From assembly GCF_000142905.1 (NCBI RefSeq), contig NW_013657634.1, positions 62,001-126,000 on the forward strand: a stretch of 64,000 bases of DNA, given 5' to 3'. How positions within the stretch are numbered: the stretch's first letter is position 1; every line of letters starts with the position of its first letter. The position numbers were made by a program, and so were the translations under genes. Shown here piece after piece: positions 1-64,000 of the stretch. The notes below the pieces were generated by a model. It was not told the DNA's origin. It made no database searches and worked only from the letters and a program-made list of their open reading frames with translations. The DNA comes from Thecamonas trahens ATCC 50062. Lineage: Eukaryota; Protista; Apusomonadida.

Positions 1-79
1 AGGCGCGAATCGTCAGCATGGAGGCGCTGGCTGCACCGATGGCGCTCGAGGCGCTCGAGGAGGCGTTTGGCCTGTGAGG

Positions 80-1603
80 TCAGTGGGCGACCTTGGCCAT
101 TGTCATGGCGCCGCCCATGCGGTGGCGGCGAAGCGTGAGGATGACGGCGAGGATGAGGCCGGTGACGGCGAGCGCAAACGAGATGAAGAACGAGGTCTGG
201 TAGCACTTGTGGCCGAAGCACTTTTCGGACCGGCCCTGGGCCTTGGTCTGGACGTCGTAAAAGTGACCAAAGAGCGTGTTCATGGCGTTGCCGCCAACGC
301 CGGCCGCCGTCGAGCCGATGGCCCAGTTGGTGGCAAAGTACGCCAGTGAAAACCGTGCGATGCACGTCGGCCCAATGGAGAACGTGCCGCCGTACGCGAG
401 GCCAGTCAGAATGGTCGGGATCCAGATCGTGGCCGTCGAGAGATAGAAGAACGCGTTGAGCGCCTGTGCCGCCGTCATGAGCGCAAGCGTGCCCACCAGG
501 AAGGTGGCATGCGGGATGCCCAGCCGCGGCACGAGCACGTCAGCACTCGTGCCAAACAAAATACGGCCAAGGCAGTTGCCGATCGAGAGTGCCCCAACCT
601 GGAGCGAGGTTGCCGACGAGAGCGTCGAGTCTGCAAGCGAGCCGGCAGCAATTGAGACCATGACCGACGACAAGTTGTTGATGTACATGAGCCCACAGCC
701 GAGCGAGCACGTAAGCACGCCGTAGAGCAGAAGAAACTCGGGCGACTGCAGGAGTCGTAGGCCATAGATGCCCGAGTCCGAGTCGGCATCTTCCGACTCG
801 GACTCGTCGACAATCTTGTGCGGCACGAGGAGGGCGGCCGACTCGGCATCGGAGCGCGCAGCCGCCGGCCGGCCACCCCTGCTACCGACTGGCGAGATAA
901 GCGGCCTGTTGACCGATGCCGACGACGCAAAGTCGTCGCCGGCAGCCTTGGCTTCGTCTGACGCTGGCGGGCCGTCCTTGTCTGCGTACGGCAGCCGTTT
1001 GAGCAGAAAAACGCCGAGGGCAAAGATGGTGCCAAGGGCAATGGCCAAAGTGGTGAAAAAGGCCGAGACGCTCGACGGAGCCCAGATGGCCGAGTATAGC
1101 TGGGAGAGGATAAATGCCGAGAGGCCAAAGCCGCCGACGATGATGCCGACGATAGTGCCGCGACTGTCCGGGGAAAAGTTGACCACGTTTGTCGCCAGGG
1201 CGGAGGAGTAGCCGCCAGAGGAAGCAAGACCAACCATGAAGAAGCCTACGCCCATGAGAACGGGCGAGACTGGGAGGATCTTTGCATAGACGAGAGCCAT
1301 GATGGCATAGCCCGAGGCAGCGAGGATGGACGAGACAGCCGAGAGCGGAGCAGGACCAAAGACATCCAGAATGTACGATTGAGGCAGCGAGCAGAGATAG
1401 AGACCATTATCACCGATGGATGAAATAAGATTGACTTGGCTCTGGGTAAATGCCAAATGCGTCTTGAACTGGTTGGCATAAGCAGAGTACGCGTAGAGTG
1501 TCCCTCCGCACGTCGACATCAGCAGTCCATGAAGAAACGATGTGATGAGCCAGCCACGGCTCCGTGCCGGTTTCCAGCATCCTCCTCTTTCTCCTGCGAC
1601 CAT
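80..1603 (-). CDS. Nodulin-like / Mch1-type major facilitator superfamily transporter
   Basis: 507-aa ORF with about 12 hydrophobic helices in two halves around a polar loop. Motifs GTLYAYSAY, RGTIVGI, GNCLGRI and C-terminal CFGHKCY are typical of nodulin-like MFS. Confidence 0.88.
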   Translation of the reverse strand: MVAGERGGCWKPARSRGWLITSFLHGLLMSTCGGTLYAYSAYANQFKTHLAFTQSQVNLISSIGDNGLYLCSLPQSYILDVFGPAPLSAVSSILAASGYAIMALVYAKILPVSPVLMGVGFFMVGLASSGGYSSALATNVVNFSPDSRGTIVGIIVGGFGLSAFILSQLYSAIWAPSSVSAFFTTLAIALGTIFALGVFLLKRLPYADKDGPPASDEAKAAGDDFASSASVNRPLISPVGSRGGRPAAARSDAESAALLVPHKIVDESESEDADSDSGIYGLRLLQSPEFLLLYGVLTCSLGCGLMYINNLSSVMVSIAAGSLADSTLSSATSLQVGALSIGNCLGRILFGTSADVLVPRLGIPHATFLVGTLALMTAAQALNAFFYLSTATIWIPTILTGLAYGGTFSIGPTCIARFSLAYFATNWAIGSTAAGVGGNAMNTLFGHFYDVQTKAQGRSEKCFGHKCYQTSFFISFALAVTGLILAVILTLRRHRMGGAMTMAKVAH

Positions 1604-1810
1604 ACTTGCTCAAACAAGGGGGGGGGGGGAGGGGGGAGGGGGGAGGGGATGTGTGAGTGCAGTGTTGCCTTCTCCTTCTCCCTCTCCCTCTCCTTCTCCC
1701 TTTTCTTGCTCTGGCCTTGTGACTCTCAACTAGTCAGTCTGCTTGTTGTGACTGAGCATGTCACTCGCTTGTGCGAGCAGTTGGGTTGTTGGACAATGGT
1801 GGCTGAGGGG

Positions 1811-1839
1811 TGCACGTGACTTGCTGCAGGTCACGTGTA
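1811..1839. promoter_or_regulatory. Inverted pair of E-box/CLEAR-like sites (CACGTGAC ... GTCACGTG) upstream of the MFS gene
   Basis: CACGTGAC at 1813-1820 and GTCACGTG at 1830-1837, within a cluster of GTGAC/GTCAC half-sites at 1718-1926. Confidence 0.35.
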
Positions 1840-2056
1840 TGCCATGGCCTACTTTGGGCTACCTCGACCCATCGCCGACTTTGTGACCTGTCACATGCTT
1901 TGACTTTGTAGTCATGGCTTTGTCATGCGATTCGCAGCCGTTGGACACAGGAATACCTTGTATTTGTCGTCGTCGGGTACCTCAAGCCTATCCGTACCCC
2001 CATGGCCACCTGCCTTCCTCCCCCATGCCATGAACAAAAAATTGATATCTAAAATA

Positions 2057-2088
<32 letters not shown>

Positions 2089-2297
2089 TAAGTAATATAT
2101 AAATCTAAATACCCCCCCCCCCCCCCCCCCCTCCCATCCACCGAACAATCATTCGCCATCACGGCTTTGGCAGCGACTGCGTACGCCCACACACGCACAT
2201 ACACCCACTCGTCCACCTACTCCATTCTGCACCACCACATCACGCACCACACCACTCACGCACTTTCCCCTTTATCTCTCCCCACATTGTGTGTGGC

Positions 2298-3911
2298 ATG
2301 AAAATACATCCCATGTCGCAAGAGAAGGACAACAAGAACGGAGAGCAGTTGCACGATATTCCACCGTCATCATCATCATCGTCATCGTCATCATCATCGT
2401 CGTCGTCCTCCTCGTCGGCGTTGTCTCTGGGTGGTGCGAGTTCTCGACATGGACAAGATCGAGGTGCTGGGGGTGGCGAGGCTCTAGGATCGGTGGCGTT
2501 GAGCAGCAAGGGTCATAGCTCGGTGACGAGGCAGAAGAGATGGAAGCAGTTTGCGGTGCTGGTCGGAGTTGTTCTCGTCCCCATTGGTATCTGTTTGATC
2601 TTTCTGCAGCTGCCGGCGGATGATGCGCTCGAGTTTTGCATCTATCGCATGGGTGGCCTTGGACTCGTCCTGGGCGCAACTCAAGCGGCGGCGCTTTTCA
2701 CTATCCTCACCGCCATCCCTTCCGACAGCACTGACGATGCTGACGGTAGTGCAAGTCAAACGAGTCTGGAAGGAAGCAATGCCGATGGTGGTGATGGTAC
2801 CAAGCCTGGCATTGTCCGGATTGGCCTAGCTGGAGGTTATGCGGTGGTGTACGCCGGAGTCCTCGCTGTGAGTGTCCACACGATCGGATACAGGCTGCTC
2901 ACCACTTTCCACAATGCGGTGATTGTGGCAGGGCTGGGAGTGGCACAGGTTGCAGGCCTTGTTCTCCATCTGGTAGCCAACGGGCTCGCGCCGAAGCGAA
3001 AGGGCGGGGCGGTGAGCAGCTCAACGGTGGCGGCGCTTCACGTTGGCCTGCTGGCGCTGTTTGGCCAGCTTGGCTTCTCGATGGCGTTTGGAACAGTGTT
3101 TCTCAACGATGTGCGGGCCGAGTGGGTCAAGGTACTGATGTGCGCGCTGTATCCGATCCTGCTTGTGGTCTTCAAGCTCGTCCAGCAAGCGTGCATCACG
3201 TCGTTGGCGCCGGACGTGGAGCCGCTGGTGGAGTTTGGCTCGTTGGCGCTAGCGGCGCTGCCGTACCGGATTGTTTTCCTCGGCCTCGACAACTGGATCA
3301 CCTTTGCTCTTGTGCTCTGCGTGGAGCTGGTATTTAAGGCGCTGGTGTATCCTGTTCAGATTTCTTCGTGGTGGACGTCGATTCGGGCATCGCTCCGGTC
3401 ACGTCTCCCGTCGTGGTGCGGCAAGGGCGGCGCGCCGGAAAGCAATGCGCTGATGGCAAGCACAGCGTCGCTGCGATCTGCGGACGGACGGATAGGGCAT
3501 ACGGGACGGCTTGCGCTGCTGGGTAGTTCTGAGGCTGTGCGACACACACGACTTGCGCTCAAGTTCTTTTTCCACTCGCTGGTGGACACGGTGTCGATTG
3601 TGGGCGCAGCAGTGGTGCTGGCGTACTTGCGATTTGAGCGGCAAGCGTCGCCCGTGGCAGAGGCCACGGTGTCGAACACGTTTTTCCAGCGGCTGATGGT
3701 GCAGTACGGTCTGCAGTTTGCGGTGGAGATTGTGTTTGCGGTGGTGTGCGTGGCGGCGACGCGGTATGCGCTCGGTGTGGAACATTTTGCACCACTGCGG
3801 ATCGGACGCGAGCCGCTGATCGACCACGCCACGGCGCTCGGCATGTTCTACACTGTGGTGTACGTGGGGACGTTTGTTGTGGTGGATGGCGAGAACATTC
3901 CGCCGCGATAA
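2298..3911 (+). CDS. Uncharacterised polytopic membrane protein (about 10-12 TM)
   Basis: Long intron-free ORF with a poly-Ser N-terminus and many hydrophobic segments. ATG at 2298 or 2313. No family recognised. Confidence 0.75.
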   Translation: MKIHPMSQEKDNKNGEQLHDIPPSSSSSSSSSSSSSSSSSALSLGGASSRHGQDRGAGGGEALGSVALSSKGHSSVTRQKRWKQFAVLVGVVLVPIGICLIFLQLPADDALEFCIYRMGGLGLVLGATQAAALFTILTAIPSDSTDDADGSASQTSLEGSNADGGDGTKPGIVRIGLAGGYAVVYAGVLAVSVHTIGYRLLTTFHNAVIVAGLGVAQVAGLVLHLVANGLAPKRKGGAVSSSTVAALHVGLLALFGQLGFSMAFGTVFLNDVRAEWVKVLMCALYPILLVVFKLVQQACITSLAPDVEPLVEFGSLALAALPYRIVFLGLDNWITFALVLCVELVFKALVYPVQISSWWTSIRASLRSRLPSWCGKGGAPESNALMASTASLRSADGRIGHTGRLALLGSSEAVRHTRLALKFFFHSLVDTVSIVGAAVVLAYLRFERQASPVAEATVSNTFFQRLMVQYGLQFAVEIVFAVVCVAATRYALGVEHFAPLRIGREPLIDHATALGMFYTVVYVGTFVVVDGENIPPR

Positions 3912-3952
3912 GTGAGTCAACACCCTTCAGGCTGGGCCGAGCTTGCGGGCCT

Positions 3953-6900
3953 TCAGTGGCCGGCAAACTTGCCGTTAAAGGCCATTTCGACGAGGGCGCG
4001 CTCGTGCGAGTTGAAGAAGCCCATGATCCGGTTGAACGTCTCCGGGTCCTGGCCGGCAAAGGCCTGGAGGAAGGCGGTGAGGTACTCGCCGATTTTGATC
4101 TGCATGAGCGGGTCGTCTTTGTACTCTTCGTCGTTGTCGTCGTCGAGGCCGTCATAGTCGAGGCCGAGGTTCCAGGCGTCGGAGAGCATGTAAGAGTCCG
4201 AGGGCTGGAACGGCGACTTGCCCGAGTCTGCGTCGCGGAAGACGAGGCCGGCTGCCTCGTAGAGGTCGTCGTCAAAGTCTGAGAGGTCGTCGTCTTCATC
4301 GTCGCCGAGGAGGCCGGACTCGATGTCGTCGTTGAGCGAGTCGAGGTGGCCGATGAAGACGCGGATGATGGCGATGGGGACAGGAACGTCCTTTGTAGTG
4401 ACGCCGGCCTGTTTTGCGGAGCGACGGGTGCGGACGGGGGCGTCGAGGTCGATGACTTCCTGGCGGACAGTCAGGGTCTGGATGGCCGAAGCCATAGGGG
4501 CGAGCATGGAGGCGAGCGAGGTGAGCGAGAGGCGCGAGACGTACTTGCCGGTAAACTCGAGCTCGTGCTCGAGCCACTGGGACATGAGGACCTTGAGGCC
4601 GTTTGTGGAGCCGACGGAGATGCCAGCGGCGAGGTCGAGGATGTCTGCGGCGCCTTGGGTGGAGATGAGAAGGGCAAAGACGGAGACGAGCGACTGGATA
4701 AAGGGCGAGTAGCGGGCAGTGGCGAGGCGCTGGAGGAGCGAGTCAAGCATCTGGCCCATGATGGACGAGACAGCGTCGGGCGCGCGCTTGATGAGGGTGA
4801 TGATGAGGGCGCCAACGAGCGAGGCGCCGTCCTCGGAGATGTCGTCCGAGACGAGGCGCGAGATAAAAGTGAGGACCAGCTCCATGGCGGACTCGCCGTT
4901 GGGTCCAAGCTGGGCCTGCATGTGCTGCGGAGCCTTGGCGATGTAGAGACGGAGGATCTTGCAAGCGACCTGCATGAGCGATGAGTCTGGCGAGGAGAGT
5001 GCCTGGACAAGAAGGGCGCCGAGGAGCGAGCCCATGTCATCGGGCATGGGCTCGGGGGCGACGGTGACGAGGGCGAGGAAGATGTCTGCGACGGCCGCGA
5101 CAAAGCCGCAGCCGCGCGGGATGTTGTCTGCGGCGACGCTGCCTGTGGACGAGAGAGTGGAGCCGATGAACTTGTAGAGACGGGCAAAGACAGGCTCAAA
5201 GGCGACGGCGGCGAGCGACTCGAGGACGGCGACGGACGACTCGACGAGAAGATAGTTATCGCGGTAGTGGATAAAGATAGCGAGGGCAAAGGGGCGACGG
5301 TGGCCTCGACCGAGGCGGTTGCGTCACCATCGACCTTTGTGAGCATGACGAGGGCGTCGAGGATGATGGAGAGGATGGGGTTGCGCGAGTTTGCGAGGGT
5401 CGAGTACTCGTTGGCGGTCGCATCGTCGTCGGCGTCGTCGACGGTGGGGCGCTCGTAGGTTGCGCCGATTTCCTGGGCGAGCGAGACGAGCGAGGTGATG
5501 AGGCCCGGGACGTATTCTGCGAGGGCCGCCTTGGGCATCTTGCCTGCGAGGGCGAGGGCCGACTTTGTGGCCGAGACGCGGACAGGGAGAGCGGCATCCT
5601 CGGCGAGGCAGGCGTGTGTGGCGTTGACAAAGGCGACGGCGAGCTCCGCGGGGACGGCGTGGGCAAAGAGTGAGGCGAGCCAGAGGGCGCGGCCGAGGAG
5701 GTACGGGTTGTCGGTCGTCTGCAGGACCGGGAGGAGGACGTGCTCGAGGAAGCCGCCGATGTCAAAGTCGAGGTCGCCAGAGGCGAGGAGGGCGAGGAGC
5801 TCGGGCGATGAGCGGCCCATGACGTAAAAGACGGCCTCGCGGAGGCGCCAGGCGTTGTCGGCCTGGCCGGCGGCGTCGAGCTCGTCGGCGGTGGCGAGGT
5901 GGGCCGCGGCAGCTCTGGCGAGTGAGAGAACGACCTGCATGCAAAAGGCCTCGCCGGTCTGCGACTCGAGGAGGAGCTCTGCGAGGAGATCGACGGCGGC
6001 AAGGCGGACCGAGTGGCGCTTGACAGACATCTCGTCCTCGTCCTCTACAAACTGGATGGGGTCGTCCTCCCACACCGAGAGCTGGGCGTCGGTGAGCTGG
6101 GCGTAGACGATGATGATGGAGACGAGGTCCGAGAGCGAGGACTCGAGGGCGGGGCGGAAGGTTTCGCGCGAGGCCATGATGTTGACTGCCTCAAAGAGCG
6201 AGCAGAGCTGGTGCTCAAAGCCCATGACGTTGCCGTCCGAGTCGCGCGGCGGGGGCGGGAGGCCGTCCTGCAGGGCGGCAGTGTAGGGCGAGGTCCCGGA
6301 CTCGAGAGAGTGCCAGACGAGCGGGAGGCATGGGCCGACAAGCTCAGCACACTCGGTGGTGTAGCGGAGCATGACGAGGTTGACGAGGCGGATGGCCTCA
6401 ATCTTGAGGCCGCAGTCGTCTTCGGGCGAGTCGGGGAGCGAGAGCACGGCGTGGGCGCCCTCGATAAAGTGCGGCAGCGAGTCGCCAAGGATCGAGACGG
6501 CAGCGTTCGGGTCGGCGCGCTTGACATGGAAGAGGGTGGCGAGGCACGAGGAGTAGATCTTGATGGCGCGCATCTGGTCGCGGGCGGTGTACGCGCCCGA
6601 CTCGTTGGAGAAGACCGCGAGGAGCGGCTCGGCGAGCATGGGGATGGCGTTCTCCATGTGGTCCTCCTTCATCGTCCGCGCAAAGTCCTCGAGGCAGCGC
6701 AGCGTGCCGTGGACAACCTTGGGCTCGCCAGACGCCAGGGCGCCGACCAGGTCGTCAAAGACCGACGGCCAGTCCTGCGGCCAGTCGTGCGAAGCCATGA
6801 TGGCGATAGCAGCAGCGGTCATACCGCGGATGCGCGGCAGGTCATCGGCAAGGCCGACCGGGAGAAGCTCACGGAGCGTGGCCTTGTCCTCTTTGCCCAG

Positions 6901-8161
6901 CACCGTGTTGTCCGGGTGGTACCACCGCGAGTGGACCGTCCAGTGGCCCTCAATGGCCTGCCGGGTGAGGACCGAAGCAAGCATGCGGTACGACGGATCA
7001 GTCTCCGTGGAGAGGGCGATCTGGGCGAGGGTGACGGCGTAGCCTGTGTGTGGGGAGGGGGATGGGGTGAGTAGAGGGATGATGTCGGCCACTATGATGT
7101 CGGCCACGATGATGTCGGCCACGATGATGTCGGCCACGATGATGTCGGCCACGATGACGTCGGCCACGATGATGTCGGCCACGATGATGTCGGCCACGAT
7201 GATGTCGGCCACGATGATGTCGGCCACGATGACGTCGGCCACGATGATGTCGGCCACGATGATGTCGGCCACGATGATGTCGGCCACTGTGACGTCGGCC
7301 ACGATAATGTCGGCCACCACGTCGACGGCCACGATGATGTCGGCCACGATGATGTCGGCCACGATGATGTCGGCCACGATGATGTCGGCCACGATGACGT
7401 CGGCCACGATAATGTCGGCCACGATGACGTCGGCCACGATGATGTCGGCCACGATGATGTCGGCCACGATGATGTCGGCCACTGTGACGTCGGCCACGAT
7501 AATGTCGGCCACGATGATGTCGGCCACGATGATGTCGGCCACGATGATGTCGGCCACTATGACGTCGGCCAAGATGATGTCGGCCACCACGTCGACGGCC
7601 ACCACGTCGACGGCCACGATGATGTCGGCCACGATGATGTCGGCCACGATGATGTCGGCCACTGTGACGTCGGCCACGATAATGTCGGCCACGATGACGT
7701 CGGCCACGATGATGTCGGCCACGATGATGTCGGCCACGATGACGTCGGCCACCACGTCGACGACCACCACGTTGACGACCACCACGTCGACGGCCACCAC
7801 GACCTCAAGCGCCACCACGTCGACAGCCACCACCCACCCACCTCTCCCTCTTCCTATGTAGCACACACAGGAAGGAGAGAGAGGGAGAGAGCGAGCGAGC
7901 GAGAGAGAGAGACAGAGGGGAAGGGAGGGTGGCAGTGGCCATAGTGTGGGATGCGTAGATTCATGTCTTGCTTCTACAAACACAGCATGATCATATGGGT
8001 ATGGGGAATAGCAGTCGATGGGCTAAGAAACGGGGGAAGGGGGTGGGGGTAAGGAAATAGTACGTACCAGGCTCATTGCACATCTGCTTGAGTGCAGCCT
8101 CACTCTCGCTCACAGCCTCACCACTGATGATGTTCTGGAAGTGGCCGGCAAGAACGTCCAT
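3953..8161 (-). CDS. IPO9: Importin-9 (karyopherin-beta family); exon 1 8161-8068, intron 8067-7044, exon 2 7043-3953 with an apparent 1-nt frameshift near 5290
   Basis: Importin N-terminal domain (HW...K..LRELLP.GL), [26 protein letters not shown], 'VRTRRSAK', acidic loop and DDPL..I motif. Donor GTACGT and acceptor CAG join in frame (NEP-G-YAVTLA). Confidence 0.9.
7078..7830. repeat. 15-bp minisatellite (GATGTCGGCCACGAT)n inside the importin-9 intron
   Basis: About 50 near-identical units, degenerating towards 7830. Source of the spurious IIVAD/MMSAT ORF text. Confidence 0.95.
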
Positions 8162-8953
8162 GGTGCGTTGGGTGACGGAAGACGAGTATGATGATCGATG
8201 GTTGCCGCCACCGACTCGCCTCATTACTGTCCTTCCCTCCTGGCTGTCGCAAGATTAAGATCAGATGGTATGTGTGTAGTAGAGATCAATAGACTTGGTT
8301 CGGTTGTCTTTGGCTTCAGCACCAACGTCAGCACGCTGTCGCGCTCTGTCATCCAGGTCCGACATCTATGCCAATCTTCGTCTCTGTATGCTCAACACCG
8401 AGCAGGGCGACGATCACCACGGCCAAAGCAGTAGCTTCTCCCAGTCAGCGAGCTAAGCACCAGATCTGAACATCAAATGGGTGGGGATATGCCCATAGCT
8501 ATGCCGGGGCATGAGCCTGACGGCCGCAAGGCACGACCAACCAGAACAGGCCAAAACGAGGGCACGATAAGAACGATATGTACGCAACCGTCACCACACC
8601 CATTTGCCCAATCAAAGGCACCAATCACAATCACAACAGCTCGCACGTTTGATTCATGGGCGGGTGGTGAGGGGGGGGGGGAGGCCCTTTTTTGGACGCG
8701 GCGAATTTTTGTGTTGCGGCGGCTGCGGCGGCGGGGAGGGGGGCCTGGGGCTGAGGAGGGTGGCCACGCCGAGGGGGAGCCAAGGAAGGGCATAACGGAT
8801 AGACAAAGACGGCACCACTCTCCAGCCGCTGCGCTTCCACCCCCACCCCCACCACCCAGTCACCCACCCACCCCACCCCCAGCCCCACCCTACCTTTCCA
8901 CATCTCCATTGCCTCTCTACCACTTGCTCCTACCAACTGGTTCAAGCAAGACC

Positions 8954-11430
8954 ATGTCGTACGTGCCGTTGTGTATCCCCCCGCACTGCCACGGTCGCTT
9001 TCTTCAAACAACGTGTTTTGCACAAACCATTCCGTCGCGGCAGGCCCTTTTTTATCAATCGTCCATCAATGGTTTTCAATTATTTTTTTTGAAGCCCATG
9101 ACGAACACCGCGAAGCGTTCACAGGAGTCGCCCGCCCGTCCCCCCCCTCCTCCCCCCCCCCCCCCGGCACGCCATGTTCTTGCCCTTGCCACCTGTGCCT
9201 GGCACCAACTACGCACCAACCACACTACAATATGTCGGAGAGGTAGTTTATGTGACACTCTCAGCTATGTGGTTGGGATGGTCCTTGGTCTGACCCTCCT
9301 GGTCCCCTTGCCCTTGGCCTCCCCTCGCCCCCATCTGGCTCTCTCCGGCTTTGCTGGCCTTAGTTGGCTATGCCAAGACACCTTTTTTTCCCCAAAATTT
9401 CTCCCTGCTTTGCCGCCCCCCCCCTTTGTCGCGCGCATCTGCCCCGCTTCCTCCATACTGCCTCTCCATCGCATTGCGTTCTTCTTCTACTTCTCCTGCA
9501 GCGTGCATGCACTGTTTTGTCATTCTGTACACATGGCTCCTGTCCCGAGCTTGGCTTGCCCAAGGCCACGAATCTTCCAGGACAATTTTCACGACCTTTT
9601 TTCCCTCCCTGGCCACCCTATCCCATATGCAAGCGCATGCTTGCCTCCGCCACTACCACGAGCAAGGCGATGGTCGTTGCATTTTCCTGAGCCATTTCTC
9701 CCTCATCATTGTTGCTTGGTTGGCTACGTGGCGCGCTCTCCCATTCTTTCTCCTCGTCGACCCAACCGGCACACCCGCTCAGTAGGCTTGCATGCAGTAG
9801 CAGACTCACATGATGGCCTTTTTGATGGATGTTGGGAAACAGGGAGAAGGCTGTGGTTCAGGTCGTGGCGTCTGTTTTCCACTACATCGATGGGGCTTGG
9901 GCGCCAAAGGGCAGATCGTCCATCGGTCTGTATCACAACGCGGCGCTCAATCGATACCGTGTGGTCGCCTACGACGCTGCCAAGAACGTGACCATCAACT
10001 CGAACATGTCTGCTGACATGGTCTACCGCAAGGCCTCTGAGACCTTCCACCAGTGGTCCGACGGGCGTACCATCTACGGCGTCAACTTTGCAGATATCCC
10101 GACGGCCGACAAGTTTTTCGCAAACATGTCGTCGTCGATCGACGCTCTCAAGTCTTCGCCGCCCGCCGCTGCCTCGCCGGTTACCTCGCCGCAGCCGTCG
10201 CCGACGCTAACGCCGACGCCGACGCCGACGCCTGCGCCAAAGCCGGCATCAGCACCGGCACCGGCGCCCGCTATTGCGCCTGCCGATTTGGCTGCCAAGC
10301 TCGCCCGCGGCCCGCCGCCTGGCGGCCGCCCGCCGTCGGGTACGGGCGTCAAGCCCGCACCGTCGCCTGACGCCGGAAATGGTGGCGCTAGCGGTCCACC
10401 CGGAGCACGACCCATGGGTCCACAGCCCGGCGCCATGGGTGACATGTCTGAGCTGCAGGCCCGTCTTGCTGCCCGCAAGAACTCCAAACCTATCACCGAG
10501 CCGCCGCCGGCTGGTGCCAAGCCGCCACCGGCTGGTGCCAAGCCGCCGCCGGCTGGTACCAAGCCGCCGCCGGCTGGTGCCAAGCCGCCACCGGCTGGTG
10601 CCAAGCCCCCGCCGGCTGGTGCCAAGCCACCGCCGGCTGGTGCCAAGCCGCCACCGGCTGGTGCCAAGCCGCCACCGGCTGCCGCCAAGCCGCCNNNNNN
10701 NNNNNNNNNNNNNNNNNNNNNNNNNNNNNNNNNNNNNNNNNNNNNNNNNNNNNNNNNNNNNNNNNNNNNNNNNNNNNNNNNNNNNNNNNNNNNNNNNNNN
10801 NNNNNNNNNNNNNNNNNNNNNNNNNNNNNNNNNNNNNNNNNNNNNNNNNNNNNNNNNNNNNNNNNNNNNNNNNNNNNNNNNNNNNNNNNNNNNNNNNNNN
10901 NNNNNNNNNNNNNNNNNNNNNNNNNNNNNNNNNNNNNNNNNNNNNNNNNNNNNNNNNNNNNNNNNNNNNNNNNNNNNNNNNNNNNNNNNAAGCCACCGCC
11001 GGTGGTCCCGAGCAGGGTGACCGAGCCCGAGCCCCTGAGCGCCGAGCCGGAGCCGGCGCCGCCTGTGGTGCCCGAGCCGGACTTTGGCATCCCGCCGGGC
11101 GGCAGCAGCTTCCCTCTCCCCGGATCGTCAGCATTTGGCGCCGAGCTGCCGGCTGCGCCGCCTCCGGACCCATCGGCCTTTGCCACCATCAACTTTGAGG
11201 ATATCGGCGCCATCCCGATGGCCCCGCCCGACACTAGCACCGATGAGCTCCGCGAGCTCATCCAGGACCTTCGGACTGAGGTCGCCGATGTCCGCCTGGA
11301 CCTCCAGAGCTTCAAGTCTGAGATCACGTCCCTCCTCGCCACTTCGCTCGAGACCATCCGTGATGAGATCATCTACACCTTGGGTGGCACCCCGCTCGAG
11401 CAGCCGCTCGGCCTTACCCCGCTCAAGTAG
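8954..11430 (+). CDS. VASP: Ena/VASP actin regulator; 5-nt first coding exon 8954-8958, intron 8959-9842, exon 2 9843-11430 (contains assembly gap)
   Basis: ATGTC|GTACGT...AACAG|G gives MSEKAVVQ. EVH1 domain (YHNAALNRYRVV, TFHQWSDGRTIYGVNF), Pro-rich region, FAB-like DMSELQARLAARK and a C-terminal tetramerisation-like coiled coil (LETIRDEII). Confidence 0.88.
10501..11001 (+). repeat. 21-bp coding tandem repeat (PPPAGAK)n flanking an assembly gap (N 10695-10989)
   Basis: At least 9 units of CCGCCRCCGGCTGGTGCCAAG before the gap and a partial unit after it. Confidence 0.9.
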
Positions 11431-12035
11431 GAGTCGCTCGATGACGTCGCACCGTACCGCAGACGAGAGAAAAGCTCACCCACGCTCCACAGACTTGTCT
11501 CTCCCCTCCCCCTCTCCCTCTCTCTCCCCCCCTCCTACGCGATCCACCCTAACCGTAGCACCCCACACCTACCGCCTGCTTCTCTCCCTGGTCCATCCTC
11601 TCTGTACGCCATAGCCTCGCCAGCTCCTGCAATTCATCATTGTTCGCCGTCTTTTGTTCTCTCCTCCGCCGCCCCGCACCACACAATCGGCTCCCTACGC
11701 TTCCCAGACACAGCTATGTCAAGCTCGTTTTCAGTCATGGTGTGCTAACGTAATTGCTACGCTTTGCTGTCCTTGGGCCATGCATTGAACGGTCATGGCT
11801 CCCACACCGACCAGAGTATGACGCTGTGGCTCGGATGCCAAAGATCGCCCGTCAATTTGGCAACAACCGTGAGCCACCCACTGGTTTACGAGCAGGATGC
11901 TCACTGCTCTGTCATCCCGCACTCGTGCCACAATACGCCGCCGTCCATGAGAATGTTGCGAACCGCTTGTGGTTGATGGATTGTGCCGAGATAGCATTGT
12001 CCGGAAGTCATCACGTCGATGACGGCTTGAGCGCC

Positions 12036-12057
12036 GATGATGATGACCATGATGATG

Positions 12058-12118
<61 letters not shown>
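12036..12118 (+). repeat. (GAT)n microsatellite
   Basis: Directly visible. Lies at the end of a weak 131-aa ORF (11754-12149). Confidence 0.9.
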
Positions 12119-12314
12119 GTACCATGACGATGATGAGTACCATCAGTAACTACTCGTCTCTTTTCTGTTTTCATCGTGGCGGTGAAGCGGGCGAGCGATG
12201 CGGTGGGAAGGTGGACGGGGCAAACGAGTGCGACTCGGCAAACGAGCGAAAGTGAAGAGTGTGACGGACGGGTCGACGACGGTGGGCGCCACGTGACTCA
12301 CCGACAAGGCGAGT

Positions 12315-14897
12315 ATGGAAGGTAGAGAAGAGGCAGAAGAGTGCTGGTCTCGGTGGAAGATGATTATTACAATATGGATGTGTATGTGTATTGTCGGCGT
12401 TGTAGGAGCAGCTGCTGGCTCGTTGGTGGCTGAAATGCAAGCCGTCCCCTCTGGCTGCTCCCTCGGAAGGGAGAACATTGTGGTCGAAGATAGCCATGTG
12501 CTCCTCTGCTGTCCACGTCTTTATGGCCGCCTCTGGGCAATGTTCCATCTCAGACTCTCTTCGCCACGTAACGATTCTTTTGCTGTTCAAGTCATCTCCA
12601 AATGGCTGCCATCGTCGTCGTCGTCGTCGTCGACATCATCTCCGTCATCGTTGTGGTCACCTTCACCGCTACTGTTCTCGCCTGCTACACAACACCATCA
12701 GGCGATGTCGTCGTCGGCAAGATGTACGCTACCAGAAGCAGCAGCGCTAGAGGCAGGTGCTACCGAGACGGCTGTGTGGCGGAGTCTGGCGCCGTCCAAG
12801 GATGAGGTGGGCGTAGTGGAGGCCAATGGCAAGTTTCCGGCCATGCGGCCGTGGATGGCTGCCAGTCGTGATGGCGGAGGCCCGCATCCGGACGTTGCAG
12901 TGTATGCAGTCCGGGTTGTGTGCCGGAACTGGTTCAAGCCGTGCCGCATCGTCGTGAGCCATGCAGAGGTGGACCAGCCGCATACAGGGATTGTGCCGAG
13001 GAGCATCGCCGCGATGGCGGCGGCTTGGTCTGGCGGCTTGGCATGGATTGCAGTGTACGGGCCGGGCTTGTTGCTGGCGGCAGCAGTGGTGCTCGCGCCG
13101 CGACGCTCGTGGAGTATTGCGCGTTCGCTGCGTGACCGGGTGCTGGCGGCAATTGTTCCTGCCGCGCATCGGCCGGCGGTGGTGCTTGCGCTGCGCGAGC
13201 GGCGGTGGGTGCGGGCGCTTAGCGAGGCCACACCGGACAATGACGACGATGCAGCAGCACCGCAGCTGCGGTTGCTCGGACGCAAGGTGGAACCCGCCGA
13301 GGCAGAGGCGCTCCAGCAGATGCGCGCGGTGTATGCGCAGCGACGGACGGCACTCGCGGCGCGGGCGGTGCGCGGAAGTGCGCCGCGGGTATGGGATGTG
13401 GCGGACACGTCGGTGGAAGCAGTGCTAGGGTATGTGGCCCGGGCTCGCGATGCCGAGCTCCGAGCACCGGTGCTTGCGGTCGGACTGGAGCCGCTGGGCG
13501 AGGCTGCGGCTGGTATGGCAGCGGCGCTTGCTGAGGACGAGTACTCGCAGTACGTGCGGCACACGGCGAATGGACTACTGCCTGCCCGCGACCTGGCGGC
13601 AGCGCGGGCGCTCGGCGCGTTTGCTGGCAAGTGCTTTGCTGAAGGAGTCAGCTTTCCGCTCCGCTACGCCGCAGACGTCTACCGCGAGCTGGTGGCGCGG
13701 CCCGATCGCGGGCGGGCGGCTTTGAGCGAGCTTGACGGTGGCATCGGCGCGTTTGTCAGCAGCTTTTGGCGAGTGGCCGATAGCGGAACTGGACTTGCTG
13801 AGGTAGTGCGGCTGATGAGCGCCGAGGCAGTGGCAACGCTTGTGTTGAGCCCGGCGGTTGTCGATCGGCGGAGCGTGGTAAGCGCGCTGCAGTGGCGACG
13901 CGGGCGGGATGACGGCGAGGCGCAGAGGTGGTTGAGCGAGCTACTGGTCTCGCTCGACGAGGCTACGATGGCGCTGGTGGCGGTCGCGGTGTTTGGGCGC
14001 GAGGTGCTGATGAGCGGGAAGCCCGGTGGGCGGGCGGTGGTGGCGCTCGGTGGGCGACTGGCCATGGTGAGACGTGGCGTTGTGGTTGTCCCCCACGCTG
14101 CAGCCAACCAGGCCGAGTTCAACTTGCTTGTCGTCTCTGCGCTCGGACTGGACGGTCTACGGCTGGCGTGCTGTGTCTGCCAGTACGAGGCGCGCGAGAG
14201 TGAGGGACTGCGATGCGAGGCCGGGCACTTTGTTTGTGCGCTCTGCTTTGACCAGTCTGTCCGAGTCCAGGTGGCACCCGAGTGCCTGGGGCAGTTCCGG
14301 GCAGCCGGCGCGCGCATTGTCTGCCCGCTCTTTACGGGCGAGCGAGGCGGGTGCACCGCGTCGCCGTTTACGATCGAAGAAGTGACGGGATGGGGAGGCG
14401 AGGCAAGCCGGGCGTTCCTGGCTGCGCGCGAGGCAGTCCGTGAGGGAGCCATGACCGAGCGGCTGGAGCAGGAGTTTGAGGACCGGCTGGCGCAGCGGAT
14501 GGAGCGGGCGTTGGCGCAAGACGCCGAGTCGCAGGAGGTCGAGCGGGCAGCGCTGCATGTCCAGAACCAGATCCTCACCTTGCGATGCCCGTCGTGCACG
14601 ACTGCGTTCTTTGACTACGACGGATGTGCGGCGCTGCGGTGCGGGGCGTGCCAGGCCACGTTCTGCGCCCTCTGTCTCACCGCTTGCGACAGCTCGAATG
14701 CCACCCACCGGCACGTCCGGACCTGTGACCTCAATCCCAACCCGGGCTCATACTTTGTCCAGGCAGCGCAGTTCGAGGCTGTCCATCGGGTCCGCAAGCG
14801 TGACCTCCTCGCCGCCTACCTCGACACCCTCCCATACCACGTGGCGCAGCGGGTCCGCCACGAGCGACGGACAGACTTTGCGGATCTGTTAGCGTAG
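12315..14897 (+). CDS. Predicted membrane-anchored E3 ligase: degenerate HECT-like domain + RING1 + Rcat (RBR-type)
   Basis: Hydrophobic N-terminus and a TM segment (GLAWIAVYGPGLLLAAAVVLA). HECT-like ARALGAFAGKCF..G...PL..DVYREL. RING CCVC...CEAGHFVCALC...CP. Rcat CPSC...FDYDGCAALRCGACQATFCALC. Confidence 0.8.
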   Translation: MEGREEAEECWSRWKMIITIWMCMCIVGVVGAAAGSLVAEMQAVPSGCSLGRENIVVEDSHVLLCCPRLYGRLWAMFHLRLSSPRNDSFAVQVISKWLPSSSSSSSTSSPSSLWSPSPLLFSPATQHHQAMSSSARCTLPEAAALEAGATETAVWRSLAPSKDEVGVVEANGKFPAMRPWMAASRDGGGPHPDVAVYAVRVVCRNWFKPCRIVVSHAEVDQPHTGIVPRSIAAMAAAWSGGLAWIAVYGPGLLLAAAVVLAPRRSWSIARSLRDRVLAAIVPAAHRPAVVLALRERRWVRALSEATPDNDDDAAAPQLRLLGRKVEPAEAEALQQMRAVYAQRRTALAARAVRGSAPRVWDVADTSVEAVLGYVARARDAELRAPVLAVGLEPLGEAAAGMAAALAEDEYSQYVRHTANGLLPARDLAAARALGAFAGKCFAEGVSFPLRYAADVYRELVARPDRGRAALSELDGGIGAFVSSFWRVADSGTGLAEVVRLMSAEAVATLVLSPAVVDRRSVVSALQWRRGRDDGEAQRWLSELLVSLDEATMALVAVAVFGREVLMSGKPGGRAVVALGGRLAMVRRGVVVVPHAAANQAEFNLLVVSALGLDGLRLACCVCQYEARESEGLRCEAGHFVCALCFDQSVRVQVAPECLGQFRAAGARIVCPLFTGERGGCTASPFTIEEVTGWGGEASRAFLAAREAVREGAMTERLEQEFEDRLAQRMERALAQDAESQEVERAALHVQNQILTLRCPSCTTAFFDYDGCAALRCGACQATFCALCLTACDSSNATHRHVRTCDLNPNPGSYFVQAAQFEAVHRVRKRDLLAAYLDTLPYHVAQRVRHERRTDFADLLA

Positions 14898-15053
14898 TGA
14901 AGCAATGAATGGCAGATCCACAGCGGTATGGAGCAGCAGCAGTTCCGGGCAGTGAACGGAGCGGCTTACTCCGTCTGACTGACCAACTGATGATGGTGAC
15001 CGACTAGATGACAAACCGCTGACGAGTATCATCAATACCGCTTCTTCGTCAGC

Positions 15054-15200
15054 TCAAAGTCGAAAAGCATCCACGATCCACGCACGCAGGAGCATCATCT
15101 TCTCGGCGCGCAGAGCCGAAAGGCGGTTCCGCTTCTTCGTCATCATGTCCGTTGCCACCGAGGTGAGCCGTTCGATGCTGGCAACGGAGGCAAGATCAAG
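15054..15200 (-). mobile_element. hAT transposase C-terminal dimerisation-domain remnant
   Basis: ASVASIERLTSVATDMMTKKRNRLSALRAEKMMLLRAW fits the hAT consensus S...ER.FS....i.t..RNRL....ve.l.....W. The rest of the transposase is absent. Confidence 0.75.
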
Positions 15201-15341
15201 CTGGACATCCACCTCAAATGAGTTCAGCGCGGACCTGTATGCGCACGTAGCCTTGATGTTCTTCTTGCTGATGAAGTGACGCATCGTGGTTGTGGCCTTG
15301 GACGAGCGGGAGAGCACCAGTTGTCTCGACTCTCGCTGCAC

Positions 15342-16505
15342 ATGTCGTCTGACTCGGGATCTGTGAGTGCGTCGCCGACATCAGCCTCGACGTCATCGGC
15401 GTCCTCGACCGGGCGATCAGGACGGTCGACTAGCAGCAGTAGTAACAGCGACAACAACACCAATCTGCGAAGGGCAGAGCGGGCGAGGCGAAGGCAGCGG
15501 CAGACCAAGCAGCGGCGGCCATCGCCCGATCTGAGCTCGACATCCGAGGACGAGTTCAGGGGGAAAAATCGCCGTAGCCGGGGCAAAGGCAAAGGCAAGG
15601 AGGGCAAGGGCAAGGGCAAGGGCGACCATGGGCGGGCCGATGAGCCTCATGTGGAGCCGCGGTACTATGCACTGCAGAGCAGGGATGAGATCTCGCTCTC
15701 TGAACTGCTTGGCGAGGACAGTAGCGGCCTGGATTGGCTCTCGGCGGCGGGGCTGATGCCCCGCCGGCGGCGACGGATTGAAGCTGTGTTGTTCTGCGAC
15801 GCCCACAACGTGCTCGAGGTCGGCGGCGAGCTCAACGGAGCTGTGGTAGCATTGTTGAACAAGGCCATGGCTGCAGGCGTCTACGTTGTGGTACTCTCGT
15901 GGGTCGGCTGGACCTCGCTAGCCAAGGTCGCCCAAGACATTGCCCACATGGCCGCCGGTCTTGGCTCTGGCACCTGCTCCGGCTCTGGTTCTGGCTCCGG
16001 CTCCGACTCTGGCTCTGGCGGGCTGCGACTGGACCACCGGGTGCCGATTGTGACATGCACGGGCAATCGAGTGGCCAAGATGGCGCTGGTGGGGATGGTG
16101 GCCGACGTACTCGAACAGCCTGTGGCTCTCCTCGATGACTCGGACCGCAATCTCGAGGCCGCCTTTTCAACGAGCAACATGGCAGCTGTGGCCGAGGGCT
16201 TTGGCGTGATGCCATCGATCACTGGTCTTTACATGCTGTATGTCAAGAAGGGAACTCGTGCAGAGGGCGGTGTCGTTTCGGGACGACAGTACAAGCGGCG
16301 GGTCCGCAAGACCGTCGAGAGCGCGCTCGCCGTCGCCGATCGCTGCGAGGCCGAGGAGGCCGGCGGCGCAGCGTACGTCCTCGCCCACACAGTGATTGTC
16401 GCCGACTCGGCCAGGGTCATTCCTCGGCACGGCTTGCCGGACTCGCCGGTAGTCGTCCCCCTCAAGCTCAGGCAGCTGCTCAAGGCCATGGATGGGGCCC
16501 AGTAA
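15342..16505 (+). CDS. HAD-superfamily-like protein with low-complexity Ser/Arg/Lys N-terminus
   Basis: hhhCDAHNVL (motif I variant), VVVLSW (motif II), conserved Lys, and ALLDDSDRN (motif IV). Confidence 0.6.
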   Translation: MSSDSGSVSASPTSASTSSASSTGRSGRSTSSSSNSDNNTNLRRAERARRRQRQTKQRRPSPDLSSTSEDEFRGKNRRSRGKGKGKEGKGKGKGDHGRADEPHVEPRYYALQSRDEISLSELLGEDSSGLDWLSAAGLMPRRRRRIEAVLFCDAHNVLEVGGELNGAVVALLNKAMAAGVYVVVLSWVGWTSLAKVAQDIAHMAAGLGSGTCSGSGSGSGSDSGSGGLRLDHRVPIVTCTGNRVAKMALVGMVADVLEQPVALLDDSDRNLEAAFSTSNMAAVAEGFGVMPSITGLYMLYVKKGTRAEGGVVSGRQYKRRVRKTVESALAVADRCEAEEAGGAAYVLAHTVIVADSARVIPRHGLPDSPVVVPLKLRQLLKAMDGAQ

Positions 16506-16519
16506 ACGGTGGCAGCATG

Positions 16520-17176
16520 CTACAGCTCGTCGTTGTCGTTGACGATGTACTCGGAGGGCTTCCTGGCCTTGGGCTTGGCCTTCGCCTTGGCCTTGGGCTT
16601 GGCCTTCGCCTTGGCCTTTTGGGCACCGGAGGCAGCCTTCTGGTTCTTCATCTGCTTCAGGATGCGGACCATATTCGGGTCTGTGGCCTGCGGCTTGATC
16701 TTGAACCCGAGCTGCTTCTCCAGCTCTGCGTACAGCTCTGCGTTCTCCTCCTGCTGGCTCTGCATCGACTTGATGACAGCATCGATATCAATATCCTCTG
16801 GCGAAAAGGAGTTCGGCTGGCCATTGCTGGCACTCGAGCTGGCACCAGCACCATGAGCAGACTCAGCGTCATCGATGGCGTTTGCTGAGATGATGGGCTT
16901 GTCCCAGTTGGCCGCCAGCAGCTCAACATACTCGATCTTGTCGGTGCAACCCCGGCAGACCAATCCACGTGCGTCCAGCTCTTTGCGCAGCATCTTGCCA
17001 CGCATCCGGCGCAGCTCATCCATGGTGGGTGCCTTCCCCTTGCCCATCGCCACCTCCTCAGTCGTCGTCGTGGTCGTTGTCGTCGTCGCCTCTTCAGCCA
17101 GACTAATCCTCGTCATTGCCGCCAGTACAGCCACCGTCACCGCCACCGCCATCAGCATCTGCATGTGGTATGTCAT
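16520..17176 (-). CDS. ER-luminal protein with ARMET/MANF C-terminal SAP-like domain
   Basis: Signal peptide, LRRMRGKMLRKELDARGLVCRGCTDKIEYV (CxxC ARMET_C-like) and C-terminal NDEL retention signal. Confidence 0.75.
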   Translation of the reverse strand: MTYHMQMLMAVAVTVAVLAAMTRISLAEEATTTTTTTTTEEVAMGKGKAPTMDELRRMRGKMLRKELDARGLVCRGCTDKIEYVELLAANWDKPIISANAIDDAESAHGAGASSSASNGQPNSFSPEDIDIDAVIKSMQSQQEENAELYAELEKQLGFKIKPQATDPNMVRILKQMKNQKAASGAQKAKAKAKPKAKAKAKPKARKPSEYIVNDNDEL

Positions 17177-17432
17177 AACGTATGTATGTGTGTATGTGGG
17201 TATGAGTGGGGTGTGTGGGCGTGGGGTGTGGTGGCCCCATCAGCTGGCTGCCCTAGTTGGGGTTGTGACTGCCCCCAGCCCCGTGCCCCCCCTGTCACTT
17301 TGGCCCAGCAGCGGACAGACAACAGGCACATGCTCGCCAGCGCCAACCAGGCACACCCCACTCCCCACACGGGGGAACATGTCAAGTATACACATAGAAG
17401 GAGAGTCACGTCGACTGAGTGGTGGCAGTGAC

Positions 17433-17487
17433 GGTGGTGGTGGTGGTGGTGGTGGTGGTGGTGGTGGTGGTGGTGGTGGTGGTGGTG
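17433..17487 (+). repeat. (GGT)n microsatellite
   Basis: Directly visible. Confidence 0.9.
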
Positions 17488-17846
17488 GGCTGGGAGCTGT
17501 GGGAAGAGGCACTGCTGGGCATGGGCAGAGGCGGACAAGTCACCGACAGGGCCACGGACAGGGCCACGGACAGGGTCACGGACAAGGTTCCAAGCAAGGT
17601 TATGGACAAGATCAACATGATTACAGACACGGGCGGCAAGGTCACGGGCAGAGTCATCATCGACAGGATCAACGTCAGCACGATCATCGTCATCGTTCTC
17701 GTCGTCAGGCCGGTTTGGAGACTGACCGGACAGGAGGGGGCAAAGGTGGAGATGAAGATGGGCATGTTGGTGTGCAGTCACCGCTAGTGCTCAAGGGCCG
17801 GTAGATCGAGGTGGAGGCCGATCACAGGCGGAACGAGGCCGATCGT

Positions 17847-19988
17847 ATGGAATCGCTTAAGAGCCTGTTTGTTTTGGTACGATGCTGCGTGAGGTCGTGT
17901 GCGTGGAGATGGAGACTGCGTAGATGCGTGTGAGAGGGGGGGGAGGGGGGGGGGGGGGGGGGGGGGAGGCAGGTTGTGTGACTCATGGAGGGGAGCTTCT
18001 CGGGTGCAGGAACCGCATCCGCTGCTCCACGAGAGCGATGAGTCGGCGTGGGAGATCCAGCTGGCAACCGCACGACAGCGGCACCTACAGCGGATTGCAG
18101 AGCGCGAGGCAAAGGTGGCCACGTCGCCGACCAAGCGCGGGCGGTCTCGCTCGCAGTCGAGACCCGGGTCGGGACGAGCGCGGTCGCGGTCGCAGTCGCG
18201 CCAGGGCACAACAACCAGTAGTGGCGAGTATGTAGGGCCGGAGAGGACCCGCCGGCGATCCGGCGCGCACGCACCACTAGAAGCCATTGCTGATAGCGAC
18301 GAGAATGGCGAGGGCGCTACTTTTGCCAAGCCTGTCTTGATTGCGGCAAGAGCAAGACAACATGGCACGCCCAGCTCGCGGGCGAGTAGTGGCGCTTCTG
18401 AGACCGAACAGGCGATGGCCAAATGGCAACAGCGAGCGCGGAAGCGGCGGTCCTCCATCTCAATGCTCCCAGGCGACGAGTTCTCCTCTTTGGCGTACTC
18501 AGCCCGGGTGACCGGCGGTGGCTCTTCGAGTCTGGCTGCTAGCAGCAAGAAGATGACCAGCTCGTCGAACTCGGTGGTAAGCAGCTCGCGCAGTAGCAAG
18601 AGCAGCGGACGGCAGCGGACGCAGCGACGAACACGGACCAAGAACCGAGCAAAGACGCGGACCAAGACGCGGACCAAGACGCGGACCAAGACGCGGACAG
18701 GCAGCGAACGCAGCCAGCGCAGCGAACGAAGCGAGCCCGACCCTCCGCGGCTCTGGGCGCGACAGCAGGCGCAGCGACGGGCGGATGATGAACCGTCCAT
18801 CTTCTCAAAGCGAGCTGCCAAGGACGCAGCTGAGCAACGGCGGCAGGCCCGCGAAAGGGCACATGCCGAGGCTCGACTCACAGTCCAGGCCGAGCGGGAG
18901 GCCGAAGAGCGAGCGCGGCGCGAGATCGCTGCGCAGGAGGAGGCTGAGCGCGAGGCGGTGCGGCAAGCGGAGCGGATGGCGCGGATCAAGACCTTTACCG
19001 CGCAGCTTGCGTTGGAGCAGGCACAGGAGGCTGAGCGGGCGGCGGCGGCAAAAAGACCGCCGGCGAGCGACGGCTCCTCGAGTCGACTGTCTCTGCACTC
19101 ATGCACACGGTCGAAGCCAAGCGCAAGGAGTCGAACGAGAACAAGCTCGAGGTGCTCGAACGGATCCGGTCCAAAATGCGTGAGCGCGCCAAGGCTGTCC
19201 AATACCGGCGACGGGTCCAGCAGGAGGCCGAGGCCGCGCGTAAGGCCGAGATCAAGGCCGAGCAGGAGCGCCGCCGTGACGTGCTTCGTCGGCAGCGCGA
19301 GAAGCGAGTGGCCAAGCGTGCGCTCGAGGAGTCTGCCGCCCGCGACCTCCGGCGAGCGGCCGAGACCAAGCTCCTCGACTCGCTTGCCCAGGAGCGCGAC
19401 CAAGTCTGCTCGCTCCTCCGCATGCGTAATCTCATGCTCGAGCTCCTCGACGTGACCCTGCCTGACCGCGAGCAGCTTGATGCTGAGGCTGCGGGTCTCC
19501 GCGACGAGTCGCCGTTCGACTGGGACGCCGTCGCCGCCCGCCAGGCCACCCGCCAAGAGCTTGTCCTTCGCCGCCGCCGCCAGATGGGTAAGCTTCTTGA
19601 CCAAATGGAGGTTGCTCGGAGGCAGGAGGCTGTCTGGCTCGAGCTGGATCGAGCACAGATGTTCGAGGCCTCCATCAAGGACATCGACGTGCTGACTACT
19701 CAGCTCAATCTGAGCCAGAACGCGTCACGCGCACAACCGGCCGCCGCGCTGTCATCGTCCGAGACCTCTGCCGCGTCCGAGAGCGAGGACGGGTCGTCGC
19801 CGTTCGTGCCGAAGGCGTCGCCGCGACGGAAGCTCCCGCGGCCGACGCCGCCGTCGCCGGCACGTCCCAAGCGGACCAGTCACCGTGCGGCTGCACGCAT
19901 TGCCCCCCACCACCCTCCATCATTGCGCACCCACGGAGCGCACACTGCCCTCACCAAGGCTTTTCTCGACTCGATGCAGCTCGAGTAG
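17847..19988 (+). CDS. Coiled-coil, RS-rich protein; intron 17877-18009; apparent frameshift at A5 run near 19050-19054; may begin upstream at 17378 through a TAG at 17802
   Basis: MESLKSLFVL|GTACGA ... GTGCAG|EPHPLL joins in phase 0. An E/R/A-rich helix continues as KTAGERRLLESTVSALMHTVEAK in the next frame. Confidence 0.65.
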
Positions 19989-20349
19989 CAGCTCCGCGCT
20001 AGCCGCGCAGGCGCGCGGTACACGGCTCCCGTCCCGAAAAAAGTATTGCGCTAGCACCCACGAAAGACCATTCGACGCCACGCTCCGGTCATGGTACGTA
20101 CACAAGCGGGCGACAGAGGGTAGCGAGCAATACAGCGAGCAATGTCGTTAGTAGAAAGGTGCTGAGCTACATATTAGTGCCTTTAGGGTGGTTAGGGGAT
20201 GCTTAGGCGTGTCAGGCGGAGTTGTTGCTCGTGCGGAAGTCGGAGCTTGTCAGCTTCTCCGTGTGTGGCACGTCGTGCGGGACCACGATTTACCCATGGG
20301 CGCACAGACAAGGATGGGCCGCGCGTTTAGCGGGCTAAGAGTGCACGAG

Positions 20350-23300
20350 ATGACCACTGTCATTGTGCTGTTGTGCTTGCTGAGCATGGGTGCGAGTGAG
20401 CGGCCAGTCGGCATGCCTGACGCGGCCGAGTGCCTGTTCACGAGCATGCCAACTCCCGAGTCAAACATGAACCAGACTACCACCAGCATTCGGTACCGCG
20501 GGCTGTCTATGAGCAACTTGACCGGCATTGTGACGCGTGTGACGTACGGATGGTTTGTGCCGCACGGCATCAACACCACGATCTTTGTCTCGAGCATTCC
20601 TAATCCGGCCACCAAGGTGTCGGACCCGGCGGAGCGGCAAGGAACGTGGTCTCTGGTCTACAATCAGCAGGCGTCGCTGGTCCAAGTCCCGCAGCGGCCG
20701 TCGCGGTACTACGACGACCTTGTCCCAGGCATCCGCATTGAGGCTGGAATGCGAGCTGCTATTGGCTTTACCGTTGAAGCCGGGTACACATGGCCGATCT
20801 ACTCTTTCGGCATGGAGCTGGTGGTGAGGTGCGGCGAGACAGACTACGACATCGACATGTTCTTTTCTCAGAGCACGGCGCCGCCGATGTACAGCTACCG
20901 TGGGATCGGGAACCTTGTCGGGCAAGACATCGAGGTGACGGTCAAGCCGTACTGCACACAGCTTCCGCCGCTGTTTGAGGCGCAGTCGATTGCGCCGTCG
21001 CTCGACGGATACGAGGTCTATCCCGCGGGCAGCTACACCGTGGTGTGCTCGACAGGCACGCCTGCCATCGCAACGCTGACGTGCAATGCAACGACACTGG
21101 CCTGGAGCGCTGGCGCGCCGTGCGAGTGCTCGCCGGCGCAGCTACCGGATGTTGCCAATGGCGGCGTGACGCTCATCGCATCACTTGCGCCGTACATCGG
21201 GTACAGCTTCTCGTGCGATGTGGGCTTTCACGCGCTGAACAACCCGATCCGCAACACCACGTGTGTAGGCGGAGTGTGGACACCAGACCCTTTCACTCCT
21301 GCGTATCCTGCCTGCGTCCGCAAAGCGTGCCCAGCGCTGCCGACAGTGGCCGGGCGGACGCTGTCGGCAACGAGCGGTGTCTACGAGGATGTGATTACCG
21401 TCAGCTGCGCGAAGGGGTATGTGCTTGAGGGATCAGCCAACTCGAGCTGTGATGCCAACGGAGCTTGGTTCCCACCGGTTGGCGTCTGTCGCATCGTGCA
21501 GTGTGCGGGATACTCGGTGGTCAACGCGGTGACGAGCTGCGCCACGAGCAACTACACGAGTGTGTGCGACGTCGACTGCGGGCCGGTCAATCTTGCCGGC
21601 CCGCGCAACAAGACGTGCTCAGCGAGCGGCGAGTGGATCCCGGCTGCACTCCAGCGGTGCACCAGCATCGACTGCGGACCGTGCCCAGTGGCGACCGGCA
21701 ACTCGACGGTCTCGACGCCAGACATCCCGGGCACGCTCGAGTCGAACCGATGCTTTACATCGTGCGATGCCGGGTTCTCGCTCTTTGGCCCGCCGGCGCG
21801 GGTGTGCAACGGATCAGCCGAATGGGCCAGCAGCGGTGCAGTTGACTGCAGACTCGACTGCTTGCCGTATGCTCCGCCGACAGACGGGTATCTCGAGAGC
21901 GAGTGCGCGAGCAGCGCGTCGATGTTTGGCGCAACCTGCACTGCGAGATGCAACGTTGGCTACGGGCCAATTGTGGGTGGCGATGAGGTGCGGGTGTGCG
22001 GAGCGACGACGGAGGGCGCATGGGGCGGGAGGCGGCCAGTTGAGTGTCCGATTGTTGACTGTGGGAGGTTGGTGCTGGGCAGGGTTGCGGAGCAGAGCGC
22101 GTGGAACGGAAGCGTCGAGTGCGAGGCGACGACGTATCAATCGTCGTGCGCAGTGGTGTGCGCGAGGGGGTATGTTCTCAATGGCAACCTCTCGCGCGAC
22201 GTCGGATCGCCAGCCTGTCTCGCGTCTGGAAGCTGGAGCGAGGAGCTTGCGTGCCTGCCGTGCCCGGAGGGTACGTTCTACGTGGCGCGAGCGGATCGGG
22301 CGGAGGAGGGCGCGGTGGTGTGCGCGATGTGCCCACTCGGCGGCGTGTGCGATGGCGGCGCAAGCGTGCCGCGAGCGGCGCCCGGCTGGTTCCGCAATGC
22401 AGATGGGAGTTTTCAGCCGTGTGTGCCTGCGTTTGCTTGCCAGGGCGACAATGTGTGCGCGACGGGCCACGCCGGACGGCTGTGCGCGTCTTGCTCGCCA
22501 TCGCACTTTCGAACGGACGACGGCGGATGCAAGCCGTGCTCGCCGGCGACGGTGTACTTGGTCATTGCGCTGCTTGTCTTTCTGGTACTGATGGGCATCT
22601 TGCTGTTCAAGCTCGCCAAGCGGGCGACGGCATACTTTGCCTCGCTCTCTGTGGCGTTCAACTTTTTCCAAATCCTCGCGATTCTCTCGTCGTTTGATCT
22701 CAAGTGGCCGCGGTTTGTGCAGGCCTTTCTTGCCTTTTTCAAGGTCTTCAACTTTAACGTGGCGATCTTCAATCCCAAGTGCGCGGTGTCTGGCGGAGGC
22801 GGCTCGCCGTTTCTCTTTGTGTACTATGGCAAGCTCCTTGTGCCGTTTATTGCGCTTGCGCTCTTTGGCCTTGGGCTCGGTTGCGTGTGGGCGTACTACT
22901 ATGTGTATTCTCGGTTCCTCAATCCACGGGCGTTTGACGTGTGCGCCGACTCGCGTGGCGACGTGATCGACGAGCTGGAGCATGGCGGCGAAGTCGGCCG
23001 AGCCGGGGACGACGGCAGCGGTTTTGTTGACGACGATGAGGGGCCGATGGGCGCGGGCCGGCTGGCGGCCGAGGCAAGCTCGTGCTGGCCGCATCTCAGC
23101 CGGGCCGGGGCCGAGGAGACGAGCTGGCGTTGTGTCAACGCGCTTCTCTCGTTCATGGCGCTGGTGTATCTGCTTGTGACTGCGACGGCGATGCAGATTT
23201 ACGCGTGCACACAGCAGGTGGACGGGCGTATCACGCTCGATGTCGAGTCTGCGATCCTGTGCACATCTGAGACGTACCGACTGATGCGGATGGCGTCGAT

Positions 23301-24789
23301 TGCGATGATTGTGTGCTTCTCGCTCGGGCTGCCTGCGTTCATCGCATGCCTCCTTGCAGTGCACCGGTACGATCTGTGGCGGTACAAAACAGTGGCGATG
23401 CTTGGGCTGCTCTTCCAGCGGTACTCGGCCAAGTACTACTTCTTTGAGGTCCTTGTCCTGCTGCGGCGACTCGGGTTTGTGGCAGGCCATCTGGTGTTCC
23501 CGCAGTCGCCGCTTGGGCAGGCGATTGTGGCGCTGCTGGCGGTGGTGCTTGCAGCCGTGGCGCAGGGGCTTCTGAAGCCGTATCGGGCCAAAACCGTCAA
23601 CTGGCTGGAGGCGATGTGCATGGGCTTTGGGATTGTGTGCGTCGTGGTGGGCATTGTGTATTTTGCGGCTGGGAGCGCGATGCCGTCGGGAGTGAGCGAT
23701 GGGCTCGGGGTCGTGCTGGTGTTGCTAATCACGGCGTCGGTTGCGATTATCGTTGTGGCGATCCTGAGCGAGGTCCGCAAGCAGTACCGGCTGAAGCACC
23801 ATGGAGTGCACTCGGGTTTTGCCTCTGACCAGCTCGAGGTCTTTCCGGCGTTCTTTGAGACAGACGTGTTCATCCACACCAACGAGCGGTTCCGCGACGG
23901 GGCGACGACAATGTATCGCATCACGATGTCGACACCGATGGATGTGGCAATGGACTCTGTGCTTCTCCTGCACCGCGAGCTTGTCGACTCGTCGGCATAT
24001 GTGTGGTGGCAGCTGCTTGTGCCTGGCCTCGGGCCGGAGCACGGCCGGCGAAGTGGTGAGGCGCTGTCGCTGACGGCGATGAAGGACCGGGTGCGGTATG
24101 TCTCGTACGACGGCGGGCGGCGGCACGACTTTACGGTCCTGCTGGAACGACCTGCACACTACATCCTAAGTGTGCGTGCGCGGCGCGACGAGGACTTTTT
24201 CCCGCGATCGGGTGGGAAGATGGTGGCCGCATCTGAGCGGAGCGAGGAGCTCATCACTTTCCACATCTCGACCGAGTCTGGGTCTGTGGCGGAGCAGGGC
24301 TTTGTGGAGTGCAGCGATGTGCTCGCGGAGCACTCAGGCTTTGTCATTGCGCCGGCGCAGCGGGTGCTGACGCTCGGATCGAGCTACGGGTTCAAGGTGT
24401 ATGTGGAGAGCGCGCGGTACGTGGCGGTCTCCGCGTCTGCGCCGGACCACCACAGCTCGGCCGAGTGCCGGCTGATGCTCAAGGGCGGCAAGTTCCAGGG
24501 CTCGTACACGCCGCACGGGCCTGGGCCTGTGGCAATCTGGGCCGACTTTGGCCTCGCCTCGCTGTTTGATGCGTCGACGCCGCGCGGGCGGTCGGGCTCG
24601 GACAGCGTGACAGCCGGCGTGGCGTCGAGTGGCGGGAGCCGCGGCTCGGGCGTTGCGCAGTTTGTGGCGCTGGCGTGGTATGATGTAGTCCGTCCACACG
24701 CCGACCTCATCTCGCGCGACGTCAAGCGCTACAGCATTGCGGGGCTAGACGAGCTGGAGCTTGACGACATATACATTGGAAGCGAGTGA
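20350..24789 (+). CDS. Cell-surface receptor-like protein: signal peptide, about 7 sushi/CCP modules, Cys-rich stalk, about 10 TM helices, cytoplasmic beta-rich domains
   Basis: Signal MTTVIVLLCLLSMGA. Repeated C..P...C..G(Y/F).L.G....C...G.W...C units, CPEGTF and CPLGGVC motifs, and a TM block containing FFQIL and YYFFEVLVLLRR. Confidence 0.85.
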   Translation: MTTVIVLLCLLSMGASERPVGMPDAAECLFTSMPTPESNMNQTTTSIRYRGLSMSNLTGIVTRVTYGWFVPHGINTTIFVSSIPNPATKVSDPAERQGTWSLVYNQQASLVQVPQRPSRYYDDLVPGIRIEAGMRAAIGFTVEAGYTWPIYSFGMELVVRCGETDYDIDMFFSQSTAPPMYSYRGIGNLVGQDIEVTVKPYCTQLPPLFEAQSIAPSLDGYEVYPAGSYTVVCSTGTPAIATLTCNATTLAWSAGAPCECSPAQLPDVANGGVTLIASLAPYIGYSFSCDVGFHALNNPIRNTTCVGGVWTPDPFTPAYPACVRKACPALPTVAGRTLSATSGVYEDVITVSCAKGYVLEGSANSSCDANGAWFPPVGVCRIVQCAGYSVVNAVTSCATSNYTSVCDVDCGPVNLAGPRNKTCSASGEWIPAALQRCTSIDCGPCPVATGNSTVSTPDIPGTLESNRCFTSCDAGFSLFGPPARVCNGSAEWASSGAVDCRLDCLPYAPPTDGYLESECASSASMFGATCTARCNVGYGPIVGGDEVRVCGATTEGAWGGRRPVECPIVDCGRLVLGRVAEQSAWNGSVECEATTYQSSCAVVCARGYVLNGNLSRDVGSPACLASGSWSEELACLPCPEGTFYVARADRAEEGAVVCAMCPLGGVCDGGASVPRAAPGWFRNADGSFQPCVPAFACQGDNVCATGHAGRLCASCSPSHFRTDDGGCKPCSPATVYLVIALLVFLVLMGILLFKLAKRATAYFASLSVAFNFFQILAILSSFDLKWPRFVQAFLAFFKVFNFNVAIFNPKCAVSGGGGSPFLFVYYGKLLVPFIALALFGLGLGCVWAYYYVYSRFLNPRAFDVCADSRGDVIDELEHGGEVGRAGDDGSGFVDDDEGPMGAGRLAAEASSCWPHLSRAGAEETSWRCVNALLSFMALVYLLVTATAMQIYACTQQVDGRITLDVESAILCTSETYRLMRMASIAMIVCFSLGLPAFIACLLAVHRYDLWRYKTVAMLGLLFQRYSAKYYFFEVLVLLRRLGFVAGHLVFPQSPLGQAIVALLAVVLAAVAQGLLKPYRAKTVNWLEAMCMGFGIVCVVVGIVYFAAGSAMPSGVSDGLGVVLVLLITASVAIIVVAILSEVRKQYRLKHHGVHSGFASDQLEVFPAFFETDVFIHTNERFRDGATTMYRITMSTPMDVAMDSVLLLHRELVDSSAYVWWQLLVPGLGPEHGRRSGEALSLTAMKDRVRYVSYDGGRRHDFTVLLERPAHYILSVRARRDEDFFPRSGGKMVAASERSEELITFHISTESGSVAEQGFVECSDVLAEHSGFVIAPAQRVLTLGSSYGFKVYVESARYVAVSASAPDHHSSAECRLMLKGGKFQGSYTPHGPGPVAIWADFGLASLFDASTPRGRSGSDSVTAGVASSGGSRGSGVAQFVALAWYDVVRPHADLISRDVKRYSIAGLDELELDDIYIGSE

Positions 24790-24812
24790 AGAAGGTCTGG
24801 TGTGGTTTGCGT

Positions 24813-25430
24813 TCATTTATAGACGGTGGAGAAGGAGAAAAAAAAAGGCAAGGCAGATGGGCTGAGACGTCTGTGATGCAGAGAGATTGGCTCGAGTGAG
24901 TAGAGGGCGGGGGGGGGGGGTAGGAGAGACGGGAGAAGGGGGTGCAAGAGAGGGGGAGAGAGTGTGTGGAAGTGTAGAGAAACCGGCTCTGGGTTTTGGC
25001 TCTTCCCCCCGATGCAGGAATGCACCGAACGGACCGCCGCGGTTCTCGTTGATCTGGGCCCGTCCCAGTTACACGAATCTATGGTCAGCACGGTGTCAAA
25101 CGCGCCAACAAGAGCCGATGTGGTAAAACAGGTCCTTTGTGGTATAGAGGGCAAGGGGGAAGAATGAGGAAGCAGAACGAAGGGGGGGGGTTGTGTGATG
25201 CAGAATTGTATGGCGTACCAGAAAAAATATGTGTGTGCGCGCGGNNNNNNNNNNNNNNNNNNNNNNNNNNNNNNNNNNNNNNNNNNNNNNNNNNNNNNNN
25301 NNNNNNNNNNNNNNNNNNNNNNNNNNNNNNNNNNNNNNNNNNNNTCGCCCTGGGGAGTCACGGCGTCGACCGACGAGTTGACGGCGACGATCAGGTCGTT
25401 GAAGCGGTGCAGGAAGACGCAGGAGAACAT
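24813..25430 (-). CDS. Probable small multi-exon gene interrupted by an assembly gap (N 25245-25344)
   Basis: Coding-like MFSCVFLHRFNDLIV before the gap. GTACGC donor at 25218 with AAAG acceptor at 25135. TACTCAC branch followed by CACAG acceptor near 24871. Product unknown. Confidence 0.3.
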   Translation of the reverse strand: MFSCVFLHRFNDLIVAVNSSVDAVTPQGXXXXXXXXXXXXXXXXXXXXXXXXXXXXXXXXXXPRAHTYFFWYAIQFCITQPPPFVLLPHSSPLPSIPQRTCFTTSALVGAFDTVLTIDSCNWDGPRSTRTAAVRSVHSCIGGKSQNPEPVSLHFHTLSPPLLHPLLPSLLPPPPALYSLEPISLHHRRLSPSALPFFFSFSTVYK

Positions 25431-25827
25431 CGGCAACACAGGAGGGGAGGAGGGGAGGAGGGGAGGAGGGGAGGAGGGAGGAGGGGGAGGGAAAGGAGGG
25501 GGGGAGGAGGGAAAGGAGGGGAAGGGGGTGAGGAGGTAGGAAGGGGGAGAAGAGGATAGCAGTGGTGGTGGGAGGGGAAAGGTGAGGGGGGAATGTGTGG
25601 GGAAATGTGGGCGGGTGTCCCCTTTGGTGGTGAGAAAAGTGTGCAGACGATTCGATTCGTTCGGTCGAGTGGGTCGTTCGTTAGTTTGGGGTTGGGATTG
25701 GGGGGGCGGCTCGGTTTGTGTGACTTGTAGTTGTATTTGTGTTTGCGCTGGAGCTTGCCGAGTGGCATCAATGACCAATCGGCTACAGACCAATTGGTGC
25801 ACTGATGGCAGCAGCGTTGGCTGACTC

Positions 25828-25888
25828 GGGCTTGGGGCTCGGGCTTGGGCTTGGGCTTGGGCTTGGGCTTAGGCTTGGGCTTAGGCTT
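25828..25888 (+). repeat. (GGGCTT/AGGCTT)n hexamer repeat
   Basis: Directly visible just beyond the stop codon of the 25889-27052 gene. Confidence 0.85.
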
Positions 25889-27052
25889 TCATCGGCGGCG
25901 GGGCGAGAAAGCATCCGAGGCCAATGATGAACCATGCGAGGAGCGCGAGCGTGCGATGCGGTGGGAGAGTGGCGGCTGGGACGATAGGAGCTCGTGGTTG
26001 GTGTCAGCGACGTTGTGGCTGCGGCCGTGCTTGCAGTCGGCAGGGAGGTATGAGTGTGAAGAGCGGCGGCGCGAGGATCGGCGCGGGTGGAGGGTGTGGC
26101 TCTCGCCGCGGCGCAGAGCGGGGGCGGTGCGCGGCGGCGATGGGGTTAGGCCACGGCGGCGCTCTAGGGCGAAGACCATGTGATCTGCCGAGTCGAAGAA
26201 GGCCCACACAGCCACGGAGCGCGAGCCCGGCAGGTAGTAGGCGTAGACGGTGGCAAAGTCGACGGCCGGCGCGTCGGTAGCGGCAGCAAGGACAGCAATG
26301 CCCTCCTTGCGGGTGAGCAGGACGCGCGGACCGTTCCAGTGGGCGACGCGAGCGGCGAGGTTGTCGGCGGCAGCTTTGCGCTCGGCGCGGCGGGCGGCGG
26401 CAGGCGAGATGATGGCGGCCGAGTCGGACGTCGAGCTCATGCCCGAGTCCCACGACGAGTTGAGCGCCGACGATGATGAGTCGGGAGCGCTGACGGCTGC
26501 GTCTGAAATGGTCAGTCCCGAGTCTGACGAGCGGTAGGCAGCACCAATCCGTGGCCGCGCCACGTACGGTACCGCGTCCGACTTGATCGGCAGGGTCAGC
26601 GTGTGGCTCGAGGGGCGGGCTGAGACGTCGAGCAGGGGCAGCGAGCCGCGGAGCGATCCGGCCTGCGAGACCCGCATCTCCAGGTCGTCTAGCTCGCGGC
26701 GCAACTCCTTGCTCTGCAGCTCAAGCGTCGACTCAAGGCCGTGCTGCAGCCGCTCGACCTCTGTCCGGATGACACGCAGCTGATCGGCGAGGTCAGCGTC
26801 GTCGCTGAAGTCGATGCCCGATGACGGGGCCGACGACGATGATGATACGGATGACGACGATGACGAAGCCGATGACGACGACGAAGATGACGACGATAGT
26901 GACGACAACGAATACCGCCTTCTGCCTCTTTCATTCGCAACAGCATCGTGATGGGGACGCGGCTCGGCATGGCCAGTGTCGCCGGGAGAGTGAGGCTCGC
27001 CGGGGCTTTGCGCGCCACGGGCACCGGTGCACCGGCTAAGGGCGGCGCCCAT
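25889..27052 (-). CDS. Putative N-myristoylated, Ser-rich coiled-coil protein
   Basis: N-terminus MGAALSRC (Gly2, Ser6, Cys8), short coiled coil, and a small helical domain near the C-terminus. Confidence 0.7.
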   Translation of the reverse strand: MGAALSRCTGARGAQSPGEPHSPGDTGHAEPRPHHDAVANERGRRRYSLSSLSSSSSSSSSASSSSSSVSSSSSAPSSGIDFSDDADLADQLRVIRTEVERLQHGLESTLELQSKELRRELDDLEMRVSQAGSLRGSLPLLDVSARPSSHTLTLPIKSDAVPYVARPRIGAAYRSSDSGLTISDAAVSAPDSSSSALNSSWDSGMSSTSDSAAIISPAAARRAERKAAADNLAARVAHWNGPRVLLTRKEGIAVLAAATDAPAVDFATVYAYYLPGSRSVAVWAFFDSADHMVFALERRRGLTPSPPRTAPALRRGESHTLHPRRSSRRRSSHSYLPADCKHGRSHNVADTNHELLSSQPPLSHRIARSRSSHGSSLASDAFSPRRR

Positions 27053-27602
27053 GGAGGGGAGGCGTGTGGCGGTTGTGTGCGGGAGGAGAGAGCGGTGGGA
27101 GAGGGCAGGGCGCCGCGGGTAGGACTAGGTGGGAGGAGAGATGTGGCTGCGTTCGCGAGTCCGAGCTCAAGCGCGAGCTCGACCGGGCAAACCGCGGCTG
27201 CCCGCGTGTCGAGCGAGGGCGCGCGCCCGGACAAGTTATTGGTGGTGGAGATGTGCCGAGACAGGGCGTATGCCGAGACAAGGGATTAAAATTTTACAGC
27301 CAACACGTTGGCAGCCGACCGCGGCCATGCACGCCATGTGTGAGGGGAAGATAGGTCGGCGGTGGAGCAATGAGTGAGAGGTAGCGGGAAGACCAGCTCG
27401 ATTGCTGCTGGCTTTAGCGGCATGGCTGTGGGGCAGGTGTGCTTGAGAGGCTCTCCGGAGTGAAGGCGGCGAGTCGTGATGGTGATGCGGGAGCAAGATG
27501 TGGGCGAGCGGGAGTTTGTTGAGCGTGGGCGTGCTGCGGGTGGGTGACGGTGGGGAAGTATTGACACCGTCACCCCCTTCTCTCGAACGAGACTTGAGAG
27601 CC

Positions 27603-28612
27603 ATGGCTGTTCGCCCGAAGCCGCTCATTGTGGGACTCTCTGGAGGCACTGCATCGGGCAAGACTACAGTGAGCAAGGCGATCATCTCTCAGCTCGAATC
27701 AGCGTCTGGAGTCTGTGAGCTCATCTCGCTGGACATGTTCTACCGCCCGCTGAGTGCGGCCCAGCAGGAGCAGGCCAAGGCCGACGCCTACAACTTTGAC
27801 CACCCGAGTACGGCCTCCCCACCCCGTCCCTTCCACCTGCCTGCCTGCCCTCATTCAGCCTCACCTTGACTCCCCATCAGGCATGGGGAGACCCATTTAC
27901 CTCATACACATGTTTATGTGGTATGTGTAGGGCTGGGTATGAGCATGGCGTCCCCACACTCCACCGCGTCACCCGCCCCGCGTTGATGGCCGAGATGGGC
28001 CGATGGGAGGTGCCAGTTCGGTGGCTTCGACCGTTTGTTCCTTTTTTTTTGGATGTCTGCAGCCGGTTTTTTACCCTTATGCTCCCGTCTCCCCCCCTCT
28101 TCCCCTCCCTCCCCTCTCTCACGCACCCATACACGCTGGGCGGAGTTGCAGATGCAATCGACTTTGATCTGCTGAAAAAGACGCTGCAGTCTATTGTGGA
28201 CGGTGAGCCTGTCGACATTCCTCTGTACGACTTTGGAGAGCACAACCGAGTGGGCGTGGAGAAGCGCATTGAGCGCGCCGACGTCATTGTGCTTGAGGGC
28301 ATCTTTGCGCTGTACGACGAGGGTATCCGTGATCTGATGGACCTCAAGGTGTTTGTGGACTCGGACTCGGATACGCGGCTGGCGCGGCGGGTGCGTCGCG
28401 ACATGGCGCAGCGTGACCGGACGCTGGCATCCGTGCTTGACCAGTATGAGAAGTATGTCAAGCCGGCGTTTGATGTGTACATTGCGCCGACCAAGCGGTA
28501 CGCCAACATCATTCTCCCGCAGGGTACGTACAACGAGGTCGGCATCGAGCTCATTGCGCTGCACATCCGGATGAAGCTCGAGGCGATGCTCAAAGAGAGC
28601 GGCGAGAAGTAA
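27603..28612 (+). CDS. UCK: Uridine/cytidine kinase; intron 27808-28151
   Basis: GLSGGTASGKTT P-loop, LDMFYR, spliced NFDHP-N-AIDF, VLEGIFALY, DSDTRLARRVRRD, YVKPAF. GTACGG donor and GCAG acceptor are in frame. Confidence 0.95.
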
Positions 28613-28625
28613 ACGGCACGGTCAG

Positions 28626-31600
28626 TTACGACGAGCTCTCGAGCTCGCTGCTCTCGCCGGCGAGCGACGACTCGAGCTGGGCGACCTGCGACTCGAGGAA
28701 GGCGAGCTGCTCGCGGCGCGAGAGGTCAAGACGGGCGGCCTGGGCCGAGTCAAACGTGGCATCGGTGGTGGCCCGGACAAGCGGATCAGCGGTCTTGGGC
28801 CCGGCGATGGCGTCGAGGAGCGAGGAGGCGATGACCTCGGACGCGGTCTCGACTGAGCGCTGGGCTTCGTCGACCTTCATGTTGTACAGCTCGGCGAGGA
28901 GGCGCGACTCGCGCTCGACGGCGGTGAAGGCGTCGACAAGGATGCGGTCCTGTGTCTTGGCAATTCCGTCGAGGGCCGCGGTGAGCGTGGCGGTTTCGGC
29001 CTTGACCTCGGCCGAGACGGCGGCGACGGCGGCGACGACCGGAGCGAGGTCGGGCTTGGACACGTCGAGAGCGGCTATGGCGGCGAGGACGGGTGCCAGA
29101 TCGACCGGCTCGGGGCGTGGCATGTTGGCAGAGAGCTCGGTGACGGCGGCGAGGACATTGGCGAGGCTCGTCGACGACTTGGAAGTCATGTCGAGCTTGG
29201 CCTCTGTCGCGGCAAGGGCGGCGATGAGCTCCGCGTTGGTCTGCTTCGCCTCGGAGAGGTCGGCGTTGAGGTCGGCAAGCTGCTGGGCGAGCGCGTCCTT
29301 CTCGGCGGTGGCCTTGCGAACAAGGTTGTCGAGTGAAGTCGAAACGTGCTCCAGCTTGCCCTTGGCGGCGGCAGACTCCTTTGCAGCTGCGGTGAGCTTG
29401 AAGTGCAAGCCAGTGAGCGCGTCTCGTCCGAGTCCGGCCTTGATCTCGGTTAGCGCAGTCTCGACCGACGAGAGGTCGATCTCGGTAGCCTCGGCCGGCA
29501 GCTCATCAATGCGGGCCTTGATGTCAGCGAGCACAGCCTCCACACTCGAAAGGTCGATCTCGGTAGCCTCGGCCGGCAGCTCATCGACGCGAGCCTTGAT
29601 CTCAGCCAGCGCAGTCTCCACACTCGAAAGGTCGATCTCGGCAGCGGGTGCAGCCTCGGCCGGGAGCTCATCGACGCGAGCCTTGATCTCGGCCAGCACA
29701 GTCTCGACCGACGAGAGGTCAATCTCGGTAGCCTCGGCCGGCAGCTCATCAAAGCGAGCCTTGATCTCAGCCAGCACAGTCTCGACCGACGAGAGGTCGA
29801 TCTCAGCAGCGGGTGCCTCGGCCGGCAGCTCATCGATGCGGGCCTTGATGTCAGCCAGCGCAGTCTCCACACTCGACAGGTCGATCTCGGCAGCGGGTGC
29901 AGTCTCGGCCGGGAGCTCATCGACGCGAGCCTTGATCTCGGCCAGCGCAGTCTCGACCGACGAGAGGTCGATCTCGGTAGCCTCGGCCGGCAGCTCATCA
30001 AAGCGAGCCTTGATCTCAGCCAGCACAGTCTCGACCGACGAGAGGTCGATCTCAGCAGCGGGTGCCTCGGCCGGCAGCTCATCGATGCGGGCCTTGATGT
30101 CAGCCAGCGCAGTCTCCACACTCGACAGGTCGATCTGGGCAGCGGGTGCAGTCTCGGCCGGGAGCTCATCGACGCGAGCCTTGATCTCGGCCAGCGCAGT
30201 CTCGACCGACGAGAGGTCGATCTCGGCAGTGGGCGCAGCCTCGGCCGGGAGCTCATCGACGCGGGCTTTGATGTCAGCGAGCACAGTTTCCACACTCGAA
30301 AGGTCGATCTCGGTAGCCTCGGCCGGCAGCTCATCGAAGCGAGCCTTGATCTCGGCCAGCGCAGTCTCCACACTCGAAAGGTCGATCTCGGCAGCAGGTG
30401 CAGCCTCGGCCGGCAACTCATCGACGCGAGCCTTGATCTCGGCCAGCACAGTCTCAACCGACGAGAGGTCAATCTCGGTAGCCTCGGCCGGCAGCTCATC
30501 AAAGCGAGCCTTGATCTCAGCCAGCACAGTCTCGACCGACGAGAGGTCGATCTCGGCAGCGGGCGCAGCCTCGGCCGGGAGCTCATCGATGCGGGCCTTG
30601 ATGTAAGCGAGCACAGTCTCGACACTCGAAAGGTCGATCTCGGCAGCGGGCGCAGCCTCGGCCGGGAGCTCATCGACGCGAGCCTTGATGTCAGCGAGCA
30701 CAGCCTCCACACTCGAAAGGTCGATCTCAGCAGCGGGTGCCTCGGCCGGCAGCTCATCGATGCGGGCCTTGATGTCAGCCAGCGCAGTCTCCACACTCGA
30801 CAGGTCGATCTCGGCAGCGGGTGCAGTCTCGGCCGGGAGCTCATCGACGCGAGCCTTGATCTCGGCCAGCGCAGTCTCGACCGACGAGAGGTCGATCTCG
30901 GCAGTGGGCGCAGCCTCGGCCGGGAGCTCATCGACGCGGGCCTTGATGTCAGCGAGCACAGTTTCCACACTCGAAAGGTCGATCTCGGTAGCCTCGGCCG
31001 GCAGCTCATCGACGCGAGCCTTGATGTAAGCGAGCACAGTTTCCACACTCGAAAGGTCGATCTCGGTAGCCTCGGCCGGCAGCTCATCGAAGCGAGCCTT
31101 GATCTCGGCCAGCGCAGTCTCGACCGACGAGAGGTCAATCTCGGCAGCGGGTGCAGCCTCGGCCGGCAGCTCATCGACGCGAGCCTTGATGTAAGCGAGC
31201 ACAGTCTCGACACTCGAAAGGTCGATCTCGGCAGCAGGTGCAGCCTCGGCCGGGAGCTCATCGACGCGAGCCTTGATGTCAGCCAGCGCAGTCTCCACAC
31301 TCGACAGGTCGATCTCGGCAGCGGGTGCAGCCTCGGCCGGGAGCTCATCGACGCGGGCCTTGATGTAAGCGAGCACAGTTTCCACACTCGAAAGGTCGAT
31401 CTCGGTAGCCTCGGCCGGCAGCTCATCGACGCGAGCCTTGATGTAAGCGAGTACAGTTTCCACACTCGAAAGGTCAATCTCGGCAGCGGGTGCAGCCTCG
31501 GCCGGGAGCTCATCGACGCGGGCCTTGATCTCGGCCAGCACAGTCTCGACCGACGAGAGGTCAATCTCGGTAGCCTCGGCCGGCAACTCATCGACGCGAG

Positions 31601-34600
31601 CCTTGATCTCAGCCAGCACAGTCTCGACCGACGAGAGGTCAATCTCGGTAGCAGGTGCAGTCTCGGCCGGGAGCTCATCGACGCGAGCCTTGATCTCGGC
31701 CAGCGCAGTCTCGACCGACGAGAGGTCGATCTCGGTAGCCTCGGCCGGCAGCTCATCGAAGCGAGCCTTGATGTCAGCGAGCACAGTCTCCACACTCGAA
31801 AGGTCGATCTCGGCAGCAGGTGCAGCCTCGGCCGGCAGCTCATCGACGCGGGCCTTGATGTGAGCGAGCGCAGTCTCGACCGACGAGAGGTCAATCTCGG
31901 CAGCGGGCGCAGCCTCGGCCGGGAGCTCATCGACGCGGGCCTTGATGTAAGCGAGCACAGTCTCGACACTCGAAAGGTCGATCTCGGCAGCAGGTGCAGC
32001 CTCGGCCGGGAGCTCATCGACGCGGGCCTTGATCTCGGCCAGCGCAGTCTCGACCGACGAGAGGTCAATCTCGGCAGCGGGTGCAGCCTCGGCCGGCAGC
32101 TCATCGACGCGAGCCTTGATGTAAGCGAGCACAGTCTCGACACTCGAAAGGTCGATCTCGGCAGCAGGTGCAGCCTCGGCCGGGAGCTCATCGACGCGGG
32201 CCTTGATCTCGGCCAGCGCAGTCTCGACCTCGACAGGTCGATCTCGGCAGCGGGCGCAGCCTCGACCGGGAGCTCATCGACGCGAGCCTTGATGTAAGCG
32301 AGCACAGTTTCCACACTCGAAAGGTCGATCTCGGCAGCGGGCGCAGCCTCGGCCGGCAGCTTATCGAAGCGAGCCTTGATCTCAGCCAGCGCAGTCTCCA
32401 CACTCGAAAGGTCGATCTCGGCAGCAGGTGCAGCCTCGGCCGGGAGCTCATCGACGCGAGCCTTGAGCGTCGCCAGAGACATCATGACCTCGGTCTTCAT
32501 ATCAGCAAGGTCAGCCTTGACCGACGACAGTTCGATGCCAGACGAAGGTTCCGCATTCACACGATCTTTGATCTCCACAAGTGCGGCTTCCACGCCTGGA
32601 AGCTCATCGACACGCAACTTGACCGCCTCCAGGGCCACAGCTATGCCATTCAGGCTCGTCTCGATCGAAGAGGGGTCTGCTGCTTCAGGTGCCTCCGCCG
32701 CTGCCGCCGCGTTGATTTTGGCCTTCAGCCCAGCAAGCGCCATCGTTACCTCGGTCCTCATCTCGGCAAGACTGCCCTCCACTGACGACAGGTCCACTTG
32801 CCCGCTTGGCGGTGCATGGACAGCGAGTTCTTCGACACGCGCCTTCAGGGTAGCCAGCGCCATCATCATCTCCGTCTTCATCGCCACAAGCCCAGCCTCG
32901 ACACCCGCAAGATCGACCTCCACAACCTCTGGCGCATCGACACGCTCCTTGATCTCGACCAGCGACGCCTCTATGACCGAGAGATCAACAACTGCTGCTC
33001 CCTCAGCAGTTGCATGGCTTGTCTCCACACGCTGCTTGATCTCCGCGAGCGCAGCTTCCACACGCGACAGGTTAATCCCTGTCCCGATTGTCGCCGCTCC
33101 CGACAGCTCGTCCACGCGAGCCTTGAGCGTCGCAAGCCCCATCATCACCTCGGTCTTCATCTCAGCCAGCCCGGTTTCAACCGCCGACAGATTCGCTTCG
33201 CCAGGCACAGGGACCGCCACTTGCGTCTTGATCTCGCCGAGCGCAACCTCAATAGCCGTGAGGTCGACCTCGCCCATCGCAGCCACAGACTCGGCGAGCG
33301 CTGGCAAGCCCTCGACTCGCTTCAGGACTCGCGTCAGCATCATCTGGATCGCACCAAGCACATGCTCATCCGGTGACGCGCCATCACCCGACATCGCCGC
33401 CTTGGCCTCCAATCGTGCCTGAAGATCGGCAACCTGCTCGGAGAGGAGCCCTGCTCGCGCCTCGGCGGCAGCTACGCGCGTGTCAGCCGAGCCAGCACCC
33501 ACAGGCACCACACTCGCTCGCGTCTCGGCCGCCTTACGCAGCGCACGCTCCGCTGCAAGCTCCTCGCGGAGCACAATTGCGCTCTCGAGCGCCGCTGCGA
33601 GCTCCTCCCGCTCGGTCGCTAGCTGGCTCTCTAGCTGGCTCATTTGCGCTGACAGCACTTGAAGCTCGACCGCGTCGTCATTGACACGCAGTGCCCGCTC
33701 ACGGTATTGCTGCATGAGCTCCGTCAGCGAACCGACCTGCTCTTGCAGCTTGCTCTGCGCCGTTGCCATCCGCTCACCCATCTCGCGCATCTCCACCTCC
33801 GCCACTGCACGCGCCCTTCGTTCTTCCTGGATCTGGACCACGAGCGCGTCGCGCTCGCCACGGTATTGCGCAAGACGCTCCTCCAGCGAGATCACAGCCT
33901 GCGATGACGCCGCCATCGCCTCTGCCGCCGCATGCGCCGCCACAATCGCCTCAAACGTCGGCGTTGCCTCGCTTGACGACGACTCGTCCCTGTCAGTGTC
34001 TGACCGCGAAAGCTCAGCAAACGAGAGCCCGCGCCGCGAGCCCTGCCCACCCGGAGTGATCGGCGACACTGGTGCAAGGCCGACGCCCAGCCGATTAGCG
34101 CTCCCGCCGCTCGCCATCGGCGAGACAAGCTCGTCAACCTCGCTCAGCCCGAGCTGGATTCCAAAGTGCCCATACACCAGAATGAGCAGCCGCTCCAGCA
34201 GCGCCGGACTCACAACCATCCCGTGCGCATCAAACAGCCGCAGCACGCTCCCACGCAGCGCCACCACAGACGGCGACTCGATCTGCCTGCTTGTGAGTCC
34301 ATGCACCTACCTCCCTCACCGCCCACTCTCGTTCTCACTCTCACTGCCCTTGCGTACCGTCACGTCACGCGAGTCACGGCCGACACTCGCCGACCTCACT
34401 GGCATCGCCCGCATCACTCGCTGCGCTGCTGCCAGCTCCTTCACAGCCGCGTCGCGCTGAGCGGCGACCTTGGCCACCTCAACACGGCAGCGGCCATGCT
34501 GATCAGCCTCTCCAGTAAACGAGGGGAACACACTGCTGCTCGGAGGGACGTAGCTGTTGCTGCCTCTACGGAACCGACTGCCTTGCACTGCTCCGTAGCT

Positions 34601-34975
34601 GCTGCCGCCGGCAAAGGCTCCGAAACCGCTCCCGCTCCCACCGACTGCCTCCGAGTACGACATGGCGCCATTGAGGCTCATGACGCCACGGCGTGGCAGG
34701 TCCGACATGTCGCCAGCAGAGAGCCACCCCAGTGACTCCAGACTCTCGTCGGCAGACGCTACGCCACGCTCGGGTGTCGAAAGCCCACGTCGTCCTCCGT
34801 TACGTCGCCCCCGTCGCCCGCCGCTGCCACCGCCACCGCTTCCACCGCCACCACGACCCCGCCGACGACGCCGGTAAGGGGAAATAGTAAAGTGCCGCAT
34901 GCCCATGTACGGCGGTAGTGGCGTCAGGTCCAGCGGTTCTATCTGGCTCAGTCGCCCTAAACCGATGCTGTCCAT
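28626..34975 (-). CDS. Giant coiled-coil protein with about 36 tandem 26-29-aa helical repeats; intron 34357-34307; 1-nt frameshift near 32228
   Basis: Three ORFs join via ACG|GTACGC...TAG|GTG and one missing base in a repeat unit (TCG AGG TCG instead of TCG AGT GTC). Start codon uncertain. Confidence 0.75.
29440..32460 (-). repeat. Coding tandem repeat EIDLSSVET(A/V)LA(E/D/Y)IKAR(V/F/I)DELPAEA(T/PAA/APAA); 78/84/87-nt units
   Basis: Near-identical nucleotide units with a 249-nt higher-order repeat (e.g. 29761 vs 30010). Confidence 0.95.
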
Positions 34976-35584
34976 CTTTGCTACCCGCAGCAGAGTCGAC
35001 TGTGCCACTCACACCACTCTGTCCTGCTTCCCACTGGTACCTCTCCGCCCTGCCCCTCCTCCCCCCCCCCCAACTGTTCCCGCCCGCTGCCGACCGCCGT
35101 TTTCCACCCGTCACATGAGTTTTCCAGCCAACATGGTCATGCTGCTCCTTCCTCACCCTCTCTACAGCCCTCCTCTCTCCATCTTCCATTACCATTGCTC
35201 ACATACTCTTACTCGCTCTATACACTACAGTTGCATCCGAGAATCACCACCATACCTCCTCCTCTATCCCTATCTCCTCCTCTATCCTGATCACCTTCAA
35301 TCCTCCAGTCGTTTGCCGTTTTCTTCATTTTTTAGTCCGCACCCCCTCCCCTCCCTCCCCCCCCCCCCCCCACCTCACTTCGCGGTGTTGGCGCACCTCA
35401 CGCGCGCAACTCACGCTGTACCATTTCCCACCCTTCTTCTCTCTCTCCCCCCCCCTGCGCTGCGCTTCTCCCCTCTACACCCACTTGCTATTTCTCCTCA
35501 TTCCTCTTCTCGCGGCCTGTACCTCGCTCCTCCTCTTTGCCACGTCGTCGCACATAGCTCTTTGTCAACAACGACGACGACGGT

Positions 35585-38500
35585 ATGAGCACTCCCGTCA
35601 TCAACCTCGACGCAAGCTCGGAGACTTCGGGTTCGTATGTTCATGATCATGGCGCTGATTCCTCAGGCAACAACTCGGATGATGGCGTGGAACTCTCGGC
35701 TATCAGCCAGCCGCCGACTAAGCTCCCACCGCCTCCAACAAACTCGGCCAACTCGCTCTCCCCTAATGTAGCTGCTGCAGCGACTGAGAGTGGCACGCCT
35801 GTTGCGGACTCGGACAACGAGGTCGATGCTCGCGCTTACGCCACTGTTGATCCAAGTGCGCTCGGCGATGCCGGTGCAGATGCGGATGCAGACGCGTTTG
35901 CCTCGCTTCAGCCAGACGACGGCTCGGTCGGCATGCGCAGGCGCCGTGGCTCTCGGAACTCGCGCCGGACCTCGTCTCGCTACTCCACCCTTGATCCGGC
36001 GCGCCCGCGCAGACACTCGACCGTTCGGCACTCACAGTTTGGCGGTGGCCGCAATGTAACCATGCTCCGCGGTGTCCACTCAGGCAGCGAGGCCACGACG
36101 TCTGTCGTTCAAGATACTCGGTCCATGGCAACGCTGATCGGTACCGACGTCCGTGCCCCACAAGCTTTTTCATCCGACGACGTAGCCGCCGTTTTTCTCG
36201 ACTATGAGACGCTGTGCGCCGGCCTTCCGACGCCACAGGATCCGTACCCGGCACCAAAGAAGCGCGCCAAGGTTGCGGTTGATGCCGAAGCCGGCGCCTC
36301 CAAGGAAAAGGCTGACGGCGGTGAGCAAGGCACCGCCAAGGTGCTTTCGCCGGTCGTTGATCGCGGCCGATCGCGGTCGCGGTCGCGGTCGCGGTCGCGG
36401 TCGCGGTCTCGCATCCGGTCGCGGTCGCGGTCGGCAGTGTCGAGCACCGGTCCCATCGGCAATGCTCCGCTCCGTGACAACGCCAACTTTGCCGACCAGA
36501 TCCGGTTTGCCGAGAGCCGCCGCCGCAAGCGCGAGCGGCGAGTGGTCTTTGCCACTTTTTTTGTTGCCATCGCCTTTGCCCTCACCGGCCTCTACTACTT
36601 TACCATTGTCGAGGACGGCCTCGACATCCCTCGCCCACCACCGGACACGCTCACCCTTGATCCTGCCTCGACGCGGTCGTTCTGCTACTCGGACGTGCTG
36701 ACTTTCCTCTCGTCGTCATTCTGGCTCAACAAGCTCACGCTCGCCTTTGCGCCGCCAAACGAACCCGTTCCGCTTGTTGTTGACCTCAAGATCACGTTTG
36801 TCACCTCGCGCTCGCCCGAGTTCCAACCCGCCGTCTCGCACACCTTTACCTTTGGTGCCCGCGCCTTTGCCCTCGACCACCACAAATGGCTTGACGTGGC
36901 GTATCGTGTTCTCTCGCTCGGCATGCTCAAGTCAAACCGCAAGGCCGTGCAAGTCTTTGTCGACGCCAACGAGGTGGCCACTGACTACGGCTCGGACTGT
37001 CCAGTCGAGTCGATGGTCGAGTACTTCCGGCCCAAGCCCAACTCGACGCGGTACGACGACCAGGCTTTGCTCAACGCCATTGCGGAGGTCGCCTTTGGCG
37101 CCGTCGAGCTTGTACCCAACCGGCGGCTCACGCCGTCCATCGCCTGCTACCGCGGCGCTGGAACCAACGGCGATCTCGACACGCTCGACCGCTCGGTCTG
37201 TTTCGAGCGAGTCTCTTCCGGCCCAGACTACCCGCAGCACATCCGGCAGATCGAGCTCTTCCGGCCTCCATACTTTGAGGTCATATTTCTTGTTGCCGCC
37301 TTTGTCCTTGCCATCCTTGTCATCGACCGCGTCTGGCTGCATCTCTTTGAGCTCGTCGAGTCGCTCACCATTGGCGACTCGGAGATCCTACTCTCGTCGT
37401 CGGACGCGCCCAAGTTTCAGATCCTTGGCGTCATGCTGGTGACCAACTTTGGGCGGTTTGCCGCCCTCTTTGGCCCTGTCCTGGTCCTCTCCTTCTTTGA
37501 CTTTGCGTTCATTGGCTCGTACGTTACGCTCGTCGGCGTCCTTGCGCTCTTTATCATTGTCTCGTCGGTCGACATCTTTGTCTTTCTCCGCTCGCCGCAC
37601 CTCCGGCCGGTCCAGCTCATTCTCTCCAAGTATGCGTTCAAGGGCAATGCGCAGTTCTTTGACTTTTTCCGCATCATTGTCATCATGATTCTGTCGCTGT
37701 TCTACGGCGCGGGCGCGCCGCTCATGGCTCTGGCCGCCCTCCTTCATCCGCTCCCGACCCAGATTCGGCTTCTCACCACACTCTCGCTTGTTTCGTACAT
37801 CCTGCTCTTCCTCGGCAACCTCTTCCGCAAGGTCCAGGACGGCTCGCCTTATCCGGTCGAGGAGCATGCGTACCAGAACCTAGTCAACCTCTACTCGGGG
37901 CGCAACCTGGTCTCCAAGCACCTGTTGCAGATGCACCGTGTTCTCGACGCCATCAAGGCCGCCGAGTCGGCGGCTGTCGGCGGCGCGGCGCCGGCAAACT
38001 CGACGACGTCGACCTCGCGGCGGCGGTTCTACAACTTTCTGCTCACCATGGGCTTCTTCGCCCTCGAGTCGTCGCGGTTTGACTTTCACGAGCGCCTCCG
38101 CTTTGTGCCCGACGGCAAGGTCTACGCCTTTCCGTTCCTTCCGGCCCGCATCGAGGAGGTCTACCTCTCGGCTCGACCCGACGACGAACTCGATGACGGG
38201 CCGACCCATGACGTGCTGTGGGGCGGGCGCGAGACGCTGTACTCGTACTACCACAAGGACAACAAGCACCTGCTGACGCTCCGCCCGGGCGCGGTTGCTG
38301 ACATCGAGTCGGCGTTCCACGCCGCCGAGCGGTCGTACCGGCTCTCGCTCATCTCGTCGTTCTTGCTCCCACTCATGGAGTTTGCGCTTCTCATCATTGT
38401 CATTGTCTACGCGTCGGTCATCTTTGACGGGCTGGAGCTCTCCGAGGGCACTTCTGCGCCGTTCTCGGTCTTGCTCTTTGTCATCACCATCATCCGTGGC

Positions 38501-41110
38501 CTCCTTATCTCGTCGCAGGTGACGGCGACGGCGGCCGGCCTCGAGACCGCCGACGACGAGTCGCTCACCGACCTCACAGCCGCGTTTACCCACATGCTCC
38601 GCAAGGAGCTCAAAGTCCGCGACTCGGACGGCGAGCGGCGGCGCGCGCGAGAGGAGCAGGCGCGAGCCAAGCTTCTCGCCCACTCGGCTAACGAGCTTTT
38701 CCGCGAAGACAAGAAAAAGGTGCTCAAGAAGCGGCAACCGTTTGGCGCCTTTTTCCTTGTTGTTGTCCTTGTCATCATCGGCGGCGTGCTCATTGGCGTC
38801 TTTGCCTTTGGCGCGCGCTCGTCCTCGATCGACATTGACGAGTCGCTCCTCAACGCGCAGTTTAGAAACCTCGCCAACGAGTCCATTTGCTACTCGGAGA
38901 TGTCGTTGTACGCAGAGGCGCCGTTGTGGACACATCTCATCCGCGGCGCGTTGTATCCGATCGACGAGCCGATGCCACTGTTTGTAGATGTGCAGTTTGA
39001 CTTTGTTTCGTACTCGCCCACGGCAGTCTCGCCGACGCTCACCCAGCACTGGCGGATCGGAGCACGATCGATGTTTGTCAACTTTGGCCGGTGGGAGGAG
39101 TTGGCAGCGTTTGTGCTTTCGGGCTCGATCTTCCGGACCAACGCCAAGTCGCTGCACTTTGTGATGGACGAGGCCGAGCTCGAGTCACAGCTCGACGCAG
39201 ATTGCACAGCAGCGATGCTGACCGGGGTGTACAAGGGCAATGGGCTGCAGTCGCGCGCAGCGATGGCCTCGTTCCTCTTCGGCCTTCTCCTTGAGCAGGG
39301 TCAGGACTTTCTGCACTCGGCCATCTGCCCGATCACACCGTCTGGCGAGCTGGCCAAGGGCGAGTGCTTCAAGCGGACGACGGTCGAGTCGTCGCTTCAG
39401 TCTGTGCAGACGTTTGAGCCGAAGCACACCGGGCGGAACATGGTGTATCTGGCATCGCTTGTCCTCGCGGTCCTCCTCACGCTCGCTGTCTTTTACTTCT
39501 GGGACTCGTTTATCGGCGGTCTCGAGTCGCTGTCTTTGTCCGGGATGACGGGCGCCGGCTCGTTCAGCATGGAGGAGGATCCGCGGTACTGGTACACCAT
39601 CAATGCCAAACTCATGGGCTTTGCGGTTGTGCCGCTCCTGGCCACGACCATCCAGTCGTCGCGGACGTACTTTTTCTCTGTCCTCCTTGGCCTCGGACTG
39701 TTCCTCCTTGTGCAGGCACTCATTCCACGGTCGATGCTGGATCTGACGGATCCGTCCGAGTCGACGTCGTCGATCCAGTCGCGGGTGATCATGGGGCGCT
39801 GGGCGTCGTTTGACACCGCCGGACGTGGGCGGCCACGCTCGTACCAGGTTGTCTTTTGGCTTGTCTGCGTCTGCCGGACCATCGTTGCAGGGCTTGTGGG
39901 CATGTTGTACGGCGGCGGCGTCCCGTACTTTGTGCTCTCGTTCATTTTCCACCCCGCCAAGACTGAGCGGATGCTGATTGTGGCGGTTGTAGTGACGGCG
40001 ACGTTTGTGGTGGTTGTCAACTGGCTCATTGCGCTGGTTTGGACCTCGTCGGTGCTCTACAATGTGTACGACCAGCTGTGCGAGGCGCACTCGATCTCGC
40101 ACCTCCCGCTGCAAGCGCGCAACGAGCTGCAGCAGTTTGCGCGGGCTGTGGAGGAGTTTTTCCCCAACGCCGGCTCGGACGTCGACGATGCGCGCGACCT
40201 GCTTGTCTTTTATCTTGAGACGGTGGCGACGGTCAAGTACCACTCGGGACGGCTCAAGATGGCCGGCATCGGAATCCCGGAGCTGCCGCTGCTTCCGGAG
40301 GACGAGCTCGACCGGCAGGTGAGCGGAGAGAGCCAGACGATCTGCGTGCTGTCACGCGGCGGCGCCGAGACGCCGTTCCGTGTCTCTGACGAGCCAGTCA
40401 TGTGGGGTTCGCTTGACACTGGCGTGCTGCCTGGCTGGCAGCCCACATCGTCTTCGTCGTCGGAGGAGGACGAGGACGGCATGACATACATCCGGCTCTC
40501 CGATACGGCACTGCATGAGATCGACGACCTGTTTGATACGCGGCGAGTGGGCGTTTTCTCTATCATCCAGGTCCCGCGATCGATTTCGCTGGGGATGATG
40601 CTTGTGCTTGCGTGCTTCTTTGCACTTATGATTCCTGCGCTTCTCAACGTGGTCAACCTTGACAAGGACCAGTCTGTGCTCTCGACGTTTGGCACGCTCA
40701 TTGTGGGCTTTTCGGCCATTATCGGGGTAGCACTCCAGTCTGAGACGCAGCAGGAGCGCAACACGTTTATCGTGGCCGAACTCGACGACATCGTGACGAC
40801 TGAGCTCGACGCGCACAACATGGTGCGGTCTTCGGAGACCGACCAGCTTGCGCTCCAGCAGTTCAACGTGGTCATGAACCGCGATGAGGACTCGGGCCAT
40901 ATCGACGGGCTCATTCTTGTCCGCGACATCGAAGGGTTGCGGACGGACCAGGGCGAGGCCGGCGATCTCACGCTGGAGGGCAATCCCGCGACGCCGGTAG
41001 TCGTCCGCGGTGCGTCGTTCACGTCGGTGCCGGTGGCAGCCGGCGGCGGAGTGGTTGTGGCGGTCGATGCAGCGAGCTCGTCGGGCTCGGAAGGTTCAAG
41101 CAGTGGGTAA
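35585..41110 (+). CDS. 1841-aa polytopic membrane protein made of two tandem homologous modules
   Basis: Intron-free ORF with paired motifs FCYSD/ICYSE, PNEPVPLVVD/IDEPMPLFVD, GARAF/GARSM and FYGAGAP...HP/LYGGGVP...HP. Confidence 0.85.
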   Translation: MSTPVINLDASSETSGSYVHDHGADSSGNNSDDGVELSAISQPPTKLPPPPTNSANSLSPNVAAAATESGTPVADSDNEVDARAYATVDPSALGDAGADADADAFASLQPDDGSVGMRRRRGSRNSRRTSSRYSTLDPARPRRHSTVRHSQFGGGRNVTMLRGVHSGSEATTSVVQDTRSMATLIGTDVRAPQAFSSDDVAAVFLDYETLCAGLPTPQDPYPAPKKRAKVAVDAEAGASKEKADGGEQGTAKVLSPVVDRGRSRSRSRSRSRSRSRIRSRSRSAVSSTGPIGNAPLRDNANFADQIRFAESRRRKRERRVVFATFFVAIAFALTGLYYFTIVEDGLDIPRPPPDTLTLDPASTRSFCYSDVLTFLSSSFWLNKLTLAFAPPNEPVPLVVDLKITFVTSRSPEFQPAVSHTFTFGARAFALDHHKWLDVAYRVLSLGMLKSNRKAVQVFVDANEVATDYGSDCPVESMVEYFRPKPNSTRYDDQALLNAIAEVAFGAVELVPNRRLTPSIACYRGAGTNGDLDTLDRSVCFERVSSGPDYPQHIRQIELFRPPYFEVIFLVAAFVLAILVIDRVWLHLFELVESLTIGDSEILLSSSDAPKFQILGVMLVTNFGRFAALFGPVLVLSFFDFAFIGSYVTLVGVLALFIIVSSVDIFVFLRSPHLRPVQLILSKYAFKGNAQFFDFFRIIVIMILSLFYGAGAPLMALAALLHPLPTQIRLLTTLSLVSYILLFLGNLFRKVQDGSPYPVEEHAYQNLVNLYSGRNLVSKHLLQMHRVLDAIKAAESAAVGGAAPANSTTSTSRRRFYNFLLTMGFFALESSRFDFHERLRFVPDGKVYAFPFLPARIEEVYLSARPDDELDDGPTHDVLWGGRETLYSYYHKDNKHLLTLRPGAVADIESAFHAAERSYRLSLISSFLLPLMEFALLIIVIVYASVIFDGLELSEGTSAPFSVLLFVITIIRGLLISSQVTATAAGLETADDESLTDLTAAFTHMLRKELKVRDSDGERRRAREEQARAKLLAHSANELFREDKKKVLKKRQPFGAFFLVVVLVIIGGVLIGVFAFGARSSSIDIDESLLNAQFRNLANESICYSEMSLYAEAPLWTHLIRGALYPIDEPMPLFVDVQFDFVSYSPTAVSPTLTQHWRIGARSMFVNFGRWEELAAFVLSGSIFRTNAKSLHFVMDEAELESQLDADCTAAMLTGVYKGNGLQSRAAMASFLFGLLLEQGQDFLHSAICPITPSGELAKGECFKRTTVESSLQSVQTFEPKHTGRNMVYLASLVLAVLLTLAVFYFWDSFIGGLESLSLSGMTGAGSFSMEEDPRYWYTINAKLMGFAVVPLLATTIQSSRTYFFSVLLGLGLFLLVQALIPRSMLDLTDPSESTSSIQSRVIMGRWASFDTAGRGRPRSYQVVFWLVCVCRTIVAGLVGMLYGGGVPYFVLSFIFHPAKTERMLIVAVVVTATFVVVVNWLIALVWTSSVLYNVYDQLCEAHSISHLPLQARNELQQFARAVEEFFPNAGSDVDDARDLLVFYLETVATVKYHSGRLKMAGIGIPELPLLPEDELDRQVSGESQTICVLSRGGAETPFRVSDEPVMWGSLDTGVLPGWQPTSSSSSEEDEDGMTYIRLSDTALHEIDDLFDTRRVGVFSIIQVPRSISLGMMLVLACFFALMIPALLNVVNLDKDQSVLSTFGTLIVGFSAIIGVALQSETQQERNTFIVAELDDIVTTELDAHNMVRSSETDQLALQQFNVVMNRDEDSGHIDGLILVRDIEGLRTDQGEAGDLTLEGNPATPVVVRGASFTSVPVAAGGGVVVAVDAASSSGSEGSSSG

Positions 41111-41176
41111 GGTGATGAACATAGTCGATGGCCCTGAAGAAACCAACATTTGCACATAACAGTGACAGGTTGCCGA

Positions 41177-42763
41177 TCACGAGGCCGGGGCGCGGCGGAG
41201 GAGGTTATGGTCGAGGAGGCCAGAAAAGAACTCGATAGTGGCGTGGTCGGACCAAGCCGGGCCCCAGACACCGGCGTGTTCGAGCCAGGCACAGTGGCCG
41301 CCGCGGCGGGTGATGGCGGCCATGGTGTACGGGTTGGCGGCGATGTCGTCGGTGGGGATGATGGGCTCCGGAACGATGGGGTCGTCTGCGGCAGAGAGGA
41401 AGAGGGTGGGGATCTTGATGCCGGAGATGCGGCCAGCGACGGTAGCATGACGGTAGTAGTCGTCGACGTCCTTGTGGCCAAAGACCGGGACGGTGACAGC
41501 AGCGTCAAAGTCGCGAACGGTGCGGCAGGTGTCGAGGTCGGCCGGGTTGACTTGCGGGTGGTGGGCCAGCATGGGGTGGCGCTTGGCAAAGCGGACGAGA
41601 TTTGCGGTGAAGATGCGCTCGTAGATCCAGGGGAGCGAGTGCTCGGGCTTGCGGATCATGGAGAATGGGCAGCAGAGGGCGACGGCGGCGTCGACAGGGG
41701 TGGCCGAGCCAGCGTCGCAGAGGTGGCGTGAGAGGATGTTGGCACCGAGCGAGAAGCCGACGGCAAAAAGCGGCGAGTGTGGCGCCTTGGCCTTGACGTG
41801 GGCGAGGACAGCGTCGAGGTCGTCGGTGGCGGACGCTGAGTAGCCGCGCGGGGTGAGGACGTCGGTCCCGGCAGCACCGCGGTAGTTGAAGACGAGCGGA
41901 GCCCAGCCCATAGCAAGTGCCGATCGAACGGCGAGACGAACGTAGCCCTCATCCGAGCCGCCGGTGAGGCCGTGGAGGACAAGCATGACCGGGGTGTGCG
42001 GGGTGATGTCAGCCGGCTTGGTGGCCCAGTCGAGCGCCACCATGCCGCCATCGGCGAGAAAGAGCGAGGTTCGTAGGTAGTCGACGCGCGGAACAGGCCG
42101 GAGACGGGCGGCGAGCACCGTCTGAGTATGGCCACCATCAAGGAGGAACGGCGGGTAGTACGGCTCGCGGAGAGTGGGCAGCGCGTCGGCGGCAAGCAGG
42201 ACTGAGTGTGGCGACGATGGCGATGATGGGACGACAAGGGTCGGCGGCTTGGCAGCGGCGGCAAAGTAGTGGATGCCGTATAGGGCGGTGGCCGAGGTGG
42301 TGAGTGTGAGGATGGTGGAGAGGGTGGGCGATGTTGGCGACACGCCCAATAGCAGCGTTGATTGGAGGGTCTGCAGCGGTTCGTGGCGTGAGCAGGTCAT
42401 ATCCATTGTTGTTGTCAGCGCGATGATGGTTTTTGTCGTCGTGTCGTTGTTGTCGTCGTGGCGTTGTTGTCGTCGTGGCGTTGTGGTCGTCGTATCGTTG
42501 TGGTCACCACCATCGCCATCGTTGCAATCATGATGATGATAGTTGTTGTTATTGTTGTGGTCATTGCCATCCATCGTTGAGATCATAGTCATTGCGGTTG
42601 TTGTCATCATCATGCCCATGCCCATTCATCCCATCCCATGTCCCTCGGTGAGTCTCGGCCCGCCCGCCCGCCCAGGATCCCCTCCCCCTCTCCCCTCCTC
42701 ACGTACCAGAAGAGAAACAAACGATGTCCATGGCGACCGCAGTACCTTGCCGAACATGGTCAT
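41177..42763 (-). CDS. ABHD1/2/3 (YheT/EHT1-like) alpha/beta hydrolase; exon 1 42763-42707, intron 42706-42371
   Basis: GHTQT, DGG.VALDW, LHGLTGGS, nucleophile motif GFSLG, DDPIV and GGHCAW. CTG|GTACGT and CTGCAG| join in phase 0. Confidence 0.92.
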
Positions 42764-43273
42764 GGTCACTCCTGGAGGGACTGTGGGTCAGGTGTCCACC
42801 AAGTGCCCTTCTCTGTTTCCCCTGCTTGCTCCACCAGTGCTTCTCGCTCACTCTTCGCGCTGCTGCTGTCGTCATTGCGGGAAATGCCGAGTTTGCGGCG
42901 ATTGGTGCGGCGTTTCGGGCAGGCGATGGCTGTCGCTTCCTGCTCTCTCCCTGGCAAGTGCTATCACAGATCGAGTACAACATAATGGTTGGTGTTCTGC
43001 CAAGTGGGGCTCCTATCGCGGGTGCTGCTATGCGTTCAATACTATCGACCCGCTTGCAGTGCATGGCTGCTGCGCAGGCGAGGAGACGGCAGGGATGCGA
43101 GTTCGGCTCAGGTGCCCGTGGTGTGCATGCCTGTCGGATCGGACACGAGCCACGACGTTGTTGGATGTCTGAAAATAGTCAGCTCTCCCTCTCTCTGCCT
43201 CTCCTGCACCTACTCTGCACCTAGTCGTGCTCAGGTGCGATGCAGGAACGAAAGGCGATTGAAACAGCGGCGA

Positions 43274-44191
43274 CTACATGGCCTCGAGATCATCGAGCGA
43301 GGTTGCCATGCCGATGTACGATGACTTGACGAGGCGACGTCGGTCAAACTCCTCCTCGTCGGCGCGCGGATTCTCTTCCATGTCGGTGTCCATGGCGCCG
43401 AGCGAGGCAAGCATCCACTCGAGGTCATCGGCGTTAAAGCCGAGCCCGCCCGGAAGCTGCTTGATGGAGACGAGCTTGGAGACGAGGTTCTTCTCGTGGT
43501 AGAAGAAGATGGACGGCACCAGGTCGTTCGGGTAGTTGGGGATGGCTGCCGTCGAGACAATGCGCAGCAGTTTGACCGGGACCGGCCGCGATGCCGCGAG
43601 GCGCTCCATGGCGGCGTGCACCACCCGGCACGCCGGATTGTCGTCCTGGTACAGATGGAGCACAATCCAATCGCTGCACTCGGATACCTCCTTGATGTAC
43701 TCGGACTGCGAGATCTCAGTCACACCGCGCGACGCCGACGCCATCTGTGCCCGAAGCGCGGCCAGCCGCTTGGCCTTGATCATCTGCAACACCGCCAGAT
43801 CATCGTCGTCGTCATCGTCCCACTCGTCCAGATCATCCGAGCCCATGCCCTCGGCCTTTTCCTCTGTCAGCCGCTTCCCGTTCCCGACATCATACGTGAC
43901 TTCCTGTGACCTCCAAGCCAGAGAGTATGAGTGGCGGGGGGGGGGCGGGAGGGGGGGGTGGGGGGTGAGTTTCATCAATTTTCCCCCCCACCACCTGCTC
44001 CACAACGTCCCTTCGTGAAGCTAGGCCTCAACCCAGGCCAAGCCAGCCACAGGCCTTCTCTTGGGCCAGTAAGCTCCTCCGCGTTCTTCTCAGCTTCAGC
44101 ATACAGGGTAGTACGGCTCGGTCGGCTCGGGCGCCTTCATGTTGCCAATGCGGATCTGGGCCTCGTCCCAGTCGGTGAGTCCTGCGGCCAT
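43274..44191 (-). CDS. PDCL3: Phosducin-like protein (PDCL3/PLP2); intron 44104-43904
   Basis: TDWDEAQIRIGNM N-terminus, acidic stretch then KRLAAL, WIVLHLY, AIPNYP..LVPSIF thioredoxin fold, LEWML...GA. Confidence 0.88.
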
Positions 44192-44332
44192 GGTGGTGTG
44201 GGCAGAGTTGAGTGGCTTCGGCGCGAAGCGTAGGTCGGGCGTGTGTGGTCTGGTCTGTCTGCGGCAGGCGGGGATCACTTCGGATCGGAGCTCGGGTGGA
44301 GGATGCCAAGATGGCGAGGGTGTTTGTCCGGA

Positions 44333-45268
44333 TCAGAGTCGGGATGCCTGGATGAATGCGCCGTATTTGTCGGCGAGGAACGGGGCAGAGTGGTACGGCG
44401 GGATGGCAGGGTGTGGCGGGAAGAACGACGAAAGCTCGATGCCCTTGCGGAGCGAGGAGCCGCCATCGACCCGGAGGACAGCGCCGTTGACATATGATGC
44501 ACCGGAAGAGGCAAGGAAAATGATGGCTGCAGCAACTTCTGACTCGGTCCCGCCGCGGCCGGTGGGGCAGGCGGCGGCGATGGACGGGAGCGCGGCCCGG
44601 ACGGGCGCCGGGTACGAGTCGAGGCCAGACGAGACGATGATGCCGGGCGCGACGGCGTTGATGCGGATCCCGTATCGGGCCCACTCGACAGCGAGTGTGT
44701 GTGTGAGGTTGACAACGCCAGCACGTGCCGCGCCCGAGTGAGCCATGTGCGGCATGCCTGCCCACATGTCCGCCACCACATTGACGCAGCGGAGGCCACG
44801 AAGGGCGGCCTTGTCGGGCGCAGCGGCATCGAGGGCGGCAAAGACGCCAACGAGCACATTCCATGTCCCGGTTAGGTTGGTATCGACAACAGCACGCCAG
44901 CCCTTGGGCGAGATGTCCTCAGCCGGCGAGACGTACTGCCCGCCTGCGTTGTTGACCACCACATCGATGCGACCAAAGACGTCGATGACGGTCGCAATGC
45001 CCGACTCCACCGATGCCAAGTGACGGATGTCCATGACCACGGGCAAGATCCGACAATCATATCCCTCGGCCTCGCCGCGTTCCACCAGCACCTCAGCCGC
45101 AGCCTCCAGCCGATGCCCCTTCCGCCCGGCGATGGCCACACCAGCCGCCCCACCAGCCACCGCCGCCCACGCCGTAGCCAGACCGATGCCCGACCCACCG
45201 CCAGTCACCAGCACCACCTCGCCCCCCAGCACATCGTTCGCATACACTGACGAGCCTCTGCCAACCAT
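44333..45268 (-). CDS. PECR: Peroxisomal trans-2-enoyl-CoA reductase-like SDR
   Basis: TGGGSGIG, NNAGGQY, W.AVVDTNLTGT, MAHSGAARAGV.NL, C-terminal PTS1 SRL. Confidence 0.88.
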   Translation of the reverse strand: MVGRGSSVYANDVLGGEVVLVTGGGSGIGLATAWAAVAGGAAGVAIAGRKGHRLEAAAEVLVERGEAEGYDCRILPVVMDIRHLASVESGIATVIDVFGRIDVVVNNAGGQYVSPAEDISPKGWRAVVDTNLTGTWNVLVGVFAALDAAAPDKAALRGLRCVNVVADMWAGMPHMAHSGAARAGVVNLTHTLAVEWARYGIRINAVAPGIIVSSGLDSYPAPVRAALPSIAAACPTGRGGTESEVAAAIIFLASSGASYVNGAVLRVDGGSSLRKGIELSSFFPPHPAIPPYHSAPFLADKYGAFIQASRL

Positions 45269-45437
45269 CTGCTCGCTACCTCTCTCTCTCTCTCTCTCTC
45301 TCCCACCCCGTGCTGCAACTGCACCGAGTGGAGACTGTGTCCCTCAGACTCGCCCAGTCTGCCCGGCAGGCTCGGCGTCTCTCCCGGGCCTGACACCACC
45401 TAAGCCAGACTCTGGATGTCATCAGCAACTCTTGTCC

Positions 45438-45666
45438 CCGATCATGTCCGATCATGTCCGATCATGTCCGATCATGTCCGATGTGCCCGCTCTTGAGCAG
45501 CTTGGGCGGCTCGCACGCCCTTTGCCTCGCCCTCGCCCCCTCATCTCCCTCCCTATCTACCTCCCCCCCCCCCCTCCCCCCCCGCTTCCCAGGTCCGATC
45601 ATGTCCGAGCAGCATCTCGTGCGTGCGTCCGATCACATGTCCGATCAGGTCCGATGAGGTCTGATG
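45438..45666. repeat. TCCGATCATG decamer array and dispersed copies between divergent genes
   Basis: Four tandem copies at 45438-45482 and about six variants at 45593-45666. Confidence 0.8.
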
Positions 45667-46782
45667 AGCTCAGCTCTTCACAACTGCTCAAGTCGGCTCC
45701 CCCCCCTCCCCCCCCCCTCCCCCCTCTCACCTCACTCCATCCTCATGCATCGCCCACCCACGCCCATCCACTCTGACCAAGCAGGCCTCCCTGAAGATGT
45801 GGTGGCGGAGCTCGCTGCCGCTCGGCGAGGAGGTGCTGCTTCCGTATGGCCCGAGATAGGCGGGGGAGACAGGAGGGAGGCGAGCACACACTCGGCGACA
45901 TCAGACAGGGAGGAAAGCATGGCGGAGGCTGGGACCGGAAGCGATGGCGGTGGCAAGAGGTGGCGATGGGCAGGTCTTGCAGCGGCAGCGGGCTATGTTC
46001 TCGCCATTGTCGTTGGTGCGCCAACAAGAGGCTGGAGTGACCATGTCCAGACCGTGGTCATGGGATTGGCATCAGGGATCTTGCTGACACTGCTAGCTCC
46101 GCCGATCTCGCCGTCGCCATCTCTGTCATCGACATCAGGCTGGATCATCGCTGCCGTGCCCCGAGTGGCGGCCATGACGGTCGCGGCTTCTCTGCTGCTG
46201 GCGCTGGGGAGTGTCTCTGCTCTGAACAACGCAGACTTTACTCTCGGCATCCCGCACTCGGGCACGCACTTTGTTGTCGCGCTTGCTGTTGCCGGAGCCG
46301 CCGCCATCGCCGGCTGGCTTGTCGCCAGCTGTGCTTCCCGCCGTCCGCCGCCGCCTCCGTCGCGGAATCGGTTGCAGCACGCGCATGCACGGCGGCGCCG
46401 AGACCGCGGCAGCAGGCCATCGCGTCCGGTCCCTCCCACCGAGCTGGAGCACACAACATCGATGCCCGGCGTGTTTCACGCTCCGGCAGCGCCGCCTGCA
46501 GTGCCAACGGCATCTCCTGCGCGGTCCTGGGCTGACTGGCTCAACCCAATGACATGGTTCGCATCGCCCGGCAGCACGCCAGACGCTGCTGACGCCTACA
46601 CCTCGGACGGCTCCGCATCGTATTACTCGGATCGCATGACCGGGCGGACGTTGTTCGACACTGCCAAGTCGGGCTTGACCGTCTACTCGGAGTCATGCAG
46701 CTCGAATTCGGGCACGGCCGCGGGCGCGGGTGTGTGTGCAGGCGAGGGCGTAGACTCGGTCTCCAGCTCTTGGTCAGTATGA
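45664..46782 (+). CDS. Uncharacterised membrane protein (about 4 TM); 5' exon structure uncertain (probable acceptor at 45785)
   Basis: Four hydrophobic helices then a Pro/Ser-rich tail. C-rich tract, CTGAC branch and CAG precede 45786. Confidence 0.55.
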   Translation: MSSALHNCSSRLPPLPPPSPLSPHSILMHRPPTPIHSDQAGLPEDVVAELAAARRGGAASVWPEIGGGDRREASTHSATSDREESMAEAGTGSDGGGKRWRWAGLAAAAGYVLAIVVGAPTRGWSDHVQTVVMGLASGILLTLLAPPISPSPSLSSTSGWIIAAVPRVAAMTVAASLLLALGSVSALNNADFTLGIPHSGTHFVVALAVAGAAAIAGWLVASCASRRPPPPPSRNRLQHAHARRRRDRGSRPSRPVPPTELEHTTSMPGVFHAPAAPPAVPTASPARSWADWLNPMTWFASPGSTPDAADAYTSDGSASYYSDRMTGRTLFDTAKSGLTVYSESCSSNSGTAAGAGVCAGEGVDSVSSSWSV

Positions 46783-49700
46783 CTTGCGCACCATGGCCTC
46801 GATCTCGATCGCCAGCACCATGAGGGCGAGCGGAACACGCCCGATCATCCGAAACGTGACTTGCCACGGCCGCTCCTGAACCAATTTCTGCTGCTGTGGC
46901 GCACCAAACGGCTTGGCCGCGCTGTGGTGGCCAAACGGCTTGGCCGCGCTGTGGTGGCCAAACGGCTTGGCTCGACCATGGTGGCCAAACGGCTGGTGCG
47001 CATGTCGGGACCCGTGCTGGCCCTGGGCAGGTATGATCCGTTCCGCTCGCAAAACCTTGTTGTTGGCCCGCTCAAAGGTGTATGAGACGCTGCCATCGGC
47101 GCTCGTGAACAGATCGCCCTCTCTGCCACACCTGAACATTGTTGTCTTCCACGGCACATTGCCGTTGTGGCTGCTGGCGTCGAGTTGCAGCTTCTCGCTG
47201 TCCCAAATCCATCGTGAGTTTCGGCCGCTGGAGGCAAGACGGTAGGGGAGCTTGACCTCGATGCCCGGACCGCAAAAGCTGATGCTGCTACCCGACGACA
47301 AGCACTCGAGCATCCGCGCATTCCACAGCCACTCGATCTGGCTGCCCCCGTCTGAGACGGGAACCAGCCGACCCATAGGCTTGCCGGTCGGCGAGGGAGG
47401 TGCGCGGGCAAGTAGCTTGAGCCCTTTGAGGACTATATTGCGCTCCAGAACAAAGTGCGCATAGTGCCGCTCGATCTCACCGACTGCAAGATTGGCGTCA
47501 AGCGACGATGATGGGTCGCACGTGGAGATAAGCATGCGCGCCCGCGCGTACGCCGCGTGTGCGGTGACATCGTCGGCCCCGAGTTGGTCTGCAAATCGCG
47601 CAGTGATGAACCAGAGCGCCGCCACGTCGGGTGCCGCCATCAGTGCGTGCTTCAAATCCGGCGCGAGCTTGGGGTAGTATGCTGTTGACGCCGTCCACAG
47701 GTCGCGGTCTGCCACCTGCAGCACTCGCTGGCCCATGGCCACAACCTTGGCATGCGACGCCATCTGGAGCCGGACCATCGGAGTCCGCGGCGTGACAGAA
47801 GCGACCTGGCTGGCCTTGAACGGCGCAGCAAGCGCGAGCACAGACATCGGCTGCCGCACCATTGTCCCATTGACGGCCTCGGTAAAATGGATACCAGTCG
47901 CAGCCTGGACTCGCGCAAAGACCAAGCCGAGGTCGACGCTCGTTCGCAGCTCCGCACCGTGCTCCACGTCCATCGGGTACTTGGCCGCTACATGCGCTAC
48001 AAACGATCCGCCGCGCGCCCAAACCGTCGTCGCCGCCCGCGACGTGCCCAGCACAAGGTTAAAGTGGTCGACAATTCGCGCCCTAAGCTCGTTCTCGTCG
48101 CGCCCGACGCCCCCGCAGTCACGCATGATCTCGCGGAGCTCGACCTTGAGTGTCCGGCTCACCATTTCCGTGAGCAGCAGCCGTCGCAGACGCGCTGCCG
48201 CCACTCCGCCCTTCTCTTCGACCAAACCAGCAACGGCGCCGAGGTACCGGACGTTGATGCCCCACTCGTGCAGTGCGTCCTCGAGAATGTCAAGCACGGC
48301 CGCATCGAGCTCGGCGGCTCGGCCTCCGGAATGAGCACGCGGCCATGCTCGGATTGCTTGCAAATGGACCGACCTTGGCCCCAGATCGAGGCCAGTTACC
48401 TCGCTCGCCTCATCGGACTCGGCCTTGCCCTCGGAAGCAGTCGGCAGAATTCGGGACCGGGCTTCAACCGCAAGTCGAATCTCGTGCCGCAGCGCCTCGC
48501 CAGCGACCACAAAATCCTTAGCGAGACTGGTAATCGATGCTGCTAGCTCGTTCCATGTCTGCGGCTCGACGTCGCGTGACGCATGGGCGCCGTCTTTGTC
48601 AGCCGCACGCGCTTGCGCCTCAATCTCGGCATGCGCTGCCGCGTACGCATCGTGGAGCTCGCGTGCAAACGCTGGAATGACATGGGTGCGGAGGTGCGCG
48701 ACAGCGGCGCGGACCCGGGCGTTATGGGTGCTGTGGTCGTTGCGGCCCAGACCGAAACGCGTCTGGCGAGAGCGGGTGCGGAAAGGCAGACACCAGTTCG
48801 GGCCGGAGGAGCCGGTAGAGGTGCGAGCCGCGGAGAGTCACGACCGGCTCGTCAGGGGGGAAGAGCCGGGCAGTGTCGAGGACATATGTCCGGCCGTCGG
48901 TGCCGACGTGGACCTCGACATCGGCAGCGAGTCGCGTTTGAATGGTGGCCGATCCGTCGCGCGAAGTGACAGCATGCTCAGCAAGATTGAGCCCGACGCC
49001 GAGCTGCTCGAGTGCACGTCCGGTGGCGGACTCGGGAGCCGCCTGATGGACGGTGACGCCCGCATCGCTCGAACCGTGGACCAGCGACTCTGGCGGCACA
49101 ATCGGAACCAGCGCTGCGGCAACAAGTCGAAAGCCAGAGTAGTCAACCAGTGCAAGAAGCGGGGCACCGAGACCAGGCACATATGCTGAAGTCACTGCTT
49201 CAGCACCAAGAAGCTCGTGGGCAGCGGCCTTGCCGGCAAAAGCATCGCCGCCGTAGAGGCCGGTCGTGTCGCGGGCAAACTTGAGCAGCATTCCGTCCAC
49301 AACATACTTGTCGCCACCGGCCACGCCGCCCATCGACTGCGAGGGGGGATGTGTCTGTGCCGTAGGCGGGAGGTGCATCTCGTCGACAATGATCTTGGCG
49401 TGGGCCCGCGCCGCCGCCTCAAACTCTCCACGCACCATGGCCAGCTGCTCTTCTCGATCTGCACTCTCCGACTCGAGCACTTCTTGATACATGCGATTCC
49501 AATCTACACTGCTGTTGCACTCTGCATTGCTTGCAGCACGTTCCGGGGCGGCGGTCCGAGTCGCCGTTGGCGCAGGGGCCGAGCTAGGCGCACCATCGTC
49601 GAGCGGATGGTACATGTGATGCGCCAGCCCTAGAATCCCACCACCAATGCCTTCTCCAAGCCGACCACCTCCATCACCACTATCCAGATCAATCTGAGGA

Positions 49701-49831
49701 GGACCCAAGGCTGCATAAAATCCATCATCATCATCATCATCACCACCAGCACCAGCACCAGCACCATCATCATCGTGGACCAGAGGCGCATACATGGAGA
49801 CGAGCTGCGGGCGCACACCAAAGTCAGCCAT
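46774..49831 (-). CDS. Clu-domain (clustered mitochondria-like) protein; apparent frameshift near 48750
   Basis: DWN..YQ, GGVAGGDKY, LVDYSGFRLVA, GSSDAG, GTDGRTYVLDTARLFPP, LLRPELV, PLSPDAF. Downstream frame has LHEWGINVRYLG and LLTEMVSRTLK. Confidence 0.85.
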
Positions 49832-49896
49832 GACGTGCGGGGGGTGAAGCAAGGGTACGGCCGTCCAAGTGGGTGAGGTCAAGCGAGTGTGGTCCA

Positions 49897-49898
<2 letters not shown>

Positions 49899-49965
<67 letters not shown>
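49899..49965 (+). repeat. (TG)n microsatellite
   Basis: Directly visible. Confidence 0.9.
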
Positions 49966-49966
<1 letters not shown>

Positions 49967-50366
49967 GGGTGTGGTGGCTGGTCTGGCCATCACCACTTGG
50001 TCCATGTCACCCTTTTTCAGGGCCTGTCCACCCCCCCCCCCCCCCCCTCCCCCTCCCCCTCTCTCCCCTCCTCGCCACCACACACGTCAGATGGCCACTA
50101 TAGACGGAATACTTATTGTCTGATCTCATCCTTTACACCAAGCATGTACCATATACCTTTTTTCATAGCGCTCATAGTTGTATCGTTCCAGCTGTGATAT
50201 TCTCCTCGTTACAGCCTCTGCACTCTTCGGTCGTGTGCACGGAGAGCCATGTCAGGTGCGAGAAGGGCGACAGGGCCGAGACGGGCGGAGGCAGGGCGAG
50301 GGGGGGGGGGGAGGGAGACAGGGCGAGAAGGGGAACTATACGTCACTTTAATTCTTTAGGGCTTCC

Positions 50367-53264
50367 ATGGGTGTGGTGGGTGGCGGGCTGTGCGTGGCGA
50401 CTGTGCTGGTGCTGGGACTGGCGTGCGTGCTGGTGGGTAGGGTGGCTGGCGAGGGGGAGACGGTTCACATCATTTGTCACTCGCATGACGATGTGGGCTA
50501 TGTCAAGACGTATGAGCAGTACTACGAGGATCAAGTCCGGTTCATCATCTCGTCGGTCTCGGATGAGCTGGCAAAGGATCCGGAGCTGCGGTTCATCCAG
50601 GTGGAGACGGCGTACTTTCAGATGTGGTGGGAGGACGAGAGAACGACGCAGGCGCAGAGGGAGACGATCAAGGCGTTGGCGGCGTCGGGCCAGCTCGAGT
50701 TTGTGTCAGGCGGCATTGTGATGAACGACGAGGCTGTGGCCCACTATGAGCCAGTCATCCAGCAGATGACCGAAGGCCACTTGTTCCTTCTCAACACCGT
50801 CGGCGTGGTGCCTGCCTTTGGCTGGCAAATCGATCCGTTTGGCGCGTCGTCGGTCACGCCGTTGCTTTGGGCGGCGTCAGGCTTCAACGGCCATGTCATC
50901 CGCCGCATCAACTGGGAAGAGTCGTTTGCGCTCAAAGCGGCGGGCTCGGAGGAGTTTCTCTGGCGCGGCGACGCTTGCGCGCCTGCATCGCCGGCCTCCA
51001 ACGTCTCGGACATCTACACCCACATCCTCGGGCTGACGTACTCTGCGCCGCACGGTTTCAACTTTGAGCATCCAGACGCCAAACCGGCGACGCCGGAGAA
51101 CCTACCGCTGCTTGCCGACGAGTTTTTTGCCAACGTGCTGGTGCGGCTGCCGTGGTATGTCGACTCGGGTCATGTGATGGTCCCTGCTGGTGGCGACTTT
51201 GCGTACACCAACGCGTCGCTGATGTTTCGCAACCAGTCGGCAGTGGTGGCGTACCTCAACGAGCACTCGGCGGCCAAGTATCGCAACATGACGTTTCGGT
51301 TCTCTACGGTGGGCGAGTACTTTGCCGCTGTCCATGCCTCGCTTGCTGCGAGCGGGACGCGAGTCAACCAGTTTGTCGACAAGGACTTTCTCCCGTACAT
51401 CGAGCTTCCAGAGACTGACTGGACAGGGTTTTTCACCTCGCGGCCATCGCTCAAGGCGTTCTCGCGGGCGCAGGACGCCAATTTGCGCGTGGCCGAGATG
51501 CTGTATCTGCACGCGTTTCGGGCGGCAGGGAGTGCGGCGCAGTTTGCGCGGCTGGCGAGTGGCCGGTGGGCGCAGTCAATTCTCCAGCACCACGACGCCA
51601 TTACCGGGACGTCCAAGCTCCAAGTAGTTGCCGATTACAAGAAACATCTCGCAGAGGCAACGGCCGCGGGCAACGCGCTAGCGTTTGACGCGCTGGCGCA
51701 CCTCGGCCTCGCTGCCAACGTCTCGACATCGGCGCGCAAGGGTCTTGCGCGCCCGCGCGCAGGCAGTCCGGTAACGTCGGCCGTTGTCGTTTGCAATTCG
51801 CTCGGTTGGGCACGCTCGGACATGGTTGCCGTCGACTTTGACGGTGTCTACGTTGACGGGATGAGCGTCGAGGTGAGCCACGCTCGGAGCGGCGCGCAGG
51901 TTGCAGTCCAGCTCGACGGCGAGTGCGAGGCAACGGGCACGCGGCCGACGCTTTGGTTCCAGGCTGTGGATGTGCCGGCAGCAGCGTGCGTCACGTTCAA
52001 GATCGAACTCGCCGTAGGTAGTGGCGTCGAGCCAGAACCTGTTGCTGGCTGTGCGCGCGTGCCCGCGTCTGATGGGGCGTTCACCATCGACAATGGGGTG
52101 GTCGGCCTCAAGTTTGACGCCAGTGCCGGCGTGACCGGAGTGAGGTCGGCCGACTACCGTGGCGGGGCGTGGTCGCTGCTCGACGTGGAGCTGATCAACT
52201 ACGCGTCGTCGCTCGGCTCGGCGTACGTGTTCCGAACCGACATTGGTGTGGTGTTGGGCGGCCCGGCGGCGCTTGTGCGGAGCAGCGGCGAGCTTGTCGA
52301 GACGGTGACCGCAGTGTACACGGTCCACGGCAAGACGACAGTGAGCTGGCGCGTGTTTCATCCACCGGCGCCGAGCGCGGATCAGAAGCGGCGGATCGAT
52401 GTGGCAGTGGCGCTCGGCCCGGTTGACGCGACCGGGGATGGCACCAATGTGGCGTTGAGGTTTGTGACGGATCTTGAGGCCAATGGCGGGTTCTACACCG
52501 ACGACTCGGGCCTGCAGTACCGACTGCGGTTTACCGAGCCCGGCTCTGCACCGTCGTACTCGTACTACCCAGCGGTGTCGGGTGTGCACGTGGCGGCGTG
52601 GGGCGGCGGCGCTGCGCTCGGCGTGGCTGTGCCGTACACGCACGGCGCTGGATCGCCGAGCAACGGCGCGTTCGAGGTTATGGTTCATCGGCGGATGCTG
52701 CAGAACGGGTGGCCCAACGCCGGGCTCGGGCAGGCGCTCAACGACACAACCCGAGTCCATCCGGTTTTCACCCTCGTGGCCGGCAACACGAGTCGCGCCG
52801 GTGTGGCGATGCGAACCAAGCTGACGTACCTCAACAACAACCCACTCGCACTGTTCTTTGGTCAACTTCCACCACCCGAGCTTGCCGCCAGTGCCACGCC
52901 ATCAATCCTGACCACAAGCTTGCCGGAGTTTGCGCATCTTCTTACCGCCAAGGTCCGCGACGGCGGACCGGGCGCGCCGATCATGCTGCGGCTGGCGCGA
53001 CTTGACCAGTGCGAGACCGAGGGTTCGGAAGAGCGGCTGTGCATCCCAACCGCTGCCACATTTGGCAGCGCCGCCTCGCTCGATGAGCGTTCGCTCACGA
53101 TGGTCCTGCCGCGCGCCAAAGTTTCACGATGGAGCTGGCCGGCGCCCAACCCTACAGCCGAGATCGACGCTGGCGGCCTTGCCGGCGACAGCGCGGTCGA
53201 CACCGAGTGCGTCGCGCTCTCTCCGCTGGAGATCCGTGCCTTTTTCCTCCATCCAGGCGTATGA
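50367..53264 (+). CDS. Lysosomal-type alpha-mannosidase, glycoside hydrolase family 38 (MAN2B-like)
   Basis: Signal peptide, HSHDDVG, GQLEFVSGG.VMNDEA, WQIDPFG nucleophile, WTGFFTSRP, QHHDAITGT, EVMVHRR. Confidence 0.95.
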   Translation: MGVVGGGLCVATVLVLGLACVLVGRVAGEGETVHIICHSHDDVGYVKTYEQYYEDQVRFIISSVSDELAKDPELRFIQVETAYFQMWWEDERTTQAQRETIKALAASGQLEFVSGGIVMNDEAVAHYEPVIQQMTEGHLFLLNTVGVVPAFGWQIDPFGASSVTPLLWAASGFNGHVIRRINWEESFALKAAGSEEFLWRGDACAPASPASNVSDIYTHILGLTYSAPHGFNFEHPDAKPATPENLPLLADEFFANVLVRLPWYVDSGHVMVPAGGDFAYTNASLMFRNQSAVVAYLNEHSAAKYRNMTFRFSTVGEYFAAVHASLAASGTRVNQFVDKDFLPYIELPETDWTGFFTSRPSLKAFSRAQDANLRVAEMLYLHAFRAAGSAAQFARLASGRWAQSILQHHDAITGTSKLQVVADYKKHLAEATAAGNALAFDALAHLGLAANVSTSARKGLARPRAGSPVTSAVVVCNSLGWARSDMVAVDFDGVYVDGMSVEVSHARSGAQVAVQLDGECEATGTRPTLWFQAVDVPAAACVTFKIELAVGSGVEPEPVAGCARVPASDGAFTIDNGVVGLKFDASAGVTGVRSADYRGGAWSLLDVELINYASSLGSAYVFRTDIGVVLGGPAALVRSSGELVETVTAVYTVHGKTTVSWRVFHPPAPSADQKRRIDVAVALGPVDATGDGTNVALRFVTDLEANGGFYTDDSGLQYRLRFTEPGSAPSYSYYPAVSGVHVAAWGGGAALGVAVPYTHGAGSPSNGAFEVMVHRRMLQNGWPNAGLGQALNDTTRVHPVFTLVAGNTSRAGVAMRTKLTYLNNNPLALFFGQLPPPELAASATPSILTTSLPEFAHLLTAKVRDGGPGAPIMLRLARLDQCETEGSEERLCIPTAATFGSAASLDERSLTMVLPRAKVSRWSWPAPNPTAEIDAGGLAGDSAVDTECVALSPLEIRAFFLHPGV

Positions 53265-53446
53265 GCGCACCCACGCCACGACAGCTGTTCACTGAGTTGA
53301 ACCCGACGAGGATAGTGAAAGTAGCCATGATAATGATGATGGGAGTGACGGTTGCGACGAACATCGCCATGATGTGACAACGGTTGTTTTTGAATTTCGA
53401 TCTCTGTCGCAGTCGCCGTCGTCGCGTCACACTTGACCCATCAACC

Positions 53447-53662
53447 ATGTTCTGGGGTACGTACCACATCAGCGCAAGGACAAGATGGTCCTGGAGGCCA
53501 TAGCCCATACATCCACACTAGCCCCCCCCCCCCCCACTATCTGAGTGATACTAGCCATGTGGCTGGCACTGTCAACTCTGACGGGAGTAGCCTTGCGAGT
53601 ATGCCATGACCCAGGATGGGACAGCAGGCGAGAGGGAGAGGATGGCTTTGGATGGGCCACGA

Positions 53663-53705
<43 letters not shown>

Positions 53706-55179
53706 CACCCCCCAAACACCACCAGCCAGTGACTAGAGAGGGAGGAAGGGAGAGAGAGAGATGAACGGATGGGTGAAGTCATCCACATTGATATGTATGG
53801 TCTGTGGGCAAGTGTATGCCTGGGGGGGGGATGGTCTGTGTGGTGGCTGTCTTGAGTCTTGTCAAGTGACAAAGAGTGTCTGCATCCAAAACCCGAGCCA
53901 TGGGAGAGGTACCACTCGAGGTGGGCCACATGACGGGATGCAGGTAGTATGGAGAGCAGAGTGGAGGTGGAGGAATAGCAGGTTGTGGCAGATGCACTTA
54001 TGGTTGTTGTGGTGGTAATGGGATGGGTTTATACCTCGTGTAGGACTGGAATGCTTCCCGGGGAAGACGTACTCGCAGTCGCCCGAGGTGCCGACGCGGC
54101 TGTCGCAGGCGTGCCTGGCGCACGATGCCGAGACTGGTGCGCGTGCGACGGTGACGTGCAAGGTTGACGGGCACACGTACAACCTGTGCACGCTCGAGGC
54201 TGGGCGCACCGACTCGCAGACGCTGGATCTGATGTACGGCGCGGACGTGCCTGTCTCGTTCTCGGTCATCGGCGACGCGACGGTGCACCTCTCGGGCTAC
54301 GTCATGGTTGACGAGGAGCCTGAGGAGGACCATGGGATGTACCTGTCTGAGGAGCAGCTGGAGGACCTGCGGGAGCGCGGTCTGCTCGACGACGACGACA
54401 TTCTCGACTCGGACGAGGAGATCGAGGAGATGGACGAGGAGACGCGGGCCAACACGCTGATGAACGCCATGTTCTCGGGCAAGGGCAAGGGCGGCGACAA
54501 CGAGAGCGACGACGACGAGGGTGATGACGAGTACGTGCCGTCGGGCTCCGAGGAGGGCGACCACGACCTGCCGGCGGGCTCCGAGTCGGACGACGACGAG
54601 GCGCTGGACGAGGAGGAGATGATCCGGCAGTACCTGGCGCAGAAGAAGCGCAAGGCGCCGGCTGACGAGGCCGAGGGCAAGAAGGCGTCCAAGAAGGCCA
54701 AGAACCTCGAGGCCGAGGCTGTGGAGAAGAAGCAGAAGGCCAAGAAGGAGGCCAAGGCCAAGAAGGAGGCCAAGGCCAAGGCGGCCAAGGAGGCCAAGGA
54801 GGCCAAGGAGGCCCAGGAGGCCAAGGCGGCCAAGAAGTCCAAGGGTAAGGCCAAGAAGGTGACGCTCAAGAACGGGCTCTGCTACGTCGATGTCGAGGAG
54901 GGCAAGGGCGCGGTGGCCAAGAACGGGCGGACCGTCACGGTCAAGTACATCGGCAAGCTCAAGTCGGGCAAGAAGTTCGACTCGAGCAAGTCGTTCTCCT
55001 TCCGCCTCGGTGCCGGCGAGGTCATCCAGGGCTGGGACGTCGGTGTCAAGGGCATGCGCATCGGCGGCAAGCGGACGCTGTACATCCCGGCCAAGTTGGG
55101 CTACGGCTCGCAGCGCGCCGGGCCGATTCCGCCCAACTCGGAGCTGATCTTTGACGTCTGCCTTAAGGGTGTCAACTAA
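53447..55179 (+). CDS. Nucleoplasmin-like FKBP histone chaperone/PPIase (Fpr3/4, FKBP53 type); exon 1 53447-53456, intron 53457-54043
   Basis: Spliced MFWGLECFPGK NPL start, VHLSGY, acidic and basic linker, FKBP domain (YIGKL..GKKFDSS, EVIQGWDVGV, IPPNSELIFDV). Confidence 0.93.
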
Positions 55180-55672
55180 GATGCGGATCAAACAGTCTCT
55201 GTCGTGTGTGCATTGATGATGTGTGTAATGAGGGGGGGATGGGGAGGGCAAGGAGGGAAGGGATGGGAGGGGTCACAAAGCAAAAGAGAGAAGGGAGATC
55301 TACCCCCGGGCTGACTCGTGCGCGCAGGATGTCTTCCTGGCCCGAGTGGCAATACCGGGGGATATAATACTTTTTGATTAACTTTCCTCACCCTGATCCC
55401 GCTCCCCTGCCCACGCCGGCCATCAGAACAGTATGTGGCGAGACACTCTCCAAATGGGTTTGCATCACTCTGCCTCTTTGCCACCTCTCCTCCCGTCCGC
55501 ACCGCACCGCACCCTCCCCCCCCCTCGCATCCCCACCCCAGGTCACCCACTCGCTTCTACTCGCACGGCGCAGTAGCCGGCCATGACCTCGGTCTCGGGT
55601 CGTGTCCCGCTCTCGCCCGTCCCGCCGCCTCAACCAATCCCCACTGGCTCTGCCCCGCATCTGGCTCACGCC

Positions 55673-55870
55673 ATGACCACCGCTGAGCCGCCTGTCGACT
55701 TTCCCACTTCAAGCTCTGCATTCTAGGTCCAGTTGCCGTCCGTGATGCTCTCAAGGCCGCCGTCCATCCGTTCTGCATTCATCGTCGCTGTGTCCGTGCC
55801 CGCGCCCGCGCTCTTGGTCTCAGCCCCGACGGCGATGAATGCCATGGCGCTGGCGACGGTGAAGGCGATC

Positions 55871-55928
<58 letters not shown>

Positions 55929-58886
55929 TCTTGCTACCCGGCACTGCTACAACGCCGAGGGCACGGGCCCGGTCCGTATGGGCTCGTGTCTGCTCACGCT
56001 CGTCGACGGCACCGGGTCGCAGGCGGCGGTCAAGCGCGGCGCCGTCCGCCACTCCAACGGCATCCTCGTCGCCTTCTCGCTCACATCGGCAAACTCGCTG
56101 GCAGAGACCAACTTTCTCATCCGCGGCGCCATTACCGACTGGGACCCCGCCAGCAAGCTGCCACGCTTCCTTGTCGGCGTCCACACACAGGCCGACCAGG
56201 CCGCAGGCGTCGCGCGTTGCGTCGCCTCTGCCGACGTCAAAGCCATCGTCGACGCCTTTGCCTTTGACGACTGCTTTGAGCTTCTGGCTCCCTCGCCCCC
56301 GGTGTCGCTCACAATGCCCGCATCCGGAGGTGGAAGGCCAAGGCGGCACGCAAGCGCAGCTGCAAGCACCGGTTCTCGCTCCGCCGCCGCCGCCGCTGTC
56401 CACTGACCAGCGCGCTGCGCCCGAGTGCGAGCTTGGTACAGCCTGGCGAAGCAGCAGCCAGCCTCAGCCACGTTCCACCAAAGCTCGCCAACCATGCGCA
56501 GGCGCACGCCGAGTTCCTCGCCATGTACGATGCCTTGCTCCGCGAGGTCCACACCCACACTGCCCACGAGCAGTCCAAGCTTCGCAAGGCCATTCTCCAG
56601 GACCTATCGGTTGTCAAGCACGGCCTTGTGTTTGAGATCAAGGGCCGGCGCGCCAAGGCGCGCCACGCACGTATCGATTTCTCGCCACGCACCCTCACCC
56701 TCCTCACCGCCGACCAAGCCAAGGTCAAGCGAGTTGTAGCCCTGAGTGGCGCCTCGATAGTCCGTGCCGGCCTCGAGCTCGCCATCGCTCCACTCGCCGG
56801 GCAGCCGCTCACCATCCGCATCGAGTCTCGCGACGTCTACCGTGCCATAGACTGGGAAGATGCGCTGCTCAGAGTTGCCGATGACGCCCGATACCATGCC
56901 TCGCCACATCCGGCCAAGCTCCGCCACCGCGAGCCAGAGCCACAGTCGCAGCCTCCGCCCCAGCCGCAGGTCCAGCCTGCGGAAGCGGCCGGGCCGGCGA
57001 GCAACCACCCTCGCTCGCGGCGACCGGAGCTCACTGTCGACATTGCCGGCCTCACAGCAGCCGCAGCCACACGCGGCGCCGTTCAGGCACCACTCACCGC
57101 CACTTCCGCCTCGACTTCGTCCGACTGGATCGAGTACTCAACGCCCGACGGCTCGCCGTACTTCTACCATCCAGCAACGCGGCAGACGTCATGGACCCCG
57201 CATCTTCCTGTTGCGCCCACAGCGTCGTCGCCTCTTGCCCGTCGCGGTGACGGCATCTTCTCCAACGCCCGGGCGTTTGGCTCGGGCTCAGCAAGCTCGT
57301 CGGCTTCCGACTTGGCATCAGAGCCGACCGTTTTATCGCTGTCGTCGTCATCGTCGTCGTCATCATCATCGTCATCATCGTCTTCGCATGGCTACGACAT
57401 GTCCTCGTCCGAGACTCCGTCGTCAAGCGTACCCATGCCCGATGCAACTGTCACCATGGCGGCAACAGCGGCAGCGAGCGGCAACGAGAATTCGCCGTCG
57501 ACGGCGGTCCACTTTGACGTCGATGCAACGGTGACGATGGGCATGGGCGGGGCGCGGGCAAATGTCGCCCGCGACGACATGTCGGTCATTGTTATGGAGG
57601 GTCAGCCGCTGGATGAGTGCAACGATGGCACGGACGCTACGCTGACAGCGTCGAGGATGGGCGGAGCGTCGAGCTCGGGCCTGGACTCGTCGGCATCACT
57701 GGCGGTGGTGGCCGCTAGCGGAAGCTCGCGGCCGGCGTTTACCATCGAGTCGGACAGCCTGCTGCGGATCGAGGCGGGCGAGTTGAGCTCACTCGAGCCG
57801 ATCGGCGAGGGCGCCAAGTCGCGGGTCTTCCGAGCGCTTCTCCACGGCGCTCCAGTGGCAGTCAAGCTCCTCAGCGAGGTCTCGCGTGGGACGCTCACCA
57901 TGTTTGTGGAAGAGTTCCAGACGCTGCACATGCTCCGGCACCCCAACATTGTCTCGGTCTTTGGCTTTGTGTGGCGCGAGGAGCGGCAGAGCATGGGCAT
58001 CGTGACCGAGCTCATGTCGGGCGGCGATCTCTTCCACCGCATCCACTGCCACGGTGGCAACGCGTTGCGGCGGCACGAGACGGTCCAGCTTCTGCACCAG
58101 GTTGGCCTCGCCCTGACATATGTCCACGCCAAAGGCGTGCCGCACCGCGACCTGAAGCCGTCGAACATCATCCTCTCTGCCGACGGCCGCCACGCCAAGA
58201 TCGCCGACTTTGGCCTCTCCGGCCGCGTCGCCCGGCACGTCAATCTGCGTGGCGCAGGCACTCGTCGGTACTCGGCGCCCGAAGTGCTGCTCGGCGAGGT
58301 GGCCACGCTGGCGTCGGATGTATATTCGTTTGGCGTGCTCATGCTAGAGGCGCTCACAAGCCGCCGCCCGTTCCAGGACGCGACGTCGCGGGCAAATGCG
58401 TACGCGCCGCCGCCCGAGCTTGCGCTCCTCGACGCAGCGAGCCCGCCCTGGCCGCAGCCTCTCATCGCGCTTGTCCACGCTGCCATGAGTGGCGTTGCCA
58501 CCCAACGCCCTCAAGCTGCAGCTGTCGCCGACACGCTGGCAAGCGTGCTCATGCAGTGGGAGCTTCCCTCCACTTTTGGCCGCTTTCGGCTTCTCCTCGT
58601 CGATGCGGCGAGCGCCGTCGGCAGCTCTACAAACGTGCTGGTCAAAGTCCGCTCGAGCGCGGATCGGCTCGCCGATGTTCTTGACAGCATCACCGCGGCC
58701 GTCACTGCAGCGTGCGGGAGTGAGGCCGCCGCCGCGGCGCGAGGACCGGCCTACCACTACGAGGTCTTCGACGCTGACTTTGAGGCCTGGGTCATGCTCT
58801 CGTCGCTCGAGCAGATACCTGGCGGGCCTGCGGACGCACCGGCCAAGTACCGGCTACGCATGGGACTGTCGAGTAGCAAGCACTAA
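55673..58886 (+). CDS. Degenerate Ras-like domain - PH - WW - TKL-type protein kinase; two apparent 1-nt frameshifts (near 55702 and 56298)
   Basis: FKLCILG, LTLVDGTG, GILVAFSLTS..SL and FLVG (Ras fold). PH ending WEDAL, WW (DWIEYSTPDGSPYFYHPATRQTSW), kinase VAVK/HRDLKPSN/DFG/APE. The 56433-58886 part is secure; the fusion is inferred. Confidence 0.75.
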
Positions 58887-58904
58887 AGCCACGCATTGTA
58901 CGGT

Positions 58905-59744
58905 CTACTCATCGTTACCAGACTCGTCCGACGAGTCGGAGTCGAGACCAAGCATACCGCCGAGGTCGGCGACCAGAGCTGCACCGGCGACCGGAGCGAC
59001 GAGCTTGCGGCGCTTGGCATCGCGCGGATTGGTATCGCTCGGCGGTGGTGGGGCGGTAGCAGGAGCGTCTTGGCCGGCGGCCTTACGCTTGCGGTTCGGC
59101 AACGGGGCGTCCGACGGTCCAGCGGCCGAGGCCGAGGCAGCAACCGCGTCGCGGACCGAGGCCGAGACCTTTGCGGCGGCGGCGGCGACGGCATCGACGG
59201 CCTGGCGCTTGCGCTCGGCCTTTGCAAGACGGGCAGCCTCAGCGCGCTCGCGCTCGGCGTCGAGGTCTTTGAGCACCTGGCCTGCGCCGTCACCAATGAG
59301 GCGCTCGGTGAGGTCGGGCGGAACGGCACCGCCCGAGGCGCGGAAGGCCTCCAGTTGGGCCTCGACCTCGACCTGGCGGAGCCTGCGGCCGTCGAGGGTG
59401 CGGCATGCGGAGAAGTTGGTTGTAGGCTTGACCACCCGCCCGCCGGTCTCACCGCGACGGAGCAGGGCGCCGAACCCGCCCTTGCCGCCAGGCCCGCGCG
59501 AGAGAAGGCGGACGAGGCGGGCGCCGGCGCCGGCGTCGGCCACACTCGCCAGGTACACCGCCTCTTCCGGGAGGCCAAAGGCGACGCAAACCCCCGCATG
59601 GTCCAGCACAGATGGGGTGTCGGCCAGGTGGCCAAGTAGAGTCCCGTTGAGCTCGACAAAGAGCATGACTGGGCCGAGGGGAGAGGGGAGGGAGACGTGG
59701 TCGTCGGCGTGATCAACGCCGCACTGACCGCGATCGGCACTCAT
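58905..59744 (-). CDS. SDE2: SDE2-like protein (ubiquitin-fold precursor); start 59744 or 59666
   Basis: GGKGGFGALLR cleavage motif and TTNFSACRTLDGRRLRQV. Confidence 0.88.
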   Translation of the reverse strand: MSADRGQCGVDHADDHVSLPSPLGPVMLFVELNGTLLGHLADTPSVLDHAGVCVAFGLPEEAVYLASVADAGAGARLVRLLSRGPGGKGGFGALLRRGETGGRVVKPTTNFSACRTLDGRRLRQVEVEAQLEAFRASGGAVPPDLTERLIGDGAGQVLKDLDAERERAEAARLAKAERKRQAVDAVAAAAAKVSASVRDAVAASASAAGPSDAPLPNRKRKAAGQDAPATAPPPPSDTNPRDAKRRKLVAPVAGAALVADLGGMLGLDSDSSDESGNDE

Positions 59745-59869
59745 TTCGCCAATTGTAGGGAAAAGGTCGTGAAACGAGAGAGGGTACACAGCCGCCCACA
59801 GAGGCGGACACAGCACGCCGCGAGCGGCAAGGCAGGCGTGTAGGGCGGAAGACGGCGTGGCTGGATCAT

Positions 59870-62338
59870 ATGCTTGCAACGTACCGGAATGAGGAGCTCG
59901 AGGTTGGGGTGCGGCAGTTTCTGGGCGCGCTGCGGCAGCGTGTGGACGCGGCGCGGGCGAGCAAGTGGCGGGCAGTGACGGCCGCGTCGCGGCGCAAGGC
60001 CGAAGCAGCGGCGGCGAAGCGGCGTGCGCGGCGTGCGCTGCCGGGGCGTACGCGGGGTGCCAAGCTAGCAGAGCTGGACGAGGACGTGCCGCTACCGATG
60101 AATGTGGACGCATCCGCCCTGCCGACCGACTCGTCCACCTCGGTCAAGCGGTACTCCACCATTGCGCCGCAGCGTGCGGGAGGCGGCGAGACGGTGCTGG
60201 CGGTGAAGCTGCCGCGAGTCCGGCGGCTACCGATGCACCATTTGGCACCGATGGTGGAGCAGCTGACGCGGTCTGACGATGATCCGCATCTGCGGTTCCT
60301 TCCGTGGCACGGCGACGACAAGGAGGTCAACGTTGATATCTCGCTCTACTCGTCAGTTCTCGGCGACTCGAATGGGCTCGACGACATTGTGGAAATCCAG
60401 TTTCTCATCCGCTCGACTTTTGAAGCTTTTGGCAACACCATGGAGACAGCGGCAGTGCTGGGCTCGCTTGTCGGCGCGCGAGCGTACGATCTGCTCCGTC
60501 GGTACAACGAGACGGTCGATACGGTGGCACGGCGAGCGGGGAGGGTGGCGCGACAGCAACAAGCAGTGCTGGGTAATGCCGAGCTGACTAACTCGGTCTT
60601 GCACCCAGGCGTGGTGCTTCAGCGAGTCAAGCTGCCAGCGAGCGCGCAGTTCCGCGGAGCCGGACGGCGCAGCGAGGACGGCGAGGTGGTTATTCCGTCG
60701 GACGAGGCGCTTCACGAGAGCTACCACTCGCTCTTTTGCCGAACGTGCTACACGTACGGGTGCGACCTGCACAGCATCGAACCGCAGAACTTTCCGCCCA
60801 AGCCGCAGATCCCGCCGTGCCCCAAGGTCCTGCTCGACATGCTGCATCCGGTCGGGGCGACGGAACAGAGCAAGTTTGTGATCGAGGCCGAGGTGTGGGA
60901 GTCGTACGCGTGCGGGCCAGAGTGCCACCTCCACGATCCGCGGGCGCAAGCGCTGATGCCATCGATTCTGGTGCGGCGGCGAGAGATGGCAAGCGAGGGT
61001 GGAAGTAGCGGCGCGAGCGGTGAGGCGCGGTACCGCAAGCTGATGGCGTCGCTACGAGACGGGTTCACTATGACGCAGGATCTCCACGGGTGGCTCCCAT
61101 ACGAAATCGCGCTGCTGAGCAAGGGGTTCACCATGTATGCAACCGACTACTGTGCGGTGGCACGGATGGTGCCTGGGCGGACTTGCCGCCAGGTCAAGAC
61201 GATGCTGCGGGTGATTGGGCTGTCTGAAGAGGACGAGGCATCGCTGGCGTGGATCCTGTACTTTGCAGCGCAGGAGGAGCCAGGCCCGGCGCCACGTCTC
61301 GGCATCTCGTCGAGTCAGGTGCAGAACCCTGATGAGATGTCGAATCCGCACTTGCGACCGTGCAGCCACCTCGGCGCGTGCACGGACAACTGCTCGTGTG
61401 TGCGTCACCGCGGCTTTTGCACGGAGCTCTGCTCGTGCACGCGCAACTGCCCGCGGCGGTTCCCCGGGTGCGCGTGCCGGAACGGGTGCACCAACAAGTC
61501 GTGTCCGTGCCGGATGGCCTTCCGCGAGTGCGTGCCCGGCATTTGTCGATGCCCGTCGAACGATGCAGAGGTGCGAGTGCGGAAGGAGCCGTTGGTGGCA
61601 GACTCGCTGCGGCGGATGCTGACGACCGTGGCGTCGTCGCCGCAGGACGAGATGATGCTTGTGCAGGCAGCGGCAATGACCGGCATTTCGTCGGTCGAGA
61701 GCGGGTCGGGATCTAGCGAGAGCTCAGGGTCGGCATCGGACTCGTCCTCGTCGACGTCGCTCAACGAGCGGCCTCGGAAGCGGCGGGCTTCGCGGCGGAA
61801 GCGTGTGCAGCGGCGCGAGCCGGTGACCGGGACAGCGCCACCGGCAGCAGCGGTGCAGCCGTGCCGCAACCTCGCGCACTTCAACAAGGTCCACAACAAG
61901 GTTGTCGTGGGCATATCGACGGTGGCCGGATGGGGGCTCTTTGCCGGGCAGCCGATCTCGCGTGGCCAGTTTATCGGCGAGTACGTCGGCGAGGTGGTCT
62001 CGAGCACTGAGGTCGAGCGGCGGCACTCGGAGTACAGCTCGATGCGTATCTCGTACGTCTTTGACTACAACCGCGATTTCGTCATCGACGCCTTCCGCAA
62101 GGGCTCTGGAACCAAGCTCATCAACCACTCTGACGAGCCAAACGTCCACCCGATGACCAAGGTTGTCAACGGCGTCGAGCGTGTGGGCCTGTACGCCTCG
62201 CGCGACCTGCGGACTGGCGACGAGCTCCTGTTCTGCTACAACTACGACAAGGAGAAGCGTGAATGGTACCTCGACTCGGATTTCCAGCAGATTCTCGAGG
62301 CCGAGGGCAACAAAGAGGCGCCACTGGTCGTCGAGTAG
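59870..62338 (+). CDS. EZH: Enhancer of zeste / EZH H3K27 methyltransferase (PRC2 catalytic subunit)
   Basis: SYHSLFCRTCYTYGCDLH (MCSS), SANT-like TCRQV, CXC (C.RRFPGCAC...CPC....RECVP), SET (AGWGLF, FIGEYVGE, DAFRKG, NHSDEPN, ELLFCYNY). Confidence 0.92.
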   Translation: MLATYRNEELEVGVRQFLGALRQRVDAARASKWRAVTAASRRKAEAAAAKRRARRALPGRTRGAKLAELDEDVPLPMNVDASALPTDSSTSVKRYSTIAPQRAGGGETVLAVKLPRVRRLPMHHLAPMVEQLTRSDDDPHLRFLPWHGDDKEVNVDISLYSSVLGDSNGLDDIVEIQFLIRSTFEAFGNTMETAAVLGSLVGARAYDLLRRYNETVDTVARRAGRVARQQQAVLGNAELTNSVLHPGVVLQRVKLPASAQFRGAGRRSEDGEVVIPSDEALHESYHSLFCRTCYTYGCDLHSIEPQNFPPKPQIPPCPKVLLDMLHPVGATEQSKFVIEAEVWESYACGPECHLHDPRAQALMPSILVRRREMASEGGSSGASGEARYRKLMASLRDGFTMTQDLHGWLPYEIALLSKGFTMYATDYCAVARMVPGRTCRQVKTMLRVIGLSEEDEASLAWILYFAAQEEPGPAPRLGISSSQVQNPDEMSNPHLRPCSHLGACTDNCSCVRHRGFCTELCSCTRNCPRRFPGCACRNGCTNKSCPCRMAFRECVPGICRCPSNDAEVRVRKEPLVADSLRRMLTTVASSPQDEMMLVQAAAMTGISSVESGSGSSESSGSASDSSSSTSLNERPRKRRASRRKRVQRREPVTGTAPPAAAVQPCRNLAHFNKVHNKVVVGISTVAGWGLFAGQPISRGQFIGEYVGEVVSSTEVERRHSEYSSMRISYVFDYNRDFVIDAFRKGSGTKLINHSDEPNVHPMTKVVNGVERVGLYASRDLRTGDELLFCYNYDKEKREWYLDSDFQQILEAEGNKEAPLVVE

Positions 62339-62459
62339 AGGCAGAATAAGTAAAGTCAGCCGTGGCCGATGAGCCGTGGCCTGTCAGCTGTGGCCTGTCA
62401 GCCGTGGCTGGTCTTCCCGCGGTGGTTCAAGGAGAGGCACTTGACGCTGACGTTGCGAG

Positions 62460-62725
62460 ATGGCCGACGGAGTGGACCCACTGTTTGAGGTGAAGAACTT
62501 CTTCCACCTCGGTTGCTACCAGGCCGCCATCAACGCCGCCTCCACCATTGCCGCCAGCAGCCCCGACCTCAAGGTTGAGATGGACACCTATGTCTTCCGC
62601 GCCTATGCTGCCCTTGTACGCCCCACCCCGCCCCTGCCACACCACCCGCCGCCCCGCCACGTCCCTGACCTCCCCTCTTCCCCTCTCCCCCCCCCCCCCT
62701 CCCCACCCACCCATACACCTCATAC

Positions 62726-62761
<36 letters not shown>

Positions 62762-63505
62762 CCCTGACTACCGATGAGAAGTAACGGCCCGCTTGTGCTG
62801 GGCGGAATCAAGGACACGGACGCGACTGCGCTGCTGGCGGTGAGGGAGCTTGTCATCGGCTCGACGGACGAGGTCGGGCGGGCAACGGCGCTGGAGACCT
62901 TCCGCAAGTGGCTCGGCGATGGTATTTCTGCGGGGAATGCTATGGTTGTGCTTGGTGCGGCACAGCTGATGGTGGCCGATGGAGCGGTGGATGAGGCACT
63001 GACGCTGCTCTCAGGCTCAACCGAGCTCGAGCCCATGGCCTACATGGTGTATGTGTACCTGCAGATGAATCAGGTCCGGTATGCCGAGGAGAAGGTCAAG
63101 GCCATGGTGGCGATCGAAGAGGACAACACGCTGACTCAGCTCGCTGGGGCTTGGGTCGGCATTGCAAAAGGAAAGAGTGCGCTTCAGGAGGCGTACCACG
63201 TCTTCCAGGACTTTGTCGACAAGTACCAGCCGTCGACCAAGCTGCTCAATGGCGTCGCCGCCTGCTGCATGCACCAGGGTAACTTTGAGGAGGCCGAAGC
63301 CGTCCTTGTCTCGGCTCTTGAGCTCAACGCCAACGATGCCGACACGCTCGCCAACCTCATTGCCCTTGCGCAGCACACCGGCAAGGCTAGCGATGTCATC
63401 GACCGCTACATGGCCCAGCTCGCCGCCCGCGATGCCGCCCACCCGCTCCTTGCTTCCAAGGCCGATCTCGAGACTCGCTTTGCCGCAGCTGCTGCCGCCC
63501 TGTAA
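62460..63505 (+). CDS. COPE: Coatomer subunit epsilon; intron from 62616 to about 62780 (exact junction unresolved)
   Basis: DPLFEVKNFFHLGCYQAAIN, EDNTLTQLAGAW, LQEAYHVFQD, LLNGVAAC, DTLANLI and HPLL are COPE motifs. Confidence 0.93.
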
Positions 63506-63816
63506 ACAGAAAGGCATCTATACCATGCCGTCCACCCTCGGTGGCTGTCTGGCCTTTGGTGCCATGAGCCCTCTGTGACCGGCCTGGTGGCGGCCAACTT
63601 GTGTCCCAAGTGTGGAGAGGGAGGGGAGTGGAGGGGTAAGGGGTATGGGTTGCAGCTGCAGTGTTGGGTACCACTTGACTTGAGCTTGGGCTAGAGTGTG
63701 TACAGGGAGGGATGCGTGTGTCTGCAGGACTTGTTGTGGTTGCTGTGCTGGTGGCGGTTGCTGTGGGTGTGGTGTGGGGCCATGCTGTTGACAGAGGGGG
63801 CTAACGGGGGGCGGGG

Positions 63817-64000
63817 AGCATGGGCATGAGCATGAGCATGAGCATGGGCATGGGCATGGGCATGGGAGCAAGCATGGGCATGGCCACGACCACCGCAATC
63901 ACGACCATGGGCACGATCACGACCATGGGCACGATCACGACCATGGACACGACCACGACCATGGCCACGACCACGACCACGACCACGATCACGACCACGA
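63817..64000. repeat. CATG(A/G)G hexamer array followed by an 18-bp ACGACCATGGGCACGATC-type repeat running off the window
   Basis: Directly visible. May be the His/Arg-rich 3' end of a minus-strand gene or a non-coding minisatellite. Confidence 0.8.

What the first reader, a model, noticed from the sequence alone, without database searches (positions are those of the whole stretch)
12315..14897. Receptor-like E3 ligase: TM anchor + catalytically dead HECT-like domain fused to an RBR lacking the IBR
Seen in sequence: hydrophobic N-terminus, a possible ectodomain and a TM helix (~13030-13100). The region ~13430-14150 tracks the HECT consensus: RALGAFAGKCFAEG...PLRYAADVYREL; AEAVATLVLSPAVVD; QRWLSELLVSLDEATMALVAVAVFG; then AMVRRGVVVVP where HECTs have AHTCFN.L.LP, so the catalytic Cys is absent. 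It is followed directly by RING1 (~14169-14355), a long charged helix instead of an IBR zinc finger, and an Rcat with DGC catalytic motif (~14585-14730). Established: HECT and RBR are separate thioester E3 classes. Inference: a pseudo-HECT acting as a scaffold or regulator for an IBR-less RBR, possibly gated by an extracellular signal. I know of no described family with this architecture.
Basis: partly seen in the sequence, partly recalled or inferred. Interest (0 to 1): 0.8.

Follow-up and report, generated by a model that had tools for sequence, protein, structure and literature searches.

The report
Membrane-anchored pseudo-HECT plus IBR-less RBR ligase
A gene of the protist Thecamonas trahens most likely encodes a membrane-anchored ubiquitin ligase that joins a degenerate HECT-like domain, apparently no longer catalytic, to a stripped-down RBR module lacking the middle zinc finger, a combination I found described nowhere.

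Summary
The window is Thecamonas trahens, and the ORF is AMSG_09342, annotated as an uncharacterized protein.

- **C-terminal module (aa 619-804):** it is RBR-type. RING1 is C3HC4. A Cys-free helical hairpin follows, then an Rcat finger whose DGC cysteine aligns with the catalytic Cys of CUL9, HOIL-1, ARIH1/2, HOIP and parkin. The AF2 model has pLDDT 95, and all top structural matches are RBR ligases. No IBR is present.
- **Module family:** the same IBR-less module has about 2,600 cluster representatives in diverse eukaryotes. Among the long members it is usually fused to kinases or helicases. I found no description of it.
- **Middle region (aa ~335-612):** it is a divergent HECT domain.
  - Profile-profile comparison with 14 genuine Thecamonas HECT domains gives 93.7% probability and E 1.9e-7, above all shuffles.
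  - The ESM Atlas model matches HERC, NEDD4 and HACE1 HECT domains at TM 0.61-0.64.
  - It lacks about 58 residues where HECT has its E2-binding subdomain, and it has no Cys in the C-lobe.
- **Paralogs:** two Thecamonas paralogs carry kinase, HECT-like and RBR-like parts. This copy has a hydrophobic N-terminus and one TM helix instead of the kinase.
- **Corrections:** The "receptor" idea is untested.

The parts
12602..12723 (+). Annotated exon 1 of AMSG_09342. It is in a different frame from the long ORF and encodes a very hydrophobic N-terminus of 40 aa plus 2 nt, partly built from a (GTC)n repeat. It is a possible signal peptide or signal anchor.
   Evidence: P0152 mapped onto the window. 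The Kyte-Doolittle mean reaches 3.2. No transcript data were available.
12724..12784 (+). Annotated 61-nt GT..AG intron.
   Evidence: P0152 compared with the window sequence.
12785..14897 (+). Exon 2, a single open frame from aa ~158 of the ORF to the stop. It carries every domain listed below.
   Evidence: GC3 is 0.6-0.9 throughout. Against a second isolate there are only 3 substitutions in 2113 nt (2 synonymous, 1 E630A).
12786..13031 (+). Segment of ~80 residues before the TM helix, of unknown fold. It would be luminal or extracellular if the N-terminus is a signal peptide.
   Evidence: No Pfam match and no paralogue in the genome. The topology is inferred only.
13032..13100 (+). Predicted single transmembrane helix (aa 240-262), followed by a basic stretch. 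This places the rest of the protein in the cytosol.
   Evidence: Hydropathy 1.67-2.13. The positive-inside rule comes from established knowledge. No dedicated TM predictor was available.
13318..14150 (+). HECT-like domain (aa ~335-612). It retains the N-lobe core and the first half of the C-lobe. About 58 residues of the N-lobe are missing where HECT has its E2-binding subdomain, and there is no catalytic Cys. The confidently aligned core is 13497-14030.
   Evidence: hhalign against 14 Thecamonas HECT domains gives 93.7% probability, E 1.9e-7 and 181 columns. The real score is 58.5 against shuffle maxima of 27 and 45. The ESM Atlas gives 29 of 30 feature hits to HECT and TM 0.61-0.64 to HECT models. 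Pfam HECT matches the paralogues below threshold. C440 is the only Cys in the domain.
14169..14354 (+). RBR-type RING1 (C3HC4: C619, C622, C634, H638, C641, C644, C670, C680).
14355..14585 (+). Cys-free helical hairpin (aa 681-757) in the place of the IBR. It matches the helices that flank the IBR in RBRs.
   Evidence: AF2 helices at model residues 88-125 and 128-145, pLDDT above 90. The family linker is 66-89 aa, with 0-2 Cys in 123 of 128 members and never 6 or more. VIA aligned ranges.
14586..14726 (+). Rcat (RING2-like) zinc finger. The putative catalytic Cys771 has its codon at 14625-14627. The residue at +2 is Ala rather than the usual His.
   Evidence: phmmer aligns DGC with the catalytic Cys of CUL9, HOIL-1, ARIH2, ARIH1, HOIP and parkin. 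The Cys is invariant in 128 of 128 members and Ala is at +2 in 126 of 128. Pfam IBR_1 matches at E 0.0098, below its threshold.
14727..14894 (+). Conserved C-terminal helices that pack after the Rcat.

Best explanation
AMSG_09342 of Thecamonas trahens encodes an E3 ubiquitin ligase tethered to a membrane by one TM helix near its N-terminus, with the rest of the protein in the cytosol.

The catalytic engine is the C-terminal IBR-less RBR module. RING1 docks an E2~ubiquitin. Ubiquitin is passed to Cys771 of the Rcat finger as a thioester, and from there to a substrate.

The preceding ~280 residues are a HECT domain that has lost both of its own catalytic elements: the E2-binding part of the N-lobe and the C-lobe cysteine. 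It most likely survives as a scaffold. It could hold substrate or ubiquitin, or hold the Rcat in an inhibited state, as accessory domains do in parkin and ARIH1.

The gene belongs to a three-member Thecamonas family. The other two members carry a Ser/Thr kinase upstream of the same HECT-like and RBR-like pair. This copy has a hydrophobic N-terminus and a TM helix where they carry the kinase.

Shown here: the folds and homologies, the conserved ligands, the absence of the IBR and of the HECT cysteine, and the paralogue architecture. Inferred: thioester chemistry, the role of the HECT remnant, and the membrane topology.
For: RBR module:
- AF2 model with pLDDT 95.2.
- All leading Foldseek hits are RBR ligases.
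- The family profile hits parkin RING1 at E 7e-7.
- The DGC cysteine aligns with the catalytic Cys of six RBRs.
- That Cys is invariant in 128 of 128 modules, and no IBR is present in any of them.

HECT relation:
- hhalign 93.7%, E 1.9e-7, above 200 shuffles and the reversed control.
- In a six-frame scan of the genome with PF00632, the only sub-threshold hits are the two paralogues, at the matching profile positions.
- ESM features and ESMFold structure point to HECT for this protein. Features do so for the paralogue too.

Loss of catalytic elements: a gap of ~58 residues in the N-lobe, and no Cys in aa 441-618.

Paralogues.

TM helix and coding status.
Against: - Pfam HECT does not match this protein at all. 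It matches the paralogues at 16-18 bits, below the 23.9-bit cut-off.
- The profile built from three sequences found no HECT chain among PDB sequences.
- My own AF2 model of the middle region failed, with pLDDT 37. The structural support therefore comes from one language-model prediction with a whole-protein pLDDT of 0.61.
- The Rcat lacks the His at +2 that acts as general base in canonical RBRs.
- No E-value for the Rcat alone is better than 1.3e-3.
- TM helix and topology rest on hydropathy. The start of the gene is unverified.
Confidence: 0.55

Rival explanations
1. The C-terminal module works as a plain RING E3. The second finger is only structural, a relic of an IBR or Rcat, and ubiquitin goes directly from the E2 to the substrate.
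For: The usual catalytic His at +2 is Ala in 126 of 128 members. The finger also gives a very weak alignment to the parkin IBR. Pfam's only match is to an IBR model, below its threshold.
Against: The finger has one more invariant Cys than two zinc sites of the IBR type need, and that Cys aligns with the catalytic Cys of six RBRs. RING1 resembles RBR RING1 more than other RINGs. The helix-Rcat-helix arrangement matches RNF216.
Confidence: 0.2
2. The middle region is not HECT-derived. It is a lineage-specific alanine-rich helical linker, and the matches come from one short motif and composition.
For: Pfam and single-sequence hhalign pick up only the ~35-residue GKC motif. The feature score of 0.91 is reached by 4-10% of shuffled proteins, and only 166 features are shared. 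AF2 failed.
Against: The three-sequence profile aligns 181 columns in the right order across both lobes. Its score of 58.5 exceeds maxima of 27 (column shuffles) and 45 (block shuffles), and the reversed control scores 17.9. The C-lobe part alone gives E 1.9e-4. The independent ESMFold model aligns 254-268 of 296 residues to six different HECT clusters at TM 0.61-0.64.
Confidence: 0.12
3. The protein is soluble. Translation starts at a downstream Met, and the hydrophobic stretches lie in the 5' leader or are buried helices.
For: No transcript evidence was available. Exon 1 is partly a (GTC)n repeat. The N-terminal ~180 residues have no homologue anywhere.
Against: The frame stays open with coding-like GC3 from about aa 150. 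By my own estimate, about 180 stop-free codons at this GC content have a chance of roughly 0.005. Exon 2, including the TM segment, is about five times less polymorphic than the upstream flank.
Confidence: 0.2
4. The gene is a decaying paralogue that lost its kinase and no longer functions.
For: It lacks the kinase found in both paralogues. The C59 paralogue shows a frame shift within its Rcat.
Against: There is an uninterrupted 704-codon exon. All 8 RING1 ligands and all the conserved Rcat Cys and His residues are intact. The second isolate differs by 2 synonymous and 1 non-synonymous change.
Confidence: 0.08

Closest known systems
RBR E3 ligases (parkin, HOIL-1, RNF216, HOIP, ARIH1/2, CUL9)
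   Same: RING1 has the RBR-type fold and the helix that follows it. The Rcat finger has a free, invariant Cys at the catalytic position, and the helices that flank the IBR are kept. The expected mechanism is the same two-step transfer from E2 to the Rcat Cys to the substrate.
   Different: There is no IBR zinc finger. The 66-89-residue linker is helical and nearly free of Cys. Ala replaces the His at +2 from the catalytic Cys. No Pfam RBR, IBR or RING model reaches its threshold.
HECT E3 ligases (E6AP, NEDD4, HERC, HACE1)
   Same: The N-lobe core motif and the first half of the C-lobe align in the right order. The predicted fold superposes on HECT models.
   Different: About 58 N-lobe residues are missing, in the part that I take, from my own knowledge of the E6AP-UbcH7 structure, to be the E2-binding subdomain. 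There is no catalytic Cys. The domain is internal rather than at the C-terminus, where HECT domains normally sit (PMC9547173).
G2E3
   Same: The HECT survey cites it as having a non-functional HECT domain together with RING/PHD-like fingers that carry the ligase activity (PMC3673628). The logic is the same: a dead HECT domain plus a zinc-finger E3.
   Different: In G2E3 the fingers are N-terminal PHD/RING-like domains, not an RBR, and the HECT domain is C-terminal. I found no sequence relationship.
Membrane-anchored RING and RBR ligases (PA-TM-RING proteins, RNF43/ZNRF3, RNF144A, RNF19A)
   Same: They have a single TM helix with a cytosolic ligase domain. This comparison rests on my own knowledge, not on a test made here.
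   Different: Those proteins have a recognisable luminal domain or a C-terminal anchor. Here the segment before the TM helix has no known fold, and the anchor is N-terminal.
ZNFX1 Miz + RZ 'bi-catalytic' module
   Same: It is described as an E2-binding RING-like domain that hands ubiquitin to a separate small Cys-bearing zinc finger, without an IBR (bioRxiv 10.1101/2025.10.14.682297). Relatives of the module studied here are also found fused to SF1 helicases.
   Different: Different domains are involved: Miz and RZ in ZNFX1, against RBR-type RING1 and Rcat here.

Membership tests
HECT (PF00632) | Sequence match above the family's curated threshold. | tested here: not met
   This protein gives no hit. 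The paralogues score 16-18 bits against a cut-off of 23.9, over profile positions 37-72 only.
HECT (PF00632) | Bilobal HECT fold or remote homology. | tested here: met
   hhalign 93.7%, E 1.9e-7, 181 columns, above all shuffles. The ESMFold model reaches TM 0.61-0.64 to six HECT clusters. My own AF2 model failed.
HECT (PF00632) | Catalytic cysteine in the C-lobe. | tested here: not met
   There is no Cys in aa 441-618. Val582 stands where the C59 paralogue has a Cys.
HECT (PF00632) | E2-binding part of the N-lobe. | tested here: not met
   About 21 residues of the query span about 79 template columns. Assigning that gap to the E2-binding subdomain rests on my own knowledge.
HECT (PF00632) | Domain located at the C-terminus of the protein (PMC9547173). 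| tested here: not met
   It is followed by ~250 residues of RBR-like module.
RBR (RING1-IBR-Rcat) | RING1 of the RBR type. | tested here: met
RBR (RING1-IBR-Rcat) | IBR zinc finger between the two fingers. | tested here: not met
   The 77-residue linker has no Cys and is predicted helical. This holds family-wide in 128 modules.
RBR (RING1-IBR-Rcat) | Rcat with a catalytic Cys that is not a zinc ligand. | tested here: met
   Cys771 aligns with the catalytic Cys of CUL9, HOIL-1, ARIH1/2, HOIP and parkin and is invariant in 128 of 128. That it is not a zinc ligand is inferred from the Cys/His count, not measured on the model.
RBR (RING1-IBR-Rcat) | His two residues after the catalytic Cys. This feature is taken from my own knowledge of parkin, HHARI and HOIP. 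| tested here: not met
   Ala in 126 of 128 members.
RBR (RING1-IBR-Rcat) | E3~ubiquitin thioester intermediate. | not testable with these tools
   This needs a biochemical assay.
Single-pass membrane protein | Signal peptide or anchor plus a TM helix. | tested here: inconclusive
   Hydropathy peaks lie in exon 1 and at aa 240-262, with basic residues after the second. No SignalP or DeepTMHMM was available, and there are no transcript data.

The most novel reading that the evidence does not exclude
The RING1-helix-Rcat module could be an unrecognised, widespread fourth flavour of thioester E3: an RBR without the IBR and without the catalytic His. In protists it is habitually wired in cis to kinases and helicases, a PINK1-and-parkin kind of logic within one polypeptide. 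In Thecamonas it captured a HECT domain that then lost its own E2 site and cysteine. That would be the first case of a pseudo-HECT serving as the regulatory or substrate arm of another thioester ligase, here tethered to a membrane.
Probability: 0.3. Interest if true: 0.75.

Novelty: new variant of a known kind. Interest (0 to 1): 0.6.

Why it matters
HECT and RBR ligases are treated as separate classes, each complete in itself. This protein would be a natural experiment in which one class was reduced to a shell and its two catalytic functions, E2 docking and the thioester cysteine, are supplied by the other class on the same chain.

The IBR-less RBR module matters more broadly. It has about 2,600 cluster representatives across diverse eukaryotes: oomycetes, cryptophytes, Paulinella, an ichthyosporean, an apusomonad and one insect genome record. 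No Pfam model reaches its threshold on it. Of 38 long members, 20 are fused to kinases and about 7 to SF1 helicases.

If the module is active, it shows that the IBR and the canonical His are dispensable for RBR-type catalysis, and it offers a small module of about 190 residues (RING1 to Rcat, aa 619-804) for mechanistic work.

Tried and rejected
- AF2 of the middle region with a three-sequence alignment gave pLDDT 37. The model was unusable and I did not search with it.
- The word-indexed homologue search failed three times: whole protein, middle region, and module alone. In the first two, low-complexity alanine-rich candidates filled the list.
- A metagenome scan with patterns from the middle domain found no relative.
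- An HMM of the middle domain against 167 collected family proteins found only Thecamonas sequences. I therefore could not show the HECT-like plus RBR-like fusion outside this species.
- The three-sequence profile against PDB sequences gave no HECT hit.
- Literature searches for an IBR-less RBR, a kinase-RBR fusion or a HECT-RBR fusion found nothing relevant. This is not proof of absence, because subscription papers are not covered.
- I considered an RZ finger (RNF213/ZNFX1 type) for the second finger. I rejected it because every sequence and structure match is to an Rcat.
- I considered that a kinase exon might lie upstream. I rejected this because the ~900 bp back to the VASP-like gene hold no kinase-like ORF, and Pfam sees no kinase in the ORF.
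- I sent no complex-prediction job, because no claim in this report depends on one.
Full report
**What is there.** The window is part of contig 46 of a 28.7-Mb eukaryotic genome. An exact-sequence look-up identifies it as Thecamonas trahens ATCC 50062. The gene is AMSG_09342 (XP_013754727.1), annotated as a 744-aa uncharacterized protein.

The 5' third of that ORF is doubtful:
- GC3 is 0.43-0.6 up to about codon 150 and 0.6-0.9 afterwards.
- The public model starts at 12602 in another frame. It encodes a 40-residue, very hydrophobic N-terminus that is partly a (GTC)n repeat, removes a 61-nt GT..AG intron (12724-12784), and joins the long frame at codon ~158.
- A contig from another sample (ERZ505273) is 99.3% identical. 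It differs at 3 positions in the 2113-nt exon 2 (2 synonymous, 1 E630A). In the 1576 nt upstream it differs by about 11 events, three of which fall within 12315-12601.

These numbers are small. They fit a coding exon 2, which includes the TM segment, and a non-coding 12315-12601.

**The C-terminal module.** Residues 610-860 find 2,582 cluster representatives at E <= 0.001 among 1.84 billion proteins, and 1,303 at E <= 1e-10.

Conservation in 56 aligned members:
- The eight RING1 ligands are conserved (C619, C622, C634, H638, C641, C644, C670, C680).
- A second finger carries C758, C761, C771, C776, C779, C784, C787, C791, H798, H800 and C804.

Structure:
- AF2 with this alignment gives pLDDT 95.2. 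The model shows a RING, a long helical hairpin, a small finger and two C-terminal helices.
- All of the top 45 Foldseek hits listed are RBR ligases (HOIL-1, RNF216, parkin, HOIP, ARIH1/2). Probabilities reach 1.0. E-values are only 3e-3 or weaker and global TM is low, as expected for flexible multi-domain chains.

Sequence:
- The family profile hits parkin RING1 at E 7e-7.
- The finger alone aligns best with the RING2/Rcat of CUL9 (E 1.3e-3), HOIL-1, ARIH2, ARIH1, HOIP and parkin. In the alignments printed (CUL9, HOIL-1, ARIH2), Cys771 sits on the Cys of the EGC/DGC/GGC motif that I know as catalytic.

**No IBR.** Between C680 and C758 there is no cysteine, and the model is helical there. In 128 complete modules:
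- The linker is 66-89 residues, median 78.
- It has 0-2 Cys in 123 cases and never 6 or more, so an IBR cannot be formed.
- The Cys771 equivalent is invariant.
- The residue at +2 is Ala in 126 of 128. Canonical RBRs have a His there (my own knowledge).

The module is therefore RBR-derived but fails two defining features of the family. I file it as an RBR variant rather than a member in good standing.

Pfam sees only a sub-threshold IBR_1 match. Members come from Pythium, Sphaeroforma, Rhodomonas, Paulinella, a dipteran genome record and many metagenomes, and every named record is hypothetical or named only for another domain. Of 38 long members, 20 carry a protein kinase, 7 carry an SF1 helicase domain, and a few carry DEAD helicases, ankyrin repeats or ubiquitin-like domains.

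**The middle region.** Pfam and PDB sequence searches with this protein alone give nothing for aa 300-618. The genome holds two paralogues:
- One lies on contig 39. Its public model is XP_013755514.1, with LRR, coiled coil, kinase, middle region and module.
- One lies on contig 59, with kinase, middle region and module.

The three middle regions align at 35% identity.

Evidence that the middle region is HECT-related:
- Pfam HECT matches both paralogues at E 0.003-0.008 over profile positions 37-72, below its threshold.
- In a six-frame scan of the whole genome with PF00632, the only sub-threshold hits, after some 24 hits above the cut-off, are these two loci.
- I aligned 14 genuine Thecamonas HECT domains taken from that scan and compared the two profiles. 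The result was 93.7% probability, E 1.9e-7, score 58.5 and 181 aligned columns. The alignment runs from the N-lobe core motif (ALGAFAGKCFAEGVSFPLRYAADVYRELV) to the C-lobe stretch that corresponds to FvTGs.rlP.
- Controls: the reversed profile scores 17.9, 100 column shuffles reach at most 27.1, and 100 shuffles of 15-column blocks reach at most 45.4. The C-lobe part alone gives E 1.9e-4.
- Independently, the ESM Atlas holds this protein. 29 of 30 nearest clusters by features are HECT, with a top score of 0.91. Its own ESMFold model aligns 254-268 of 296 residues to HERC3, HERC4, HACE1, NEDD4-like and UBE3A-like models at TM 0.61-0.64.
- The paralogue also gives HECT by features, at 0.86, which is a lead only.

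My own AF2 attempt failed with pLDDT 37. The structural evidence therefore rests on a single predictor.

**What the HECT-like domain lacks.**
- In the profile alignment, about 21 residues of this protein span about 79 HECT columns. From my knowledge of the E6AP-UbcH7 structure, I take that stretch to be the small E2-binding subdomain of the N-lobe.
- No cysteine lies in aa 441-618.
- The catalytic loop itself aligns only at low confidence.
- In the paralogue alignment, Val582 stands where the contig-59 copy has a Cys, eight residues before a conserved LP. Whether that paralogue keeps an active HECT cysteine is open.
- HECT domains normally end the protein (PMC9547173). This one is internal.

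**Membrane anchor.** aa 240-262 form the only strong hydropathy peak in exon 2, with a mean of up to 2.13. They are followed by a basic stretch, which by the positive-inside rule puts the ligase part in the cytosol. The annotated exon 1 adds a hydrophobic N-terminus. The ~80 residues between them match no family and have no paralogue. Nothing supports a ligand-binding ectodomain, so 'receptor-like' remains a guess. An anchor in an internal membrane is equally possible.

**How it most likely works.** By homology, RING1 recruits E2~Ub and Cys771 takes the ubiquitin. The two helices that flank the IBR in RBRs are retained and may position the donor ubiquitin. The HECT remnant has lost both its E2 site and its cysteine, so it cannot act as a HECT ligase. 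It may be a scaffold for substrate or ubiquitin, or an autoinhibitory partner of the Rcat. All of this is inferred.

The nearest precedent I found is G2E3, which the HECT survey cites as having a non-functional HECT domain together with active RING/PHD-like fingers (PMC3673628). That survey also reports that T. trahens expanded its HECT repertoire independently. It collected sequences with an HMMER search and would have missed these genes.

**Verdict.** The finding is real and the architecture is unusual. I found no description of it in the searchable literature. It combines known folds, so I rate it a new variant of a known kind. As far as I could see, the HECT-like fusion is confined to three genes of one species. 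The IBR-less RBR module is the part with wider reach.

Noticed in passing
L003:1150-1620 (G000 contig 59, minus strand): The contig-59 paralogue (kinase, HECT-like region, RING1, helix) changes frame by one base in a T run inside its Rcat, between CPRCDAAF and CDYSGCAAL. This could be an assembly error or a real frameshift. This copy also has a Cys near the HECT catalytic position and a longer insert where the other copies lack the E2-binding subdomain.
   Followed up: partly
L002:1388-1440 (G000 contig 39): The public model of the contig-39 paralogue removes a 53-nt intron just after the HECT-like C-lobe motif. As a result it has no counterpart of the ~40 residues that hold the catalytic-loop region in the other two copies.
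   Followed up: partly
window 12036-12125: A (GAT)n microsatellite lies upstream of the gene. It creates poly-Asp and poly-His ORFs on the two strands. It is 6 nt shorter in the second isolate.
   Followed up: no
window 12608-12630: A (GTC)n repeat encodes the valine run of the annotated N-terminus. A hydrophobic leader may thus have arisen from a trinucleotide repeat.
   Followed up: no
window 10700-11050: A run of N (read as X) interrupts the proline-rich repeat of the upstream Ena/VASP-like ORF (9829-11430).
   Followed up: no
P0005, P0011, P0023, P0025, P0031, P0069 and others: Most long relatives of the module carry a Ser/Thr kinase directly upstream of RING1. Others carry SF1 or DEAD helicases, and P0025 carries ankyrin repeats with a ubiquitin-like domain. 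The family appears to have no Pfam model of its own.
   Followed up: partly
L024 (ENA ERZ505273, NODE_2878): An independent assembly holds this locus at 99.3% identity, so a second Thecamonas isolate or sample exists in public data.
   Followed up: partly
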